DNA of 64,000 bases, from assembly GCA_020859685.1 (NCBI GenBank), contig JAJBVT010000053.1, positions 11,809 to 75,808 on the forward strand, read 5' to 3'. Of this stretch, positions 1 through 64,000 are shown piece by piece. The stretch comes from Rikenellaceae bacterium (GTDB taxonomy: Bacteria > Bacteroidota > Bacteroidia > Bacteroidales > Rikenellaceae). The notes below the pieces were generated by a model. The model was not told where the DNA came from. It did no database searches and was given only the letters and a program-made list of their open reading frames with translations. Position numbers and translations under genes: made by a program. Numbering within the stretch: position 1 is the first letter of the stretch; each line of letters starts with the position of its first letter.

Positions 1-684
1 TTCATACAGTTGATAACGCAGCATACCGCTCAGGTTCATTATCATGTCCTCGGCAAGTCTCGGCTTATTCTGGCAAACGGCGGAGGCCGAACGCAAGGTA
101 TTGAATAAAAGTCCAGGATTAAGTTGGTCCTTCAGGACCGAAAGCTCGGTGGCGAGTTTCCTGTTCTGTAAACGGGCTATCTCCCTGTCTTCTGTAACCC
201 AATTTTTCAATAATATGGATACGGCTATTCCCGTAAAGCATATAAAATACATCACGAAATCCATAAGGGATACCACCAGGAGCGTGAAAGAAATCCCCTC
301 ACCGCTTACATTGGGTATATTCCACCACCGTGATACCGCATAATTCTGCCCCCAGAGAAGCACGATAGCCGCGGTTACGGTAAGGAAAGAGATCAAAAAA
401 TACTTCCCGTATTTTTTCCGGAGCATATATCGCGGTACAAGAACCGTTGCATGAACTATTCCACCGCCGATAAAAACCAGGGAAGTGAAGAGCACTATCA
501 GGTAAAATCCATTTCCGAGCAGGGGACGGTACCGTATAAAAATATATTCGTTCTGATTCAGCGCGACTGCGGCTATTGCGAGAATCAACAGGGCATACCT
601 TGATTTCCTGAACCGCGGGGCGGTCAAAAATTCGGTGATAAAATTCCCATCGCTGTGGCGGGCGCCTTCAATCATATTACCCAT
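1..684 (-). CDS. Sensor histidine kinase, LytS/YehU type (N-terminal part; gene runs off the window start)
   Basis: Own minus-strand translation from the ATG at 684: MGNMIEGARHSDG..., several hydrophobic TM segments, then ...LKDQLNPGLLFNTLRSA...MLRYQLYE, which matches the His_kinase (LytS-type) box. Absent from the ORF track because no stop lies inside the window. Confidence 0.6.
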   Translation of the reverse strand, partial: MGNMIEGARHSDGNFITEFLTAPRFRKSRYALLILAIAAVALNQNEYIFIRYRPLLGNGFYLIVLFTSLVFIGGGIVHATVLVPRYMLRKKYGKYFLISFLTVTAAIVLLWGQNYAVSRWWNIPNVSGEGISFTLLVVSLMDFVMYFICFTGIAVSILLKNWVTEDREIARLQNRKLATELSVLKDQLNPGLLFNTLRSASAVCQNKPRLAEDMIMNLSGMLRYQLYE

Positions 685-722
685 AGAATCCGCTAAATTA
701 AAACATAATCGTTCATGCCCGG

Positions 723-3107
723 CTAAAACTGTATTTTGTAACTTATATTGGGAATTGAGGTGGCGCTAAACATTTTGTCTATATTACCTGTTTTCAGGTT
801 ATATGAATCTCCGTAATATTCCTTATAGCGAGTCGCATTCAGCATTTTGAGAGCAAACTCATGGGCGACCTTGCGGCGGTTGAGAGTATAACTGATATTG
901 AAATTTGCAAGGAATACAGGGTCAAGTTGTTTAGAAAAAGCACGGTCGGTGTCATATACGACACTCAGATCCGGTTGGGCAAGGGTTGCATCTATATCTA
1001 CCGGAGTATAACGTTCGCCGCCCTGAAATGTTAATTTTACATTTACACTTAGGATATTCTCTTTTTTCCGTCCTAACATCCATTCCTTGCCCCCGAGTAT
1101 ATTAAAAATATAGTTCCTGTTGTATCGGGTATCCCTCCATACGTCGTCGCCGCCACGGTACTCCGATTGAAAGAGGGATAAGGTAGCCATATAATAAAAC
1201 CCGCGGTGAAGGTATCTTTCCAGGGTCAGATCAATGCCGTAATTGCGGCCGTTCCCTTTATTGACAAAAGGATTTTCCACAAAGAAATCATTACGGTTTA
1301 TTGTCGATTCGGAATTGCCTTCAACTACCAGTACATTAAAAAGATACTGGTAAAAGGGTTCCACGCGGAAATGTATGCGGTCTGAAATATCGTATCCGAA
1401 CGAAAGCAGCAGGTGGTGGGCTTTAGTAAAGCCGAGGTTCCGATTGACATCGTTGCTGCCCGTCTGCGGTGTTCGCACATAATAAACATCCATTTTCTCC
1501 ATCCGGCTGTGCAGTCCGTAAGAGAATGCCAAAGAACTTTTACGTCCCGACCTCCATTTGACACTTGCCCGGGGTTCTATACTTTTGGTATCGTTCAGGG
1601 TTAAAATCTGTCCGTAAACTCCGGCATTGAAGGTTAAACGGTCTTTGAGGGATATTGAGGACAGGGAGTAGGCAGAGATTAGGTTCGTCGATCCGTCCCC
1701 TTTCGATATGTTTTCCAGCGGGTCGCCAATGAAGGGTGCCATATCCATAAACATATCGTAATACATCCTTGTGAAGGTAAAGCCCGTTTTATTGGTATGA
1801 CGGGCACCGAATTTTTTCGTGTAGGCAGAGGTCAGGATAAGATTGGTGCTTTGCCTGTCCAGATCGAGATAAGGGGACTTTACAAGGTCGTCGTCATAGC
1901 TGTTTTCGTACCCTTTATGCCTGGAATAGGTCACCGCGAATGTGGTTTTGAGAACCGATTGATTGCGGAAAAGGTAACGGTTGGAAATACCGGCGGCCCC
2001 CATCGACTGTTTCATATTGGAAGCCATCCGGTCGTGCAGGTGTTCCCACTTTTCCCTGTCTTCGGATGTCTCATCGTATTTGTCAATTAAACCTGTTACC
2101 CATACTGAAAAAGTCCCGGTAACCCTCGTAGGAAAATTCATTTTAAGGTTCAGGTCCTGATAATCGAAAGCGCCGCCCAGCTCCTGACTTTTATCCAGTT
2201 TGGAAATAAGCCCCAGCGTGGAATAGCGGTAATTAAAAATATAAGAGGCGTTACTCTCCTTCCCGAAAGGGCCTTCGGATGCCACGTCTAAACCCAAGAC
2301 ACCTACCTGTACCGTATTTTCATAACTCCGGTTATTGCCGTTACGGAGCTTCATATCAAAAACACCCGATACCGCATTCCCGTATTCGGCAGGGAAAGCA
2401 CCGGTAAAGAAATCCGAATTACCCAGAACATGGCTGCTGAGTGAAGAGAGGATGCCCCCGCCGAGTATGGATATATCGGCGTAATGATTCGGATTCGGTA
2501 TTTCGACGTCTTCCAGCTTCCATTGCAGAAGATGCGGGGCATTACCATGAACGGAGATTCCGTTGTTGGTAACGCTGGGTGAAACTCCGGCGAACGAACT
2601 GACGAGCCGTGCCGGGTCGTCCATTCCGCCGGCATAGCGGCTTGCTTCTTCCACCGAGAACATACGGCCTCCGGCCAGTGCCATCTGGTTCAGCGGCTCC
2701 TGCTTATTCACCCGGGGACGGACTACCACATCTTCCATGCTTTGTATCATCTCATTCATGGAAATCTCGAGAACTACTTCTTTCGCAGATGTAACCAGCA
2801 CTTCTCTTATTACGGCCGGTTCATAACCTACATAGCTCACAATCAGGGTTTGTCTGCCGACCGGAACATCGCTTAAAACGAAATTACCTTCCGGGTCGGT
2901 AACCGTTCCCTTTCCGGCTATTTCCTCGATGGTTATTGTGACGTACGGTAGTGGATGTCCTGACGCAGCATCCGTTACATGTCCCCTGATTGTCTGCACG
3001 GCTCCGCCCGGTTGGTCATTAAATTCATTTAATCGGATACGATCGGAGCCATTGGCCGCAGAATATAAGCATATAGCAGAAAGAATAATTACAGTAAAGT
3101 TTTTCAT
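723..3107 (-). CDS. TonB-dependent outer-membrane receptor with N-terminal carboxypeptidase-regulatory-like domain
   Basis: 794 aa with a signal peptide. CarbopepD_reg-like segment IRGHVTDAASGHPLPYVTITIEE..GNFVLSDVPVG..LIVSYVGYEP, a long beta-barrel-like body, and a C-terminal aromatic residue (..YKIQF). Confidence 0.85.
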   Translation of the reverse strand: MKNFTVIILSAICLYSAANGSDRIRLNEFNDQPGGAVQTIRGHVTDAASGHPLPYVTITIEEIAGKGTVTDPEGNFVLSDVPVGRQTLIVSYVGYEPAVIREVLVTSAKEVVLEISMNEMIQSMEDVVVRPRVNKQEPLNQMALAGGRMFSVEEASRYAGGMDDPARLVSSFAGVSPSVTNNGISVHGNAPHLLQWKLEDVEIPNPNHYADISILGGGILSSLSSHVLGNSDFFTGAFPAEYGNAVSGVFDMKLRNGNNRSYENTVQVGVLGLDVASEGPFGKESNASYIFNYRYSTLGLISKLDKSQELGGAFDYQDLNLKMNFPTRVTGTFSVWVTGLIDKYDETSEDREKWEHLHDRMASNMKQSMGAAGISNRYLFRNQSVLKTTFAVTYSRHKGYENSYDDDLVKSPYLDLDRQSTNLILTSAYTKKFGARHTNKTGFTFTRMYYDMFMDMAPFIGDPLENISKGDGSTNLISAYSLSSISLKDRLTFNAGVYGQILTLNDTKSIEPRASVKWRSGRKSSLAFSYGLHSRMEKMDVYYVRTPQTGSNDVNRNLGFTKAHHLLLSFGYDISDRIHFRVEPFYQYLFNVLVVEGNSESTINRNDFFVENPFVNKGNGRNYGIDLTLERYLHRGFYYMATLSLFQSEYRGGDDVWRDTRYNRNYIFNILGGKEWMLGRKKENILSVNVKLTFQGGERYTPVDIDATLAQPDLSVVYDTDRAFSKQLDPVFLANFNISYTLNRRKVAHEFALKMLNATRYKEYYGDSYNLKTGNIDKMFSATSIPNISYKIQF

Positions 3108-3485
3108 TATTTTGATTTACGGGTTTAATTTCTTTTCCAATATTACTACCCGTAAACCCGCTATGCGGATTTTATCGACTAAACATATCGGTGCATCGAC
3201 GAAACCTGTATCCCTTAAGTATGGTTGTCATACCGCAAGCACTTATCATTCACTTGCCACAAAAATAGCATTAGACTTTACTTCATTTCATTCTTATAAG
3301 TTGCTGTTGCTTTTCGGTGAGTTTCTTTTCCCGTTCCGGCATATTCTGATTACCGGAGGATCTTATCAAATAACCGGGAAAACCACCGATTATTTTCATT
3401 ATCGAATCAATAAATCGGGGTCGTCAAATATGTTTTGAACCTGTCCCGTCCAGACTCATTCGGACGGTTTATAGAACTTTTCAAT

Positions 3486-3758
3486 CTATTTACGGAGTTG
3501 GCAGAACCTGATCCATCCGATGCAGAAAATAAGGATACCGACCGAAATGCAAATCCAGGCCAGAACTTTCCATCGTTCCTTGTGCGCAACCTGAAGAACG
3601 CCTGTTCCGACCGTTATCAGATAGAGAGAGGTCCGTATGTAAGAAAACAGGGTCCGCTCGTTGGCGAGTTTTGTCCGTTCGATGGCGAGGTAATCTCTGG
3701 TTATCAAGTGCTCGTTGAGGTCGGGCAGTTCGCTGAACGGAGAAGGGTTCTTTTGCAT
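3486..3758 (-). CDS. DUF202 (YidH-like) small membrane protein
   Basis: 90 aa. Motif LAIERTKLANERTLFSYIRTSL followed by two TM helices, typical of DUF202. Confidence 0.65.
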   Translation of the reverse strand: MQKNPSPFSELPDLNEHLITRDYLAIERTKLANERTLFSYIRTSLYLITVGTGVLQVAHKERWKVLAWICISVGILIFCIGWIRFCQLRK

Positions 3759-3952
3759 AGCATATTATCTTATATGGTCGGAAAGAGGCCGGATTACAGA
3801 AATCCAATCCCTATCCACCGGCTTCGGTTTAACCCTGATACAACCCTTATGCCGTTAATATATGATTTAACCCGGTTAACACGGTAAGCCGGAGTAAATA
3901 TCAGGGAAAAAGGCTCGCCTTCATCTCACAAAACCCGATAAGCGATAGGTAC

Positions 3953-3984
3953 AAAAAAATACGGGGACCCTCCCGGGCACCCGT
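3953..3984 (-). terminator. Intrinsic terminator closing fimbrial operon 1
   Basis: GC-rich imperfect hairpin ACGGGGACCC-TCCC-GGGCACCCGT (3961-3984). On the minus strand it is followed by a U-run (plus-strand A-run 3953-3960). Confidence 0.6.
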
Positions 3985-4075
3985 ATCTCAACCAATTTTT
4001 AAATGAAAATCAAATTTTTTACATAAAATATTAATAATCAACACTCTTTGCAACTACCCCTAGTACGCAGAGTGT
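3953..4075 (-). ncRNA. Conserved structured 3-prime element, copy 1 of 3 (putative 3-prime-UTR RNA or sRNA)
   Basis: Begins 16 nt after the stop of the 4091-7156 gene. Stem ACACTCT..GC/GCAGAGTGT (4041-4075) encloses the invariant ACTACCCCTAG (4053-4063). Then an AT-rich spacer, TCAACCA (3988-3994) and the terminator. The same layout recurs at 23648-23775 and 52992-53134. Confidence 0.45.
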
Positions 4076-4090
4076 TTTACCTTAGGGTCG

Positions 4091-7000
4091 TCAATAAGCC
4101 GTTACCACGTCGGGAGCGTACCCTCCGCTGTCGATCTGCTGCTGCTCGCCGCTGTCGGGGAACCGTACGCACCGCGTTTTTATATAATAGGGCAGATTTG
4201 TATCCGGCCGTCTCATCGCGTTAGGTTTATACTTATACACCAACTCCCACCTGTTTTCAAATATCTGCACCGTCGACATGTAATCCGTAAAGTAGGAGGG
4301 CATAAAGGTCCAGTATTCCGTGCCGTTGGCCAGCCCGAGTGCCGTATCGCGCTCCTGCGATTTTATCTCCACGAACAGTTTGGCCTCACCGGTATACTCG
4401 TTGCGGCCGTCGCCCCAGAGGTACCATTTTCCCTGCCCACGCACGGGGTCGGACGGATCGCTCCCCTCGTAATACGCCGCACATCCTCCGTTGCTGACGT
4501 CGTAGGTGGGATAGCCGGAAGTGTAATCGTAGAGGTTACCCTGGTCATCGGCATAAATCGCCGTATCGTACCCATGGATCCCCATGGCGGTACTCCAGGA
4601 CATATAATAGGTTTCGAACGGAACAGTGACCATCCCTGTCGTTAAATACTGTGTTTCGAACAGGCAGTCTTCACGGGCCAGAATCCTTCCGGTTTCGGGC
4701 ATCTCGAAGGCAATGGACGGCTGCACATAGGTGGCTATGTTCCCCGAAGCGTTATTCGACTGCTCATAGGCCCATGCTTCCCAACCGTTGTTTACCAGCC
4801 TTCGGTACGATATGGGTACATTACGCGAAAGTATGGTTCGGTTGTACCTGCACAGCAATTCAGTGGCTGTATTGGCGGACACCCAATCGGCGTTCCTGTC
4901 GACCTGCACGTCCTGCGGTCCGAGCCTGACCTCGACCGTTCCGTCGTCGAAATCTCCGGCCACCGTTACCACCACCCTCGCTCCGTCATGTGATATATCG
5001 TTCCTTTCGGTCGTACCGGGATGGTAGATTTTATGAGTAATGCCGTCTATCCGGTAAAAGCCTATCTGTGTGGCCGTCCTCAGGGTGGCCCATGCGGTCC
5101 CGTCGGTCGACCATTGCAAGGCGACACTGCGCGAAGGCTGGTCGTCCCACTGACCGTAGGCCTTTACCGGAACGGAGAGGGTTTGTGTCACCCCGTCGTT
5201 GGCGGCAGGTATCGACAACGGGTCGGTGAGCACCTCGAGCGTACCGACGCTGATGGCCCGGATATAAATTTGCGGCCAGGCACTCCCTGCCACGGTGACG
5301 GAATAGTCAGCCGTTCCCGGCTTTGGCGGTATCGCGCCTCCTTCGGCAAGGTCGGTGCTGATTTCGTATCCGTAACCGGACTGTATATCTTCCCGGAAGA
5401 CGATCCATTTCGAGGTTGCCGGGTCCTCATATTCGAAAACAAGGCTTCGGTCCTCGTCGCTGTCCCGTGCCGGTATGGTAAGGGTAGCGGTACTCGGCAG
5501 GCCTCCGGGCGAGTTGGAGGGCACCGAAGCGGCGTCGATGGCCGTGCTCTCGTACCGGTCCCTTACCCTTACGGGTATATTTGCGGTGAACATACCGGTG
5601 ACTGTTACCGTCCGGGTCTGCCCAGTGGAGGGAATATCCCCGGTGGGGGTGACGGTGGGGAGTTCGATTCCGCCCTGCGATTCCTGCTCTATGGCTACCA
5701 CCACCTCCACTCCGGCCGAGATATGGAGGTATGCCCGGCGGACGGTGAGTCCGCTATTGACCTCTACGGTGTAATTCAGCTCCTGCCCGGTGGAAGGGAG
5801 GGTGGTATTCACCGTTACCCAATCGCACGGGATGTCCGGGTCGGTTTCCGAATCGGAAACTTTAATGCTCCAGCCCGCAGTGTAGTTTGTTTTGATTTTC
5901 AGCGAAGTGGTCCACGGCGAGGCGCTGTAAGGAAGGCGTGTTATTTTTTCGGACAACGCAACGTAGTAGTGTCCGTCCGATATATAGTAGTGCATCTCCG
6001 CGTCATGGTCGACCACCAGCACCACACCGGTATTCTCGGGACCGGCCCCGGCCGCAATATCCGCCGTGGCGTATCCCGCACGGGAAATGCTGTTCACCGT
6101 GAAACCGTAAGTGTGGTTGCGCAGCAGCGGCAGGTACTCGTAATCGCCGGAGGAGTTCGTCGCCGCGATATCCACACGGTAATAGGTAACCGTGCTGCTG
6201 CCGTCGTACAGCCCACCGATTACGAGGTAGGTGTTGTCCGGCCCCGCGGTGGCGTCCCCGGCCGGGGTTTCGAAGGTGTATATTTCGTTGACACACGATT
6301 TGTCGGCGACCTCCGCATCGTCATACTTATAGACAATTGGCTGGCTTACCCGGCCCCAACCGGAGGTTATATGCGGCGCGGTGGCCTTACCCACGGCGGG
6401 GTCTGTGGCCGACGCCCCGGAGGGTTTCCATGTGGCGTCCCAACCTGCCGCTGCGGGAATCGCCGCCCCGCGGTCGGCCGCGTTATAAAGGTGCACCTCC
6501 CTGAGCAGGAAGTTGTCGGCGGCGACATTCACGTTAATGCGCGCGAGCATCCTGTGCATCGTTACGTCCTCGATAACGGTCTGCTTCTCCACCGCACGGC
6601 CCGTTTCCTCGCCCCACATCGGTATTGGGGCGGGAGTTGCAGCATCCCATTTTTGTGAGGATACCACTACGAGACCGCTCGCCAAATCGTTCTTGGTGAA
6701 GGTATTGGAGCCCATACCCGTAACGAAAGCCTCCACCGTGGTGCGCAGATTGGCTATTATGACTATATCGCACGAGGCGGTCTCTTCGAGCCGGGCGGTG
6801 AAACGGTAATCGTTGCCGGATTCGGGGTCGGCGGTTATGGTTTTGGCTTCGGCACGGTACAGGAAATTCCCACCGGAGGGGCCGAACACCAGCACATCGA
6901 CCTCCGTCACCAATCCTTCCTGTGCCGCGGTCATAGCCCGGGTACCGGGGATGGCCGTTTCGGGCGTACCGGTCTGCGGAACCTTTATTTCGAAAGTTAC

Positions 7001-7156
7001 GAATCCATCCTCTTCCGGCAGGGTTTCATCCCCGTAATTATCGCCCTTGATGCAACCCGAAAGATTCATCAGAATACCGGCAAACAGAACGCAAAGCACT
7101 GCCGGCCATCCCTGCCAGCCTGCCGCTCTACTCCTGTATGTACACAATCCGGTCAT
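4091..7156 (-). CDS. Fimbrial tip/accessory adhesin-like lipoprotein (fimbrillin-like N-terminus, BACON-like Ig region, DUF1566-like lectin C-terminus)
   Basis: 1021 aa with lipobox LSGC. N-terminal fimbrillin-like segments (VDVLVFG.., IVIIANL.., PMWGE). BACON-like CDWVTV...RRAYLHISAG...IEQ. C-terminal GGCAAYYEG...TRCVRF. Last gene of an operon of Mfa-type genes. Confidence 0.6.
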   Translation of the reverse strand: MTGLCTYRSRAAGWQGWPAVLCVLFAGILMNLSGCIKGDNYGDETLPEEDGFVTFEIKVPQTGTPETAIPGTRAMTAAQEGLVTEVDVLVFGPSGGNFLYRAEAKTITADPESGNDYRFTARLEETASCDIVIIANLRTTVEAFVTGMGSNTFTKNDLASGLVVVSSQKWDAATPAPIPMWGEETGRAVEKQTVIEDVTMHRMLARINVNVAADNFLLREVHLYNAADRGAAIPAAAGWDATWKPSGASATDPAVGKATAPHITSGWGRVSQPIVYKYDDAEVADKSCVNEIYTFETPAGDATAGPDNTYLVIGGLYDGSSTVTYYRVDIAATNSSGDYEYLPLLRNHTYGFTVNSISRAGYATADIAAGAGPENTGVVLVVDHDAEMHYYISDGHYYVALSEKITRLPYSASPWTTSLKIKTNYTAGWSIKVSDSETDPDIPCDWVTVNTTLPSTGQELNYTVEVNSGLTVRRAYLHISAGVEVVVAIEQESQGGIELPTVTPTGDIPSTGQTRTVTVTGMFTANIPVRVRDRYESTAIDAASVPSNSPGGLPSTATLTIPARDSDEDRSLVFEYEDPATSKWIVFREDIQSGYGYEISTDLAEGGAIPPKPGTADYSVTVAGSAWPQIYIRAISVGTLEVLTDPLSIPAANDGVTQTLSVPVKAYGQWDDQPSRSVALQWSTDGTAWATLRTATQIGFYRIDGITHKIYHPGTTERNDISHDGARVVVTVAGDFDDGTVEVRLGPQDVQVDRNADWVSANTATELLCRYNRTILSRNVPISYRRLVNNGWEAWAYEQSNNASGNIATYVQPSIAFEMPETGRILAREDCLFETQYLTTGMVTVPFETYYMSWSTAMGIHGYDTAIYADDQGNLYDYTSGYPTYDVSNGGCAAYYEGSDPSDPVRGQGKWYLWGDGRNEYTGEAKLFVEIKSQERDTALGLANGTEYWTFMPSYFTDYMSTVQIFENRWELVYKYKPNAMRRPDTNLPYYIKTRCVRFPDSGEQQQIDSGGYAPDVVTAY

Positions 7157-7164
7157 TCTATTAT

Positions 7165-10068
7165 TTATTTTTCCCTTACGCAGCGGGCGCGCTTACTGTT
7201 GGTGCTTCTGACATTATCATTCCATCCTTTATATTCGAGGTCGAGAACCCATGAGCGATAACTGTTACTAGAAAATACTTCGCTGTTACTCCAGTAATCC
7301 CATGGGTAAGCGTATGCGATTTTGCCAAGCTCGATAAAACGCTGGCCCATTTCATAAGTCTCCTCTACTGTCGGAATGTAAAAATTTTTGGTCGTACCGT
7401 CTTCGGTATATGCGGCACATCCCCCGTTAGCGGCACTGTACGTTTCGGTATAGTAAAGAGTAGGAGATCTCTTGGCTTGCAGGGGGTATGGACCGTGAGA
7501 AGTGCTATATGTATAACCGTCCGCCGAGGCACCTGCCTGCTGGTAGGTTTCGGTGTTGTATTTGGAGTCTATCCCCATTGCGGTCGCCCAGAGCATGATC
7601 TCTACCCCGTCGTCTCCGACCCTGCCGTTAGGCCCGGCATCCTCGATTGCGACCACACGGCCGGTGGAGAGAGTCACATATCCGAGTTGCTTAATCGTGG
7701 CCATATTCACGTCGGTCCAAGTCGACTCCGCCACACCGTCGATATAACGGCGGTACTGGCATTTTATATCCCTGTGACCCGCGTCAGAACCGTATGTCCC
7801 CGAATAGTTGTAGTTGCTTAGTATAGTCAGGTTCACGGCCATGGCCGAAATATCAGTAATATCCGGGCTTGTGGACGATACCACCGTGGCCCCGTCCGAG
7901 GTTACCGCCCTCACCTGTACCCATCCGGCGGAATAACTTCCGGTTACTGTCACGGTCAGGTCGCCGCCGTAAGGCAGAAATGCCCGGATGGTGAGGTTCT
8001 CCCCGTTCTCGATGGCCGGATCCGACGATGAGGACCCCGTAATTTCGTAGTCCCCCCACTGGTTGCCGTAATTCAGGACCGTAGCGGACGTCCAGTCCGT
8101 ACCGCTTCTCGACCATTGCAGCTCCACCACGCGGGCGGCCTGGTCTTTCCACTGCTCGAAGGTCCCTATGGTTATCGACTGCTGCACGGAGCCCGCGCCA
8201 GCCGGAATAGTTATCGGACCCGCGACCACGGTACCGGTTCCCCGTATCACTCCGCGGACGTAAAGCTCCGGCCAGCCGGTACCGGTGACGTTTATGTTAT
8301 AGGTCTGGTCTCGGGCGGCAATCGTACTGTTGTCCGTCAGGGTGGAGGCGACGTCGAAATCGAACCCCTCCTGAGTGGCCTGCATGATGGCGACCCAACT
8401 CCCGCTGGTTTTGTCGTAATACCTGAACTCGATAACCCTCGGTATATCCTGCGACCAGCCGGGAATGGTTACGGTCACGGAAGACGGGTTGCCCGTAGTG
8501 TAATTGGCGGGGATAAATGAATTGGCCGCGGCCTGTGTGATTTCCGTGTCGTTTGTCAGGTCCCATACCTGTACGGGAATATCGTCGAACAGACCCGTGG
8601 CACGGATTACGCGGTCCTCTCCGTCGCCGGAGATATTTCCCGTCGGAGTGACCGATATACTTTCCAGATAGAGCTGCGCCTGGTCTATGCGTACGGCCAC
8701 CGCAAAACTCCCGGCCCTGATATGGATATATCCGACCCGGTGAATCCACTGGTCGGTCACGGCGACCGAGTAGTTTAGCGCGGTTCCCGTGGGAGAACCG
8801 TCCGCCGTAAGCCAGGTGCATGGAACGTCCAGCTCCGTTTCGGAACCGGAGACCGTAGCGGTACAACCGCCCGGGAAATTAGTGTCCACCGTAACGGTTC
8901 CCGTCCCTCCGAGTATATCGTAAGACGCGGAGGTGGGGTCTACCCATATCCAGTACTGGCCGTCGATATCGAATACCTCGTCCGCACCTTCGTTCCACGG
9001 AATCACATCGGCATAGATATCCGCATCCGTGGCCTCTTCCTCCCCGGTACCGGGTCCCGAGACCTTGTAGATATTGAATATAAAGTTGTGGTTGCGAAGT
9101 ATGTCCCACTGCTTGCCGTCGCGGTCGATGAACGGAAGCCTGTACCATGTAACCTCGCCGGAGTTGTCATAGATGCCCGCAATAAGCAGCCAGGTCCGGT
9201 CCTCCTCGTCTATGCCGGAAGCGGTATTGCTCCGCTCGCCGATATAAATACCGTCGGTTATCGTCACCCCGTCGGATGAGGCGTAATAGGCGTTATCGTA
9301 AACCACACCCGTGGGAACGGTAGGGCTCGTCGCTTTGACGCTGCCGGCCGAGGACGTCTCAATATTATCGGGGTCGGGAATAGCGTATCCGCTGTCGACC
9401 GTGTTGTATATCGCCACGTCCACAAGTTCGAAATCCTTCTGGTCGGGGTCGCTCCTGTCGAGGTTTATCAGTACCGTTACCGCGGCAAGCGACCGAAGCA
9501 TATATATTGTGCCGAGGTCGGTCACTTCCTCCACGATGGCGACCGGCCCGTACTCTCCCCACATGGGCAGGGGCCTGTCGGCGCCGTATTGTCCGGAAAC
9601 TTCATTGGAGGGGTTATGGGTTGGGTCGTAGCTCGTCCGGTGGACGAACTCGATAGTAAGAAGGTCGCGTAACTGTGCGACCGTGGTACTCCCCGAGGTG
9701 AGGATGGTCGCGTCGAGTTCGTCTTTGAGGTTGGCGAGGACGACCAGAACCTGCTCCTGGCTTCCGCTTTTGCTCAGGGTTATATCGAACCATTCGTTCG
9801 AGGAGTCGATAACGCTCGCCGAGGAGCGGTATTGGAACGTTCCGGCGTCGGCGCTGAAAGAGAGAACGTCTATGGTCTGTATGAACGTGTCGGCGAAACC
9901 GCGTGTAGATACGGAAGGATTGCCCGGTACGCGGATGTGCATCCGCACCACCTGACTGTCCGGATCGACAGGCGCCACATCGTAGCTACCATCCTTAATA
10001 CACGCGGCCATGATAACGACCGTTAAGGATAGGCAGAGAAAGCCTGTGATATTCGACATCCTGTTCAT
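7165..10068 (-). CDS. Fimbrial tip/accessory adhesin-like lipoprotein, tandem paralog of 4091-7156
   Basis: 967 aa with lipobox MAAC. Same architecture as its neighbour (IDVLSF.., LVVLANL.., PMWGE, BACON-like CTWLTA...RVGYIHIRAG..IDQ, C-terminal GGCAAYTE...RARCVREK). Confidence 0.6.
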   Translation of the reverse strand: MNRMSNITGFLCLSLTVVIMAACIKDGSYDVAPVDPDSQVVRMHIRVPGNPSVSTRGFADTFIQTIDVLSFSADAGTFQYRSSASVIDSSNEWFDITLSKSGSQEQVLVVLANLKDELDATILTSGSTTVAQLRDLLTIEFVHRTSYDPTHNPSNEVSGQYGADRPLPMWGEYGPVAIVEEVTDLGTIYMLRSLAAVTVLINLDRSDPDQKDFELVDVAIYNTVDSGYAIPDPDNIETSSAGSVKATSPTVPTGVVYDNAYYASSDGVTITDGIYIGERSNTASGIDEEDRTWLLIAGIYDNSGEVTWYRLPFIDRDGKQWDILRNHNFIFNIYKVSGPGTGEEEATDADIYADVIPWNEGADEVFDIDGQYWIWVDPTSASYDILGGTGTVTVDTNFPGGCTATVSGSETELDVPCTWLTADGSPTGTALNYSVAVTDQWIHRVGYIHIRAGSFAVAVRIDQAQLYLESISVTPTGNISGDGEDRVIRATGLFDDIPVQVWDLTNDTEITQAAANSFIPANYTTGNPSSVTVTIPGWSQDIPRVIEFRYYDKTSGSWVAIMQATQEGFDFDVASTLTDNSTIAARDQTYNINVTGTGWPELYVRGVIRGTGTVVAGPITIPAGAGSVQQSITIGTFEQWKDQAARVVELQWSRSGTDWTSATVLNYGNQWGDYEITGSSSSDPAIENGENLTIRAFLPYGGDLTVTVTGSYSAGWVQVRAVTSDGATVVSSTSPDITDISAMAVNLTILSNYNYSGTYGSDAGHRDIKCQYRRYIDGVAESTWTDVNMATIKQLGYVTLSTGRVVAIEDAGPNGRVGDDGVEIMLWATAMGIDSKYNTETYQQAGASADGYTYSTSHGPYPLQAKRSPTLYYTETYSAANGGCAAYTEDGTTKNFYIPTVEETYEMGQRFIELGKIAYAYPWDYWSNSEVFSSNSYRSWVLDLEYKGWNDNVRSTNSKRARCVREK

Positions 10069-10086
10069 TTCTGCACTTGGTCTCTT

Positions 10087-11025
10087 TTATAATTCTCCCG
10101 GCATACTGCTGCCGTCCCAATCCTTAATACTGTTGCCGACAAAAATCCACCCGCCGTAGCGGTCTGCTTCGTAGTAGAGTTCGTAGATATAGTGTTTGTC
10201 GAGGTCCTCGTCGGTCTCGATATCCTCGTAAGCCTGCAAAATCCGCTCGGTTATTTTATCCTCCGTGCGAACTACGTCGCCTTCGAGGATACGCAGGGTA
10301 AGGTCGTCGCCGATAAACAGACGCTGGAGTTTGAACTCCGCCTGAGCGACGTAGGTGTTTTCTTCGGTGAAGCCCGAATAGGTCGGGATATATGATGCGG
10401 TGGCGTTTCCCGCCGCCGGATTGTTTTCGAAATCATAAACGATGTTGCTTCCTTCCACGGAAACAGTGTAATCGGTACCTTCGATGGTACGGGTAGGCTC
10501 GTCCAGGCCCAGCAATCTGATACGGACGATATGAGTGTCACGGATAAGGGAGATGTCGTAAGTCTTAAACGTACTGTCTACTGTCACAGCATCCATACCG
10601 TGGAACAGGTCGGCGACGCCGGTGTGATTTTCACTCGCCTGTATCGTGAATCCCGTGCGGGTAGTGGCCGACGAGGAGCCGATAACTTCGTACCCCGTGC
10701 CGAAAAGGTTGCCCCATACAACCATTTTATACTCGCCCTCTTCAATATCGAGGTAGAGTGTATTGCCGTCTACCAGCGACGACTGCGGCGTGTCGATATG
10801 GTAGACATAGTTGTCGTACATATCGAAAATGTATAGGTGGACGTCTTCCACAAATTCGCTGAACAGGTCGGTAACCTCTTCAGTATGGTCATGGTGGGTG
10901 AATACGAACCGCAAGGCGACCGGCGGAAGCGTCTCCGGGCAGTCCGAATTATCCTCCTTTAGGCACGATGACAGTCCGGCCGTAAGGGCCAGCAGAGCCG
11001 TGAGCGCTCCTGCGATTTTATTCAT
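10087..11025 (-). CDS. FimB/Mfa2-family fimbrial anchor/terminator subunit
   Basis: 312 aa with lipobox LSSC followed by ..DCP... VHLYIFD motif. Size and position immediately after the major subunit gene fit the family. Confidence 0.7.
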   Translation of the reverse strand: MNKIAGALTALLALTAGLSSCLKEDNSDCPETLPPVALRFVFTHHDHTEEVTDLFSEFVEDVHLYIFDMYDNYVYHIDTPQSSLVDGNTLYLDIEEGEYKMVVWGNLFGTGYEVIGSSSATTRTGFTIQASENHTGVADLFHGMDAVTVDSTFKTYDISLIRDTHIVRIRLLGLDEPTRTIEGTDYTVSVEGSNIVYDFENNPAAGNATASYIPTYSGFTEENTYVAQAEFKLQRLFIGDDLTLRILEGDVVRTEDKITERILQAYEDIETDEDLDKHYIYELYYEADRYGGWIFVGNSIKDWDGSSMPGEL

Positions 11026-11060
11026 GGATTTTTGGCTTTTTCCGTTTACCGGTTTCCCGG

Positions 11061-11085
11061 GGGCCCCGCCCTTAAGCAGGGGCCC
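11061..11085 (-). terminator. GC-rich intercistronic hairpin after the major-subunit gene (possible attenuator or RNA-stability barrier)
   Basis: GGGCCCC...GGGGCCC 7-bp perfect GC stem in the 88-nt gap between the Mfa1-like and Mfa2-like genes. No clear U-run. Confidence 0.3.
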
Positions 11086-11113
11086 TCGGTTCCGGATAAG
11101 TATTTCAGAGTTA

Positions 11114-12481
11114 TTAAAGTTCGCCGGGCATATAAACGCCTTCCCAGTTGAGTACCTGGATAGTTACGTGGATGTATGCATCCGGGTCGAGCGGTTCGGG
11201 ATTCTCCGGCCTTCCGCCGTCTTCCTCGTTCCAGCCGAGGCTGGTCACTTTGGTAATCTCGATATCCCAGTACTGGTTGCGGTGCTGTGAGTATTTGTCC
11301 GCGGTAGTGGTCGGGGGAGTGTTACCCAGGGAGCTGTCGAGGTAGATCCAGTAGTACATCAAACCGCCATCGTATTTGAAAGCCGCTTCGTTGGCGCCGA
11401 GTTGGATTACCGGGTCCCCACTGTAAAGTTTATTGTCGGCAGCCCAGTTCACCAGGTCGCCGTTCGAATCTACGGTACCTATCCTCCAGAAATCGTCACC
11501 GGGATTCCATGTACCGGAAGTCACCAGAGCTCCGTTCGCGTCATACCATACGGTGGGAGAGAACACACCTTTAATCGATGCGTAGGTAGCGTTACCGTAA
11601 CGGGCGGTCATATTACTGTTCTCCATCATATAGGTAGGCTCTTCATGGTTGTAGCTGCCGTCGAGGCCGGTTTTCGACCAGTCGGCCTGAGCCCAGTAGT
11701 TGTTGGCATGCACATCGGCCCAAATGCTGTTGTTCCTGTCGAAATACGGGGTCCTCCAAACACCGGACGCATCATAGGTGGTGAAGAGGTACATCTGGTC
11801 GGGCTGGTTTTTGATACGGTACTCCACGTCCGACATGGTTCCGAGAACCGTCGCTCCGGTGGCGTTCCCGTCGGTTACTTCGATGTCTTCATCGTAGTAA
11901 ACACCTACTTTGGCAACCGACCGACCGAGCTTGATGGTGATGTTGTTGTGGTGGTTCGGAGTTTCAGCCTCGTTCTTGGTCGCGCTTACCACCGTATGCG
12001 AAAGCAGCTCGGAAGCCATCCAGAAAGAGTTGTCGACGGTGAGGGTGTCGTTGAAAGCGACCTCGTCTGCGATGTTCACGATATAGCTTTCGAAATTGGC
12101 GGCCGTCATACCTTTGGTCCACACCGGAGTCATATTCGCGGTAGCGGCGAATATTTTAGGACCGGTGGTGATAAGGGCAGTCTGGCTCAGCACGGAGGGT
12201 GTGAAATTCAGCACGTCTTCGATGGTCTGGGTAGCGACGTCGTAGATGTAGAGGTCGATGGTTGAAACTGTTCCCTCTTCCGTCGTAGGCGCGGTATCAC
12301 CGTGGAACGCGCGGGAGTTTGCGTTGGCGATGCTGATGGTGAACGTAGTGTAGGTCTGTTCTCCCGTTGCCTCGGGTGTGGTTTCATCGGGATCGAGATC
12401 GATGTCTTTGTCACCGCTCTTCGAACAAGCAGCAAGTGTCAGGACAGCCAGAGCTGCCACAAGGGTTGATCTGAAGTTCAT
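11114..12481 (-). CDS. Mfa1-family fimbrial major subunit
   Basis: 455 aa with lipobox LAAC. N-terminal TYTTFTISIANANSRA (Arg-type propeptide site) and IDLYIYD. Paralogous to 59879-61405, including similar C-terminal ends. Confidence 0.7.
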   Translation of the reverse strand: MNFRSTLVAALAVLTLAACSKSGDKDIDLDPDETTPEATGEQTYTTFTISIANANSRAFHGDTAPTTEEGTVSTIDLYIYDVATQTIEDVLNFTPSVLSQTALITTGPKIFAATANMTPVWTKGMTAANFESYIVNIADEVAFNDTLTVDNSFWMASELLSHTVVSATKNEAETPNHHNNITIKLGRSVAKVGVYYDEDIEVTDGNATGATVLGTMSDVEYRIKNQPDQMYLFTTYDASGVWRTPYFDRNNSIWADVHANNYWAQADWSKTGLDGSYNHEEPTYMMENSNMTARYGNATYASIKGVFSPTVWYDANGALVTSGTWNPGDDFWRIGTVDSNGDLVNWAADNKLYSGDPVIQLGANEAAFKYDGGLMYYWIYLDSSLGNTPPTTTADKYSQHRNQYWDIEITKVTSLGWNEEDGGRPENPEPLDPDAYIHVTIQVLNWEGVYMPGEL

Positions 12482-12557
12482 GTTTTAATTGTTTTAAGTG
12501 AAACTTGAGTTGATTGATCTTCTTTTTTGGTTTGGTTAATTACTATTTGGATCTATA

Positions 12558-14231
12558 CTATCTTTTATATCGCTCCATAAGTATTTCGTTTTCCCGTTTG
12601 CATTCCAGCTCTTCGAGATTGTGGGCGGCTTCTTCGGAACCCGCCTCCCGGGCCTGACCCAGATAAAGCGACGCGGTATCCAGGTCCCCCGACAGAAGGT
12701 ACCATACGCCCGTGTTGTTAGCCGCGTCGGGAACGTCCTCCAGCCTGTCGAGGTATCGTCGGGCCGCCGCCATCTCTCCCCGCCGGATAAGCACCGCAGA
12801 GTAGTTGAGCATGGACACGGGGTCGTCGGGATAGAGGCGGATTATGGTCTCGAATATCTGCTCCCACTGCGGCGAACCGTATTCGTAGGATTGCGCCAGC
12901 AGGTAGAGTTCCCTCTGCGACAGCATTTCCGGGTTCCTGTCGGCCAGTTCGCGCGACTCTTCGAGGGTGTAATCCTTTACCGTAAAATCTATCTGGTACT
13001 CAACCCTTCTCAATTGCGGAAACATACCGTCCCTCAGCGTAAGCCATGCCGCGCCGAATCCTTTGAGCCGCTGCTCCTTGCGGTCGGGCTCTCCCGTACT
13101 GTCGATAACTGCCAGAATATCGTCCCGGCGAGCGATATCGCTCTGCTCGACCAACAATCTCAGCCCGTCCCAGTCTTCGGCGACCGAACTGGACCTGATA
13201 ATATTGGCCGGTATGCCGAAGTTCCGGGTTATATAATCCAACAGGGCCTCGGAACGTTCCCGTGCAAGGCGCTCGTTGGTCGCGTAACTCCCGTCCGGTG
13301 AGGCGTAGCCCTCCACGAAGAGCCCTACAATTTCCACATCGCTGTCGGACTGCACCGCTTTGATTGCCGCCTCTATCTTGGAAAGTTCCTCGGGATTACG
13401 GCGGTATGTGGGCACGATTACCGAACGCCCCACGGCGAAATCGAGAAACGCCTGCCCCTGCATCCTCCGGCTTTTCTGCTCCCGCTCCGGCACCACGAAC
13501 GACAATTTGGGCTGAACCTCGTATGGTTCCCGCGGCTGTAATTTCACACGCCCTGCATTTGCGAGGGTATACAACTGCTCTTTCCCGGCCGGTGAGCCCA
13601 CGACCTGATGGATATCGAGAACCGCGTCGTCCATCCACATCCGATAGGGCATCCGCAGGTTGTAGCGCACCAGCGTATCGGTGGAGGTGGTTACCGCAAT
13701 CCTCACGTCGGGAAGATTATCGAGCAGACGGGTGTCCTGAAACTTATAGCGCCGTTTATAAAGCTGCTCCCTCCCCCAGCCGTTTACCATAAGACCGGCT
13801 CCGGTAGCCGTACTGTCCCCGGCGATAAGCTCGGGGATTACGAGCCAGCTCAGCCGCCGGTTCATAACGTCGCCGTCCAGCTTCATCTCGATCTCCATAA
13901 ACAGTTCGTCGTCCTGTTCGGCAATTTCTACCACCGTAACCTTCATCTGCCCGGCGTACTCCGAGCGGTCGACCCTGCGGCGGGATTGATGCCTTTGCAG
14001 AGGAACCGCAAACACGGCCGGGACCGAGAACCTCTGGACAGTCGGACTGCCGGCATCCATTACCTTGAGGTCGCCCAGTTCCATGTGGAGAGAATCGCCC
14101 GACATCCTTATCGTAAAGGATTCTATAACGAATTTACCGTCGTTCAGTTCGATGCGTCCCGTAACCGGCCCGATCTGCGCAAATACGGTGAAGGCGATAA
14201 GTGATAGTATTATGGTATATATATATTTCAT
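12558..14231 (-). CDS. DUF3868-like protein with OmpA-like peptidoglycan-binding domain and C-terminal TPR-like region
   Basis: 557 aa with a signal peptide. OmpA-like block VEIVGLFVEGYASPDGSYATNERLARERSEALLDYI. Sits between the DUF3575 and Mfa1 genes, as in other Bacteroidales fimbrial loci. Confidence 0.65.
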   Translation of the reverse strand: MKYIYTIILSLIAFTVFAQIGPVTGRIELNDGKFVIESFTIRMSGDSLHMELGDLKVMDAGSPTVQRFSVPAVFAVPLQRHQSRRRVDRSEYAGQMKVTVVEIAEQDDELFMEIEMKLDGDVMNRRLSWLVIPELIAGDSTATGAGLMVNGWGREQLYKRRYKFQDTRLLDNLPDVRIAVTTSTDTLVRYNLRMPYRMWMDDAVLDIHQVVGSPAGKEQLYTLANAGRVKLQPREPYEVQPKLSFVVPEREQKSRRMQGQAFLDFAVGRSVIVPTYRRNPEELSKIEAAIKAVQSDSDVEIVGLFVEGYASPDGSYATNERLARERSEALLDYITRNFGIPANIIRSSSVAEDWDGLRLLVEQSDIARRDDILAVIDSTGEPDRKEQRLKGFGAAWLTLRDGMFPQLRRVEYQIDFTVKDYTLEESRELADRNPEMLSQRELYLLAQSYEYGSPQWEQIFETIIRLYPDDPVSMLNYSAVLIRRGEMAAARRYLDRLEDVPDAANNTGVWYLLSGDLDTASLYLGQAREAGSEEAAHNLEELECKRENEILMERYKR

Positions 14232-14270
14232 TATTGTGGGGTATTGATATATGTGGTTTCGTTTCCCGTA

Positions 14271-14858
14271 TTATCTTTTGGATTTTATAAGGTATATAAA
14301 GGACACCCCGACCTTTGTGGGCCCGAACCAGTGTTTGTGGTTCCGCTCGAGAAAGTCGCCGCATTTCCAGCACTCGTACCGGTCGTAATTATAATAGGCA
14401 TAGCCGATTCCGGCCGTAGCCTCGAGGTTCCAGTGCGGGCTGAGGTACCACTGGTAGCCGTAAGAAAAACCGACTCCCGCGCCGTAACCCTCGTAACGGC
14501 TCTCTTTGAGACTGCCCAGCGGTGCAAGGGGTATATTTACACCTCCCGCGTTATAGCTGATGAACATACCGTGGACCCCCAGAAAATGGCCGTCCCATCT
14601 TTCGTAGGGCCAGAAACGTACTTCGGGGCGCACGACCCAATGCTGTATTTTTTTGTTATCCTCCGCAGCACCGAACCGCCACGGATTGTAGGAACCCGAA
14701 ACCTCGAAGCTCGTTTTCCTGCCCAGAGCAATCTCCACTGCCATATTCGGCGTGGTCGTGGCCCAGCCTATGAGATTACTCTTTACGGCAACCTGCTAGC
14801 AGAAACCTGCGAACGGTACTATAATGGGTATAAGGATAGCGGGGATATATTTCTTCAT
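14271..14858 (-). pseudogene. DUF3575-family outer-membrane protein interrupted by one in-frame TAG (codon 21)
   Basis: ATG at 14858 gives MKKYIPAILIPIIVPFAGFC, then TAG (14796-14798), then in the same frame QVAVKSNLIGWATTTPNMAVEIALGRK...YNPW...HWVVRPEVRFW (DUF3575 hallmarks). The track ORF 14271-14744 is only the part after the stop and lacks a signal peptide. Confidence 0.65.
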
Positions 14859-15012
14859 ATTATATAATTCCGGGAGTGAGCCTTGGATTCTCTCACAGTC
14901 TTTACGGGCCTTCGTTATGAAGGACCGCTATTAATTAATATTCTGTTATTATTCTTCAGGTCTTGTATATATACCGTATATGTAATAGTCTCTCGATTTC
15001 GCGGAATAGCTG

Positions 15013-15381
15013 TCAACCGGTGCTGTTTTCCACCAGATTCTTCCATACCTTTTCCGAGCGCATAAAGCCGGGAAAATCATGGCCGGGCCGCCCATCGCAA
15101 TCCTTGAAACAGGGTGCGCACATCACCAGCAGGTCCCACATCGACAGTTCGTAGAACTTCTTTCGAAGGTGCAGCAGCCCTCCAGACTCCGATAGTATAC
15201 CGTAATCGGTAAGCAACGCAAGCGACGTACGTACCATCGGTAACTCACCCTCGGCGAATCCCTTTAACAGGTTGCTCCGTTCTATACCTTTACCCTCTCC
15301 ATCGGCATACATGAAGGATACCACTCCCAAGAGGGTATAAAGGAATTCGAATTGTGGGGTAAACAATACTTCGTCCTTCAT
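15013..15381 (-). CDS. Small conserved protein, first gene behind the invertible promoter (possible winged-helix regulator)
   Basis: 122 aa from the ATG at 15381 (MKDEVLFTPQFEFLYTLLG...). Paralog of 61763-62134 in the same position in locus 2. The longer track ORF (to 15594) would run through the inverted repeat and the promoter. Confidence 0.6.
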   Translation of the reverse strand: MKDEVLFTPQFEFLYTLLGVVSFMYADGEGKGIERSNLLKGFAEGELPMVRTSLALLTDYGILSESGGLLHLRKKFYELSMWDLLVMCAPCFKDCDGRPGHDFPGFMRSEKVWKNLVENSTG

Positions 15382-15418
15382 TTTTCTGCCGTTTCGGAGG
15401 CTTTTTGTTTTACCTGCC

Positions 15419-15435
15419 GTCACTTCGGGAGTGAC
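15419..15435. repeat. Inverted repeat, operon-proximal (switch A)
   Basis: GTCACTTCGGGAGTGAC, the exact reverse complement of 15748-15764. Confidence 0.85.
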
Positions 15436-15466
15436 AATTCGGAAAACATCAATTACTAATCCTGAG

Positions 15467-15474
15467 CAAATGTA
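15467..15474 (-). promoter_or_regulatory. Bacteroides-type -7 box TACATTTG (TAnnTTTG) inside inverton A
   Basis: Plus-strand CAAATGTA. It lies 31 nt from the repeat and reads toward 15381. Homologous boxes sit at the same distance in switches B and C. Confidence 0.55.
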
Positions 15475-15747
15475 AAAAATAATTTCTATTATCGATACAC
15501 CCCTTCGATAAAATTTATATTTTCCGTACGACCTGAATATATAGAACTTATAATTTATTTTAAGAGAATTACTACCCCCGATTAATATATACATCTATAA
15601 ACAATCGATTCTCTTACGCTATTCCTATGCCCTTCCGGGCCCATTATTTTCTTCTGTTCATTACTTTCTGTTTGCCGAATGTTTGGTGAACTCTTCTAAT
15701 AGATACAATCCGTCGCTCTGTTTTACAGGTCGGTACCTATGATTGTT

Positions 15748-15764
15748 GTCACTCCCGAAGTGAC
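15748..15764. repeat. Inverted repeat, recombinase-proximal (switch A)
   Basis: GTCACTCCCGAAGTGAC, separated from the integrase stop by 29 nt. Confidence 0.85.
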
Positions 15765-15793
15765 GCAATCCAGAATCTTTCTTCATTCCGTAA

Positions 15794-17026
15794 TTATGCG
15801 GCCTCGATAAATCTCGAGAGCCGGTTGCTCAGTTCGTCTATTTCGGAGCGTTCGAACGAGGCGAGGTAAATGGAGGTAACTTTCGGGTCGCGGTGCCCGA
15901 GCCCTTCGCCAATCAACATGATACCGTACCCCATTCTTTTAGCTAAAGTCGCCCATGTGTGGCGGGCAACATGCGTGGAAAGGCTGCTTGTTATTCCCGC
16001 CAGCAGGGATATCTCCTTCAACAACCTGTTCTGCCGGTTCAAAGCGGCTTCGTACCCGGATGGATGAGAAACGCCCTCCGCCATTATCGGGAAGACATAC
16101 GGAGACCGGTTTGTCTCTTTTTTGAAATAGCCGATAATCCTCTTCATGGGTTTGGTAATCCTGACCTGCAGAAAAAAACCGGTCTTACGCCTTTTATATC
16201 GGATGGTATCGCCTTTTATATCGGATTTTTTCAGGTGGGCCAGGTCTATGAACGACATACCGCGGGAGTGGTATGCAAACAGGAAATACATCAGTGCGTG
16301 CCGGAGATTCCTTTTTCCCGCGGGAATCTTTTTCCCGAGCGCGACCAGCGAGTTCATTTCCTTTTGGTCGAGCGCCCGTCTTCGGGTCTCGTACACACCG
16401 GTATAAACATCCTCGAAGGGGTTGGATTCACATTTGCGAATCAGGTTCGCCTTAACGGCGCGGTAATATATCGCCCGGATATTTCGCATATAAAAAGAGA
16501 TTGTATTCATCTGGAGGCCATTGTCCAGAAGGTGCCTCTCGAATGCCCTAATCAGTTTGGGGGTTATATCCGACACTTTTAAGTCCTCCGACCCGGCGAA
16601 CGCGGCCAGCTTCTTCGCGGCGCAGCGGTAGGCCCTTGCCGTCCTGTGGCGCTCCTGTTCCTCCAGCTCGCGGCTGAGAAGTGATGAGAACGATAATAAA
16701 TTGTAGGGCGAGAGCGAACCGTTGAATTCATCGACGATATCTCCGAGACCGTACTCCCCCGCAGCGGAAAGTTTCCGCAGGATAGAGGAGAGGCGTTCGA
16801 GGTCGGCGTTCATCATTTCCTCCAATTGCAGAAGGTGCCGGGTCCGCCCGTTTTCCGCATCGCACGGAATAACCAACCTGCGGCGGACAGGGTCCCACTC
16901 TTCGGGGTAGACCGGGTAGCCCCTCCTTAAATCCCGGTATTTACGCCTGAGGATTAACCGGATAAACAGGGTACCCGGTTTGTCCGGCCCATCCGGACTA
17001 CGGAAATGAAATCTGAAACTTGTCAT
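15794..17026 (-). CDS. Tyrosine site-specific recombinase (phage-integrase family), candidate invertase of switch A
   Basis: Catalytic blocks HVARHTWATLAKRMGY and GLGHRDPKVTSIYLA (H-x-x-R, H, Y). Start chosen at MTSFRFHF by alignment with the paralog 62483-63721 (MTSIRFHY). Confidence 0.85.
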   Translation of the reverse strand: MTSFRFHFRSPDGPDKPGTLFIRLILRRKYRDLRRGYPVYPEEWDPVRRRLVIPCDAENGRTRHLLQLEEMMNADLERLSSILRKLSAAGEYGLGDIVDEFNGSLSPYNLLSFSSLLSRELEEQERHRTARAYRCAAKKLAAFAGSEDLKVSDITPKLIRAFERHLLDNGLQMNTISFYMRNIRAIYYRAVKANLIRKCESNPFEDVYTGVYETRRRALDQKEMNSLVALGKKIPAGKRNLRHALMYFLFAYHSRGMSFIDLAHLKKSDIKGDTIRYKRRKTGFFLQVRITKPMKRIIGYFKKETNRSPYVFPIMAEGVSHPSGYEAALNRQNRLLKEISLLAGITSSLSTHVARHTWATLAKRMGYGIMLIGEGLGHRDPKVTSIYLASFERSEIDELSNRLSRFIEAA

Positions 17027-17299
17027 AATGGTAATATTTATAATAAGTGGATGTATAGTCATGCAAATTTACATTATTACAAATAATACGACCTTTTGGA
17101 CTATTTTTTAATCCGTTTTTATAGTAAAGAGCAGCCAACCGGAATTATTACCATGCGGGTTTTGCCAAAATTAAACCTCTTCCGGATATCGAGGCGGGCG
17201 CCAGCCCTAATACTTTGTGCGCCCTCTTAGCTTCCGTGTATGTTTTATCCGGTCGATAGTCGGGAAATGTTTTATCGGACTTAAAATATTTTGCATATT

Positions 17300-17313
17300 G
17301 TTTGCATACAAAC
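17300..17313. promoter_or_regulatory. Palindrome GTTTG-CATA-CAAAC upstream of marR-like gene (candidate MarR operator)
   Basis: Ends 6 nt before the ATG at 17320. Also part of the direct repeat TTTGCATAT/TTTGCATAC. Confidence 0.3.
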
Positions 17314-17319
17314 TAAATA

Positions 17320-17760
17320 ATGGCGGCAATGAAGATAATAACACCTGACGACCAGCTGGGATATCTGCTGGTGCAAACGTCGCTTCTCAAGCAGCGTATC
17401 AACAACGCCATGCTCCGGTCGATGGGATTGACCTACATGCAGTTCGTTATCCTCGCGGGTATTTACGAACTCGGCACCCAATACTCCACCGTTACCCAGC
17501 AGATGCTCGTGGCTAAGCGGAGGCTGGACAAGGCAATGGTGTCCAGTATTCTAGGGAAACTCACCGAGAGAGGGCTCGTCCACAGGGAACCCAATCCTGC
17601 CGACAACAGGTCATGGCTGCTCAATCTTACGCCAAACGGGGAGGAACTTGCCGTGAAGGCCCGTGAAAAGGCCCATGCACTGAACGATAAATTTTTCGAA
17701 CCTGTGAACCAGAGCACCCTCCGGGAAATGCTGAAACGGTTACTTGCGGTAAAATTATAG
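17320..17760 (+). CDS. MarR-family transcriptional regulator
   Basis: 146 aa. Winged-helix region LTYMQFVILAGIYELG...TQQMLVAKRRLDKAMVSSILGKLTERGLVHRE..D.R. Confidence 0.8.
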   Translation: MAAMKIITPDDQLGYLLVQTSLLKQRINNAMLRSMGLTYMQFVILAGIYELGTQYSTVTQQMLVAKRRLDKAMVSSILGKLTERGLVHREPNPADNRSWLLNLTPNGEELAVKAREKAHALNDKFFEPVNQSTLREMLKRLLAVKL

Positions 17761-17763
17761 ACA

Positions 17764-18954
17764 ATGGAAAGATCGGCTAAACCACGTTTGTGGACAAAAG
17801 ATTTCATACTGGTTTTCATATCGAACCTTATGCTGTTCGGCTCGTTCTACATGCTCCTGCCCGTACTGCCGTTTTACCTGACAGAAGATTTGAAAACCAC
17901 GCAGTCCGTTGCCGGAATAGTCATCGCCCTCTATACCATTTCCGCATTGGCTATCCGGCCGTTCTCGGGATTCATGGTCGATAGATTCGCCCGGAAGCCC
18001 CTCTACATTCTGTGTTACGCCATTTTCGCCGCGGTGTTCGCCGGGTACGCCGTTGCCCTCACGCTGACGGTCTTCGTCGTCCTGCGCATCGTCCACGGGC
18101 TTGCTTTCGGTATGAGCAGTGTGAGCGGCAATACCATCGCGGTGGACATAATGCCGCGTTCGCGGCAGGGCGAGGGTATAGGCTTTTTCGGAATGGCGAC
18201 CAGCGTGGCAATGGCCCTCGGCCCGTTCGCGGGGCTGGGACTGTACGGTAAGTTCTCGTTTAAAGTCATCTTCCTCTGCGCCTTCGCCGCGGCGCTATTC
18301 GGACTGCTGACCATTATACTTATCAAACCGGTAAAAAAGCCCGAAGCCGCCTCCACGGAGATGAAGAAAAAGACCATTGACGACTTCATACTTACCAACG
18401 CTCTGCTATGCGCTATACCGTTCCTGTTTCTCGGCTTCGCCTACGGTGCGCTTTCGAACTATATCGGTGTATACAGCGAGCAGACTGCCGCGGTAACGAG
18501 CGTGGGCGGTACCTTCTTCCTGATATTCGCCGCCGGAATCCTTGCCGCCCGATTCGTTTCCGGAAAAGCACTGAACCGGGGCCATGTGGTCCCCGTAATT
18601 TATATCGGGAGTTCGATACTGCTGGTAACGTTTTTTCTGTTCGCCCTCCCGATGAACAAACTGCTTTTCCTTGCCATAGCCCTTTTCGCCGGAACGGGCT
18701 ACGGTTTTATAATGCCCGCATTTCAGGAAATGTTCATCAACCTCGCCACCGACGACCACCGGGGAGTCGCCAACGCCACCTATTTTACCTTCTGGGACCT
18801 GGGTATCGGCATCGGGATTGCCATTGCCGGTTACCTTATTCAGAAGTTGGGTTTCCTGTGGTTGTTCCTCCTGTGTGCGGGGCTTATCGGGCTGGGTATA
18901 GTCGTCTTCAGATTATATTCGTCGAGCTATTACAAAAGACATAAATTAAAATAA
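17764..18954 (+). CDS. MFS transporter
   Basis: 396 aa with about 12 predicted TM helices. MFS loop motif GFMVDRFARKP. Confidence 0.8.
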   Translation: MERSAKPRLWTKDFILVFISNLMLFGSFYMLLPVLPFYLTEDLKTTQSVAGIVIALYTISALAIRPFSGFMVDRFARKPLYILCYAIFAAVFAGYAVALTLTVFVVLRIVHGLAFGMSSVSGNTIAVDIMPRSRQGEGIGFFGMATSVAMALGPFAGLGLYGKFSFKVIFLCAFAAALFGLLTIILIKPVKKPEAASTEMKKKTIDDFILTNALLCAIPFLFLGFAYGALSNYIGVYSEQTAAVTSVGGTFFLIFAAGILAARFVSGKALNRGHVVPVIYIGSSILLVTFFLFALPMNKLLFLAIALFAGTGYGFIMPAFQEMFINLATDDHRGVANATYFTFWDLGIGIGIAIAGYLIQKLGFLWLFLLCAGLIGLGIVVFRLYSSSYYKRHKLK

Positions 18955-18960
18955 AACGTT

Positions 18961-20454
18961 ATGGAAAACAACAACCGGAAAGTGCAGATCGACGACCTTC
19001 GCAGTGCGATAGAACTGCTGAAAACTATTCCGCACCAGTACCACGAAACCGACACAGAGGTGGACCCGAAAGACGAGCTGGCCGGAGTATACAAGAAGAT
19101 CGGCGCGGGAGGAACGGTAGCGCGGCCCACACGGATAGGCCCCGCCATGATGTTCAACAAAGTAAAAGGCTATCCCGGTTCCCGGGTGCTGGTGGGTATG
19201 ATAGCCAGCCGTGAACGGGTAGCGGCAATGCTCGGCGCTCCGGCACGCGAGCTCGGTAAACACATGGGTGAGGCGCGCAAAAACACGGTAGACCCCGTTT
19301 TCGTCGATAGTTCGAAAGCCCTTTGTCAGGAGGTGGTTCACAGAGCAACGGATGAGGGCTTCGACCTGCGCAAACTGCTTCCGGCTCCGACCAACACACC
19401 TCAGGATGCGGGTCCCTATTTCTGCATGGGCCTCGTACTGGGTTCCGACCCGGACACGGGCCACACCGACGTCACCATCCACCGTCTGTGCGTACAGGGG
19501 AAGGACGAAATTTCCATCTTTTTCGCCCTCGGCCGCCATATCGACGCGTTCCGCCAAAAGGCTGAGAAGGCTGGTAAGCCGTTTCCCGTCACGATAAACA
19601 TGGGACTCGACCCGGCAATCCATATAAGCGCCTGCTTCGAGGCGCCGACCACCCCGCTCGGGTTCGACGAGCTGAAAATCGCAGGCGGTCTGCGCGGCAA
19701 GGGAGTGGAACTGGTGGATGCCGTTACGGTAAAACAGAAGTCCATAGCCAAAGCCGAAATCGTTATCGAGGGGGAAATATTGCCGAATATCCGTGTCGCC
19801 GAAGACCAGAATACCAAGACCGGTTATGCGATGCCCGAATTTCCCGGATACGAGGGCACGGCCAATCCTTCGCTGCCGGTTATCAAGGTCAAGGCCGTCA
19901 CCATGCGCAGGGATGCCATTCTGCAAACCCTCGTGGGTCCGGGCGAGGAGCATGTAAACCTTGCCGGAATCCCTACGGAAGCCAGTATATGGAACGTCGT
20001 GGAGGACTCGATGCCCGGATTTCTGCAAAACGTCTACTCCCATCCGTCGGGCGGCGGTAAATTCCTGTCGATACTTCAGGTCAAAAAACGCTCGGAGAGC
20101 GACCAGGGCCGTGAACGGCAGGCGGCGTTGATGGCATTCGGGATATATTCCGAGCTGAAGCAGGTAATTCTGGTGGACGAGGACGTCGATATTTTCGATA
20201 CCGACGACGTATTATGGGCGATGACCACCCGTTATCAGGGCGATATCAGCACGGTCTTTATCCCGGGAGTCCGGTGTCATCAGCTCGACCCCTCCCAAGA
20301 CCCCTCGTTCGACCCGCTGATACTCGCTCACGGCATCACGACCAAAACCATTTTCGACTGTACCGTACCCTATAAGCTGAAGGATAAGTTTATCCGGGCG
20401 CAGTTCAAGGACGTGGATGTAACCCCGTATCTGCCGGACTGGATGAAGAAATAG
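18961..20454 (+). CDS. UbiD-family (prenyl-FMN-dependent) reversible decarboxylase
   Basis: 497 aa with UbiD-like sequence throughout, immediately followed by ubiX. Confidence 0.8.
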   Translation: MENNNRKVQIDDLRSAIELLKTIPHQYHETDTEVDPKDELAGVYKKIGAGGTVARPTRIGPAMMFNKVKGYPGSRVLVGMIASRERVAAMLGAPARELGKHMGEARKNTVDPVFVDSSKALCQEVVHRATDEGFDLRKLLPAPTNTPQDAGPYFCMGLVLGSDPDTGHTDVTIHRLCVQGKDEISIFFALGRHIDAFRQKAEKAGKPFPVTINMGLDPAIHISACFEAPTTPLGFDELKIAGGLRGKGVELVDAVTVKQKSIAKAEIVIEGEILPNIRVAEDQNTKTGYAMPEFPGYEGTANPSLPVIKVKAVTMRRDAILQTLVGPGEEHVNLAGIPTEASIWNVVEDSMPGFLQNVYSHPSGGGKFLSILQVKKRSESDQGRERQAALMAFGIYSELKQVILVDEDVDIFDTDDVLWAMTTRYQGDISTVFIPGVRCHQLDPSQDPSFDPLILAHGITTKTIFDCTVPYKLKDKFIRAQFKDVDVTPYLPDWMKK

Positions 20455-20507
20455 CTGCAAACCCGGACGGCAGGCCCGGTCGGCCTGCCGTTCATATTTA
20501 TAGGAGT

Positions 20508-21071
20508 ATGGAAAAAATAATTGTCGGTATAACGGGCGCCACCGGTATAGAGTACGGCATCAAAGCCTTATCGTTGCTGAAGGAGTGCGGTATAGAAACC
20601 CACCTTGTAATCAGCCGGTCGGCGGAGCGGGTGCTCGAGCTGGAACTACATTCGGACAAGGCCGGTATGGAATCCCTTGCCGACCGGGTGTACGACGCCC
20701 GGGATATAGGTGCGGCCGTGGCCAGCGGTTCGTTCAAAACACTCGGAATGCTTATAGCGCCATGCACGGTTAAGTCCCTGTCCGAAATAGCCACAGGTGT
20801 AACGTCTACCCTCCTTACCCGGGCCGCCGACGTCACGTTGAAAGAGCGGCGCAGGCTGGTACTGCTGTTCCGCGAAACACCTCTTCACCTGGGCCATATC
20901 CGCAGCATGGCGGCCGTTACGGAAATGGGCGGTATCGTTATGCCCCCCGTGCCCTCGTTCTATACCCGCCCGCAATCGGTCGACGTTATAGTGACCCATA
21001 CGGTCGGTCGGGCCCTCGATCTATTCGGACTGGACTGCGGTATGCCCCGGTGGGGAGATATATCCGAATAA
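20508..21071 (+). CDS. ubiX: Flavin prenyltransferase UbiX
   Basis: 187 aa. N-terminal IIVGITGATGIEYGIKALSLL and overall flavoprotein fold typical of UbiX/Pad1. Confidence 0.85.
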   Translation: MEKIIVGITGATGIEYGIKALSLLKECGIETHLVISRSAERVLELELHSDKAGMESLADRVYDARDIGAAVASGSFKTLGMLIAPCTVKSLSEIATGVTSTLLTRAADVTLKERRRLVLLFRETPLHLGHIRSMAAVTEMGGIVMPPVPSFYTRPQSVDVIVTHTVGRALDLFGLDCGMPRWGDISE

Positions 21072-21212
21072 ATTTTATACTGTATCTTATAAACACCTCC
21101 CGCCACCTGCGATGAATTTCAGCGCTCCGGTATTTGGCACAACCATATAACCGGAATATTTCTATATTTGTGCACAGACCCGTCGCAAACTGTAACCTTA
21201 ACTTACTTACCA

Positions 21213-23558
21213 ATGAAAATCAGAGGATTATTTTTAGTAACCCTTGCATTGTTGTTTGCAGCGGAACTGAGCGGTCAGCCTCACGGCTTCGGGAACGGCC
21301 GGACGGCCAAATGGATTGCACCGGCCGGCTGCCAAAACGAACCCAACACCTGGATTACATACAAGAAAACCGTGGAAACGGACAGGCTTCCCGAGGGCGA
21401 TATTTATGCCGATATTGCCGTGGACAGCAAATACTGGCTATGGATCAACGGGCGACAGGTGGTTTTCGAAGGCGGCCTGAAACGCAGCCCGAACCCGGCG
21501 GATACATACTTCGACCGAGTCGACCTCACCCCCCACCTCGTACCGGGCAGAAACGATATAGCCGTACTTGTCTGGTACTTCGGCAAGGAGGGGTATTCCC
21601 ACAAAACCAGCGGTCACGCGGGGCTGCTGTTCGACTGCCCCGGTGCCGGAATCGTTAGCGACGGCAGTTGGCGCTGCACCGTCCTTCCCGAGTACGGAAC
21701 CGCGGGAGACCCGCAGCCCAATTATCGCCTACCGGAATCTAGTATCCTCTACGATGCCCGTATCGCCACCGAGGGGTGGTGGCAGCCGCAGTTCGATATC
21801 GCGGGTATGCCGTATGCCGTGGAGGTCGGCAGTGCGGAGGACGGACCATGGGGCAAGCTCGTAGAGCGGCCGATACCGCAATGGAAGGACTACGGGCTTA
21901 AAGATTACCCCGCCCGGCAGACCGTAAGCGGGTCCGTATACGATACCGTGATATGCACACTTCCATACAACGCCCAGATAACGCCCTGGTTCGATATCGA
22001 GGCGGACAAGGGCGACCATATCCTAATAATGACCGATAATTATCTCCGCTACAACGGCGGGGAAACCAACCTTCGCGGCGAGTATATCGCCCGGCAGGGA
22101 CGGCAGGAGTACGAGAACCCGGGCTGGCTGAACGGACACAAAGTCTACTACCTGTTCCCGAAGGGGGTGAAAGTCCACGGTCTGGGATACCGGGAGACGG
22201 GTTATGATACGGAGTTCGAGGGGATGTTCCGGTGCTCGGACCCGTTTTTCAACGCCCTGTGGGAGAAATCGGTGAGGACCCTCTACATTACCATGCGCGA
22301 TAGCTATATGGACTGCCCCGACCGCGAACGGGCGCAGTGGACCGGGGATGCCGTAAACGAGTCCGGCGAGGCGTTCTACGTACTGTCGCAATCGAGTTAT
22401 GACCTGAGCCGGAAATGGCTTTACGAGACCATCGGCGGATGGCAGCGCGAGGACGGCAGTATCTACTCGCCGACCCCTTCCGGAAACTATTTTTCCGAGC
22501 TGCCCGCACAGTCGCTCGCCACGGTCGGTTATTACGGGTTATGGACCTATTACCTTTATACCGGCGACATCCGGCCGGTGGCGGACCTTTTCGACAATGT
22601 AAAGCGATACCTCGACCTCTGGGAGATTGACGACCGGGGCCTCGTAAAATACCGTGAAGCCGGTTGGAACTGGGGCGACTGGGGCGACAACCGGGATATG
22701 CTCCTGATATACAACCTCTGGTACTATCTTGCGGTGAAGGGAATGTATTACGGCGCCGTCGAATTGGGCAGGACGGAGGATGCCGACAATTACCTGTCGT
22801 ATATGACCCGGTTCGTCGAGGCGTTCAAGGCCTGTTTCTGGACCGGCAACGAGTACCGCGACCCGGATTATACCGGAGAGACGGACGACCGCGTACATGC
22901 GCTGGCCGTGGTATCCGGTGTGGCCGGAGAAGATAAATACCCGGCAATCCTCGGGGTTTTCCAACGTCAGGAGCATGCCAGCCCCTACATGGAGAAATAC
23001 GTATTCGAGGCTATGATGCGAATGGGTTACGCATCCGAAGCGATGGACCGTCATAAAAAACGGTTCGGAAAAATGGTGGACTTCCCGCTCACCACACTGT
23101 TCGAGGGGTGGGGAATCGGTCCCGAGGGATTCGGCGGAGGAACGGTAAACCACGCATGGAGCGGAGGCGGACTTACCGTACTCTCGCAGTACGTGTGCGG
23201 TGTGGCGCCCACCGAGCCGGGATGGGAAATGATGCACGTTTTGCCGGTACCTGGATACCTTACGGAGGCTGAAATCTCCGTTCCTACGGTCAAAGGTACG
23301 GTCGAAAGTAAATTTACGACGGACGGCGACGGTTTTAACCTGTCCGTCACCATACCGGAGGTTCGGACCTGCGTGATTGGCGTTCCGGCCGACGGCGCCG
23401 GGAGCGTCTTCCTGAACGGTGAACTTATCTGGACCGGGGGGAAATTCGTCGACAACGGTTCGGGCGCAAACCCCCGGGAAGACATAACCGGCCATATCGC
23501 GGTGGAGGTCGGTCCGGGAAGTTATGAAATGACCCGGACAGGGGGAGTACTGTTTTAG
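21213..23558 (+). CDS. GH78-like (alpha-L-rhamnosidase-related) six-hairpin glycoside hydrolase
   Basis: Start moved to MKIRGLFLVTLALLFAAELSGQ (signal peptide). Motif MDCPDRERAQWTGDA resembles the rhamnosidase catalytic-domain box. Confidence 0.6.
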   Translation: MKIRGLFLVTLALLFAAELSGQPHGFGNGRTAKWIAPAGCQNEPNTWITYKKTVETDRLPEGDIYADIAVDSKYWLWINGRQVVFEGGLKRSPNPADTYFDRVDLTPHLVPGRNDIAVLVWYFGKEGYSHKTSGHAGLLFDCPGAGIVSDGSWRCTVLPEYGTAGDPQPNYRLPESSILYDARIATEGWWQPQFDIAGMPYAVEVGSAEDGPWGKLVERPIPQWKDYGLKDYPARQTVSGSVYDTVICTLPYNAQITPWFDIEADKGDHILIMTDNYLRYNGGETNLRGEYIARQGRQEYENPGWLNGHKVYYLFPKGVKVHGLGYRETGYDTEFEGMFRCSDPFFNALWEKSVRTLYITMRDSYMDCPDRERAQWTGDAVNESGEAFYVLSQSSYDLSRKWLYETIGGWQREDGSIYSPTPSGNYFSELPAQSLATVGYYGLWTYYLYTGDIRPVADLFDNVKRYLDLWEIDDRGLVKYREAGWNWGDWGDNRDMLLIYNLWYYLAVKGMYYGAVELGRTEDADNYLSYMTRFVEAFKACFWTGNEYRDPDYTGETDDRVHALAVVSGVAGEDKYPAILGVFQRQEHASPYMEKYVFEAMMRMGYASEAMDRHKKRFGKMVDFPLTTLFEGWGIGPEGFGGGTVNHAWSGGGLTVLSQYVCGVAPTEPGWEMMHVLPVPGYLTEAEISVPTVKGTVESKFTTDGDGFNLSVTIPEVRTCVIGVPADGAGSVFLNGELIWTGGKFVDNGSGANPREDITGHIAVEVGPGSYEMTRTGGVLF

Positions 23559-23647
23559 ACCCGAAACGGGGCGCCGGGTAGTAACTCTTTCCGGCCCCTG
23601 TATTATATCAGACATAATCGCCCAGTATCATTCATTATGTATTACAT

Positions 23648-23775
23648 ATAAAAAGCACGGGGGACCTCACGGCCGCCCGTACCGATGTTTCAACCAGATT
23701 CTTCGAATTTGCATTCGAAGACTGTTCAAATAAATATGATATAAATCCCCGGCACTACCCCTAGTGCCACATCAC
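23648..23775 (-). ncRNA. Conserved structured 3-prime element, copy 2 of 3 (orphan; no upstream CDS)
   Basis: Stem GGCAC/GTGCC (23751-23768) around ACTACCCCTAG (23754-23764). TCAACCA at 23690-23696. Hairpin at 23657-23680 followed on the minus strand by a U-run. Lies 94 nt downstream of switch B. Confidence 0.45.
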
Positions 23776-23869
23776 GGGGATACGTTTGGGTTTTTCCCTG
23801 TCGTCCCCATAGGTCCGGAGGAGTACCGCATTTGCGTCCTTTTCAGTTACAAGTTATGTTTCGATAACC

Positions 23870-24169
23870 GTCACTTAAGGAGTGACGGATAGGCAAACAG
23901 AAACCTGTCGGTACAAATGTAAAAATAAAATTTATTTATCTAATCATAACCGCAAAAATCTTAATTTCCGATGCTGTAATCCCATTCGGGGCCAATGCAG
24001 TATTCGTATCTTTAATCACCGTTGCCCCGGACAAATCCAAGAACCGGATTTCCCGTGTAGATATTTGCGGAATGTTTGTTACCGGTTACGTCGGAAGAAA
24101 TTTAAAGTAACTGTTAACCAATAAATTATAGCCGTAGTCAGATTCCAGTATTGTCACTCCTTAAGTGAC
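23870..24169. promoter_or_regulatory. Orphan invertible promoter segment (inverton B)
   Basis: GTCACTTAAGGAGTGAC (23870-23886) and its exact reverse complement GTCACTCCTTAAGTGAC (24153-24169) bracket 266 bp. There is no recombinase gene or fimbrial CDS next to it. Confidence 0.65.
23914..23921 (-). promoter_or_regulatory. -7 box TACATTTG inside inverton B
   Basis: Plus-strand CAAATGTA 27 nt from the left repeat. The surrounding sequence gtacaaatgtaaaaataaaattt resembles gagcaaatgtaaaaaataatttc in switch A. Confidence 0.5.
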
Positions 24170-24271
24170 ATACGATATACCTCCCCGAAGATTATAATGT
24201 TACATGCAAGCGACAGAATAGCCGGCAAGGGGTGGCCCGTTACGGCGGAGTAACCTCCCCGCAAAATAACA

Positions 24272-24298
24272 GACCCGTCCTTCCGGGAAGAACGGGTC
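24272..24298 (-). terminator. Intrinsic terminator of galE
   Basis: GACCCGT...ACGGGTC hairpin 25 nt after the galE stop, followed on the minus strand by UGUUAUUUUG. Confidence 0.55.
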
Positions 24299-24322
24299 CG
24301 TATTATCAGATGCCGACGGTAA

Positions 24323-25348
24323 TTACAACCCTCTGAGGTGCTTCTCCCACGCCCAAGCGGAGCGGAGGGTCTCTTCGAGACTGCGTTCGGCCTTCCAGCC
24401 CAGCTCGGTGTTGGCCAGCGTGGTATCCGCCCACACCGCCTCGACGTCGCCCGCACGGCGGCCCACGATTTTATACGGAACCGCGACCCCGTTCACCTTC
24501 TCGAACGTGCGCACCAACTCCAGTACCGAGACCGGCCGACCCGTACCTATATTAAATATCTCGTACCGCTCTTTCATTCCGCCGCCGACCATCCTGCCGA
24601 CGGCCACAACGTGCGCCTTGGCAAGGTCCACCACGTCGATATAATCCCGGAGGGCGGTGCCGTCCTCCGTATTGTAATCGTCGCCGAATATGCTGAGCCG
24701 GTCGCGGACACCGGCGGCCGTCTGGGTAATAAACGGTACGAGGTTGTTCGGTACCCCCTTTGGCAGTTCCCCTATAAGCGCAGAAGGGTGGGCTCCTATG
24801 GGATTGAAATAGCGCAGGGCTATCCCGCTCAGGCCCGCGTAGGCCGCAACACTGTCCCGCAGGATATCTTCGCAAATCTGTTTGGTATTGCCGTAGGGCG
24901 AGGTAGCCGGTTTACGCGGGGTGCTCTCGGTAGCGGGAAGTATGTCCGGCTGGCCGTACACCGTGGCTGACGACGAGAACACGATATTGGGAACCCCGTA
25001 CTCCTTCATCAGCTCCAGCACGGTAACGAACGACCCGAGATTGTTCCCGTAGTACAACAGCGGCTGCTCCACCGATTCGCCCACCGCCTTGCTGGCTGCG
25101 AAATGGATGACCCCGCAGAAGTCGTGCACCTTGAAAACTTCTTCGAGGGCAGCCCTGTCGTTACAGTCGGCCTTCACGAACGGTATCTCCCGGCCGGTGA
25201 TTTCCCGCACCCCCTCGATTGCCGACAACTCGGAGTTCGACAGGTCGTCCACCACCACCACTCCGAAACCGGCATTTATAAGTTCGACCGCCGTATGGGT
25301 CCCGATATATCCGGCCGCACCGGTTACAAGCACTTTTCCTTTTTCCAT
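24323..25348 (-). CDS. galE: UDP-glucose 4-epimerase
   Basis: Start at MEKGKVLVTGAAGYIGTH (Rossmann GxxGxxG). SDR-extended Y-x-x-x-K (PYGNTK). About 340 aa. Confidence 0.85.
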   Translation of the reverse strand: MEKGKVLVTGAAGYIGTHTAVELINAGFGVVVVDDLSNSELSAIEGVREITGREIPFVKADCNDRAALEEVFKVHDFCGVIHFAASKAVGESVEQPLLYYGNNLGSFVTVLELMKEYGVPNIVFSSSATVYGQPDILPATESTPRKPATSPYGNTKQICEDILRDSVAAYAGLSGIALRYFNPIGAHPSALIGELPKGVPNNLVPFITQTAAGVRDRLSIFGDDYNTEDGTALRDYIDVVDLAKAHVVAVGRMVGGGMKERYEIFNIGTGRPVSVLELVRTFEKVNGVAVPYKIVGRRAGDVEAVWADTTLANTELGWKAERSLEETLRSAWAWEKHLRGL

Positions 25349-25443
25349 ATTCCTGTTTCCTTTCCCCGGCCCGGCCGGGATATTTCCGAATTGCCGCAAA
25401 TTTACTTGAAGATACGAAACTTATCCCGTATCCGGAAATCTTT

Positions 25444-26775
25444 TTAAGACTTATATTTTGCCCATTTCAGCAATTCGCCGAACGAGGGTTTTTTCCCGTG
25501 CATAAATATTCCCACGCGGTATACCTTCCCGGCGAGCCATACCATCGCTACAAACGTGGCGAACAGCAGGGCGACCGACAGGGCTATTTCCCACAGCGGC
25601 ACACCGTACGGCAGCCGCGCCACCATCACCACGGGCGAGGTGAACGGTATCATACTGAACCAGAATGCCAGCGAACTGTTCGGATCTCTCATAACGCTTA
25701 TCATAACCACGATTGCCAGCATCATGGGAATGGTAATAGGCAATTGCAGCTGCTGGGCGTCGGCCGCATTGTCGACCGCGCTGCCCACCGCGGCGAACAT
25801 CGCCGCGTAGAGCAGGTAACCCCCGATAAAGTATATAAGGAATCCGCCGATGGTGGCCAGCAGGAACGACGGGTCCGTAACGGTCTCGATGGCAGAGAAC
25901 ATCGCGGGGTCCATCCCCTGCATGGCAGCCATATCAGCCATCGTGCCGTCGGCCAGCGCATCCGGCGCCCCACCGCCGAGGCCCGGAAAGAGATGCAGGA
26001 GAGCCGTTCCCACTGCGAACAGGAACACCACCCAGATTACGAACTGCGTCAGGGCTACCGCCGCTATCCCCAGTATCTTCCCCATCATAAGTTCGAAAGG
26101 CTTTACGGACGATACGATTATCTCCAGCACCTTCGAACTCTTCTCCTCTATCACCCCCTGCATAACCATCATTCCGTACAGGAATACGAACATGTATATC
26201 AGGAATCCGAATATATATGCCAACCCCATCGCCAGCCCGCTGGAACTCTGCTTCTCCCGGCCCGACTCGTCCACACGGTAGGCGCTGACCGTTAAGTTGG
26301 TTTTCACGGCGGCAAGAATCTCGGGAAGGTCCTCGATATCGTAGGCCTTCAGTTTTTCCGCCTCCACGGCGTCCGATATCTTCATGGAGAGGGATGTTTC
26401 GATATCGAAAGTAGACGGTTCGAAAGTATAGAGGGTGGCGGCATGCGGATTGGTCATTATATCCTCCCCGATTACCAGTATACCGTATAGACCGGGGAAC
26501 TCCCCGGCCGTTTTTGCGGCCCGTATCTCCTCGGCCGAGAGCTCGGTCGGGACGAGCACCGCAGACTTGTCGCTCCGCAGCCCCGCGGCCACGAAACCGC
26601 TCCCGTCGACCACCATTATCTCCTTGGTCTGCGAAAGGTTCGTACCCGCCAAATAGAATACCGCTGCAATTATACCCAGAAACAGGATGGGTGTCAGTAT
26701 TGTAGTGAGGATAAAACTTTTCTTGCGTACCCTCTCGTTAAATTCCCGTTGTATTATTATTCCTATTTTGCCCAT
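25444..26775 (-). CDS. ABC-2 family transporter permease (NatB-like)
   Basis: 443 aa. One N-terminal TM helix, a large loop and a C-terminal multi-TM block. Lies directly downstream of the ATPase gene. Confidence 0.75.
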   Translation of the reverse strand: MGKIGIIIQREFNERVRKKSFILTTILTPILFLGIIAAVFYLAGTNLSQTKEIMVVDGSGFVAAGLRSDKSAVLVPTELSAEEIRAAKTAGEFPGLYGILVIGEDIMTNPHAATLYTFEPSTFDIETSLSMKISDAVEAEKLKAYDIEDLPEILAAVKTNLTVSAYRVDESGREKQSSSGLAMGLAYIFGFLIYMFVFLYGMMVMQGVIEEKSSKVLEIIVSSVKPFELMMGKILGIAAVALTQFVIWVVFLFAVGTALLHLFPGLGGGAPDALADGTMADMAAMQGMDPAMFSAIETVTDPSFLLATIGGFLIYFIGGYLLYAAMFAAVGSAVDNAADAQQLQLPITIPMMLAIVVMISVMRDPNSSLAFWFSMIPFTSPVVMVARLPYGVPLWEIALSVALLFATFVAMVWLAGKVYRVGIFMHGKKPSFGELLKWAKYKS

Positions 26776-26784
26776 GGTCAGTAT

Positions 26785-27717
26785 CTATTGTTGTGTGGTA
26801 TTACTTTCCGAAACGGCCTTGATGAAAATATCGTTCATGGAGGGTATCAGTTCGCGGAAGGTGCGGATATGCGCCGACCCGTTTACTGCCGATACCGCAT
26901 CCCTTACCCGCTCACCGCCCGGTATATGGAGTTTCAAACGGCCGTTCCCCGCTCCGTCGTCCCCGGATTCGAGCACCGTGCAGATACCCTTCAGAGAAGC
27001 GGCGACTTCGGCGGCGCTGCCTTTTATCTCCACCTCGTACATATCTCCGCCGTGGCTGCGTCGAATCTCGTCCACCGGACCGGTCAGGATATTGCGGGAA
27101 CGGTCGATAAGGGTAATATGGTCGCATATCTCCTCGACGGACGACATATTGTGGGTCGAAAATATAACCGTCGCACCTTCGTCCCTGAGGCGAAGGATCT
27201 CGCCCCGTATCAATCCCGCGTTTACCGGGTCGAACCCGCTGAACGGCTCGTCGAGTATAAGCAGTTCCGGGCCGTGCAGGACGGTAACGATGAACTGGAC
27301 CTTCTGGGCCATGCCTTTGCTCAGCTCCTCGACCTTCTTATTCCACCAGTCCCGGATACCGAACCGTACGAACCACTCCTTCAGGCGCGCCGTGGCCTCT
27401 TTGCGGGACATTCCCTTGAGCATGGCGAAATAGAGGGCCTGCTCGCCGACCTTCATCTTCTTGTATAGCCCGCGCTCTTCGGGCAGATAGCCGATACGGA
27501 CTATATCGGCAGGTTCCAACGGATGGCCGTCGAAAATTATACGGCCGCTGTCGGGGGCGGTGATTCGGTTGATTATCCTTATAAACGTGGTTTTGCCCGC
27601 GCCGTTCGGCCCCAGCAGGCCGTAGATACTTCCGCACGGGATGGAGAGCGACACGTCGGAGAGCGCCGTGTGGCCGGCATAGCTTTTGGAAACGTGTTCG
27701 GCTACAATCAGGTCCAT
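26785..27717 (-). CDS. ABC transporter ATP-binding protein (NatA-like)
   Basis: Walker A GPNGAGKTT, signature LSKGMAQK, Walker B LLILDEP. Confidence 0.85.
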   Translation of the reverse strand: MDLIVAEHVSKSYAGHTALSDVSLSIPCGSIYGLLGPNGAGKTTFIRIINRITAPDSGRIIFDGHPLEPADIVRIGYLPEERGLYKKMKVGEQALYFAMLKGMSRKEATARLKEWFVRFGIRDWWNKKVEELSKGMAQKVQFIVTVLHGPELLILDEPFSGFDPVNAGLIRGEILRLRDEGATVIFSTHNMSSVEEICDHITLIDRSRNILTGPVDEIRRSHGGDMYEVEIKGSAAEVAASLKGICTVLESGDDGAGNGRLKLHIPGGERVRDAVSAVNGSAHIRTFRELIPSMNDIFIKAVSESNTTQQ

Positions 27718-28041
27718 TTTCCGTGTAGGTTTATGTGATTCACAAATTTCAAAAGTATAAATAAATACCGGGAGTTCTTATTACTCCCGGCAGTAAACGG
27801 TGGTTGATTTATTATAATTATACGGCACTTCTTTAGACCATTTTTTACCAGCGACCGGTATCCGCTTCGTTCACAATTAGATTTTCAAGAGCCCGACTTT
27901 AGGTGTCGCCCGGTAAATCGAACGAATATTTTAATTAACTTCATTCAAATATTTCCGAAATTATTTTTATCAGGATAAAACGCATAATTTTGAAGCCCGT
28001 AACGGCGATTGCAGCCTGTCGGAGTAAAAATAATTTGCAAC

Positions 28042-29010
28042 ATGTTATATCCGTTGAAATTCAAGCCCCGTCTCAAGGAGCGTATCTGGGGAGGAACCTC
28101 GCTCGCCACCGCGATGGGCAAGGCCCTTCCGGAAGGGAAAAAGATAGGGGAGAGCTGGGAAATATCCGGGGTCCGGAGAGACATATCGGTCGTGGCGAAC
28201 GGAGACCTGAAAGGCAACGACCTTCAGGAACTTATAGAGGTCTATATGGGCGACCTCGTGGGTGAGAAGGTCTACGACCGCTTCGGCGTGGAATTTCCCC
28301 TGCTGGTAAAATTTATCGACGCCCGCGACACCTTGTCGATACAGGTCCACCCGGACGACGAACTGGCCCGCCAACGCCACCGCTTCTACGGCAAGACCGA
28401 AATGTGGTATGTGCTGGCCGCGGAACCGGGCGCAACCGTATATATGGGCTTCAACCGGACGGTCACCCGGGAAGAGTACCTTGCCGCACTGGCCTCCGGC
28501 AGCCTGTCCTCACTGCTCCGCGAAGAGAAGGTACGGCCGGGCGACTCTTTTTTTATCCCGGCAGGTACGATTCACGCCATCGGCAAGGGCATACTCCTGG
28601 CAGAAATACAGCAGACCTCCGACGTCACCTACCGTGTGGACGACTGGGGACGCACCGACACCGACGGGAACCCGCGCGAAATGCACACCGATCTGGCAGT
28701 AGACGCCCTCGATTTCCGCGCACGCCACGACCTGAGGAGTTCCGTGGCCTCCGTGGCAAACGAACCCGTCCCGGTGGAGGAGTGCGAGTACTTTACCGTC
28801 AACCTGCTCAAAGTGGAGGATAGCGTGGAGAGGGATTACTCGGCGCTCGACTCGTTCGTTATCTATATCTGCACCGAAGGGGAGCTGACGGTCTGTTACA
28901 GTGCCGGGTCGGAGACTCTTCGCCGGGGCGAGACCATGCTGGTACCCGCGCAGGAAGATAATATAGAGCTGGACGGCGACGGTACGGTGCTCGAAGTCTA
29001 TATAGCATAA
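28042..29010 (+). CDS. manA: Type I phosphomannose isomerase
   Basis: Start at MLYPLKFKPRLKERIWGG. Motifs QVHPDD, EMWYVL and HAIGKGILLAEIQQTSDVTYRV. Confidence 0.8.
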   Translation: MLYPLKFKPRLKERIWGGTSLATAMGKALPEGKKIGESWEISGVRRDISVVANGDLKGNDLQELIEVYMGDLVGEKVYDRFGVEFPLLVKFIDARDTLSIQVHPDDELARQRHRFYGKTEMWYVLAAEPGATVYMGFNRTVTREEYLAALASGSLSSLLREEKVRPGDSFFIPAGTIHAIGKGILLAEIQQTSDVTYRVDDWGRTDTDGNPREMHTDLAVDALDFRARHDLRSSVASVANEPVPVEECEYFTVNLLKVEDSVERDYSALDSFVIYICTEGELTVCYSAGSETLRRGETMLVPAQEDNIELDGDGTVLEVYIA

Positions 29011-29029
29011 CAGATTAAAACGAAGCATT

Positions 29030-29932
29030 ATGGTTGCCCTGACAGGAAAACAACTGGCCCGCGCCATTAAGGAATATATTTTGATTACCGTTGGGCTGTT
29101 CCTGTACGCCTTCGGATGGGTGGGCGTCATCATGCCGGCCGAGATAGTGGGCGGCGGTGTGAGCGGTATGTCCGTTCTGCTCTATTACGCCACAGGAGGG
29201 GAGAACGGCGGTATCCCGCTTGTCTTCTCGATGCTGGCCATCAACGGCGTACTGGTAGTTATAGCCTCCTTTATCATCGGCTTTAAATTCAGCGCAAAGA
29301 CAATATACGGGGTTATCCTTCTCGCCTTCGCGATGGGTCTTCTGCAACAGGTGGTCCCGCCCGACGCCCTCGGCCTCGGTAACGACAAACTGCTGTCGGC
29401 TATTCTCGGGGGCGCCATGGCCGCCATCGGTATAAGTATCTGTTTCACGCAGGGTGGAAGTACCGGCGGCACGGACATCATCGCTATGATTATCAATAAG
29501 TACCGTCCGGTAAGTTACGGTCGGGTACTTATGACCTGCGATTTTCTGGTAATCGGTCTCTCCTACTTTATCGGCAACGGTATATCGACCGTGATTTACA
29601 GTTACGTGGTGGTCGGTATCACGGGTTACACGGTCGACGCAATCATGGCCGGGAACAAGCAGTCGTCTCAACTGCTCATTATATCCAAAGAGTTCGAGAA
29701 GATAGCCGCGCGGGTCGTGGAGGACGCCAACCGCGGGGTGACCCTGCTCGACGGACAGGGCTGGTACAGCAAGAAACCGATGAAGGTCCTGATGGTGGTT
29801 TGCCGAAAAAGCGAGACCAGCAACCTGTTCCGCATTATCAAAGAGTGCGACCCCGAAGCGTTTATTACCGTGGGCAGCGTAATGGGTGTCTACGGTCAGG
29901 GATTCGACCAATTACGGACGAGGGGCAAATAG
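29030..29932 (+). CDS. YitT-family membrane protein (with DUF2179 C-terminal domain)
   Basis: 300 aa with 5-6 TM helices, a GGSTGGTDIIA motif and a soluble C-terminal domain. Confidence 0.75.
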   Translation: MVALTGKQLARAIKEYILITVGLFLYAFGWVGVIMPAEIVGGGVSGMSVLLYYATGGENGGIPLVFSMLAINGVLVVIASFIIGFKFSAKTIYGVILLAFAMGLLQQVVPPDALGLGNDKLLSAILGGAMAAIGISICFTQGGSTGGTDIIAMIINKYRPVSYGRVLMTCDFLVIGLSYFIGNGISTVIYSYVVVGITGYTVDAIMAGNKQSSQLLIISKEFEKIAARVVEDANRGVTLLDGQGWYSKKPMKVLMVVCRKSETSNLFRIIKECDPEAFITVGSVMGVYGQGFDQLRTRGK

Positions 29933-30091
29933 TTCCCGCCGCCCGGTACGGGCTGTATTCCGGGGCACCGGGTAAGAACTAACCGGCGGTTTGCGGCACA
30001 TGGCGAACTACCGCGTTGCGTGCGGCGTTTCTCCACGGAACTTTCAGTAACTATTCAAAATAATCATAACTTTGCGGCGTTATAAATTTAA

Positions 30092-32713
30092 GTGGCAGTG
30101 TCGGAGTTATTGAATAGTTTGAATGAGGCGCAGAAGGCCGCGGTGGTCGATTACGATTCGCCGTCGCTGATAATCGCCGGGGCCGGTTCGGGTAAGACGA
30201 GGGTGCTGACCAGCCGTATCGCCTACATGCTGGAGCAGGGCGTAGTGCCGTGGAGGGTTTTGGCCCTGACCTTCACCAATAAGGCGGCCAACGAGATGAG
30301 GGACCGTATCGCCGGTATGGTATCCCGCCAGCATGCCGAAAGGCTCTGGATGGGTACGTTCCATTCGGTATTTCTCAGGATTCTCCGTCTCGAGGCTGAG
30401 AAGCTCGGATATCCCTCGACCTTCACGATATACGACACGGCCGATAGCCGCAACCTCCTGAAATCCATAATCCGGGAGATGAATCTCAGCGACGACTACT
30501 ACAAACCGGCGGGCATTCAGGCCCGTATTTCGCTGGCGAAAAACAATCTCGTTACACCTGCGGCCTACGAAGCAAATACCACCTACATCGCCGAGGACCG
30601 GCAGAGGAAGATCCCCGAATTTTCGGAAGTTTATAAGGCATACGCGCGAAAATGCCGCGAAAACGGCGCGATGGACTTCGACGACCTTCTGCTCAATATA
30701 AATATCCTGTTCAAGGACTTTCCCGAGGTGCTGGCCAAATATCAGGAACGGTTCCAGTACATACTGGTGGACGAGTACCAGGATACCAACTACGCACAGT
30801 ACATAATTATACGCAGGCTTGCCGAGAGGCATTCCAAGGTGTGCGTGGTGGGCGACGACGCGCAGAGTATCTACTCGTTCCGCGGGGCCAAAATCGAAAA
30901 CATCCTGAGGTTCCGCAACGACTACCCGCACGCCAAAACCTATAAGCTGGAGCAGAATTACCGCTCCACCCGGACCATAGTCGACGCGGCCAACAGCGTC
31001 ATCGAGAAGAACCGCAACCGGCTGGAAAAGAAATCTTTCTCGGCCGGGGAGCAGGGAGACCCCATAAAAGTAATCAAGGCGTACACCGATCAGGAGGAGG
31101 CCTCGCTGGTGGCGGACGAGATACGCTCGGTGGTCCGCGACACGGGTGCCGGTTGGAGCGAGGTGGCGCTGCTTTACCGCACTAACATGCAGTCGCGCGT
31201 GTTCGAGGACGCGTTCCGCAGGCGCGGCATTCCATATAAGATTTACGGGGGTATGTCGTTCTACCAGCGCAAGGAGGTGAAGGACTTGCTGGCCTATTTC
31301 CGACTGGTGGTAAATCCGCGCGACGACGAGGCTTTCCGCCGGGTGATTAACTACCCGGCAAGGGGCATAGGAGACGTTACCGTGAACCGTATCGCCCAGA
31401 TGGCCGCCGCAAACGGCATCAGCCTGTTCGAAGCCGCCGAGACAGGAGACCTCAAGGCCGCCGGGCTTAACGGCGGCGCGGAGAAGAAGGTGCGCAACTT
31501 CACCGCCCTGATACGAGACCTGTCGCAGAAGCAGACCACCGAGACGCTTTACAATCTCGGTCTGGAGGTTGCCACCCGGAGCGGGATAATCGGCGGCTTC
31601 CGCATAGAGCAGACCCCCGAAGCGCAGAGCGCGCTGGAAAATATAGAGGAACTTCTGAACTCGATGCAGGTGTTCGCCGACGACCAGGAGCAGGTTATGA
31701 TGTTCGACGAGACGACCGGCGAACCCGTCGAGGGGGAATCGGTACCGCCCTCCCTGACCGAATGGCTCCAGAGTATCACCCTTATCACCGACATGGACAA
31801 GGAGAGCGGCGACGACCGCGAGAAAGTGACCCTGATGACCGTCCACTCGGCGAAGGGGCTGGAATACCGCTACGTTTTCATCGTGGGCATGGAGGAGAAC
31901 CTGTTCCCCAGCCAGATGAGCATGGACGGACCGGAGGGTATCGAGGAGGAACGCCGCCTGTTCTATGTCGCGCTGACACGCGCCTGCGAGCGGGCATGGC
32001 TCTCGTTCTCTGAAACTCGATTCAAATGGGGTTCCATGGACTTCTGCCGCCCGAGTCGTTTTCTGTCGGAAATAGCGCAGGAGCACCTCGACGTAGCGTT
32101 CGACCTCGGCGCAGGTGATGAAGATAACCCCGTGGCTCTACTCAAATGCAACTACGACGCCCACAACGCCCGGGCCGAATCCTACCGCAGCGGCGGCAGG
32201 CAGCCCTACGGGCGCGGCTCCGCAGACGGGCAACCGCGGAGCGGAGGGTATGGCCGCAAGGACGACGGTTACGGCAACGGCAAACCCGTCTACGGCCGGG
32301 AAGCCCAACGCTACCCGGCCCTAAACGCATCCGCGCCGCATCCGGAAACCGTAAAGCCCGTAATCCCTACCGGCAAGAACCTGCGAAGCATCGGGAGCCG
32401 TGTCAAAGAGGGGGCCGGGAACGATTCGGCCGCAGTTCCTTCCGCATCGTCCCGAGTTTCCGGAGCAGGAATGCCCCCCGCAGACTCCTTCACCGCGGCG
32501 TCCGGCATACCCGGCGGCGGAACACCGCTTGCCGTACCCGGTCAGATATCGAACGGCACCCGCGTCGCCCACCAGAAATTCGGCACCGGCACGGTCGCCG
32601 CGGTCGAAACGGCCGCGGGCGACCAAAAGTTCACCGTTCTCTTCGACAACCCGGCCGTCGGCAAAAAAACCCTGCTGGGTAAATATGCCCGTCTGTCCGT
32701 CGTAGAACCATAA
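30092..32713 (+). CDS. UvrD/PcrA/Rep-family ATP-dependent DNA helicase
   Basis: GTG start. Walker A AGAGSGKT, Walker B/DExx box LVDEYQDTN, helicase motifs through ..TVHSAKGLE.., and a C-terminal VAHQKFGTGTV...GKKTLL domain. Confidence 0.85.
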   Translation: MAVSELLNSLNEAQKAAVVDYDSPSLIIAGAGSGKTRVLTSRIAYMLEQGVVPWRVLALTFTNKAANEMRDRIAGMVSRQHAERLWMGTFHSVFLRILRLEAEKLGYPSTFTIYDTADSRNLLKSIIREMNLSDDYYKPAGIQARISLAKNNLVTPAAYEANTTYIAEDRQRKIPEFSEVYKAYARKCRENGAMDFDDLLLNINILFKDFPEVLAKYQERFQYILVDEYQDTNYAQYIIIRRLAERHSKVCVVGDDAQSIYSFRGAKIENILRFRNDYPHAKTYKLEQNYRSTRTIVDAANSVIEKNRNRLEKKSFSAGEQGDPIKVIKAYTDQEEASLVADEIRSVVRDTGAGWSEVALLYRTNMQSRVFEDAFRRRGIPYKIYGGMSFYQRKEVKDLLAYFRLVVNPRDDEAFRRVINYPARGIGDVTVNRIAQMAAANGISLFEAAETGDLKAAGLNGGAEKKVRNFTALIRDLSQKQTTETLYNLGLEVATRSGIIGGFRIEQTPEAQSALENIEELLNSMQVFADDQEQVMMFDETTGEPVEGESVPPSLTEWLQSITLITDMDKESGDDREKVTLMTVHSAKGLEYRYVFIVGMEENLFPSQMSMDGPEGIEEERRLFYVALTRACERAWLSFSETRFKWGSMDFCRPSRFLSEIAQEHLDVAFDLGAGDEDNPVALLKCNYDAHNARAESYRSGGRQPYGRGSADGQPRSGGYGRKDDGYGNGKPVYGREAQRYPALNASAPHPETVKPVIPTGKNLRSIGSRVKEGAGNDSAAVPSASSRVSGAGMPPADSFTAASGIPGGGTPLAVPGQISNGTRVAHQKFGTGTVAAVETAAGDQKFTVLFDNPAVGKKTLLGKYARLSVVEP

Positions 32714-32727
32714 CCTTAAAACCGCCG

Positions 32728-33078
32728 ATGAAAGGTCTGGCTATTATTCTTGGAATCTATTTCGTCGGAGAGGTGGTTTCGTGGCTCACCGCGGGATTTC
32801 TGCCTGCGGGGGTAGCGGGAATGATACTGCTGTTCGTGGCTCTGAGGACAGGCCAGGTAAAGGGAAAAGATGTAAAGGGCGTATGCCGGTTCCTGCTGGA
32901 CAACCTGATGCTGTTTTTCGTCCCCGTCAGCGTGGGACTGATGACCGTACGGGGATTTACGGCCGCAGATATCGTCCCTCTTGCGTTGGTGCTGATTGTC
33001 CCGGTGGTGGTGGTACTCTGGGTGAGCGGTATCGTGGTGCAGAAATGGAGGTCGGGAAAGGAGGGGCGCGATGAGTAG
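32728..33078 (+). CDS. CidA/LrgA-family holin-like protein
   Basis: 116 aa with 4 TM helices. Overlaps the lrgB-like gene by 8 nt. Confidence 0.75.
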   Translation: MKGLAIILGIYFVGEVVSWLTAGFLPAGVAGMILLFVALRTGQVKGKDVKGVCRFLLDNLMLFFVPVSVGLMTVRGFTAADIVPLALVLIVPVVVVLWVSGIVVQKWRSGKEGRDE

Positions 33079-33763
33079 CGTACTTCACTCGCAGCCTTTT
33101 CTGCTGGCCCTTACCGTGGGCGTTTTCTATGCGGCCCTGCTACTCTACCGCAGGACACGGTCGTCGCTGCTCAATCCCATACTTGTATCGATAATCATAA
33201 TTATTCCGTTGCTTTCCGTATCGGGAATTTCGTTCGACGAATACTACCGGGCCAATTCGCCCGTTAACTTTTTGTTGGGCCTGTCGGTCGTAGCCATCGG
33301 TTACCTGATGTACGAGAATCTGTCGCACATCCGAGGGCGGGAATTGCAGATAGTGGCGGCGGTAGCGGCGGGTAGCCTGGCCGGGGTGCTCTGCGTTATG
33401 GGAATAGCCACTTGGACGGGAATCGCCCCCGAGGTGTCGCTCTCCCTGCAGCCCAAGTCGGTAACCAATCCGATAGCCATCGAGCTGAGCAGGGTGTCGG
33501 GCGGTATTCCGGCGTTGACTTCGGTGGCGGTAATCTTTACCGGGATTTTCGGCAGTATCGTCGGGCCGTGGGTATTCAGGGTTACCGGCATTACGGACGA
33601 TATCGCGAGGGGTATTGGCCTCGGTTCGGCCGCCCATGCCGTGGGCACGGCCAAGGCACTCGAGATAAGCGCCGCCGCGGGGGCCGCAGGCGGGGTCGCA
33701 ATCGCCGGGATGGGCATTGCCACGGCAGTCGTCCTGCCGCTCGCGGCGAAATTATTGGGGTGA
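33071..33763 (+). CDS. lrgB: LrgB-family membrane protein
   Basis: 230 aa polytopic protein paired with the LrgA-like gene. Confidence 0.75.
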   Translation: MSSVLHSQPFLLALTVGVFYAALLLYRRTRSSLLNPILVSIIIIIPLLSVSGISFDEYYRANSPVNFLLGLSVVAIGYLMYENLSHIRGRELQIVAAVAAGSLAGVLCVMGIATWTGIAPEVSLSLQPKSVTNPIAIELSRVSGGIPALTSVAVIFTGIFGSIVGPWVFRVTGITDDIARGIGLGSAAHAVGTAKALEISAAAGAAGGVAIAGMGIATAVVLPLAAKLLG

Positions 33764-33830
33764 ACCCGGCGGGCGTAAACTCTTAATTATTAACTTTGTC
33801 GAAGTAACCCACACTTAAAGAACGGCCGGT

Positions 33831-34502
33831 ATGAGATTGCAAGAGCGTTACAAGGGCGTAATCGGATGGTTCTCCGAAAATATGAAAATCGCGGAGTCGG
33901 AGCTGCGGTACGACAATCCGTACCAGTTGCTGGTATCCGTTATCCTCTCGGCCCAGTGCACCGACAAGAGGGTGAATATGACCACGCCCGCCCTGTTCGA
34001 CAAATATCCCGTTCCGGAACTGCTGGCCGCCGCCGAGCCGGAAGAGGTATACGAATATATCAAAAGTATATCCTATCCCAACAATAAGGCGAAGAACCTT
34101 GTGGGGATGGCCCGCAAACTGGTCTCGGAGTTCAATTCCGTAGTCCCGGACGATGTGAACGAGCTTCAGAAACTACCCGGCGTGGGACGCAAGACGGCCA
34201 ATGTGGTGGCCGCCGTAATATATAACAAGTTCGTGATGCCGGTCGACACGCATGTCTTCCGGGTGTCGGAAAGGATTGGCCTTACCCGCGGCTCCAAAAC
34301 CCCGCTCCAGACCGAACTGCAACTTACCAAACATATCCCGGCACACCTCTTGCCCACGGCACACCACTGGCTGATACTCCACGGCAGGTACGTCTGTATG
34401 GCACGGCGGCCCCACTGCGAGGAGTGCGGAATCACCCGGTGGTGCCGCTACCGGGAAAATCAGGTTAAAAACAGCGGGCAGGAACCTGCCTCAACGAAAT
34501 AA
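33831..34502 (+). CDS. nth: Endonuclease III
   Basis: HhH-GPD motif LPGVGRKTANVV and the C-terminal 4Fe-4S cysteine cluster C..C..C..C (CMARRPHCEECGITRWC). Confidence 0.9.
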   Translation: MRLQERYKGVIGWFSENMKIAESELRYDNPYQLLVSVILSAQCTDKRVNMTTPALFDKYPVPELLAAAEPEEVYEYIKSISYPNNKAKNLVGMARKLVSEFNSVVPDDVNELQKLPGVGRKTANVVAAVIYNKFVMPVDTHVFRVSERIGLTRGSKTPLQTELQLTKHIPAHLLPTAHHWLILHGRYVCMARRPHCEECGITRWCRYRENQVKNSGQEPASTK

Positions 34503-34504
34503 CG

Positions 34505-36073
34505 GTGGAGATGTATTTAAAAAAACCGCTATGTTTTATCGCCGCATTGGTGCTCTTTTTCGGTGCCTGTACCACCGACAATGATGCCGGTACTGATAAT
34601 AAAGAGGACCAGAATGCCAACCACTGGATCTACGACAGTATGAAGATCCACTACCTCTGGAACGACGAAATGCCCTCCAACCCCTCCTTCGGTAAGGATT
34701 ACGACGTTTTTTTCGAGTCTCTCCTTTCGGACAAAGACGGTAAGCACACCGACCTGGTCGACTACTATTACTCCTATATCTACAAATACGCCAACTCCAC
34801 GGCTTCCACAAGGGCTGAGGAGGACTACTATAAATCCACATACGGGTTCGATTATATCCTTACCCAGTCATACCTCTACGATGAAGAGATAAGTACAGGT
34901 ATTACAGATGAGTACCCCAAGATATACGCCACAATCGTCTACGTAACACCCGGTTCGCCCGCCGACAGCGCCAGGCTAACCCGCGGGGACCATATTTATA
35001 AGATAGGTGGCAGGGAGTTTTCACGCGACGGCTACGGTTCGCTTCTGGCACAGCTCACGGCCCCGATAGCCTCCTCGTCGTCGGTCTCATTCACCGTATG
35101 CGACCTCGAATTTATTCGCTGGATACCCTCCGTACTTGTGGATACCGGCGAACAGGTCAATGTGGCTCTGGTATCCCGGGATAGCGAGTCCGAACGAACC
35201 GTTACTCTCACGTCCACCTTTATGGACCAAAGTCCGATCTACCATTACAGCGTTATCGAAACAGGCGCACACCGTGTGGGTTATCTGGTATACAACGAGT
35301 TCGACAGCGGGGGAAGCCGCTATACCGTCTCCGGAGAGACGGCCGTGCAGGGGGTTTACCACAGTGAACTGAGGTCTGTATTCCAGCAGTTCTCCGGCAT
35401 TACCGACCTTGTGCTCGACCTGCGGTATAATCCCGGCGGGGAAGTACAGAACTGCCTGCTGCTGGCCAGCCTTATAGCCCCTCCGAGCCTCACCGGTCAG
35501 GTGTTCCAGACCATGGAGTTCAACGCCCGGACAAGGAGTCTGACCTATCCGTCCGAGCCTTACTCGATTTCGCTTCGGAGGATTTACGTCCTCGCCAGCA
35601 GTTACTCGGCTTCGGCTTCCGAGGCCCTGATGCACTGTCTGCGGGGTTCCGGCATAGAGGTTTATCATATAGGTTCCACCACGGAGGGTAAAAACGTAGG
35701 CTCGACGGTATTTACCACCGACGACCTGAATCCCGACAGTCAGTTGGTGCAGAACCTCGGAGGGTTGACCTACACCGCATATCCGATAACCTTCAGAATT
35801 TACGACGCGCAGGGTGAAACCTACTCACCGGACGGGCTGGTACCCGACTACACCATATACGAGGAGTTCGAGGTTGATTTCCTGCCGCTGGGCAACCGTG
35901 AAGAACCCCTGCTGAAAGCCGCCCTTAACCATATCACAACCGGGAACGCCGCACCTGCCGGCCGCGCAGCCTCCACGACATCCGTCGATGCCGTACCAGC
36001 CGTTCCGCCACGCATGCTCCGGAACTCCAAACCGGATAAAGGTTATATCTATAAAGAACCCGTAAAAAAGTAG
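34505..36073 (+). CDS. S41-family (tail-specific-like) peptidase lipoprotein
   Basis: 522 aa with a lipobox-like FGAC, a PDZ-like segment, DLRYNPGG, and the serine block SSYSASASEAL. Confidence 0.7.
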   Translation: MEMYLKKPLCFIAALVLFFGACTTDNDAGTDNKEDQNANHWIYDSMKIHYLWNDEMPSNPSFGKDYDVFFESLLSDKDGKHTDLVDYYYSYIYKYANSTASTRAEEDYYKSTYGFDYILTQSYLYDEEISTGITDEYPKIYATIVYVTPGSPADSARLTRGDHIYKIGGREFSRDGYGSLLAQLTAPIASSSSVSFTVCDLEFIRWIPSVLVDTGEQVNVALVSRDSESERTVTLTSTFMDQSPIYHYSVIETGAHRVGYLVYNEFDSGGSRYTVSGETAVQGVYHSELRSVFQQFSGITDLVLDLRYNPGGEVQNCLLLASLIAPPSLTGQVFQTMEFNARTRSLTYPSEPYSISLRRIYVLASSYSASASEALMHCLRGSGIEVYHIGSTTEGKNVGSTVFTTDDLNPDSQLVQNLGGLTYTAYPITFRIYDAQGETYSPDGLVPDYTIYEEFEVDFLPLGNREEPLLKAALNHITTGNAAPAGRAASTTSVDAVPAVPPRMLRNSKPDKGYIYKEPVKK

Positions 36074-36115
36074 TCCGAAACACAACAGTAACTCTGCCCT
36101 GCTCAGCGGTCAGAA

Positions 36116-36786
36116 ATGACAACAACCGTCTCTGTCCTGATTTCACTCCTGTACCTCGCTGCCTGATGCCGGTCGAACAGGGCGGGAGCCAACCCATCGA
36201 CTCTGGATACGGCGATTGCGGATGTCTACACCGAAAGGGATACGGATAAGAAATAGAGGAGCGGGAACCGCTGGCTCCCGGTTTCGTATCGCTCCGGGAA
36301 TACTATTCCACAGCGGAAATATCGTACATAAACAATGCAGGCAGTACCGGTATAGGTACCGTAAACCCGACCGGGAACCGTTTCGAAATATATAACTATA
36401 CCCATGGTGCAAGTCTGACCATCCGGGAATATTTAAACGCAGGATTATGTCGTGCCGCTGGTAAACAAACCCGGTTACGGGTAGTCGGCAGGTATTACGA
36501 AGTCTACCTCAACCCGGCCACCAGAGGATTCGTCAATGAGGAAGCATTTGAATTTTACTCTTGGGAACGGTTTTTCCTTGCGATAACCGGCATATGGACC
36601 GTGTAAGTTGACCACCGGAAAGACCCCGCATCACTCGTCCGATTCCGCGGGGAGGAGTTGATGCAAGTCGTGGAAGTGGACGGCGACTGGCTATACGTCA
36701 TCGAATCCACGGACGACCCCGACGAACCGGCCGAGGGGTCTTCTTGGTGGGTGAATGGCGCGACCCGGACGGCAACTTTCCAGTAG
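36116..36786 (+). pseudogene. Decayed lipoprotein/SH3-like gene (several stops and a frameshift)
   Basis: MTTTVSVLISLLYLAA, TGA, ...DKK, TAG. After a frame change: EEREPLAPGF...ITGIWTV, TAA, VDHRKDP..ELMQVVEVDGDWLYV...TATFQ, TAG. No single open frame. Confidence 0.5.
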
Positions 36787-36844
36787 CACCGGTATTTCTG
36801 ATGTAAGGTTCCGGGATTGCTACGGATTGAGAACTGTAAACAAA

Positions 36845-36878
36845 GCGCCCGGCCGGAATGATGATTCCGGCCGGGCGC
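36845..36878 (-). terminator. Intrinsic terminator of ppdK
   Basis: 15-bp perfect stem GCGCCCGGCCGGAAT/ATTCCGGCCGGGCGC with a 4-nt loop, followed on the minus strand by TTTGTTT. Its top lies 18 nt after the ppdK stop. Confidence 0.75.
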
Positions 36879-36896
36879 TATCGTGAAATGTCCCTA

Positions 36897-39620
36897 TTAC
36901 TGTTTCAATGCCGCATGAGCCGCCGCGAGACGGGCGATGGGCACCCGGAACGGGGAGCAGGAGACATAGTTCAGACCGGCAAAGTGGCAGAACTCCACGG
37001 AACTCGGCTCACCGCCGTGTTCGCCGCAGATACCGCACTTGAGTTCCGGGCGTACTCCGCGGCCTTTGAAAACGGCCTCCCTAACCAGTTGTCCCACACC
37101 GTTCTGGTCCAGAATCTGGAACGGATCGTTTTTCAGGATACCCTTTGCGAGGTAGACCGGAAGGAACTTGCCTATATCGTCACGAGAGAACCCGAGGGTC
37201 ATCTGCGTAAGGTCGTTCGTGCCGAACGAGAAGAATTCGGCCACCTCGGCAATCTGGTTGGCCGTAACGGCCGCACGGGGAACCTCAATCATGGTGCCGA
37301 CCATGTAGTCTATCTTGTCGTTTCTCTCGGCGAACACCTCCTCGGCTACCGAGTCGATAATCCGTTTCTGGTAGCGCAGCTCTTTGTGGTTGCCCACCAG
37401 CGGCACCATAATCTCCACATGCACCGGGATACCCTTTGCGCGCACGTTCATGGCCGCTTCGAGAATCGCACGGGCTTGCATTTCGGTTATTTCGGGATAG
37501 GTGTTGCCAAGCCGGCAGCCGCGGTGGCCGAGCATCGGGTTAACCTCTTCGAGAGCCTCCACCTTCTCCTTTATCCTCTCGAACGAGACGCCCATTTCAC
37601 CGGCCATCTCCTGCTGCTCCTTCTTGAAATGGGGAACGAACTCGTGAAGGGGCGGGTCGAGAAGGCGCACCGTCACCGGGTAGCCGTTCATCACCTCGAA
37701 CAGACCTTCGAAGTCCTCTCGCTGAATCGGCAGGAGTTTGGCCAGCGCCCTGCGTCGGCCCTGCTCGTCGTCCGCCAATATCATTTCGCGCACCGCTTTT
37801 ATCCTGTCCCCCTCGAAGAACATGTGCTCGGTACGGCACAGGCCGATACCCTGCGCACCGAACCGGAACGCCACCTGGGCGTCGTTCGGGGTATCGGCAT
37901 TGGCCCTTACCTTCAGGTGGGCGTACTTGCTGGTAAGCTCCATAAGATTTGCGAAATCTCCGTCCAGCTCGGCGGCCTTCGTGCCCACCCGGCCGAGGTA
38001 TACCTCCCCGGTAGTTCCGTTCAGCGAAATATAATCGCCCTCGTTGAGTACCTGTCCGCCCACTTCGAGCGTGCGGTTGCGGTAGTCCACCTTACACTCT
38101 CCGGCACCCGACACGCAGCATTTCCCCATCCCGCGTGCCACCACGGCCGCATGGGAGGTCATGCCGCCGCGGGCGGTAAGGATACCCTCGGCCACGTTCA
38201 TGCCCTTCAGGTCCTCGGGTGAGGTCTCTACGCGGACAAGAATAACTTTTTTGCCTTCCGCGTTCCACTTTTCGGCATCCTCGGCAAAGAACACAATCCG
38301 GCCCGTGGCGGCGCCAGGCGAGGCCGGAAGTCCTTTGGTAAGCACCTGCGCGCCCTTCATGGCGTCGGTGTCGAATACCGGGTGGAGCAGTTCGTCCAGC
38401 TTGGCAGGTTCGCAACGCAGCACGGCGGTCGGTTCGTCTATCAGACCTTCGCCGAGCATATCCATAGCTATCTTTACCATGGCCGCCCCGGTCCGCTTGC
38501 CGCTGCGGGTCTGGAGCATCCACAACTTGCCGTCCTGAATCGTAAACTCCAGGTCCTGCATATCGGTGAAATACTTCTCGAGGTTGTTCTGTATCGCATT
38601 CAACTCCGCATAAACTTCCGGCATAATCTCCTCGAGCGACGGGTATTTGGAGGCCCGCTCCTCTTCCGAGACGTTCTGCGCCACCGCCCAGCGGCGGGAA
38701 CCCTCAAGGGTTATCTGCTGCGGGGTACGGATACCTGCCACCACGTCCTCGCCCTGAGCGTTAACCAGATATTCGCCGTTGAATATGTTCTCGCCCGTCG
38801 CGGCGTCGCGTGTGAAGGCAACCCCGGTCGCCGAGTTACTGCCCATATTGCCGAACACCATCGCCTGCACGTTTACCGCCGTACCCCACTCGGCCGGGAT
38901 ATTGTTCAGTTTGCGATAGTAGATTGCGCGGTCGTTCATCCAGCTCTGGAACACGGCGTTCACCGCACCCCATAATTGCTCCCACGCGCAGGTCGGGAAG
39001 TCCTCGCCGGTCTGCCCTTTCACCGCCTCTTTGAAACGGGTCACGAGCTCTTTCAAATCGTCCGTCGTAAGGTCGGTGTCGTTCTCCACCCCCTTCTCCT
39101 CCTTCATCCGGTCGATTATCTCCTCGAACGGGTCGTGGCCCTCCTTGCTCTCGGGTTTCATACCCAGCACCACGTCGCCGTACATCTGTACGAAACGGCG
39201 GTAAGAATCCCACGCGAAACGCGGGTTACCCGTGCGGTTGGCAATGGCCTCCACCGTAATGTCGTTTAGACCGAGGTTAAGTATGGTGTCCATCATACCG
39301 GGCATCGACGCCCGGGCACCCGAACGCACCGAAACCAGAAGGGGGTTCGTCTCGCTGCCGAACTCCGTGCCGGTCAGGCTCTCGACCCCCTTTATAGCTT
39401 TTTCGACTTCCGGACGAATAAGTTCGATAACCTTCTCCTTACCCTCCTTGTAATATTCGGCGCACACCTCGGTGGTGATGGTGAACCCGGGGGGCACCGG
39501 TATTCCTATAAGGTTCATTTCAGCCAGGTTGGCACCCTTGCCGCCCAGCAACTCTTTCATTTTGCCGTTGCCCTCGGCTTCCTTGTTCCCGAAGGTGTAA
39601 ACTCTCTTAGTGTTTGGCAT
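36897..39620 (-). CDS. ppdK: Pyruvate, phosphate dikinase
   Basis: 907 aa. Phosphohistidine region TARGGMTSHAAVVARGMGK, and PEP-utilising C-terminal domain GICGEHGG. Confidence 0.95.
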   Translation of the reverse strand: MPNTKRVYTFGNKEAEGNGKMKELLGGKGANLAEMNLIGIPVPPGFTITTEVCAEYYKEGKEKVIELIRPEVEKAIKGVESLTGTEFGSETNPLLVSVRSGARASMPGMMDTILNLGLNDITVEAIANRTGNPRFAWDSYRRFVQMYGDVVLGMKPESKEGHDPFEEIIDRMKEEKGVENDTDLTTDDLKELVTRFKEAVKGQTGEDFPTCAWEQLWGAVNAVFQSWMNDRAIYYRKLNNIPAEWGTAVNVQAMVFGNMGSNSATGVAFTRDAATGENIFNGEYLVNAQGEDVVAGIRTPQQITLEGSRRWAVAQNVSEEERASKYPSLEEIMPEVYAELNAIQNNLEKYFTDMQDLEFTIQDGKLWMLQTRSGKRTGAAMVKIAMDMLGEGLIDEPTAVLRCEPAKLDELLHPVFDTDAMKGAQVLTKGLPASPGAATGRIVFFAEDAEKWNAEGKKVILVRVETSPEDLKGMNVAEGILTARGGMTSHAAVVARGMGKCCVSGAGECKVDYRNRTLEVGGQVLNEGDYISLNGTTGEVYLGRVGTKAAELDGDFANLMELTSKYAHLKVRANADTPNDAQVAFRFGAQGIGLCRTEHMFFEGDRIKAVREMILADDEQGRRRALAKLLPIQREDFEGLFEVMNGYPVTVRLLDPPLHEFVPHFKKEQQEMAGEMGVSFERIKEKVEALEEVNPMLGHRGCRLGNTYPEITEMQARAILEAAMNVRAKGIPVHVEIMVPLVGNHKELRYQKRIIDSVAEEVFAERNDKIDYMVGTMIEVPRAAVTANQIAEVAEFFSFGTNDLTQMTLGFSRDDIGKFLPVYLAKGILKNDPFQILDQNGVGQLVREAVFKGRGVRPELKCGICGEHGGEPSSVEFCHFAGLNYVSCSPFRVPIARLAAAHAALKQ

Positions 39621-39728
39621 ATCGGTATATTATAGTTGTTTTATCGGTTAGCGCCACAATGATTGCGAATATAACCATTTTTTGGCCAAAAATCACACAC
39701 CGCAGCACACACCTTTTCCTGAAAGATG

Positions 39729-39742
39729 TGTGTGCGCACACA
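39729..39742. promoter_or_regulatory. Perfect palindrome TGTGTGCGCACACA, 109 nt upstream of the ppdK start (candidate operator)
   Basis: A near-identical 14-mer, TGTGTGCGTACACA, lies at 43407-43420, 107 nt upstream of the glycogen-debranching gene. Confidence 0.35.
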
Positions 39743-39767
39743 ATGGTATGATTGATTTTTCGGCTTC

Positions 39768-40253
39768 TTATTCCCTGCGCCGGTAGTTTACATAGCGGAA
39801 GGGATAGGGATATTTTTCACCGCGGGGATGGTAATCCGACGACTCCTCCCTCCAGAGTGCCGGGTCGATAACGGGAAAGACGGTGTCCCCTTCGTAATTG
39901 TGCAGGACTTCAGTAATGTATAACCTGTCGGAGAGGGGCATCGCCTGCCGGTATATTTCACCGCCGCCGATTATGAAAACCTCCTCTTCGGCCGGAAACA
40001 TGTCAACGGCTTTCTCGAGCGAGGAAGCCACGGCGGCGCCCTCCGCCCGGTAATCCGGATTACGGGTTATTATCACGTTGCTACGGTCGGGCAGGGGCCT
40101 GCCGAGCGACTCGAAAGTTTTGCGGCCCATCACCACCGGGTGGCCCGTGGTGATGGCCTTGAACCTGCGCAGGTCCTCCGGGATGTGCCATAGCAGTCGG
40201 TTGTCACCACCTATGACCCCGTTTTGCGCTACGGCCACTATAATCGAAATCAT
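39768..40253 (-). CDS. folA: Dihydrofolate reductase
   Basis: 161 aa. [39 protein letters not shown]. Confidence 0.9.
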
Positions 40254-41044
40254 ACGGCTATGGGGGCTTTAATTGTCGGGTACGGGTCGTAACCCCGAAG
40301 GTCGAAATCCTCGTAACGGAAATCGAAAACCGACTTCACGTCCGGGTTTATGACCATTTGCGGTAAGGGACGCGGAGAGCGTTCCAGTTGTGTATCCGCC
40401 TGTTCGAGGTGGTTGAGATAGAGATGCGCGTCCCCGAGGGTGTGTACGAAGTCCCCTGCGGCAAGGTCCGTGACCTGCGCCACCATCATCGTAAGAAGCG
40501 CGTACGACGCTATATTGAACGGCACCCCCAAAAACACGTCGGCGCTTCGCTGGTACAGTTGGCACGACAGCCTGCCATCGGCCACGTAGAACTGGAACAG
40601 AGCGTGGCACGGCGGCAGAGCCATACTGCCTATTTCGGCCACGTTCCACGCACTGACGATATGGCGGCGCGAGTCGGGATTACTCTTTATGGAGTCGACC
40701 ACCTGCGATATCTGGTCTATATGCCGCCCGTCGGGGGAGGGCCAGCTCCGCCACTGGTAACCGTAAACGGGACCGAGGTTACCCTCGGCATCGGCCCATT
40801 CGTCCCAGATTGTGACCTTATTGTCGTGAAGGTATTTGATATTCGTATCGCCCGAGAGGAACCAGAGCAGTTCGTGGATTATCGAGCGCAGGTGCAGCTT
40901 CTTGGTCGTCAGCACGGGAAACCCTTCCGCGAGGTCGAACCGCATCTGGTGGCCGAAGACACTCAGGGTGCCCGTACCGGTACGGTCGCCCTTACGGACC
41001 CCTTCAGATTTTATCCTGCTTAATAGGTCTAAATATTGCCGCAT
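40250..41044 (-). CDS. thyA: Thymidylate synthase
   Basis: Start at [15 protein letters not shown], active-site ALPPCH. 264 aa. 4-nt overlap with folA. Confidence 0.9.
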
Positions 41045-41817
41045 ACGGGTTTGAATTTTGTGACCCCTTCCGGGCCGAAACACCTCAGTTCCATGCGGCC
41101 CTCCCTGTCCATTACGGCATAGGCCGGGCTGTAAAGCCATTCGCCGAGGAACACGGCGGTCGAACCGCCGCCCATGTCGTATATATGTGCGCAGTGGATG
41201 TGCCCGAATACGAAATAATCTACGTTGACGGTCCTCACGGCATCCTTATAAGCGCGGGCGTACTGGATTAGATATTCCTTCTCTCCGCAGAACACATGAG
41301 TCTTGGCGTGCGCCTTGCGGCTCTGCTGCGACCACCACCTGCCGAACCGCATAGCGGAATTTGGGTGGATAAGCCCTGTGAATAACCGGCGCAGCCATTT
41401 GGAATGGAACCCGGCGTGCATTACCTTCTCAAGGAACGGTTTCCTGATATACATGTTATCTCCGTGGGCCACGAAAACCTCCCTGCCGGCCAGCTCGAAA
41501 ACTTCCGGTTTGTAGTGGATTTTCAGTCCGCACTCGGTGGACAGGTAGTCGTATGCCCACATATCGTGGTTACCCACGAAAAAATGGACTGGTATGCCGC
41601 GGTCGGTAAGTTCCGAGAATTTCCCCAGCAGGCGGGTAAAGCCCTTGGGCACCACCCGCTTGTACTCGAACCAGAAATCGAAGATGTCCCCCACGAGGAA
41701 TATGGCATCGGCATCGGCCGAAACTTCCTCGAGCCACCGTACGAAAAGGCGCTCCCTCTCGGCCGAAGAGGTGGCCGCATCGAGGCCCAGGTGGACGTCC
41801 GCCGCAAAGTAGTACAT
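41029..41817 (-). CDS. lpxH: UDP-2,3-diacylglucosamine diphosphatase
   Basis: Start at [12 protein letters not shown]. Metallophosphoesterase motifs GDIFDFW and GNHDMW. The upstream extension in the track ORF has no homology-like features. Confidence 0.75.
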
Positions 41818-41966
41818 GGGTCTTTCGGTTATTCGTTTTATTAAGGGGCGGGCACTTACCGTGCCGTCTGTAAATTCGGAGTCTCCGGAATATGCTTTGC
41901 CAGCTGTTGTCCGGTCCGCAAATCGGCACCGGTCCACCATAGCCGACCCGGCCGGGAAGGCCTTGC

Positions 41967-43109
41967 CTAAAGCAGCTCCCGGATTTTCTTCTCGAGGTTC
42001 TCCCCGTAGAGGTCGCGGCCCGCTATCTCGCCGTTGCGGTCGATAATAAAGTTCGACGGCACCTGCTGCACGTTGAAAAGCGTTACCGGCAGCGAAGACG
42101 AACCGCGGAAATCGTTGACGCTTATCCACGGCAGACGCTGGTCCTGCACGGCCAAAACCCAGTCCGACTTGGTGCGGTCCACGCTTACCTGATATATCTC
42201 GAAACCCGAATTCCTGTATTTGTTATAAATTTCTTTCAGTTCGGCGTTCAGAAGCCGGTTGTCGGCCGAGGTTACGGTCCAGAAATCGAGCAGGATAACC
42301 TGACCTGACAGTGACGACAGGCGGTGTGTATTGTCGTACATATCCTTCATCTCGAAGTCGGGATACCCCAGTCCGTCCTCGCCGAGCTTCTCCTCGAACA
42401 TCTGAACCAGCCTCATCTGCGAATCCATCGCCTCGACCTCCTTTTGCAGAGCGGCCACATAGGGCGACGAGGGAAAATATTTGGAGGTGGAATCGGCCAC
42501 AAGGCGGTAATATATAAGGTCGTTGGTGCCGTTGAACAGGTCGTCGTTCGGCAGACGCTGGTACAGGGCGTAGACGGCCGACAGGGAATTACTGTTGAGG
42601 ATTATGAACTCGATATGTTCCCTTTTGAGCTTGTAATAGGTGTTTATGTAGTCGCGGTAAAGGTCCTGTTTACCGTCGTCGTCCGCGACGGCGTAGAGGT
42701 TGAAAAGCGAGTCGAGCGCATTGGTCCCCTGACTGAAAATCTCGCCGAGGCGCTTGAGCTCCTGAGACCCTTCCGAACCTTCCACCGTATAATTACGGGA
42801 AAGACTTCCCACCGTGTGTACCTTGACCTTCTCACCCGGCGAGAGCAGGAGCGGAATGCGTTCCTGCCTGCACAACAGGTTATAGATCGTGGCCTGTCCG
42901 TCCGGCAGGCTGACTTTCAGGCTGAAATAGCCCTTGTCGTCGGTGGCCACCGAATCCACGATTTCCTGCGACCCGGGCAGTACCTGCTCGAGATAAACCA
43001 TCCGGTTATCGTTACCCAGCAGGCGTCCGCTAACCGATGCCCGGTCGCCGGAGCAGCCGGTCAGCAGGCATCCCCCCACCAGTGAAAGTCCTATCAAGAT
43101 ATTTCTCAT
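41967..43109 (-). CDS. TlpA/ResA-like thioredoxin-fold lipoprotein lacking the CXXC motif
   Basis: Start at MRNILIGLSLVGGCLLTGCSG (lipobox). The C-terminal thioredoxin fold reads ILLDFWTVTSADNR where the family has DFWASWCGPC. Confidence 0.65.
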   Translation of the reverse strand: MRNILIGLSLVGGCLLTGCSGDRASVSGRLLGNDNRMVYLEQVLPGSQEIVDSVATDDKGYFSLKVSLPDGQATIYNLLCRQERIPLLLSPGEKVKVHTVGSLSRNYTVEGSEGSQELKRLGEIFSQGTNALDSLFNLYAVADDDGKQDLYRDYINTYYKLKREHIEFIILNSNSLSAVYALYQRLPNDDLFNGTNDLIYYRLVADSTSKYFPSSPYVAALQKEVEAMDSQMRLVQMFEEKLGEDGLGYPDFEMKDMYDNTHRLSSLSGQVILLDFWTVTSADNRLLNAELKEIYNKYRNSGFEIYQVSVDRTKSDWVLAVQDQRLPWISVNDFRGSSSLPVTLFNVQQVPSNFIIDRNGEIAGRDLYGENLEKKIRELL

Positions 43110-43406
43110 CTCCCGATTTTTTCTAAACAGCAAATATAGGTATATTTTTATATTCCCGGCCAATCCCGCTCCCGGTACGCTGTAATTAACGGTTAGGCCG
43201 TCCGGACTTTCCGGATGCCGTGACGGACTGCTCCGGCCGCACGGCATGATTTTGGCGGATTGCCCCGCCGTGACGTTAATATATCGTTATTTTCCGGCGA
43301 CCGCGAACTTTCCCCGCGGCTTAATTCGTTATTATAACGTAAATTGCATACACCCGATTGCACGGATAAAATGTTTTTTCATGTAAAAATTCGCATCGGG
43401 ACCCCG

Positions 43407-43420
43407 TGTGTGCGTACACA
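43407..43420. promoter_or_regulatory. TGTGTGCGTACACA, second copy of the candidate operator
   Basis: Matches 39729-39742 at 13 of 14 positions. Lies in the divergent region between the TlpA-like gene and the alpha-glucan cluster. Confidence 0.35.
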
Positions 43421-43526
43421 CCGGAGGGTCGGATAAAAGTTGTTTGATAATTGATAAAAATGTCATATATTTACAGTTAACGAAACCATCCTATTACAGT
43501 GAGTTTGCATATTATAATAATCCGTT

Positions 43527-45464
43527 ATGTCAGTTCTGAAATTTGACAAAGACCTCCTGGGCAACCTCGAATACTCCCTGCGCCGCGAAATGCTCAGCAC
43601 CGACCGTTCGGGCGGTTATATGAGTACCACCATCGTCTGCTGCAATACCCGTAAGTACCACGGTCTGATGGTCTGCCCCATAGACGGGATGGACGATAAG
43701 AACTACGTCCTGCTCTCGTCGCTCGACGAAACCGTCATCCAGCACGACCAGTCGTTCAACCTCGCAATCCACCGTTTCCCCGGCATCTACGAACCGAGGG
43801 GCCATAAATATATTACCGACTTTAACTATACACCTACCCCGACGATAACATACCGGGTGGGAGGAGTCCTGCTGAAAAAAGAGATGCTGTGGATACACTC
43901 GCGTACACAGTTATTAATCCGGTACACCTTGCTGGAAGCCCGTTCCGAGACACGCCTTCGGCTCCGGCCCTTCCTCGCGTTCCGGGACGCACATACGGTA
44001 ACCACGGCCAACATGTTCGCCGACGGTCATACCTACCCGATACCTTCGGGAGTGAAATGCCGCCTGTACGAGCACTTCCCGTGGCTGATGATGCAGACCG
44101 ACAAGCCTTCGGAGTTCGTCCCGGCGCCGGACTGGTACTACTCGTTCGAATACCCGGAGGAGGCCGAGAGGGGCTACCCGTTCCGGGAGGACCTGATGAC
44201 CACCGGGTTTTTCGAGGTGGAAATCAAAAAAGGGGAGAGTATTATTTTCTCGTGCGCATTCGATGAAGCCGACCCGGCCTCCATCGCAGATATGTTCGAG
44301 AACGAACTTGCCAAGCGCTCCAATAAGATAGATTTCCTGTCGTGCCTGCGTCACTCGGCAAGGCAGTTCGTAATACGCAGGGGCGACCGTGCGGAGGTTA
44401 TCGCAGGCTACCCGTGGTTCGGCCGCTGGGGGCGGGATACGTTTATCGCACTTCCCGGCATTACCCTCTCGCAGGGCCGTATCGAGGACTGTACGGACGT
44501 GCTTGATACCATGACCCGCGAAATGAAGGACGGCTTGTTCCCCAATATGGGCACCGCATACAACTCGGTGGACGCGCCTCTCTGGTTCTTCTGGACACTT
44601 CAGCAGCTCGAGAAACACGTCGGGATGGGACCGATACGGGAAAAATATTACTGTAAGATGAAGGATATCCTTGCCGCCTACAAACGGGGCATAGGCGAAT
44701 ATATAAGGGTCCACGAGAACGGACTGGTGTGGGCTTCCAACCCCACCCATGCCATGACCTGGATGGACGCCGTGGTGGACGGCAGGCCCGTGACGGGCCG
44801 TGACGGCTACCAGGTGGAGATAAACGCCCTCTGGTACAACGCCATCTGCTATATTTTGCGGCTGGCGGAAGAGTTCGGGGACGGGGAGTTCCAAGAAAAA
44901 TGGTGCGGCGAACCGGAACTGGTTAAGCAATCGTTCCTCGAGACGTTCTGGTATCAGGGCGAAGGTTATCTGGCCGACTATGTGGACGGACGGGGGCAGA
45001 ACGTATTCATCCGGCCCAATCAGATAATCGCCTGTTCGCTGGAGTTCGTGATGCTCGACGACGCACGCGTCCTGTCGGTGATACAGACCATTAAACAACA
45101 CCTGTTGACCCCGAAAGGGCTTCGAACCCTGTCGCCACGCAACCCGCTTTACCAAGGCCGGTACGGGGGCGACCAGCCCACGCGCGACCGGCAGTACCAT
45201 CAGGGCACGGTATGGCCGTGGCTGCTGGAACACTACGCGGCAGCTAACTTCCGGCTCTACGGCAAAGCGTTCCTGCATGAGGCGGAAGACCTGCTGCGAG
45301 GCTTCGAGGAGGATATTTCGAGCTACGGTATAGGTTCCATCAGCGAGATATACGACGGCGACCCGCCGCATGCCCAGAGGGGTGCCCCCTCACAGGCATG
45401 GAGCGTGGGCGCGGTTCTGCGTATAAACGAGATGGTGGAATCGTACGGCGGAAGTATCGAGTAG
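43527..45464 (+). CDS. Glycogen-debranching-enzyme family protein (amylo-alpha-1,6-glucosidase, GDE_C type)
   Basis: 645 aa. GYPWFGRWGRDTFIALPG and a six-hairpin C-terminal region. Confidence 0.8.
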   Translation: MSVLKFDKDLLGNLEYSLRREMLSTDRSGGYMSTTIVCCNTRKYHGLMVCPIDGMDDKNYVLLSSLDETVIQHDQSFNLAIHRFPGIYEPRGHKYITDFNYTPTPTITYRVGGVLLKKEMLWIHSRTQLLIRYTLLEARSETRLRLRPFLAFRDAHTVTTANMFADGHTYPIPSGVKCRLYEHFPWLMMQTDKPSEFVPAPDWYYSFEYPEEAERGYPFREDLMTTGFFEVEIKKGESIIFSCAFDEADPASIADMFENELAKRSNKIDFLSCLRHSARQFVIRRGDRAEVIAGYPWFGRWGRDTFIALPGITLSQGRIEDCTDVLDTMTREMKDGLFPNMGTAYNSVDAPLWFFWTLQQLEKHVGMGPIREKYYCKMKDILAAYKRGIGEYIRVHENGLVWASNPTHAMTWMDAVVDGRPVTGRDGYQVEINALWYNAICYILRLAEEFGDGEFQEKWCGEPELVKQSFLETFWYQGEGYLADYVDGRGQNVFIRPNQIIACSLEFVMLDDARVLSVIQTIKQHLLTPKGLRTLSPRNPLYQGRYGGDQPTRDRQYHQGTVWPWLLEHYAAANFRLYGKAFLHEAEDLLRGFEEDISSYGIGSISEIYDGDPPHAQRGAPSQAWSVGAVLRINEMVESYGGSIE

Positions 45465-45563
45465 GCTCCGACGCATCGGTATGGTGCCCAGGTAGGCAGC
45501 GCGCAGGCCGGGTTTTTGAGATAAACGGAATGCGGGTCGGTTCGGCTGCCGGACCGGGGGATG

Positions 45564-45773
45564 CCGGATGGTTGAGACCGGATGAGTACGGTGGGCCGGA
45601 TTGGTGCCGGATACCCCAAGTGACCGAGCCGGATGGTCGAGTACCGGATTTGTGCCGTATGGCTGGGTTCCCGATAGTCGAAAGGTGCATAGTTGAGGTA
45701 CTGGTTACCGATGCGGGAGGCAGTAAGTCGGATATTCTGGGCCATCTAAGGCCGGGATACCGGATGGCCGGAT
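45564..45773. repeat. Irregular array of 8 exact CCGGAT hexamers in a non-coding spacer
   Basis: CCGGAT starts at 45564, 45578, 45596, 45607, 45629, 45644, 45760 and 45768, with degenerate copies nearby (CCGTAT, CCGGCT). Confidence 0.6.
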
Positions 45774-45843
45774 GGTTAGGCCGGCTGGCCGGGACTTACG
45801 GGAAAAATGTTTTAGGATTAAAATGTAAAAAGTTATAAGGACT

Positions 45844-47139
45844 ATGAGAGTATTGATGTTCGGATGGGAGTTTCCACCCCATATTGCCGGAGGGCTGGGA
45901 ACGGCATGTTACGGCCTGACAAGGGGCCTCGCCAAGAACGGTGTACAGGTTACATTCGTGATGCCCCACGCATACGGTGATGAAGACCAGCGCTTTGTGC
46001 GTGTCGTAAATGCCAGCGATGTAGAGGCGTTGTACGGCGTCCCGGGCCATGACCTGCTTCCCGAGAACCTCTCGTTCATCCACATCGACTCCAATATGGT
46101 CCCCTATATATCTCCGGAGGATTTCGAGGCCGAAAGGCGTACAGTAGAGACCCGGCAGGTCGGCGGGGGCCACGTTCCCGGCGATACATGGCGCGAGAGA
46201 TACGACTTCTCGGGCAAGTACGGTGCGAACCTGCTCGAAGAGGTGGCCCGTTACGCCATAGTGGCGGCTGAGGTCGCGCGGCAGATGGAAGGGCAGTTCG
46301 ACGTCATCCATGCCCACGACTGGCTCACCTACTATGCCGGTATCGCCGCAAAGCAGGTATCCGGCAAACCGCTGGTGGTGCATATGCACGCAACGGAGTT
46401 CGACCGCAGCGGGGAACATGTCAATCAGGCCGTTTACGACATAGAGCGGACCGGAATGAGCGCGGCCGACAGGGTTATAGCGGTGAGTAACCTCACAAGG
46501 AATATTGTGATTGAAAAATACGGTATTCCGGCCGACAGGGTAGTGACGGTGCACAACGCGGTGGCGTTCGCTGCCAACGACCAGACGGAGGCCGAACGGG
46601 GTGTAAGGGACAAGATTGTCACGTTCCTCGGCAGGATAACCTACCAGAAGGGGCCGGATTATTTCGTCGAAGCGGCGGCCAAAGTGCTGAAACGGCTGGA
46701 CAACGTTCGGTTCGTGATGGCGGGCAGCGGCGATATGATGAACCATGTAATACGCCGTGTGGCCAAACTGGGTATTGCCGACAGATTCCATTTCACGGGC
46801 TTTCTCAAGGGTGACGACGTGCAGAAAATGTTCTCGATGAGCGACGTATATGTGATGCCGTCCGTGAGCGAGCCGTTCGGGATATCGCCGCTGGAGGCGA
46901 TGAAATCCAACGTACCGGTGATTATATCCAAGCAGTCCGGCGTGGCCGAGATTCTGGACTATGCCGTGAAAGTGGATTACTGGGATGTGGACGCCATGGC
47001 CGACGCCATATATGCCCTCGTGCAGTACCCCGCCCTCGGAACAATGTTTGCCCGCAAAGGGCTGGAAGAGGTGACGGGTCTAAAATGGGATAACGCGGCG
47101 GAGAAGGTAAAGGAAGTATACGAGTCAGTGGTCTCATAG
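45844..47139 (+). CDS. GT4-family glycosyltransferase (glycogen-synthase-like)
   Basis: 431 aa. MRVLMFGWEFPPHIAGGLGTAC. C-terminal E-x7-E-type region SEPFGISPLEAM. Confidence 0.8.
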   Translation: MRVLMFGWEFPPHIAGGLGTACYGLTRGLAKNGVQVTFVMPHAYGDEDQRFVRVVNASDVEALYGVPGHDLLPENLSFIHIDSNMVPYISPEDFEAERRTVETRQVGGGHVPGDTWRERYDFSGKYGANLLEEVARYAIVAAEVARQMEGQFDVIHAHDWLTYYAGIAAKQVSGKPLVVHMHATEFDRSGEHVNQAVYDIERTGMSAADRVIAVSNLTRNIVIEKYGIPADRVVTVHNAVAFAANDQTEAERGVRDKIVTFLGRITYQKGPDYFVEAAAKVLKRLDNVRFVMAGSGDMMNHVIRRVAKLGIADRFHFTGFLKGDDVQKMFSMSDVYVMPSVSEPFGISPLEAMKSNVPVIISKQSGVAEILDYAVKVDYWDVDAMADAIYALVQYPALGTMFARKGLEEVTGLKWDNAAEKVKEVYESVVS

Positions 47140-47244
47140 CATTCCCGGCGGCCAGCAGCAGTGCCAGCACCCGCAGCATCGGGACGAAATGCTTCGACAT
47201 AACCGGCAAGTTCAAGTATAAATATTATAACACTATATCATTCT

Positions 47245-48606
47245 ATGAAGACCCTATGTTTCTATTTCCAGGTACACCAACCCATGCGGCTGAAGAAGTA
47301 CCGGTTTTTCAATATGGGCAGGGATCATTACTATCTCGACGATGTTACGAATTCCGCCATAATGAAAAAGGTGGCCGAAAGGTGTTACCTTCCGATGAAC
47401 GCATTGCTGCTCAAACTTATTGAACAGAACGAGGGTAAATTTAAGGTCAGTTTCTCAATAACTGGCCTGGCTATGGAGCAGTTCCGAGAGAGTGCTCCCG
47501 AAGTTCTCGAGAGTTTCCGCAAGCTCGCCGAAACCGGGTGTGTGGAGTTCCTCGCCGAAACTTACGACCATTCGCTGGCCTCGCTTATAAGCGAAGAAGA
47601 GTTCTCCGAACAGGTACGGGCGCACAGCGACCTGATGGAGAAAGAGTTCGGCAAGCGTCCGACCGCTTTCCGCAATACCGAATTGATCTATTCCGACGGG
47701 ATAGGCGAAATGGTTGCAAAAATGGGATTCCGGACCATGCTCGCCGAAGGGGCTAAACATATCCTCGGCTGGAAAAGCCCGAATTTCATCTATGCTAACG
47801 CTATGGACCAGCGGTTGAGACTGCTGCTGCGTAACTACAAACTCAGCGACGATATCGCTTTCCGGTTCTCCGACCGCGGGTGGAACCAGTGGCCCCTCAC
47901 AGTGGATAAATACCTGTCGTGGCTCACGGCCGAGGACGTGCCGGGTGAGGTCCTTAATCTTTTTATGGATTACGAGACCTTCGGCGAACACCAGAACGCC
48001 GACACTGGAATCTTCGATTTTATGGCCTATCTGCCGGGTGCCGCCTTGAAGACCGGCGAGCTCCGGTTCGCTACCGTTTCGGAAGCCGCAGAGACCCATC
48101 AGCCCGTAGCCGTGCTATCTTGCCCGCATGCCATGTCGTGGGCGGACGAGGAGAGGGATATCACCGCGTGGCTCGGAAACGAATTGCAGAACGAGGCGTT
48201 CAACAAGCTATACGCTCTGCGCGACACTGTGAAGGCTCTCGACAATCCGGGCTACAACTATGTCTGGAACTTTATGCAGACCTCCGACCACTTCTATTAT
48301 ATGGCCACCAAATGGCTCTCGGACGGCGACGTACACAGCTACTTCAACCCATACGATTCGAGTTACGAGGCTTTTATGAACTATATGAACGTACTGAGCG
48401 ACTTCGAAATAGAACTGGGCAAGAAAAAATCCGAGAAGGAGCAACCTGGAGCCGAAGCCGTGGAAGCGGTTCAATGCTCACCGGCCTGCGACACGGCGAC
48501 CGAACTTATGGGCAAACCGGCCAAGGGCGGCAAGGGTAAGAAGTCCGACGGAAAGCCCAAGAAGTCCGCGAAAAAAACGGGGAAAAAGGAGTCGCTCCCG
48601 GCATAG
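47245..48606 (+). CDS. GH57-family alpha-glucan-active enzyme with Lys-rich C-terminal tail
   Basis: 453 aa with a GH57-like N-terminus (FYFQVHQPMRL, ..ETYDHSLA..). The tail is GKGKKSDGKPKKSAKKTGKK. Confidence 0.75.
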   Translation: MKTLCFYFQVHQPMRLKKYRFFNMGRDHYYLDDVTNSAIMKKVAERCYLPMNALLLKLIEQNEGKFKVSFSITGLAMEQFRESAPEVLESFRKLAETGCVEFLAETYDHSLASLISEEEFSEQVRAHSDLMEKEFGKRPTAFRNTELIYSDGIGEMVAKMGFRTMLAEGAKHILGWKSPNFIYANAMDQRLRLLLRNYKLSDDIAFRFSDRGWNQWPLTVDKYLSWLTAEDVPGEVLNLFMDYETFGEHQNADTGIFDFMAYLPGAALKTGELRFATVSEAAETHQPVAVLSCPHAMSWADEERDITAWLGNELQNEAFNKLYALRDTVKALDNPGYNYVWNFMQTSDHFYYMATKWLSDGDVHSYFNPYDSSYEAFMNYMNVLSDFEIELGKKKSEKEQPGAEAVEAVQCSPACDTATELMGKPAKGGKGKKSDGKPKKSAKKTGKKESLPA

Positions 48607-48782
48607 CCAAGGTACGGATCACGGTTCCGGTAAAAGAGGCGGGTCTGTCCTAACGGGATACATGAAATAAGGTAACTTACAATTTTACAATTTTTATTTT
48701 CAGCGGCCCGCCACCCCATCACCGGTGGGCCGTGTCTGCAAAGCAGACAATATTGTAAGCTATTTATTATTAACGACAATAT

Positions 48783-48810
48783 AATGGGAGGCATTTAAAT
48801 GCCTCCCATT
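48783..48810. terminator. Perfect palindromic hairpin AATGGGAGGCATT/AATGCCTCCCATT (possible bidirectional terminator)
   Basis: 13-bp stem with AT-rich flanks but no strong U-run. Confidence 0.35.
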
Positions 48811-49371
48811 ATTATGCCCGGACCCGGCCCGGCCGGTATTTAACCCAATTATCCGGACTCTACCCGAACTATCCCGGTGGAGCACGCGGCAAATCCCGAG
48901 GGGAACCGTAAAATAGCTTCAATGTACATACTTCCACCTGCTATTATATCCTCCGATTCATTTTCAAATAACACCGGCCGTCTAAACTGTTATAATTGCC
49001 AACAGGTAAAATCGGTTTTATCCTCTTTACGAGGCAATTGTCAGGCTTCCTTTTCGGCGAGAATACCCCCCTCCGTAAAACCCTTCTGAAAGAGTTTTTG
49101 CGGGATATAGACCCCTGAACGGACAAAACGGCGACAGCAAAAAAAGACAAAAAAACGCTATATTCTTGACCATCCGTATTTCTAATACCTGTTATCTACC
49201 GTTATAATGCGAATTGTACCGGCAGAGTGAATGGCACCCTGCGGGGTCTTTGAGCCTTTAACAGCGTGGAGAACATTATTCACGTGCTGGCGTATTAAAA
49301 AAAATAAAAAAGGTACAAATAAGATAAAGCGACATGAGAGGCGGTTTAACTCGGTAGGGCACAAATATAAA

Positions 49372-49398
49372 AAGAGGACGCCGTATTGGCGTCCTCTT
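49372..49398 (-). terminator. Intrinsic terminator of eno
   Basis: AAGAGGACGCC-loop-GGCGTCCTCTT, followed on the minus strand by TTTTATATTT. Its top lies 20 nt after the eno stop. Confidence 0.75.
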
Positions 49399-49418
49399 CG
49401 GTGTGTTTCAGGGTGTGG

Positions 49419-50726
<1,308 letters not shown>

Positions 50727-50931
50727 TTAATGATTTAGTTATGTTTACAATATATAATTTTCCGATTAGCAAAAAACCATGTAAAGATACGATAAAGCCC
50801 CGGATTAAACAACACCCGTGCCACCGGCAGGGAATCCCGCTCCGGCAAATCCGAAAACGGTCGGCATCAGCATTAAATAATTTTCGGTAAAAATATTATC
50901 TTGCAATGAATTAACCTTTAAATCCAAAATC

Positions 50932-51345
50932 ATGGGCCTCATTTATGACACTGTGCTGTCGGCATTCAAAGCCGAGGAGCTCAATTACGAACTCAACGAC
51001 GATAAAGACGTCTTCTCGATGATTTTTACCACCGATAACGGCAATGTTACGGTCAAATTACTCGTCGGCGAAGAAGACGCATACTTCGGGGTGGTGGGTT
51101 ACCTGCCAGCCACCATACCGGTGAAATACGTCGACAGGGTATACGCTATTATCAACGACATCAACAAGAATTCGGTATTACCCTTTTGGGTATTCGACCC
51201 CGAGTCGGGAGAATTATCCCTGCGGTGCGGCAATTCGGTTCCAGACGGTCATATCAACGAGAGAATGGTCGTCGAACTGGTTTATGGCATCGTGGAGTTG
51301 ATAGACGGACAGTACGAGAGTATAATGAAGGAGATATATAAATAA
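50932..51345 (+). CDS. YbjN-like (putative bacterial sensory-transduction/chaperone-like) protein
   Basis: 137 aa soluble protein. The pattern of alternating beta-like segments resembles the YbjN family. Weak call. Confidence 0.4.
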   Translation: MGLIYDTVLSAFKAEELNYELNDDKDVFSMIFTTDNGNVTVKLLVGEEDAYFGVVGYLPATIPVKYVDRVYAIINDINKNSVLPFWVFDPESGELSLRCGNSVPDGHINERMVVELVYGIVELIDGQYESIMKEIYK

Positions 51346-51397
51346 ACAAGCGGGGGGACTCTTACGGTCCCCCACTTCACATCTTATCTTTCTCCGA

Positions 51398-52378
51398 TCA
51401 ATTACCGCCGCCGAAATTAGATTTTATATAATCAGCTATACCGAACCGCTTCCTTTTTTTGGCTGCCTCCAACTGGTCGACTTCCGTGTTTATTATCGAC
51501 TGTTCCCCCTTTTCGACCAGTTTTTCAAGGAAAGAAAGTATATCGTGGCGATTGTCGGTCATCGGGCTGGCGGCAATTCTATGGTCGGCGTTGTCGACCG
51601 AGTAAAAGACGTGCGGACTGTCGGCCTTCGCCAGTTTTTTCGCTATATGCTTCGACCCGAAAAATCCCATGCCGAGTTTTCGAATTCTATTGTAAGGTAC
51701 GTTCGAATCCGCATCGCCGTGGAAAAGCATTACCGGGCACGGTTCGGAGGCGAAACTTATATCGCGGGAATAGACCAGTATCGCCCCGGCGAACGAAACC
51801 ACCCCCGCGTAGTTGAATCCCACGGGAAGCCGCCCGGCAATCTCCCACCCGTTACAAATGGCGTACTCTCCCTACAGTACCGAAATCGCCCCCGCACTCG
51901 ACCCATTGGCAATAATCCGCCCCGGGTCCACGCCCCAATCCCCGGCATGGTCCAGCACGAATGCCGTGGCGTCGAACAGGTCCTCCACCGCCATATTCAC
52001 CACATCGAGGAACAGAGCCATAAACGCCTTAGCCTGCCTTATCTTCCCTCCGGAGCGTTCCTGTGTCGTCGCACCCCTCTCGGCAAGGCTTTTGAAACCG
52101 AGCCGGTAATCTATCGATACGACCGTGTAGCCGTTTTCGGCAAGGAACTCGAAGTACGGAATATAACCTTTGCCGTCGCGAGAACCGGTAAAGAAACCGC
52201 CGCCGAACATAAATATCACGCAGGGGGAACCGGCGGCATTCACTGCCCGGTACCGGTCAAGATAGAGGGAATCGGTATCTTTAACCGCGTAGAGATATGT
52301 CTCTTTCCGGACGGCTTGCCCGGATAACAGAGTAACGGTAAATAATAATACGGATAGGGATGAAACTGCCTTTCTCAT
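51398..52378 (-). pseudogene. Alpha/beta-hydrolase (esterase/lipase-like) interrupted by one in-frame TAG
   Basis: MRKAVSSLSVLLF... (signal peptide), HGGG-like FMFGGGF, nucleophile elbow GSSAG. Then ISVL, TAG (51872-51874), and in the same frame GEYAICNGWEIAGRLPVGFNYAG...HGDADSNVP...DH (Asp/His of the triad). Confidence 0.65.
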
Positions 52379-52424
52379 TATTGAATAGAATTTATATAGT
52401 GCGGGGTGCAAAATCCCCGCCTTT

Positions 52425-52901
52425 TTATATCAACGTTCCCGGTTCCTGCGGGTTGTAGCCCGTATCTTCGGGTAGGTTCGTACCGTTGGCCGCGGCCACG
52501 GCGAGCCGGTCGCACCTCTCGTTCTCCGGAATTTCGGCATGCCCTTTTACCCAGACGAATTTTACACGGTGCCTCCGGTAAACGGTCAGGAACCGGCGCC
52601 ACAGGTCTGGGTTCTTTTTGCCTTTGAATCCCTTGCGCTCCCAGCCGAATACCCAGCCCTTCTCCACCGCGTTTACCACATACTGTGAGTCGGAGTAGAT
52701 CGTCACATCGCACGGCTCCACCTTCAGGGTCTCCAGCCCCACGCAGACCGCCATCAACTCCATGCGGTTGTTCGTGGTCAGCCGGAACCCTCCGCTAAGC
52801 TCTTTACGGTGATTCGGTGGTGCCAGCATCACAACTCCATACCCTCCCGGCCCGGGATTTCCCAGTGCCGACCCGTCGGTATATATTACAACCTTCGCCA
52901 T
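52425..52901 (-). CDS. rnhA: Ribonuclease HI
   Basis: Start at [51 protein letters not shown]. Confidence 0.9.
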
Positions 52902-52991
52902 TTCCGCCCGTGAAGATAAATGTTTTTTGCTTAACATTATTTTTTTGCAAACCAATGTAAAATCAGCGACCACCGGAAGTATTAGACGGAT

Positions 52992-53134
52992 AAAAAATAC
53001 GGGGCGCCTCCCGGCGGCCCGTACTTAATTTTTCAACCAAATAATTGCTAATTGATGAAAATCAAACTATATAAAAATAAATATTGAATAAAATTCCCGC
53101 CCGTGCGGCCACTACCCCTAGGGCCGCACCGGGA
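52992..53134 (-). ncRNA. Conserved structured 3-prime element, copy 3 of 3, with intrinsic terminator of fimbrial operon 2
   Basis: Nested stems TCCCG/CGGGA and GTGCGGCC/GGCCGCAC around ACTACCCCTAG (53111-53121). TCAACCA at 53033-53039. Hairpin at 52999-53022 followed on the minus strand by a U-run (52992-52998). Starts 14 nt after the stop of 53148-56093. Confidence 0.45.
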
Positions 53135-53147
53135 GAGATATTGTGTC

Positions 53148-56093
53148 TCACTCGTCCACCACACAGCGGATGGGATAGGCTAAAGGCTTATTACCGAATG
53201 AAGTTTGACATTCGTCCTTCCTTGTTAATATCGACCAGGCCATAGCACCGCCGGTGTAAGATGTAGCCGTCCAGTATTGTCCGTAGTATGCGGTACCCGA
53301 TATTTGGCCGGTGGTATTCCGGAATCCGGCGATAGGGAAGAAAAGCGAGGCGTTATTGTAGGGATTGTAGAACAACCGGCCTATATAGCCCACATTATAT
53401 TTATCACTGAGTACGGCCGCATCGGCTTCTCCCGTTATCGTGCCGGTTATCATATGCCGATCGAAGAAACCGTCTGCAAGATAACCCCAGAAACTGTTTT
53501 GGATATTATTGTTCACCCCTACCACCAGATTGAGCCAGAGGGACTGGCGTTGCTCAAAATCATCGACAGGTGTATTATTAGCAATCTCAACCGATGTCGA
53601 CCCGTCCGTGGCACGGCGGTATCCCGGCGGGCAGGTCTCATGGGTCGATTTCAGATCGTATGAATCTTCCCAGTTCCCGGTTGCTCGGGTGTTCTGCCAA
53701 CCGGTGATTGCCGTCCCAACACCCGGGTTGGTCGGATGCCATGCGTAACGGGGAAAGCTCGCGTTGGCCCACTGGAAATAAGCGCCCACCTGGGACGGAT
53801 ACTCCGTAAACGTGCCGCCATTCAGGGCGAGCTGGGAGTGATCCGAAGTGGCGGTCCCCCCGGGTTTGGTACCGTCTAAATATTCCTGCGAAGTGATATT
53901 GTAAGGCGAAATTTTCACCGTATGGGTCCGCGCCGCAATGGCGCCGTTGGGCACGGGATCCTCGCTGCGCATAAGGTAGTCCGGGTCGTGGCCCTGACGA
54001 ACGTATATCATTCCCGCGTTTTTCCCGTCGTTGTAGTTTACCAGTATCTTACCGTACCTTGCCGGGGCTTCGTCGGTAGGGGTATAGGGGCCCGTCAGCC
54101 CTATTCGGAAATAGAGCGGTTCGGTAGAGTTATACACTCCGCTAATCGCGTTACTGCCCGAGGTCAGTCTGTAAAGGGCGTCGTTCGCCGGATCGTTCAT
54201 ATCGGCCGGACTCTCGCCCGCCGCCCAGGTGACCCCCGGGTCTTTCGTCGGCTCCGTATCGAGCATAATCCAATCTTCCCCGTCTACGACCCTCGCCGTC
54301 CATCCCGCCGCTACGGTATTGGTAAAGTTCGGAATGTGAATCAACCGCTCCCCGCTCTGCTCGGCCCTCCAGAACGCGCCGACGTACATATACGGAGTGG
54401 CATAGTCGGGCAGGTCACCCACATTCACATAGTTCTGACCCACATACATTTTTATCCGCGACAGGGTGCCGTCCTGATTTTTGCGTACCGCATATAGCTC
54501 ACCCCCGGTGCGGTAAGTACCGGTTTGGTCCCTTTCCAATATATAGGGTTCGGCCATCAGGTATAATTTACCGGGAGAGGTGAGCGTAATCCTGTCCTCT
54601 ATCCGTGAAGTTCCGTCCGGGGAGACGGCCAGATAATTATCCGTGCCCCGGCTCGTTATCTGACACTCTACGTAATCGCCGTCGAGCTCCAGATATCCGG
54701 AGCTGTCGAGTCTGTCCACTACCGATACCGTAACCTCCTGTTCAAGGTTCCCCAGAGTGACCGTAATGGTGCCGCCGGTTGCGCCGGTTGAAATCATGAC
54801 GCTTACCGTAGTTACCCCGCCGGATGTTTCCGCAAGGTTGATCGTAGTCGGAATCGGGTAGATCCCGGTTGTACTGGACAATACGGTCGCCGTTGTAATT
54901 CCCATAGCCGCCGTTGCGTCGGTAGTAATTATAAACGCCTCAGAAAGTGTTGTCCCGGGGGAGCCGTATAGAACCACCTCCGAATTGGACAGGCCGAGAT
55001 AATACTGTCCGTTCGAAACTATCTCATGGGCATAGGCATCGGTAACCTCTATTTCGTATTCGATGTTGGAAAGGGGAGCGTCGATAGCCTCCTGCATCGA
55101 GGCGTAACCACGTCCGGCGGCTGTTATGGTGAATGTGTAATTCTTATTCCGCTCTATCTCCCGGTAGACCTCATCTATGACGAACCCGAGTTTGTAATAG
55201 TAGCTCTTATCTATATAAACGGCTTTTATTATAACGGCAGTCCCGAGGTCGTCGGCAGCCTCGTAGATATATAGCGGGGTGTCGGCCGTAGTGTTGCCCG
55301 TGGCGGGGGCCATACCGCTTACTCCGTCGCCGGTGGTGGCGGTAAGGTAGCTGGTTGTATTGGATGTGTTGTCCTGTACGGCCGTGCCCGCGGGCCGGTA
55401 GAAGCTCCCGTTCCGGGGAGCGTTTACGAGTCCTGCGCCTTCGAGGGTGAACCCGGTCAGGCCGCTGTCTACGTTCACCGTCGCTTTTGCCACCGAGCGG
55501 GTAAGCAGTAATTTGTCGGACGAAGTGCCCAACTCGGTGGTATCGTCTATCTTCGTCACCTCTTTGATGCCCGCGAGGGGGAGTTTGGTCTGTGGCGCGG
55601 TGAAAGGCGCCACGGCCTGCAAAGAGGAGTTGAGCAGTTGCGTGCGCAGGACATCCTTAACGTCGTCGAGTGTCTTGCCCTCCATCGCCTGAGTGATATC
55701 ATAGGCGGAGAATTGGGTGTCCGTGCCGGAATTGCGGAATTTATCGCCGGGAACGTTGGCGACGAGCAGTATGGTACTCGGCTGGTCGGTCATACTGAGG
55801 GTTACGACCGTCTCCGTGCCCGACACCTCGGCCTGGGCCGCCTCCGTGAAGCTCGCCGTGTTGCCGTGGCCTTCGAAAACCAGCACCACCGGAAGGTCGA
55901 TACCGTCCTCATCCGCAGCGGCCCGTGTGCCGGGAGCGGCGTAATCCGCGGAGTTGGTGTAGAGCGTCAGCCGCACCTTGCCGTCGGGCACGTCCGGAAT
56001 TCTGTTATCCGTATCGTCCCGGATACACGATATCCCTGCAAGCACCAGCGCGCCCAGAGTGAATAATCTCGATAATATCTGTCGTGAGTCCAT
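53148..56093 (-). CDS. Fimbrial tip/accessory adhesin-like lipoprotein with Fib_succ/DUF1566-like lectin C-terminus
   Basis: 981 aa with lipobox GISC and a fimbrillin-like N-terminus (LPVVLVFEG.., ILLVANV.., LPLAG). YVGAFWRAEQSGER repeat region. C-terminal ETCPPGYRRATDG...ASLFFPIAGFR...YWTATS...YPIRCVVDE. Confidence 0.6.
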   Translation of the reverse strand: MDSRQILSRLFTLGALVLAGISCIRDDTDNRIPDVPDGKVRLTLYTNSADYAAPGTRAAADEDGIDLPVVLVFEGHGNTASFTEAAQAEVSGTETVVTLSMTDQPSTILLVANVPGDKFRNSGTDTQFSAYDITQAMEGKTLDDVKDVLRTQLLNSSLQAVAPFTAPQTKLPLAGIKEVTKIDDTTELGTSSDKLLLTRSVAKATVNVDSGLTGFTLEGAGLVNAPRNGSFYRPAGTAVQDNTSNTTSYLTATTGDGVSGMAPATGNTTADTPLYIYEAADDLGTAVIIKAVYIDKSYYYKLGFVIDEVYREIERNKNYTFTITAAGRGYASMQEAIDAPLSNIEYEIEVTDAYAHEIVSNGQYYLGLSNSEVVLYGSPGTTLSEAFIITTDATAAMGITTATVLSSTTGIYPIPTTINLAETSGGVTTVSVMISTGATGGTITVTLGNLEQEVTVSVVDRLDSSGYLELDGDYVECQITSRGTDNYLAVSPDGTSRIEDRITLTSPGKLYLMAEPYILERDQTGTYRTGGELYAVRKNQDGTLSRIKMYVGQNYVNVGDLPDYATPYMYVGAFWRAEQSGERLIHIPNFTNTVAAGWTARVVDGEDWIMLDTEPTKDPGVTWAAGESPADMNDPANDALYRLTSGSNAISGVYNSTEPLYFRIGLTGPYTPTDEAPARYGKILVNYNDGKNAGMIYVRQGHDPDYLMRSEDPVPNGAIAARTHTVKISPYNITSQEYLDGTKPGGTATSDHSQLALNGGTFTEYPSQVGAYFQWANASFPRYAWHPTNPGVGTAITGWQNTRATGNWEDSYDLKSTHETCPPGYRRATDGSTSVEIANNTPVDDFEQRQSLWLNLVVGVNNNIQNSFWGYLADGFFDRHMITGTITGEADAAVLSDKYNVGYIGRLFYNPYNNASLFFPIAGFRNTTGQISGTAYYGQYWTATSYTGGAMAWSILTRKDECQTSFGNKPLAYPIRCVVDE

Positions 56094-56121
56094 ATACTTT
56101 TTAGTATTTGTATCCTTACTA

Positions 56122-58704
56122 CTAGTCTACCACACAGCGGATGGAGATGCCGTTGGAGCGGCGCGCGGCGTTATTCTGGTAAGCGTCCGTCTGGTTCACC
56201 AACAAACCCCACCCGTACTCGGTGCTATTAGTCGAGGAGGTCCAGTAATAACCGATGTCCCCACTGCTGTAAATTTGGCTCGAACTGTAATGGCGGTTGC
56301 CGCAAGCCGGAAAGAAGAGCGACGCATTCGTGTCGGGATTGAAGAACAAGCGGCCAACGTACGCCGCACGGTAGTCGTTCGTTTCGATACATACGGCCGA
56401 ATTGTCGAATGCCGTGTAGGCCGTAGAGGTCTCGATGGTCCGCCTGTCGAAAAACCCGTCGGCATAATAACCCCACCGGCTGTTATCGGTATCGCTTGTC
56501 GTACCGGTCTGCGGATTCAGCCACAGGGACTGCCGCTGTTCGCTGGCGGCAATAGCGGGACTACCTACGACCGCGTCCGTAACCCCGTCCGTCAGACGGC
56601 GATAACCCGGCGGGCACGTCTCGCGGGAAGATTCCCATGTATTCCAATAAGTGGTAAAATCCGTGACGCTGCTCCAGCCGCTTATCTGCATCGAGCCTTC
56701 GGGGTTGTTCGGGTGATAGGCGTAATTGCCGCCCTGATCCATATGCTGGAAATAAGCTCCGGCCTGGGTAGGATACTCGGTGAACACTCCCTGCCGGATT
56801 CCGGTAAAGAGTGTATGGTTCGCGATGGTGGTACCACCCGTTTTGGTCCCTTCTATAAATTCCCGCGAGGTAAGGTTGTAAGGCGAATATTTCGCCGCCA
56901 GCGGCCTATTCCCGCTCAATGCAGTGGCATTGTCGTCCGGCCGCATCAGGTAATCGGCCGCCTCGCCCTGACGAATAAATATTTCATGGGTGCCGTTCAC
57001 CACCACTTTGGCATAGCGTGGCGCGGAAGGGTCGGGGTTTTCCCCGGTAAGCCCTATCCGGAAATAGATGTTGCCCGTTCCGGAGACTGATGTCGCACTT
57101 CCCTCTACCGGCCAACTCTCCGCATCGCCGGGTTCCGTACCGTCCGCCCACAGGCCGGGGTCGAGGCTCTTGCCGGGGGCCAGTACCACCCAGCCGGGGG
57201 CACCGTCTACCGCGGCGGTCCAGTCGCCGGTGTTCGCCATGGCAATCACCCGCTCGCCCTTCTGGTCGCTGCGCCAGAAAGCGCCCACATAGTTGTAGGC
57301 GGCAAAGTCGGATGAGGGGATATTTACGTTCACCGTCACTTCGCGGGTAAACTTACCGCCCCCCGCGTTGAGGTATATTTTATGAGTACGGGTCGTCCCG
57401 TCGGCACTTACACGGGCGGCGGCCCGGTCGGTCATTATATCGAACCACCCCTCGCCGGTCGAGCCGTCGAAATGGAAATTTTCCGGATTACTGCCTGTCA
57501 GGCCGTAAAACACCTCGTCGACCGGCAGGTCGCTGCCGTCGAGTTCTTCGATATATACGTCCTGCTGGTCCGTCCAGAAATAGATACGAGCCATATTACG
57601 CTCGTTTATCGTCGCCTCGACTGCCGAAACGTACAGGCTCCTGTTCGTCCTGTCGTCGACTAACTTGTCGTCCCAGTCTTGGGCCGCAATCGCGATATCT
57701 ATTTCTGCATCGTTTACAGCCACGGTCGCAGACACGTCGTAGTAGACATTACGCGGCAGGGTATAGTCGTCCGGCCTGTCGATGCCGATAAGTGCGGGAT
57801 AATCCTCCGTGGCGAAACAGGCCGTGAGTACCACGGCGCAATCCTTATCGCTTTCCGGGGTGAACCACACTTCCGGAAGGAGTATGCGCGGATATGTTAT
57901 CTCGACGGCATAATCGCCGGAGGTGAGGGTCGTTATGTTTCCCGGTTCGGATGAATATCCGGCGTTGCCGGCGACGGCATCGTATTGCAGGTTGTTCGTA
58001 ACCGACGCGCTGTTGTCCGTTTCAGGGAATATGTAGAGCCGGTCGGGGACGTTATCGAAACGGATATGTTTGAAATCGGCAAACTGCGCGTCGGTCAGCC
58101 TGAGCGTCAAATCTACCCTTACCGCCATGCGGGTTATGGGAACCTTCTACTCCGAACCGGCGGTCGCATTCCCGTCATAGGTTACCTTATCGTCTCCGCT
58201 GATAATTACACGCTCGCAAACCTCCGACATCGGTACAAGGTTGGTATTGCCCGCCACCCAGTCCAGCGAACCGATACCGAAATAGAGCGATTTAAGGTCG
58301 TCTATGGTCGCCACGTCGGGGATAAGTCCGGCGAGCTGTCCCGACAGACTATTGTCTAACTGCTCATTCGCAATAAATACGACCGTAAATGTTCCGGTAA
58401 GCACATTGACCGTAGCCGTGCGCTCCGCGGCGGAACCGGAGCCGGCGACGGCGGTGAAATTAACCGGCTCGTTAAACGCCAGCGAACCGTCACCCGCGCG
58501 GAAGCCCATTATACGGAATTTGTCTATTTCGTAGTCCACCGCACTACCCTCCTCCGTAGCACGGGTCATAGGTGCTCCGAGGGTTATTACCACCGGCAGC
58601 TCCTGCTCGCGGGTAGTCGTGACTTCACCCCGGTCGCTGACACAGGAGAGGAGAGCAAAGGCCGGGATTGCCAGACAAAATATAAACCTTATTATATATC
58701 TCAT
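56122..58704 (-). pseudogene. Fimbrial tip/accessory adhesin-like lipoprotein (paralog of 53148-56093) interrupted by one in-frame TAG
   Basis: Track ORFs 58147-58704 (lipobox LLSC, fimbrillin-like N-terminus) and 56122-58128 are in the same frame, separated only by TAG (58147-58149) plus 6 codons: ..TAGSE, TAG, KVPITRMAVRVDLTL... The paralog aligns across the junction (..DKLLLTRSVAKATVNV..). Confidence 0.65.
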
Positions 58705-58716
58705 ATCTGCTTATTT

Positions 58717-59637
58717 TCATCCTATGGGCGTAGGGTCGGTAACGTAGTTCCAGCCGGTAACGGTAATGGTAAGCCCCAATTCGGTGTCGAACGTTAGTTT
58801 GAGGTCGAACTCGAACTCCGTATCGAAATCGACCGCATGTCCGATTCCGGCATAGGCCGTAATTATCATCTCCACCAGATTGCCATTGTAAAGGTTTTGT
58901 CCGGTGGTGATATTTTGCAGTTCGAATACGGGCGAACGGTCTTCCGCGAGGCGGAGGGTCTTGACGGAGGAGGTCAGTTCCCCGTCGGTAAAACCGGCAG
59001 TCCGCAGGTAAACGATATCGTCCATGTTCTCAATAATCGTATTGTCGAATGCGTAGTGGGTATTGTTATCCCTTACCGAGAAAGCGTACACGGCAGCCTG
59101 GTCCACCCCTTCGACGGTAAAATTGACCCGGTAGGTGTTCGGCTTTATTATGATTTCAAAAGTATGGTCTGTTTGAGGCAGGACCTGGGCATCCGTAAGT
59201 ATCCCGTGATGCAGGTCTGGTATTTCTTCCGTAACAATACCATCCGAACGGTATTGCAGGGCGACCACAAGGTCGTCGGCATTCGGAGAATCGGTTACTC
59301 CGGTATATGTTTCCCCCTGATTTGTCCACACCACGAAGTGATATGAACCGGGGTCGAGTTCGAGGTAGGCTTCATAAGTCTCCCCTGAAGTATAAGCACC
59401 TCCGTTCCATGTCCCCACGAAACGTTCATACTGGTCGAATACATATATATACACATTATCTATGTTATAATAACCGCCTTCGGCGCGGGTTACCTCCTCC
59501 AGCGTTCTGACTACAATGTGTACCACCGGTTGGGCGTCGGGACAGTCGTCCGTATTGTCCATGACACACGATGTCAGAGCACAAGTCATGCACAGAGCTA
59601 CGAGAGATAACTTTGCCGCAGTATATAGATATTTCAT
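58717..59637 (-). CDS. FimB/Mfa2-family fimbrial anchor/terminator subunit
   Basis: 306 aa with lipobox LTSC followed by ..DDCPD, a VYIYVFD motif, and paralogy with 10087-11025. Confidence 0.7.
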   Translation of the reverse strand: MKYLYTAAKLSLVALCMTCALTSCVMDNTDDCPDAQPVVHIVVRTLEEVTRAEGGYYNIDNVYIYVFDQYERFVGTWNGGAYTSGETYEAYLELDPGSYHFVVWTNQGETYTGVTDSPNADDLVVALQYRSDGIVTEEIPDLHHGILTDAQVLPQTDHTFEIIIKPNTYRVNFTVEGVDQAAVYAFSVRDNNTHYAFDNTIIENMDDIVYLRTAGFTDGELTSSVKTLRLAEDRSPVFELQNITTGQNLYNGNLVEMIITAYAGIGHAVDFDTEFEFDLKLTFDTELGLTITVTGWNYVTDPTPIG

Positions 59638-59775
59638 GTCATTCGGTTCTTTGTTTACCGGCCGGGCCGGTGGGCTTCGTTCTTCACCCTATACCGTATG
59701 GTAAGGATGTATCGGGATAACTGCGGGATGTACGCGGTTATTCCCGGATTGGCTGTATGACGATTGTCCGTACGG

Positions 59776-59855
59776 TGCTCCCTCCTTTCGGGAGGGAGCG
59801 GACCGCGCGAACGATGGTAGGATTAATCCGGTGCCCGGCCGGTTGCGGCCGGGCA
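59776..59855 (-). terminator. Two GC-rich intercistronic hairpins after the major-subunit gene of locus 2 (possible attenuators)
   Basis: GCTCCCTCC-TTTCG-GGAGGGAGC (59776-59798) and TGCCCGGCC-GGTTGC-GGCCGGGCA (59832-59855), both in the 241-nt gap between the Mfa1-like and Mfa2-like genes. No U-runs. Confidence 0.3.
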
Positions 59856-59878
59856 TGGATTATAAGTCATAATTTGAT

Positions 59879-61405
59879 TTAATTCGGATCTTCGCCGAGT
59901 TCCAGATCGTCGGGTACATATTCCCACGGGTTCACCGAAATAACCACCCTGAGTGTAGCCGGACCCTCTTCTAGCGGGGTTTCGTCTTCCTCGTCGGGGG
60001 GATTCGGATTTTTACCGTTGTCCTCGTTCGGGTCTATGGGAGTTTCGGGGTCGTCGTCACGCCCGGGATAGGTCGTACCGAAATCGCCCGGAGTAATATC
60101 GACACCGGTTATCAGCACATGGAAGAATTCGTTACGGTAAACGTTGTACTTCTCGATAGCGTCCGATTTATTACGGCCGAGGAACACGCGGAAGTATACA
60201 TAGCCTTCCGGGTATTCGTATTGGTATATATCCGTGTTGTCGATTCCTTCAACCTGCTGCAGGTAATCGGTAATGGCGGTCCTAACGGTTGTACTGTTTT
60301 CGCAAATAATATCGTCGAAACCTTCGCCGCGGATAAGTACGAAATCACTGCCGGCAGAAATGGGACTTCCGTTATATACGAGTTCGTCACCCGAACCGTT
60401 GTCTTCGATAACAGCACTTTTAGCCAGTTCCATCTGGGTTTTTATATAGGCATAGGTAGCGGTTCCGTAACGGGCGACATCGTTCTCGTTCTTGGCAACG
60501 TTCTCACCGATATAGAACCCGGGAACATCCTGTCTTACGGTGGTTGCGGCATCGTATGAAGCGACCGGCTGATAATCTATATTATAAGGAGCCGAGCCGG
60601 AAACATAGTAGCCGTAATGGTGAAGCGCGTCGTCCCAGCTCGATGCCGTACTCAGGTATGAGGTCTTGATGGTAACGCCGTCCGAATTGGTAGCGTACTT
60701 TTGCGCGAAGTGGCTCTTATAAGCGTCCTGTACCACGAAGAACTCTTCTACCTCGAATATAAGGTCCCCGGCGTTCGCGGCACTCCAGTCCGCCGTCATC
60801 GTACTGCTCAGACCGCTACCCATAGTGGTAATAACCCTCGACACGGCACGGTCGAGACCCACGCTGACCACATTATCGACCGGCTCCATATCCAGTCTCT
60901 CTTCCGCCATCCCTATCATCGCGATGGATTCCAGATTCCCGAAGTCGTAATTGAGGATATTGGCGTGAACGTCGATAACATCGAGCAGAGCGGCTTCGTT
61001 GGCCGGTTGTGTGGTGGCGAAAGTACCGAATACGCTGTGCTCGAGGTTAGCAGCCACGTAAATTTTCTTGTAGCCCGAGTAGGTCTTGATTTTTTTGTTC
61101 AGGGTATACGTACTGGTACCGGTCGGTGTAAAATCACCGGGGAAATCCACGCGGGTAAAATCTTCATAACCCAGAAGGCTTCCGTCGGGGTTGAATACAT
61201 AGACATAAATGTAATCGCCGATGGCGTTTTCCGCCGGGGTGCCGTCCTGAGTGGCGCGGGTCAGCGCCTGTGGAATGGTGAGGGTGAAAGAGAAACTGGT
61301 TTCCACACCATCTTCCGTGGTGTTACCGTCGTTGCCCCCGTCTTTGGAGCAGGCAGCAAGGGTTAGTGCCGCGAGCGCGGCTACTGCAATTGATCTTAAT
61401 CTCAT
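59879..61405 (-). CDS. Mfa1-family fimbrial major subunit
   Basis: 508 aa with lipobox LAAC. TSFSFTLTIPQALTRAT, YIYVYVF. Paralog of 11114-12481. Confidence 0.7.
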   Translation of the reverse strand: MRLRSIAVAALAALTLAACSKDGGNDGNTTEDGVETSFSFTLTIPQALTRATQDGTPAENAIGDYIYVYVFNPDGSLLGYEDFTRVDFPGDFTPTGTSTYTLNKKIKTYSGYKKIYVAANLEHSVFGTFATTQPANEAALLDVIDVHANILNYDFGNLESIAMIGMAEERLDMEPVDNVVSVGLDRAVSRVITTMGSGLSSTMTADWSAANAGDLIFEVEEFFVVQDAYKSHFAQKYATNSDGVTIKTSYLSTASSWDDALHHYGYYVSGSAPYNIDYQPVASYDAATTVRQDVPGFYIGENVAKNENDVARYGTATYAYIKTQMELAKSAVIEDNGSGDELVYNGSPISAGSDFVLIRGEGFDDIICENSTTVRTAITDYLQQVEGIDNTDIYQYEYPEGYVYFRVFLGRNKSDAIEKYNVYRNEFFHVLITGVDITPGDFGTTYPGRDDDPETPIDPNEDNGKNPNPPDEEDETPLEEGPATLRVVISVNPWEYVPDDLELGEDPN

Positions 61406-61762
61406 AATTTTAAATTAGTTGAATGGAACATTTGTTTTGATCGATCTTCTTTATATCGGTTGAGTTGATATCAATTGTTCGGAGTGGATAGTAAAGACCG
61501 AGAGGTTATTGGTACCCCAAACGGATAACTCTATTTTATAAAAGAGTTGCCTGATGTTTTTCCCGTGGCAAAACCGAGCAGTTATACGTATTGCCGGTAA
61601 TCGGGCCACCGGCAGATACGGCCCGGTTAGCTGGCATACGGTGCAGCCTCCCGGTCGGTAGAACGGGCGGATAATTTTCGGTGGGGCGGGGCAGTAAATG
61701 GCGGATTAAGGTTGTTTTATACATATTCTTTTATTTAGTATATTATATTTGAAAAAGGGTAG

Positions 61763-62134
61763 TTATACTATATAAGATAAACTGAGTGGTTCCGACCGGG
61801 TGAAGGATTTCAATAATTCATACCGGCCGTTATCCGGCGGATCGGCATTTTCCAGCCACGGCTCGGCAATAATCAACAGGTCCCACACGCTCATTGAGTA
61901 GAACCGGCAGCGGTTGAGATACATAGCGCCTTCCCGGATGGAAACTATTCCGTTATCCTCCAGCAGGCACAGTAGTGAACATGTAGTTGTTTTACAGGAG
62001 CGGATGATATTAACGAAGGCCTCCCACTCCACTCCTTTTCCTTCGATACCGGCATACATATAGCTAAACGTCCCAAGGAGCCGATATACTTCCTCGAAGC
62101 GTTTGCTGAATAATATTTTATTATCATCTTTCAT
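61763..62134 (-). CDS. Small conserved protein, first gene behind inverton C (paralog of 15013-15381)
   Basis: 123 aa, MKDDNKILFSKRFEEVYRLLGTFSYMYAGIEGKGVEW..., collinear with MKDEVLFTPQFEFLYTLLGVVSFMYADGEGKGIER... Shares ..SMWDLL/SVWDLL... Confidence 0.6.
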   Translation of the reverse strand: MKDDNKILFSKRFEEVYRLLGTFSYMYAGIEGKGVEWEAFVNIIRSCKTTTCSLLCLLEDNGIVSIREGAMYLNRCRFYSMSVWDLLIIAEPWLENADPPDNGRYELLKSFTRSEPLSLSYIV

Positions 62135-62158
62135 TCACCACTGCGGCCGTCGTTTTAC

Positions 62159-62479
62159 AACCGTCACTCTTCAAGTGACGTGGCACAGGGTGATACGAGA
62201 TGATAATAGTCTGTATTTTAGTTGAAAGGGTATATGTCGAAGAGTGATACACGAAACAGCGGACAAACTCCTAATCTGCGGGTTTCAGGACGAAGTTTTC
62301 CGTTGCCGAAGGGAAGTCGGGGTAGTTTTGATATATAACGGGGCTGTAACTATCTTTGGTAAATGGGGTTAGAAAAATCAAATTTTTGTAAATAAGTATT
62401 GACAAAAGAAAAATTATTTTACCTTTGCTGTGCGATCGTGCTCCGATGTTTCCGAACCGTCACTTGAAGAGTGACGGTT
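62159..62479. promoter_or_regulatory. Invertible promoter segment (inverton C) of fimbrial locus 2, present in the OFF orientation
   Basis: 22-bp perfect inverted repeats AACCGTCACTCTTCAAGTGACG (62159-62180) and CGTCACTTGAAGAGTGACGGTT (62458-62479). The cores GTCACT-N5-AGTGAC are at 62163-62179 and 62459-62475. The internal -7 box points away from the operon. Confidence 0.7.
62420..62427 (+). promoter_or_regulatory. -7 box TACCTTTG (TAnnTTTG) inside inverton C
   Basis: Lies 31 nt before the right repeat. The context aaattattttacctttgct...gatgtttccgaacc is homologous to the minus strand of switch A (aaattattttttacatttgct...gatgttttccgaatt). Confidence 0.55.
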
Positions 62480-62482
62480 TTT

Positions 62483-63721
62483 TTATGCCGCCCGTACTGC
62501 CCGAGACATCCTGGTACTCAATTCGTCCAGCGCCGACCGCTCGAACGACGCGAGATAAATCGAGGTAACTTTCGTATCCCTGTGGCCCAAACCCTCGCTT
62601 ATCAACGATATATTGTACCCCATCCGTTTGGCGAGTGTGGCCCAAGTATGGCGGGCGACATGTGTGGAGATATTCTTCTCAATACCCGCCAATCCGGCCA
62701 GTACCTTTAAATATCGGTTCTGGCGGTTAAGTGCCGATTCGTAACGGAGCCGGTAATCGGATGCAGCCGGATCGATGATAGGGAATAAAAAAGGAGAACC
62801 TTTTGTTGCCGCTTTAAACCGGTCGATAATCCTTTTCATCGGCCTTGTAATCTTCACCTCGATATAAAATCCCGTCTTCTTTCTTTTATAGATTATGGAG
62901 CCATCCTTTATATCTGATTTTTTAAGATACGCCAGGTCGATGAAAGACATTCCCCGCGAATGATAGGCAAAGAGAAAATAGAGCAGCGCATTGCGAAGCT
63001 CGGTGTCGCCGGGCGGGAGTTTCTTTTCCAGTCCGGCCAGAGCGTTTATATCCTGCCTGTCGAGGGAACGGCGGCGCGTATCGTATACTCCGGTATAGAC
63101 GTTCCCGAAAGGGTTGGTTTCGGCAGGCACTATAATTTCCGAGGCCACCGCACGGTTGTATAATGCCCTAAGGTTGCGCATATAAAACGAAACGGTATTC
63201 ATATGGAGACCCGTATCCAGCAGCCACCTCTCGTATTCGCGCAACCTGAAAGCCGTAATTTCGCATAAAGGCATATCCTGCCCGTGGTTGAACTTAACGA
63301 TGCTCCTGGCCGCCGAGCGGTAAGCGCGGGCGGTTCTCACTCTGCCCTCTGCGTTAAGCTCACGGGCCACTGTACCTGCAAACGCAATCACGGTATCACG
63401 GTTTCCTGTTTTATGGAATCCGTCGACAACGTCGCCGACCGTGAAATTACCCGTCTTAGATAGCGCCTTTACAATATCCTCCAACCGCGAGAGGTCTGCC
63501 CGCATCGACTCTTCAGTCTGTCTAAAGCACATATACCGCTCTCTTTCCGTCGCTGTCGGCATCCGCAGCCAATGGGAACCGAAGTCCCAATCCTGAGGGT
63601 TTACGGGGTAGTTGCGCCTGATATCACGGTACTTACGCCCGTGTATTATCCGGATAAATAACGTACCGGAACCCGCCTCCCCTGTAACCGGGGGGCGGTA
63701 GTGAAACCTGATACTCGTCAT
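62483..63721 (-). CDS. Tyrosine site-specific recombinase (phage-integrase family), candidate invertase of switch C
   Basis: 412 aa. STHVARHTWATLAKRMGY and GLGHRDTKVTSIYLA. Paralog of 15794-17026. Its stop is separated from the inverted-repeat core by 7 nt. Confidence 0.85.
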   Translation of the reverse strand: MTSIRFHYRPPVTGEAGSGTLFIRIIHGRKYRDIRRNYPVNPQDWDFGSHWLRMPTATERERYMCFRQTEESMRADLSRLEDIVKALSKTGNFTVGDVVDGFHKTGNRDTVIAFAGTVARELNAEGRVRTARAYRSAARSIVKFNHGQDMPLCEITAFRLREYERWLLDTGLHMNTVSFYMRNLRALYNRAVASEIIVPAETNPFGNVYTGVYDTRRRSLDRQDINALAGLEKKLPPGDTELRNALLYFLFAYHSRGMSFIDLAYLKKSDIKDGSIIYKRKKTGFYIEVKITRPMKRIIDRFKAATKGSPFLFPIIDPAASDYRLRYESALNRQNRYLKVLAGLAGIEKNISTHVARHTWATLAKRMGYNISLISEGLGHRDTKVTSIYLASFERSALDELSTRMSRAVRAA

Positions 63722-63913
63722 AATAATATAATTAAAAGTAGTGGAGCGGTAAAATTACACTATTTTACCGTTAACCGCCTTTTTATACTATTATTTCGTC
63801 CGAATTAATCAGGAGAAAAGATTGGAAATACCAATTCCGTCGATAAGGAAATATGGTCACTCTTTTTTTGATTTTATGGCGGGGAGGCTGAATATTCTAT
63901 TTACATATTACAA

Positions 63914-63955
63914 TAAAAAAAGGTCTTGAAGATTTATAATCTTCAAGACCTTTTT
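63914..63955. terminator. Bidirectional intrinsic terminator
   Basis: 13-bp perfect stem AGGTCTTGAAGAT/ATCTTCAAGACCT (63921-63951), flanked by an A-run and a T-run. It probably ends a minus-strand gene whose last codons (..PIPELH, TGA at 63955-63957) enter from the window end. Confidence 0.65.
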
Positions 63956-64000
63956 CAGTGAAGTTCCGGGATAGGGTTCAGCCCTACTGCGTAAGAGCGG

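Follow-up and report, generated by a model that had tools for sequence, protein, structure and literature searches.

What can an invertible promoter still do once the genes that it controlled have gone? The question is raised by a DNA-inversion switch in an uncultured, Alistipes-like member of the Rikenellaceae, seen in a 64,000-nucleotide (nt) stretch of DNA that we analyzed as a whole (the window). The switch lies between an alpha-L-rhamnosidase-like glycoside hydrolase gene (21213-23558, plus strand; Pfam Bac_rhamnosid6H and Bac_rhamnosid_C), which is convergent with the predicted switch transcript, and galE, encoding UDP-glucose 4-epimerase (24323-25348, minus strand; Pfam Epimerase/GDP_Man_Dehyd, GalE in NCBI naming), whose 3' end is directed towards the switch. 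No recombinase-like or pilus-like open reading frame (ORF) was found between these two genes, in agreement with an earlier sequence-only reading. All that the switch can drive is, by prediction, a short structured noncoding RNA. We favor, with some reserve, the explanation that the locus is what remains of a third type V pilus operon under recombinase control, parts of which have been selectively kept; that the switch originated in a pilus locus at all is very probable.

The two recombination sites read GTCACTTAAGGAGTGAC (site 2, promoter-proximal arm, 23870-23886) and GTCACTCCTTAAGTGAC (site 1, promoter-distal arm on the galE side, 24153-24169) on the plus strand. The perfect 17-bp inverted repeat that had been described for them is indeed complementary at 17/17 positions, and it encloses an invertible segment of 266 bp (23887-24152). 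An extended palindrome surrounds site 2 (23854-23902; inverted repeat I2 with 22-nt arms, 77% complementary), with a GGnTnnnnAAAC-type flank on both sides. This flank motif occurs in every switch of the family (A, C, L099, L104, and the orphan switch) and probably provides an extra recombinase contact. Within the segment lies the conserved promoter block GATAAATAAATTTTATTTTTACATTTG (23914-23940, minus strand), which reads leftward and contains the -7 box TACATTTG (23914-23921), a Bacteroidetes TAnnTTTG-type box by consensus match only, 27 nt from site 2. A TAnnTTTG box occupies the same position in all switches of the family, and the block that holds the orphan box (aaattttatttttacatttg) matches the block of switch A (aaattattttttacatttg), as the proposed homology between the two required. 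The geometry is also as first described: the promoter points into a conserved 3' RNA module, and in the flipped state it would point towards galE. By its repeats, site class, and predicted internal promoter, the orphan pair is a recombinase-type promoter switch that has neither an adjacent recombinase nor pilus genes.

Two sister switches in the window provide the reference for this assignment. Switch A (15419-15764, minus strand; core TCGGG) has its promoter ON towards its own pilus operon and is accompanied by a recombinase gene (15794-17062) and a 3' module (3949-4085). Switch C (62163-62475, minus strand; core TGAAG/CTTCA) has its promoter OFF, with the recombinase gene at 62483-63721 and the 3' module at 52988-53144. 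Each of them sits between a tyrosine recombinase gene and type V pilus genes (FimA/Mfa2/DUF3575/OmpA). The GTCACT-N5-AGTGAC site class forms three inverted pairs in the window, namely the orphan pair, 15419/15748, and 62163/62459; its six matches compare with 0.08 expected, and none of 100 shuffles reached six. Between the common arms, the 5-nt core differs from switch to switch (TCGGG, TAAGG, CTTCA, GCGTA, TTGGA), and the two cores of the orphan switch match each other. In the Cre/lox511/lox2272 and FLP/FRT-F3/F5 systems, recombination requires partner sites with matching central spacers, while the arms bound by the recombinase are the same. Those spacer variants are engineered, whereas the switches described here are natural paralogs, with cores placed between common arms as the spacers are. 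By this analogy, we infer that the 5-nt cores may insulate the loci from one another.

Downstream of site 2, a 38-nt 5' leader (23832-23869, minus strand) extends to the start codon of a lost first ORF. It aligns with the leaders of the related lineages L088 and L090 through ATGCGG.AC and is similar in length to the leaders of switches A (37 nt) and C (28 nt). A relic reading frame of 19 codons follows (MRYSSGPMGTTGKNPNVSP and a stop; 23772-23831, minus strand), which is homologous to the small first ORF only at ATG CGG (T/A)AC; neither for the rest of the frame nor for the 32 leftover nt of the window was homology to the ORF remnant of the relatives detected. Then comes the 3' module (23646-23790, minus strand; approximately 135 nt), made up of hairpin 1, an AU-rich spacer with a window-specific 9-bp hairpin, a UGGUUG motif, and a terminator. 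As had been noted, the structured element is present after both pilus operons as well as here, and both of those operons end with it. Hairpin 1 (23745-23781) is capped by an invariant CUA-GGGG-UAG (23755-23764), and its lower stem varies between copies with compensatory changes. Every copy has the same UGGUUG core in the UGGUUGAAACA motif (23686-23696), which the single-sequence fold shows as partly paired and the consensus structure leaves unpaired. The motifs singled out in the module were the CUA-GGGG-UAG loop and UGGUUGAAAC. The intrinsic terminator (23646-23683) consists of the stem UACGGGCGGCC/GGUCCCCCGUG with a GUGA (GNRA) loop, followed by CUUUUUAUAU; the predicted fold has the 11- to 12-bp stem and U run of its class, on the minus strand only. 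Over the six copies the terminator sequence hardly varies, and the changes that do occur include compensatory ones; a simple scan overlooked it, probably because of the internal mismatch in the stem. One element had been misread at the outset: gtatccccgtgatgtgg was noted for a weak resemblance to the coding end (..IRCVV) of the tip-adhesin genes. This stretch is no coding remnant but forms the 5' strand of hairpin 1, and in the intact operons it aligns downstream of the stop codons, in the 3' untranslated region (UTR).

Conservation of the structure was assessed in several ways. Folding z-scores were -4.5 for the whole transcript and -3.9 for the module. Across the copies, 98% of cells were paired and compensatory changes occurred in 8 of 25 pairs, values reached by none of 500 shuffles and set against 42-51% pairing in slid controls; these counts represent only four independent lineages and an alignment fitted to the model. 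The module of the window scored 110.9 bits with the covariance model, the copy being part of the training set. Over 1.6 Mb of fetched loci, this model recovered its training copies only; the best other hit, in L011 (E 0.06), was discarded as an ordinary terminator. No family of Rfam 15 was matched (best scores of 10-18 bits versus thresholds of 40-75), and the module pattern gave no matches in a JGI metagenome scan. Complements of the two invariant motifs occurred in the window at chance frequency only, and a duplex-energy screen of the 5' regions of 44 genes was uninformative because whole sequences zipped together.

The history of the locus can be read from three sister lineages (L088/L089, L090, and L107), whose GalE proteins are 93-95% identical to that of the window. 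In L088/L089 and L090, the order is galE, a gene for a 412-aa recombinase (recB), the identical 17-bp sites, the same promoter block, a 350-nt leader, the same 3' module, and the rhamnosidase gene. The L107 contig, which runs from the switch interior to the rhamnosidase gene only, carries the same promoter, site 2, leader, and 3' module. The repeats are kept in related genomes: site 1 with 6 nt of outer flank is identical at 23/23 nt in L088 and L090, and site 2 is identical in L088, L090, and L107. With 63% identity to recC and 57% to recA, recB is a third tyrosine recombinase paralog. No pilus genes were found at the galE/rhamnosidase site of L088/L089, L090, or L107. The leader of these relatives opens with a remnant of the small first ORF, approximately 35-43 codons long by homology (E 1e-5 to 9e-5), which has decayed by a frameshift in L088 and an altered stop in L107; beyond the small first ORF, it showed no similarity to the tip protein or other pilus proteins.

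In the window, recB is gone and the first ORF is reduced to three codons, and the deletions in the window and in the relatives differ in their 5' edges. Flank alignment (window 24264 = L088 11087; window 24175 = L088 12607) revealed that an 88-nt filler (24176-24263) replaces 1.5 kb of the relatives, including recB. A recB remnant in the filler was not significant, since 19 of 300 shuffles scored as well. Between galE and the switch, a galE terminator hairpin with a 15-bp stem (24269-24301, minus strand) is conserved in L088. These comparisons divide the earlier proposal of a ghost fimbrial locus created by deletion: the relatives, which keep the recombinase and a decayed first ORF, speak for the deletion, and the tip-adhesin evidence once offered for it was wrong. 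Nor did related genomes have the full fimbrial operon for which a comparison at this site had been suggested; what they have is recB, the switch, and the module. Since no genome with an intact pilus operon between galE and the rhamnosidase gene was found, the ancestral layout has to be drawn from paralogs and remnants. Among GTDB representatives searched with GalE as the anchor, the nearest was 74% identical, and site class, module, and synteny were present in 0/80 loci; a JGI metagenome scan with a switch-specific pattern had no matches. GalE relatives at 87, 83, and 81% identity are followed by unrelated genes and no ancestral operon. Orthologs of recB and of the rhamnosidase gene occur only within this small clade; outside it, the best matches are 66% and 60% identical.

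We compared the rates at which the parts of the locus have changed. Between the window and the relatives, galE dS is 0.93-0.98, which is near saturation. Despite this divergence (dS of approximately 0.95), the promoter block is identical at 26/27 positions and site 2 with its flanks at 38/43, and the 3' module has kept all its motifs at 74% identity; outside the promoter block, the interior of the segment is not alignable. The earlier suggestion that the repeats, promoter, and RNA module owe their intact state to selection and not to chance is supported by this conservation. Among the cargo-less relatives, recB has a dN/dS of 0.13-0.15, indicating purifying selection. In the same relatives, variation within the locus is lowest in the 3' module (2/143 sites); the corresponding figures are 13% at third-codon positions of the rhamnosidase gene, 9% inside the switch, and 7% directly after the terminator. 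This post-loss test covers three closely related, recombining lineages, of which L090 and L107 are near-identical in the switch but differ by 4.6% in their rhamnosidase genes. Every 143-nt window of the rhamnosidase coding sequence varies more than the module does; a neighboring stretch without obvious function is almost as invariant. The recombination sites, promoter, and 3' module thus look selectively maintained rather than decaying, and therefore the module probably has a role of its own. The conservation between window and relatives could largely predate the gene losses if these were recent and independent.

Next to its sequence, the orientation of the switch bears on whether it is still in use. 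In all assemblies that span it (the window, L001-L003, L088, L089, L090, and L107), the orphan promoter faces the module, and no flipped form was found among them. A search for flipped contigs from the rhamnosidase side returned only contigs that were already known. The family as a whole is assembled in both orientations, with switch A ON and C, L099/L101, and L104/L105 OFF. Of seven contigs from the window species, four break off within or at the orphan switch. Contig ends do cluster at switches, and they misfit a simple k-mer branch model, so that we rejected them as proof of inversion and regard them as only suggestive. Without recB, inversion would depend on the two paralogous recombinases, 7 and 38 kb away, acting in trans; failing that, the switch would be locked as it now stands. 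Flipping in trans by one of these two enzymes is plausible, because the recA and recC sites have the same GTCACT/AGTGAC half-sites and the orphan cores match. Tsr recombinases of Phocaeicola vulgatus and Bacteroides fragilis have been found to invert distant promoters (PMC12940148). For this genome, we lean slightly against the view that the orphan switch still inverts, whereas activity of its promoter appears likely.

Other explanations have to be weighed against a pilus-operon remnant with selectively kept parts. The only argument for a chance repeat or an assembly artefact is that the source is a metagenome-assembled genome. This explanation is effectively refuted, given that the 17/17 repeat belongs to a site class common to two recombinase-linked switches, the observed count of which was reached in 0/100 shuffles, that three independent contigs run across the locus with 99.8-100% identity, and that the same sites occur in three other lineages. 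The switch might instead regulate a neighboring gene, by antisense transcription or polymerase collision on galE in the flipped state or on the rhamnosidase gene by read-through in the present one. The gap between the convergent genes that holds it measures 765 bp, and whichever way the switch is turned, its promoter faces the 3' end of one of them. This role is nevertheless very unlikely: strong predicted terminators stand before both genes (23646-23683 and the galE hairpin at 24269-24301), and in the relatives a flipped promoter would face recB and not galE, which marks the galE arrangement as a by-product of the deletion. More serious, and still on the doubtful side, is an inert fossil, in which pilus genes, first ORF, and recombinase were lost recently, the remaining parts are intact for lack of time, and the switch is locked and unused. 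The stepwise loss fits such decay, with relatives devoid of pilus genes and the window devoid of recB and the ORF as well, as do the visibly decaying ORF remnant (L088 frameshift, L107 stop change) and the single orientation across all assemblies. Strains of the window species are 99.8-100% identical, which makes them uninformative on constraint after the loss of recB. Inertness is harder to reconcile with the relatives that share one deletion, where the module has 2/143 variable sites versus 7-13% in neutral proxies and is less variable than any window of the neighboring coding gene, and where recB is intact (dN/dS of approximately 0.14). Moreover, variation is present in the leader, inside the switch, and in the spacer that follows the terminator, so the time was not too short for change.

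The opposite explanation makes the RNA the purpose of the locus. The module would be a trans-acting small RNA (sRNA), released in the intact operons from the 3' UTR of the pilus mRNA, and the orphan locus would make this RNA alone, phase-variably or, without recB, constitutively. The CUA-GGGG-UAG loop and UGGUUG are invariant over three paralogs and three orthologs while carried on covarying stems, and the sequence is conserved beyond the needs of a terminator. The post-loss constraint in the relatives points the same way, and every assembly has the promoter directed towards the module while the cargo-bearing sister switches are mostly OFF. There are precedents as well: Bacteroides has UTR-derived sRNAs (PMC7366714), and the 3' UTR sRNA FimR2 arises from the Escherichia coli fim operon (PMC9723502). 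Yet the motif complements in the window were at chance frequency and no target was found, no Rfam family was matched, and the module was not found outside the clade in the fetched loci or the JGI scan. In addition, approximately 290 nt that the relatives have in well-conserved form are deleted in the window; if their RNA needs this part, the version in the window is crippled. On balance, we consider a dedicated switch-controlled sRNA unlikely. A regulatory role for the RNA is plausible, albeit improbable, and any function of the module RNA beyond termination is rated as unlikely to doubtful. The same low expectation applies to a broader form of this idea, in which the module is a functional RNA (a regulator or a protein decoy), normally the 3' UTR of pilus operons, and the orphan locus was kept through successive deletions as an RNA-only gene. 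In that case, recB would switch the RNA in the sister species, and here a paralogous recombinase would flip the promoter or it would be fixed ON.

Returning to the pilus-operon remnant as our preferred explanation, we propose the following course of events. The ancestral locus would have comprised the galE terminator, recB, an invertible promoter, a small first ORF, pilus genes, the 3' UTR/terminator module, and the convergent rhamnosidase gene. The sister lineages would have lost the pilus genes, and the genome of the window, in addition, recB as well as the first ORF except for three codons. From the promoter in the 266-bp segment, RNA would start near 23908 (predicted start), pass site 2, where a 5' hairpin may form, continue through the 38-nt leader, and stop after approximately 260 nt at the conserved terminator near 23648 (predicted end). 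The terminator would prevent an antisense run into the rhamnosidase gene. At the least, the module would thus terminate transcription and insulate a promoter that is still active; it may also be a regulatory or protein-binding RNA, which intact operons carry as their 3' UTR.

The closest known counterparts are the Tsr switches of Mfa1/type V pilus and EPS loci in P. vulgatus (BVU2677/BVU2684) and B. fragilis (BF2766), where the recombinase gene lies directly upstream of an invertible pilus promoter, as in switches A and C (PMC12940148). Tsr recombinases cross-react with distant switches, and one Tsr-type switch of B. fragilis is, like the orphan, without a recombinase of its own (PMC12940148). 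The repeat motif differs, being TACTTNNNANGTAANNGAA in the Tsr switches and GTCACT-N5-AGTGAC here, and the recombinase-less B. fragilis switch still drives protein-coding genes, whereas the orphan drives none (PMC12940148). A second parallel is fimS of E. coli, an invertible promoter of a fimbrial operon that the tyrosine recombinases FimB and FimE flip; the mRNA yields the 3' UTR RNA FimR2, which is thereby phase-variable in practice (PMC9723502). FimR2 is processed from an intact operon and has demonstrated targets (PMC9723502), whereas here the operon body is gone and the RNA is a predicted one; the organisms and pilus types are also unrelated. In the PhaseFinder and DeepInverton catalogues of gut Bacteroidales invertons, short inverted repeats flank a TAnnTTTG-type promoter near surface-structure genes (Jiang et al. 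2019 Science; PMC11602134), and function is defined by the downstream gene (PMC11602134). As described there for invertons, the switch family analyzed here is assembled in both orientations. We found no report in the literature of a switch with only a conserved, terminator-bearing RNA module downstream, nor of one without cargo that has retained its recombinase.

Invertible promoters of gut Bacteroidales are read through the protein genes that they drive, and cargo-less switches are usually ignored. The switch described here can be traced to a lost pilus operon and has conserved sites, promoter, and RNA module, together with a recombinase in the sister species. Its module is more conserved than the neighboring enzyme gene, and this unusual conservation in the related lineages makes it a candidate for a switch-controlled RNA rather than junk. 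Whether paralogous recombinases act on one another's sites could also be tested at this locus, as a natural experiment. If the RNA is not functional, the locus would still give a clean, dated decay series of a phase-variable operon, from cargo to regulator ORF to recombinase. If it is functional, phase variation would extend to regulation at the RNA level, and the 3' ends of pilus operons would be regulatory elements and not plain terminators. An RNA-only gene at this site would then be the first DNA-inversion switch in Bacteroidota with a noncoding RNA as its sole product.

A gap of 765 bp separates an alpha-L-rhamnosidase-like hydrolase gene (21213-23558, plus strand) from the convergent gene for GalE (galE, 24323-25348, minus strand). 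As a sequence-only reading had claimed, this gap contains a perfect 17-bp inverted repeat: GTCACTTAAGGAGTGAC is present at 23870-23886 (site 2) and its complement at 24153-24169 (site 1), with 266 bp between them. Each arm is near-palindromic (GTCACT-N5-AGTGAC). Elsewhere in the 64-kb window, inverted pairs of this kind were detected only at 15419/15748 and 62163/62459. The window thus holds six matching arms versus 0.08 expected, and six were reached by none of 100 shuffles; a chance repeat or an artefact is refuted as an explanation and carries practically no weight.

The two other pairs, A and C, are recombinase-linked type V pilus switches, an arrangement known in Bacteroidales (PMC12940148). 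Each immediately follows a tyrosine recombinase gene (recA, 15794-17062; recC, 62483-63721), and the minus-strand operons downstream of them encode FimA-like, Mfa2-like, and large tip-type proteins along with a small unannotated ORF; DUF3575 and OmpA-like genes are also present in operon A. In the window assembly, switch A (15419-15764) is ON (promoter towards the operon) and switch C (62163-62475) is OFF (box towards the recombinase). Related switches in two further contig pairs (L099/L101 and L104/L105) are OFF. Since sister switches were found assembled ON or OFF, the class as a whole flips. GTCACT/AGTGAC half-sites and GGnTnnnnAAAC flanks are common to all switches, and only the 5-nt core differs (TCGGG at 15419-15435, TAAGG at 23870-23886, CTTCA at 62163-62179, GCGTA at ~11238 in L099, and TTGGA at ~11245 in L104). 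These locus-specific cores resemble natural heterospecific spacers. For tyrosine recombinases that have been studied in detail, matching cores are required of the two partner sites and not of different loci, as seen with lox and FRT spacer variants. Judged from their sequences, the distinct cores could block inter-locus recombination while still allowing recombinases to cross-react.

The first ORF after every switch of this class is a conserved one of ~123 aa (KILFS.RF..VY.LLG.FSYMY..KGIER...WDLLIIAEPWL; window 61763-62134 and 15013-15381, both minus strand; L099 11597-11974; L104 11573-11959), which had no match in Pfam or NCBIfam. Its AlphaFold model, of low confidence (pLDDT 62), consistently resembled Rrf2-type winged-helix regulators (IscR, NsrR, and CymR; E 0.02-0.1, TM 0.5-0.65). 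The product may be a DNA-binding regulator with phase-variable expression.

In the orphan switch, the block aaattttatttttacatttg contains a TACATTTG promoter box (23914-23921, minus strand) at a distance of 27 nt from site 2. The proposed homology to switch A was borne out: the equivalent position there is aaattattttttacatttg, directed into operon A. The orphan promoter also points as claimed, leftward in the assembled orientation, towards a structured 3' module. It is likely to be active, and its RNA would comprise site 2, a 38-nt leader, a 19-codon relic frame (23831-23772, minus strand) beginning at the retained ATG of a lost ORF, and the 3' module. The predicted transcript is ~260 nt long, with its end near 23648. 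The folding z-score of this whole predicted RNA was -4.5, matched by 0/200 shuffles. The stop codon of the relic frame falls within the internal loop of hairpin 1 of the module, and past codon 3 the frame is not conserved in relatives. Site 2 is embedded in a longer palindrome (23854-23902), and equivalent flanks are found in all family switches. The GGnTnnnnAAAC motif stands on both the inner (promoter) and the outer (leader) side of the promoter-proximal site, so that a ~45-bp symmetric site arises in the ON state; each ON transcript of the family can form a corresponding hairpin at its 5' end.

The ~135-nt 3' module occurs in three copies in the window: following the final gene of operon A (3949-4085), that of operon C (52988-53144), and the orphan switch (23646-23790). 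It consists of a long hairpin with an invariant CUA-GGGG-UAG cap and a lower stem whose sequence varies between copies, an AU-rich spacer, an invariant UGGUUG(AAA), and a predicted strong terminator (UACGGG..CC-GNRA-GG..CCCCGU plus a U run). The orphan module alone had a folding z-score of -3.9 (matched by 0/200 shuffles). In a six-copy alignment, which was model-guided, fitted to the structure, and covers four independent lineages only, 98% of cells were paired and 8 of 25 pairs showed compensatory double changes; none of 500 shuffles reached these values, and slid controls were 42-51% paired. The module matched no Rfam family, its motifs were absent elsewhere in the 64-kb window, and no further copies were detected in 1.6 Mb of fetched loci or in JGI metagenomes. 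The element gtatccccgtgatgtgg, previously taken for a relic of a tip-protein C-terminus, is actually the 5' strand of hairpin 1, and it aligns downstream of the stop codons in intact operons. A likeness to the GGTTnnnGAAAC flank of the recombination sites is seen in UGGUUG(AAAC) (minus strand; 23686-23696, 53029-53039, and 3984-3994); it may be coincidental or mark a distant recombinase-binding site.

The source of the window is labeled at NCBI as a Rikenellaceae MAG. Among GTDB representatives, the best GalE identity was 74% and none had the orphan switch. The protein collection contained GalE relatives at 95, 94, and 93% identity (sister-lineage contigs L088/L089, L090, and L091-L093 with L107). 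The window is colinear with L088/L089 and L090; these have in addition a 412-aa tyrosine recombinase (recB) that separates the switch from the galE terminator. It is followed by 17-bp sites of identical sequence, a 278-bp segment in which the promoter block and its orientation are as in the window, a ~350 nt leader, the same 3' module, and the convergent rhamnosidase gene. L091-L093 end within or just past the recombinase gene, short of the switch; L107, which comes from the L093 sample, begins inside the switch, where it has the same promoter and site 2, followed by the same leader, 3' module, and rhamnosidase gene. Pilus genes are absent from the L088/L089, L090, and L107 loci. With identities of 63% to recC and 57% to recA, recB represents a third paralog; its orthologs are restricted to the sister-lineage clade. 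Unrelated genes follow galE in more distant relatives (GalE 87-81%), and rhamnosidase ortholog identity falls from 82% to 60% outside the clade.

In the relatives, the first ~35-43 codons of the leader show homology (E 1e-5 to 9e-5) to the small ORF that opens the pilus operons, and weaker similarity extends to ~residue 85. A frameshift in L088 and replacement of the stop codon by Leu in L107 indicate a decaying pseudogene. The window retains the leader and ATG CGG (T/A)AC; the next ~290 nt of the relatives are missing. On the galE side it has 88 nt, versus 1.5 kb including recB in the relatives, and these 88 nt contain no significant recB remnant. The absence of a recombinase and a fimbrial CDS noted by the sequence-only reading holds, and the deletion of an operon body that it proposed is supported by the relatives' remnants, not by the tip-protein argument. 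No intact pilus operon was found at the galE/rhamnosidase site in any genome examined (the clade, the GTDB representatives, the GalE 87-81% relatives, and the rhamnosidase orthologs), and the ancestral layout was therefore deduced from paralogs A and C and the remnants. The orphan locus is very probably the ghost of a third pilus operon.

The galE dS between window and relatives is 0.93-0.98, so ~46% identity is expected for unconstrained DNA. Site 1 with its flank is identical at 23/23 positions, the promoter block at 26/27, and site 2 with its flanks at 38/43; the leader is ~70% and the 3' module 74% identical, with every motif intact. The remaining ~195 nt of the invertible segment could not be aligned. 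For recB, dN/dS is 0.13-0.15 (L088, L090, L091); L088 and L090 lack pilus genes at the locus, the L091 contig ends short of the switch, and L107, which shares its sample with L093, whose GalE is identical, is cargo-less too. L088, L090, and L107 have one common deletion, and their differences therefore postdate it. Variable sites among them amount to 13.0% at rhamnosidase third-codon positions, 9.0% in the switch interior, 8.1% in the leader, 7.2% in the spacer past the terminator, 4.5% in the ORF remnant, 1.4% (2/143) in the 3' module, and 0/34 in site 2 and its approach. Of all 143-nt windows in the 3.2-kb alignment, that of the module varies least; rhamnosidase coding windows of this size have at least 3 variable sites (mean, 9.5), none being as low. 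Within hairpin 1, the sole substitution replaces a G-C pair with G-U. The distal remnant (L088 13073-13260; 2.7% variable) approaches the module in invariance and has no conserved reading frame; it may be part of a functional RNA or reflect a recent recombination sweep. The genealogy of the three contigs is a mosaic over 12650-15842 (L088 coordinates), and L090 and L107 differ at 3 of ~420 positions across switch and leader versus 4.6% in the adjacent rhamnosidase gene, indicating homologous recombination among these strains. This recombination and the low variability of the distal remnant qualify the post-loss comparison.

A flipped orphan switch was not found among the window, L001-L003 (spanning contigs of the window species from other samples), L088/L089, L090, and L107, all of which share one orientation. 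Four of the seven window-species contigs end in or at the switch (L004-L007; window 23892, 23900, 23973, and 24165), L091 ends ~45 nt short of site 1, L107 21 nt inside it, and L102/L103 27 nt past a paralogous recombinase gene. Stops at or inside family switches recur in MAG and Logan contigs. Such ends match the expectation for mixed orientations and are taken as suggestive, because their positions misfit a simple k-mer branch model. Inversion in the window genome is a possibility that we hold tentatively, at somewhat less than even chances. Flipping in trans by the other recombinases is plausible, given the half-sites and flanks common to all switches and the cross-reaction of Tsr recombinases, which were shown experimentally to act on distant switches (PMC12940148).

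We propose that the ghost locus still functions as a minimal transcription unit, in which an invertible promoter would drive a non-coding RNA ended by a terminator. At a minimum, the module would be retained because it blocks the live promoter from an antisense run into the rhamnosidase gene. The conservation against the galE dS background, the recB dN/dS, and the low post-loss variability all indicate that the locus is not entirely in decay. The earlier claim that repeats, promoter, and RNA fold outlived the loss stands as far as conservation exceeds the neutral expectation; it is weakened by the possible age of this conservation, which could predate recent, independent deletions, since the 5' edges of the two deletions differ. 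That the locus is a recently formed inert fossil is a reading we consider unlikely, yet not negligible.

A stronger version of the minimal transcription unit, a dedicated sRNA under switch control, appears slightly less probable still. The sequence-level invariance of the module suggests a further role at the RNA level; a function of the orphan RNA beyond termination is nonetheless doubtful. Its nearest analogy is FimR2, a 3' UTR sRNA of the fim operon (PMC9723502), and UTR-derived sRNAs are known in Bacteroides (PMC7366714). Antisense control of the neighboring genes is improbable: terminators are located on both sides of the switch, and a flipped promoter in the relatives points to recB.

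In its mode of working, the orphan switch would resemble the Tsr-controlled pilus switches of P. vulgatus and B. fragilis and fimS of E. coli. As a member of the pilus-switch family, it lacks in the window two defining features, an adjacent recombinase and pilus cargo. In the literature searched, we found no report of a Bacteroidales inversion switch with a conserved RNA module as its sole downstream content, nor of a cargo-less switch retained along with its own recombinase. The origin of the orphan locus is ordinary; its conservation after the loss of the operon is unexpected and readily testable.

Follow-up and report, generated by a model that had tools for sequence, protein, structure and literature searches.

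An invertible promoter beside a type V pilus operon in an uncultured Rikenellaceae lineage, assembled OFF and facing a terminator-like hairpin at its recombinase-side repeat

We analysed a stretch of DNA of 64 kb (the window) from a Rikenellaceae bacterium. Close to its right-hand end, a tyrosine site-specific recombinase gene, an intergenic segment bounded by inverted repeats (inverton C) and a run of pilus genes follow one another, with all genes on the - strand. Two further segments with the same half-sites, the paralogous inverton A and the orphan inverton B, lie elsewhere in the window (Table 1). The operon next to inverton C encodes both a fimbrillin-fold stalk subunit and an Mfa2/FimB anchor, the two components by which a type V (FimA/Mfa1) pilus is recognised, and all of its reading frames are intact. 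The two large proteins encoded at its far end are probably pilus accessory or tip proteins.

Table 1 Coordinates of the invertons, genes and other features in the window.
Feature	Position	Strand	Remarks
Inverton A	15419..15764		Paralogous switch, assembled ON; promoter TACATTTG on the - strand, 40 nt from the operon-side repeat
Recombinase A	15794-17029	-	No T-run after its recombinase-side repeat
Inverton B	23870..24169		Orphan with the same half-sites, without adjacent recombinase or target gene
Two large downstream proteins	53148..58128	-	668 aa and 981 aa; same strand, tight spacing, weak Fib_succ_major match only
FimA-like small subunit	58147..58704	-	185 aa
Mfa2/FimB-type pilus anchor	58717..59637	-	306 aa; Mfa2, 4e-29
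FimA/fimbrillin-like type V pilus subunit	59879..61405	-	508 aa; lipoprotein-type N-terminus; Fimbrillin_C, P_gingi_FimA
First gene of the switched operon	61763..62134	-	123 aa; predicted Rrf2-like winged-helix fold; conserved first gene in related loci
IRL, operon-side inverted repeat of C	62159..62180		22 bp; core GTCACTCTTCAAGTGAC at 62163-62179; perfect reverse complement of 62458-62479
Invertible segment of C	62181..62457		277 bp, assembled OFF; aligns with homologous segments only when all are promoter-forward
Conserved internal block	62250..62268		CACGAAACAGCGGACAAAC; family pattern AAACA-N4-GCAAAC, from an alignment of nine invertons
Sigma-ABfr-type Bacteroidetes promoter	62399..62427	+	TTG (-33 region, 62399-62401), 18-nt spacer, -7 box TACCTTTG (62420-62427); points rightward to IRR
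Terminator-like element	62454..62486	+	12-bp stem, 3-nt loop, T7; built from IRR, in the path of the OFF-state transcript
IRR, recombinase-side inverted repeat of C	62458..62479		22 bp; core GTCACTTGAAGAGTGAC at 62459-62475
Tyrosine site-specific recombinase	62483..63721	-	412 aa; Phage_int_SAM_5 2e-16, Phage_integrase 4e-12, weak Arm-DNA-bind_5
Perfect hairpin	63917..63955		18-bp arms, flanked by A5 and T5

The arms of inverton C, at 62159-62180 (+ strand) and 62458-62479 (- strand), both read AACCGTCACTCTTCAAGTGACG and are identical over all 22 bp; no such repeat is expected by chance (100 dinucleotide-preserving shuffles). They enclose an intergenic segment within the range of about 100-700 bp that characterises such invertons, measuring 277 nt from one 22-bp arm to the other, or 279 nt from core to core (17-bp cores). 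A preliminary description of this locus had given both the perfect repeats and the core-to-core distance, and both were recovered from the sequence. Each arm is itself a near-palindrome with a GTCACT-N5-AGTGAC core. This pattern occurs at six sites in the 64-kb window, where 0.06 would be expected, and the six sites form three pairs, belonging to A (15419-15435/15748-15764), B (23870-23886/24153-24169) and C (62163-62179/62459-62475). The conserved internal block of the segment lies about 70-110 nt from the promoter-distal repeat in C and eight other invertons, and part of it mirrors the leader motif TGTTT(C/G)CC found beside the promoter-proximal repeat; it may be an accessory or arm-type binding site. 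A search of inverton C against Rfam returned no known RNA family.

The stop codon of the recombinase gene (62483-62485) lies 3 nt from the 22-bp arm and 7 nt from the core of IRR, the latter being the distance previously reported for the right repeat. The encoded protein has the complete R-K-H-R-H-Y catalytic set of a tyrosine recombinase (R256, K282, H354, R357, H380 and Y389), and these residues are invariant in 16 homologues. A Rikenellaceae metagenome-assembled genome has an annotated recombinase that is 100% identical to it; among reference genomes, the nearest are Alistipes and Rikenellaceae metagenome-assembled genomes, at 65-73% identity, and the NCBIfam models for tyrosine-type DNA invertases matched at E ~3e-5, far under their cutoff. 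The -7 box of the recombinase gene is only near-consensus (TAATTTTA) and is common to the related locus L012. Two other candidate features were set aside. The sequence GGTCACTCTT at 63857-63866, considered as an autoregulatory half-site upstream of the recombinase, is a chance match present in one of 13 loci, and a + strand reading frame at 62471-62710, which starts inside the repeat and runs antisense to the recombinase gene, gained no support and was taken as spurious. The perfect hairpin at 63917-63955 probably serves as a terminator in both directions, separating the promoter region of the recombinase gene from its upstream neighbour.

The 123-aa product of the first operon gene had no match in Pfam or NCBIfam, and thus none to PF02082 (Rrf2) above the gathering score. 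Its family is tiny, comprising 15 clusters at E<1e-10 (50% identity clusters) among 1.84 billion representatives. An AlphaFold (AF2) model with a pLDDT of 86.8 had CymR, NsrR and IscR as its best folds in the PDB (TM 0.57-0.68), with match probabilities of ~1 yet E-values of only 6e-3 to 5e-2. The first reading frame of a distant related locus, L023, matched Pfam Rrf2 at E=4e-5, below the cutoff. No conserved cysteines or Fe-S cysteine ligands were found in the 123-aa family. The protein is described here as a predicted, clade-specific regulator with an Rrf2 fold; that it might mediate cross-talk between pilus loci is speculation only.

The consensus of Bacteroidetes housekeeping promoters is TAnnTTTG at -7 with TTTG near -33 (PMC7366714), and an outward-facing promoter of this type lies inside the segment of inverton C near one repeat, a position that is homologous in 16 loci. 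Its -7 box lies on the + strand at 31 nt from the core of IRR and faces the 3' end of the recombinase gene and away from the operon; the promoter is thus convergent with the recombinase gene and 55 nt from its stop codon. The operon-facing strand of the segment, as assembled, has no TAnnTTTG, and a second promoter toward the operon was accordingly rejected. The promoter-proximal ~90 nt of C match the reverse complement of inverton A at 60 of 90 positions, and the remainder of the segment at 134 of 257. The recombinases of the two loci are 57% identical, and their half-sites are the same. These results uphold the earlier reading of C as the same switch family as A captured OFF, with the TACCTTTG box in surroundings homologous to A on the opposite strand and the promoter pointing away from the operon. 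By the orientation of the promoter relative to the operon, C is assembled OFF and A is assembled ON. The accompanying statement that the two states coexist in the same molecule is correct for the assembly and overstated beyond it: because the window matches a metagenome-assembled Rikenellaceae contig, a single-molecule claim is too strong, and the orientations of A and C are population consensus states, each the majority at its own locus, and not the state of a single cell.

A recombinase profile search of species-representative genomes retrieved 80 loci, from which the survey set was defined as the 16 recombinase-adjacent segments (including A and C) with TCACT-N5-AGTGA cores and a promoter 39-57 nt from one repeat. 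Relative to conserved flanks, homologous loci occur in both orientations: 11-12 of the 16 are OFF (C, L005, L006, L007, L009, L012, L017, L022, L023, L025, L061 and probably L042) and four are ON (A, L008, L036 and L041). Nine close segments align along their length when all are placed promoter-forward (scores of 33-101), as opposed to scores of -9.5 to 15 with one reversed; the whole segment, and not merely a motif, is therefore flipped relative to the conserved flanks. The survey is comparative evidence for inversion in the family and not for flipping of C itself. With its repeats, adjacent recombinase, internal promoter and homologues in both orientations, inverton C has every feature of the Bacteroidales tyrosine-recombinase inverton class that can be tested in sequence.

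The flipped form of C would be marked by the junction of TTTTACAACCGTCACTCTTCAAGTGACG to GTTCGGAAACATC. The 22-bp repeat had no exact match among JGI metagenome contigs, and exact look-ups of the 123-aa protein and the recombinase (Logan/NCBI) returned seven contigs, from Logan runs SRR152196xx. No ON form of C was found among these same-species contigs, all four of the decidable ones being OFF. Contig breaks inside the segment fell mostly at a T/C SNP rather than at the repeats. A single contig, L087 (Logan SRR15219649), stops precisely with the final base of IRR, where a branch point of the de Bruijn graph would be expected if both orientations coexisted in the sample, which is a weak hint of the flipped form. 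No same-locus ON/OFF pair was found in the orthologous loci (P0002, P0009 and P0007), where all copies agree with their reference, and an exact look-up of recombinase A found no entry on record.

At locus A, the small first protein is 37% identical to that of locus C, and the operon continues with genes for a DUF3575 protein, an OmpA-like protein, a FimA-like protein, Mfa2 and large proteins; it, too, is a type V pilus operon. A mechanical call of the small gene (15013-15594, - strand) reaches 213 nt upstream, into inverton A; the product from the conserved start codon (ATG at 15381) has 122 aa (15013-15381). Annotation pipelines could therefore yield orientation-dependent N-terminal extensions at this gene. 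Another paralogous locus (L089/L090; Logan SRR15219646 and SRR15219682), from the same samples as the window organism, is OFF and combines recombinase P0009 (62% identical to that of C) with an inverton whose repeats have a TCAGG centre and with genes for a DUF3575 protein and a small protein of 126 aa; L089 again carries a T-run, in the order stop codon, A6, repeat.

Inverton B lies between the 3' ends of a convergent rhamnosidase-like gene (21168-23558, + strand) and galE (24323-25399, - strand). The position is syntenic with a locus of Alistipes sp. C.6_1 (L036/L091/L092), in which galE, a recombinase gene, an inverton with the same TAAGG centre, a degenerate small gene and the rhamnosidase gene follow one another. 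In the window, the recombinase gene is gone and the small gene is a stub of ~19 codons, and the 17-bp cores are still perfect. Inverton B is therefore a relic in decay, for which flipping in trans could still occur.

The 5-nt centres of the repeats are TCGGG (A), TAAGG (B) and TGAAG (C) in the window, and GCGTA, TTCAG, GTGCA, TTTGA and TAAGG in Alistipes sp. C.6_1. Within one genome (the window, and those of L006, L009, L012, L023 and L036), the half-sites GTCACT/AGTGAC are identical and every centre is different. Tyrosine recombinases require the two partner sites to have the same overlap region, as is established from heterospecific lox and FRT variants. We infer that, because the centres differ, only the two arms of the same switch would recombine with each other, even with cross-reacting enzymes, so that several switches 8-47 kb apart could coexist without scrambling of the chromosome.

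The recombinase-side repeat of C forms part of a terminator-like element. On the + strand, the element reads GAACCGTCACTT-GAA-GAGTGACGGTTT followed by TTTTATG, that is, a G+C-containing hairpin followed by a U-tract on the strand transcribed from the OFF promoter, as in the sequence of an intrinsic terminator. Its folding energy is -16.6 kcal/mol in a 37-nt context and -20.3 kcal/mol in 66 nt, and in a 2.6-kb scan of both strands (61400-64000) it was the sole terminator-like site. Rho-independent terminators operate in B. thetaiotaomicron (PMC7366714). The operon-side repeat forms the same hairpin but is followed by GGTTGTAAAACG, without a U-tract, and ON-state transcripts therefore meet no U-tract stop. 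Across the survey, a T-run of at least 6 nt lies directly outward of the recombinase-side repeat in 10 of 16 loci, and directly outward of the operon-side repeat in 0 of 16. The 10 loci are not independent and represent about five lineages (the clade of C, L005-8 and L012; L009; L022; L023; and L041), with different flanks; the recombinases of the diverged L009, L022, L023 and L041 are 41-55% identical. The T-run is outside the invertible segment and is present in ON loci (L008, L041) as well as OFF loci. Considered as a universal trait of the family, it was rejected, being absent from A, L036, L017/L025, L042 and L061 and from nine more distant loci, in which at least 59 nt separate the stop codon from the repeat. 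From its distribution, the T-run is a feature of a clade and not defining for the family. At C, it overlaps the complement of the TAA stop codon of the recombinase gene.

In the mechanism that we propose, a tyrosine recombinase, either the adjacent one or its paralogue, would invert the 277-bp segment, each repeat serving as a recombinase site with two GTCACT half-sites around an asymmetric 5-nt centre. In the ON orientation, the sigma-ABfr promoter would read through the operon-side repeat into the gene for the Rrf2-fold protein and the type V pilus operon. In the OFF orientation, the promoter would face the 3' end of the recombinase gene and the operon would be silent; the transcript, on starting at the predicted promoter, would meet the repeat hairpin and U7 and stop after about 55 nt, and termination at IRR would insulate the convergent recombinase gene from antisense transcription. 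We consider it likely that C is a phase-variation switch of this kind, with an adjacent recombinase, its pilus operon OFF, and its OFF transcript most likely terminated at the IRR hairpin. With a little less assurance, we would expect most OFF-state transcripts to end near 62484-62487 as an RNA of ~55 nt.

The OFF promoter might instead read through IRR, and the resulting long antisense RNA might lower recombinase expression and lock the switch OFF, as had been suggested in the preliminary description. The promoter is indeed convergent with the recombinase gene at 55 nt from its stop, OFF is the commoner state in assemblies of the family (about 12 of 16), and in B. fragilis the OFF bias of IVp-I vanishes with a plasmid-borne recombinase, for which the authors suggest suppressed recombinase expression (PMC4747536). 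An OFF bias would, however, also follow simply if the two inversion rates were unequal or if selection acted against expression of the pilus. Regulation by cis-antisense RNA calls for an unobstructed path from promoter to recombinase gene, and at C the 12-bp hairpin and U7 stand exactly in that path, so that neither a long antisense transcript across the gene nor a self-stabilising OFF state by antisense damping finds support here. The retention of the T-run on the recombinase side across lineages (10 of 16 versus 0 of 16) suggests selection against read-through, and this one-sided conservation points to insulation of the recombinase rather than antisense control. We regard the antisense model as improbable for C, and damping as a reasonable hypothesis for loci without a T-run, such as A when OFF; read-through is plausible at A and the five other such loci.

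The hairpin and T-run could also be unrelated to the inverton promoter, the A-run behind the stop codon belonging to the 3' end of the recombinase mRNA or persisting as a neutral remnant, with Rho or RNA decay handling the OFF output. In favour of this, the complement of the TAA stop codon lies within the T-run, which occurs only at loci whose repeat directly adjoins the stop codon and which the closest clade shares by common descent. Against this, the hairpin on the recombinase-sense strand has no U-tract, and hence is no canonical terminator for the recombinase, and the T-run recurs with different flanks in L009, L022, L023 and L041; this explanation seems to us less probable still than the antisense model. 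The least probable reading by far is that C is a fossil that no longer inverts and leaves its pilus operon permanently silent. Every recovered contig that reaches the segment is OFF, and the neighbouring relic B shows that such modules decay, but the perfect 22-bp repeats, the six intact catalytic residues and the intact reading frames of the whole operon argue otherwise, as does, weakly, the end of L087 at the repeat edge.

Insulated termination, as proposed for C, admits a wider and more speculative form, which we put forward tentatively and think probably wrong in some part: in the Rikenellaceae/Alistipes clade, the recombination site would double as a one-sided intrinsic terminator, yielding a phase-specific OFF RNA of ~55 nt and shielding the recombinase, and the ON state would co-express an Rrf2-fold regulator that could cross-regulate the other pilus loci in the manner of UpxZ. 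If this is true, a U-tract beside one of two identical hairpins lets the switch terminate its own OFF transcript. No description of a one-sided U-tract on a recombination-site hairpin was found in the open-access literature, and the arrangement, which makes the hairpin a putative terminator for the OFF-state transcript, appears modestly new. With this locus, the arrangement of recombinase gene, inverton and type V pilus operon that is well known from Bacteroidales is extended to an uncultured lineage of Rikenellaceae, in which 64 kb contain at least two switch loci that look active, together with one relic.

In E. coli, the tyrosine recombinases FimB and FimE reportedly flip fimS, a fimbrial promoter segment of ~300 bp, and the orientational control of fimE is said to involve a Rho-dependent terminator met by the fimE sense transcript. 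Inverton C resembles fimS in that the recombinase gene reads toward the switch and that orientation changes what lies 3' of the recombinase mRNA. It differs in that its candidate terminator is intrinsic and is met by the transcript of the switch promoter itself, and the recombinases are distantly related. In the cwpV switch of C. difficile (PMC2784873), as in C, orientation decides whether a transcript encounters a terminator hairpin; there, the switch does not contain the promoter, which is fixed, and in one orientation the terminator forms within the leader, whereas in C the promoter moves and the U-tract is fixed outside.

Closer parallels exist among the Bacteroidales. Where an invertase gene lies next to a Bacteroides inverton, its orientation is consistently one in which the promoter within the inverton cannot transcribe it (PMC11892184), and in B. 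fragilis, transcription is reduced by repeats that intervene between promoter and genes (PMC4747536, citing earlier work). The B. fragilis recombinase Tsr19/BF2766 acts on an adjacent promoter, IVp-I, which is OFF-biased, and a distant one, IVp-II, which precedes an Mfa-like cluster (PMC4747536); the window differs in having two loci with a recombinase each, plus orphan B. The one-sided U-tract bears on the OFF bias of recombinase-adjacent promoters in B. fragilis, and argues against antisense feedback, at least at C. In the capsule loci of the same species, the gene that comes first after each invertible promoter encodes a locus-specific small regulator paralogue (UpxY/UpxZ) that allows cross-talk between loci (PMC11685472), which recalls the first gene of C, although the latter has a predicted Rrf2-like winged-helix fold, neither NusG-like nor UpxZ, and cross-regulation by it would be purely conjectural. 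The nearest counterpart is the BVU2684 (Tsr)/Mfa1 locus of P. vulgatus (PMC12940148), in which, as in C, the recombinase gene lies immediately upstream of the invertible promoter of a type V (Mfa1/Mfa2) pilus operon. That switch is mostly OFF in culture, and C is assembled OFF; several paralogous Tsr/inverton pairs occur per P. vulgatus genome, and their enzymes cross-react (PMC12940148). The P. vulgatus repeats (TACTT-NNN-ANGTA) and those of C (GTCACT-N5-AGTGAC) both consist of short half-sites around a variable centre. Compared by description with the BVU2684 locus, C is distinguished by its repeat sequence, the hairpin with U-tract on the recombinase side, of which PMC12940148 gives no description, its uncultured Rikenellaceae host and the predicted Rrf2 fold of its first gene product.
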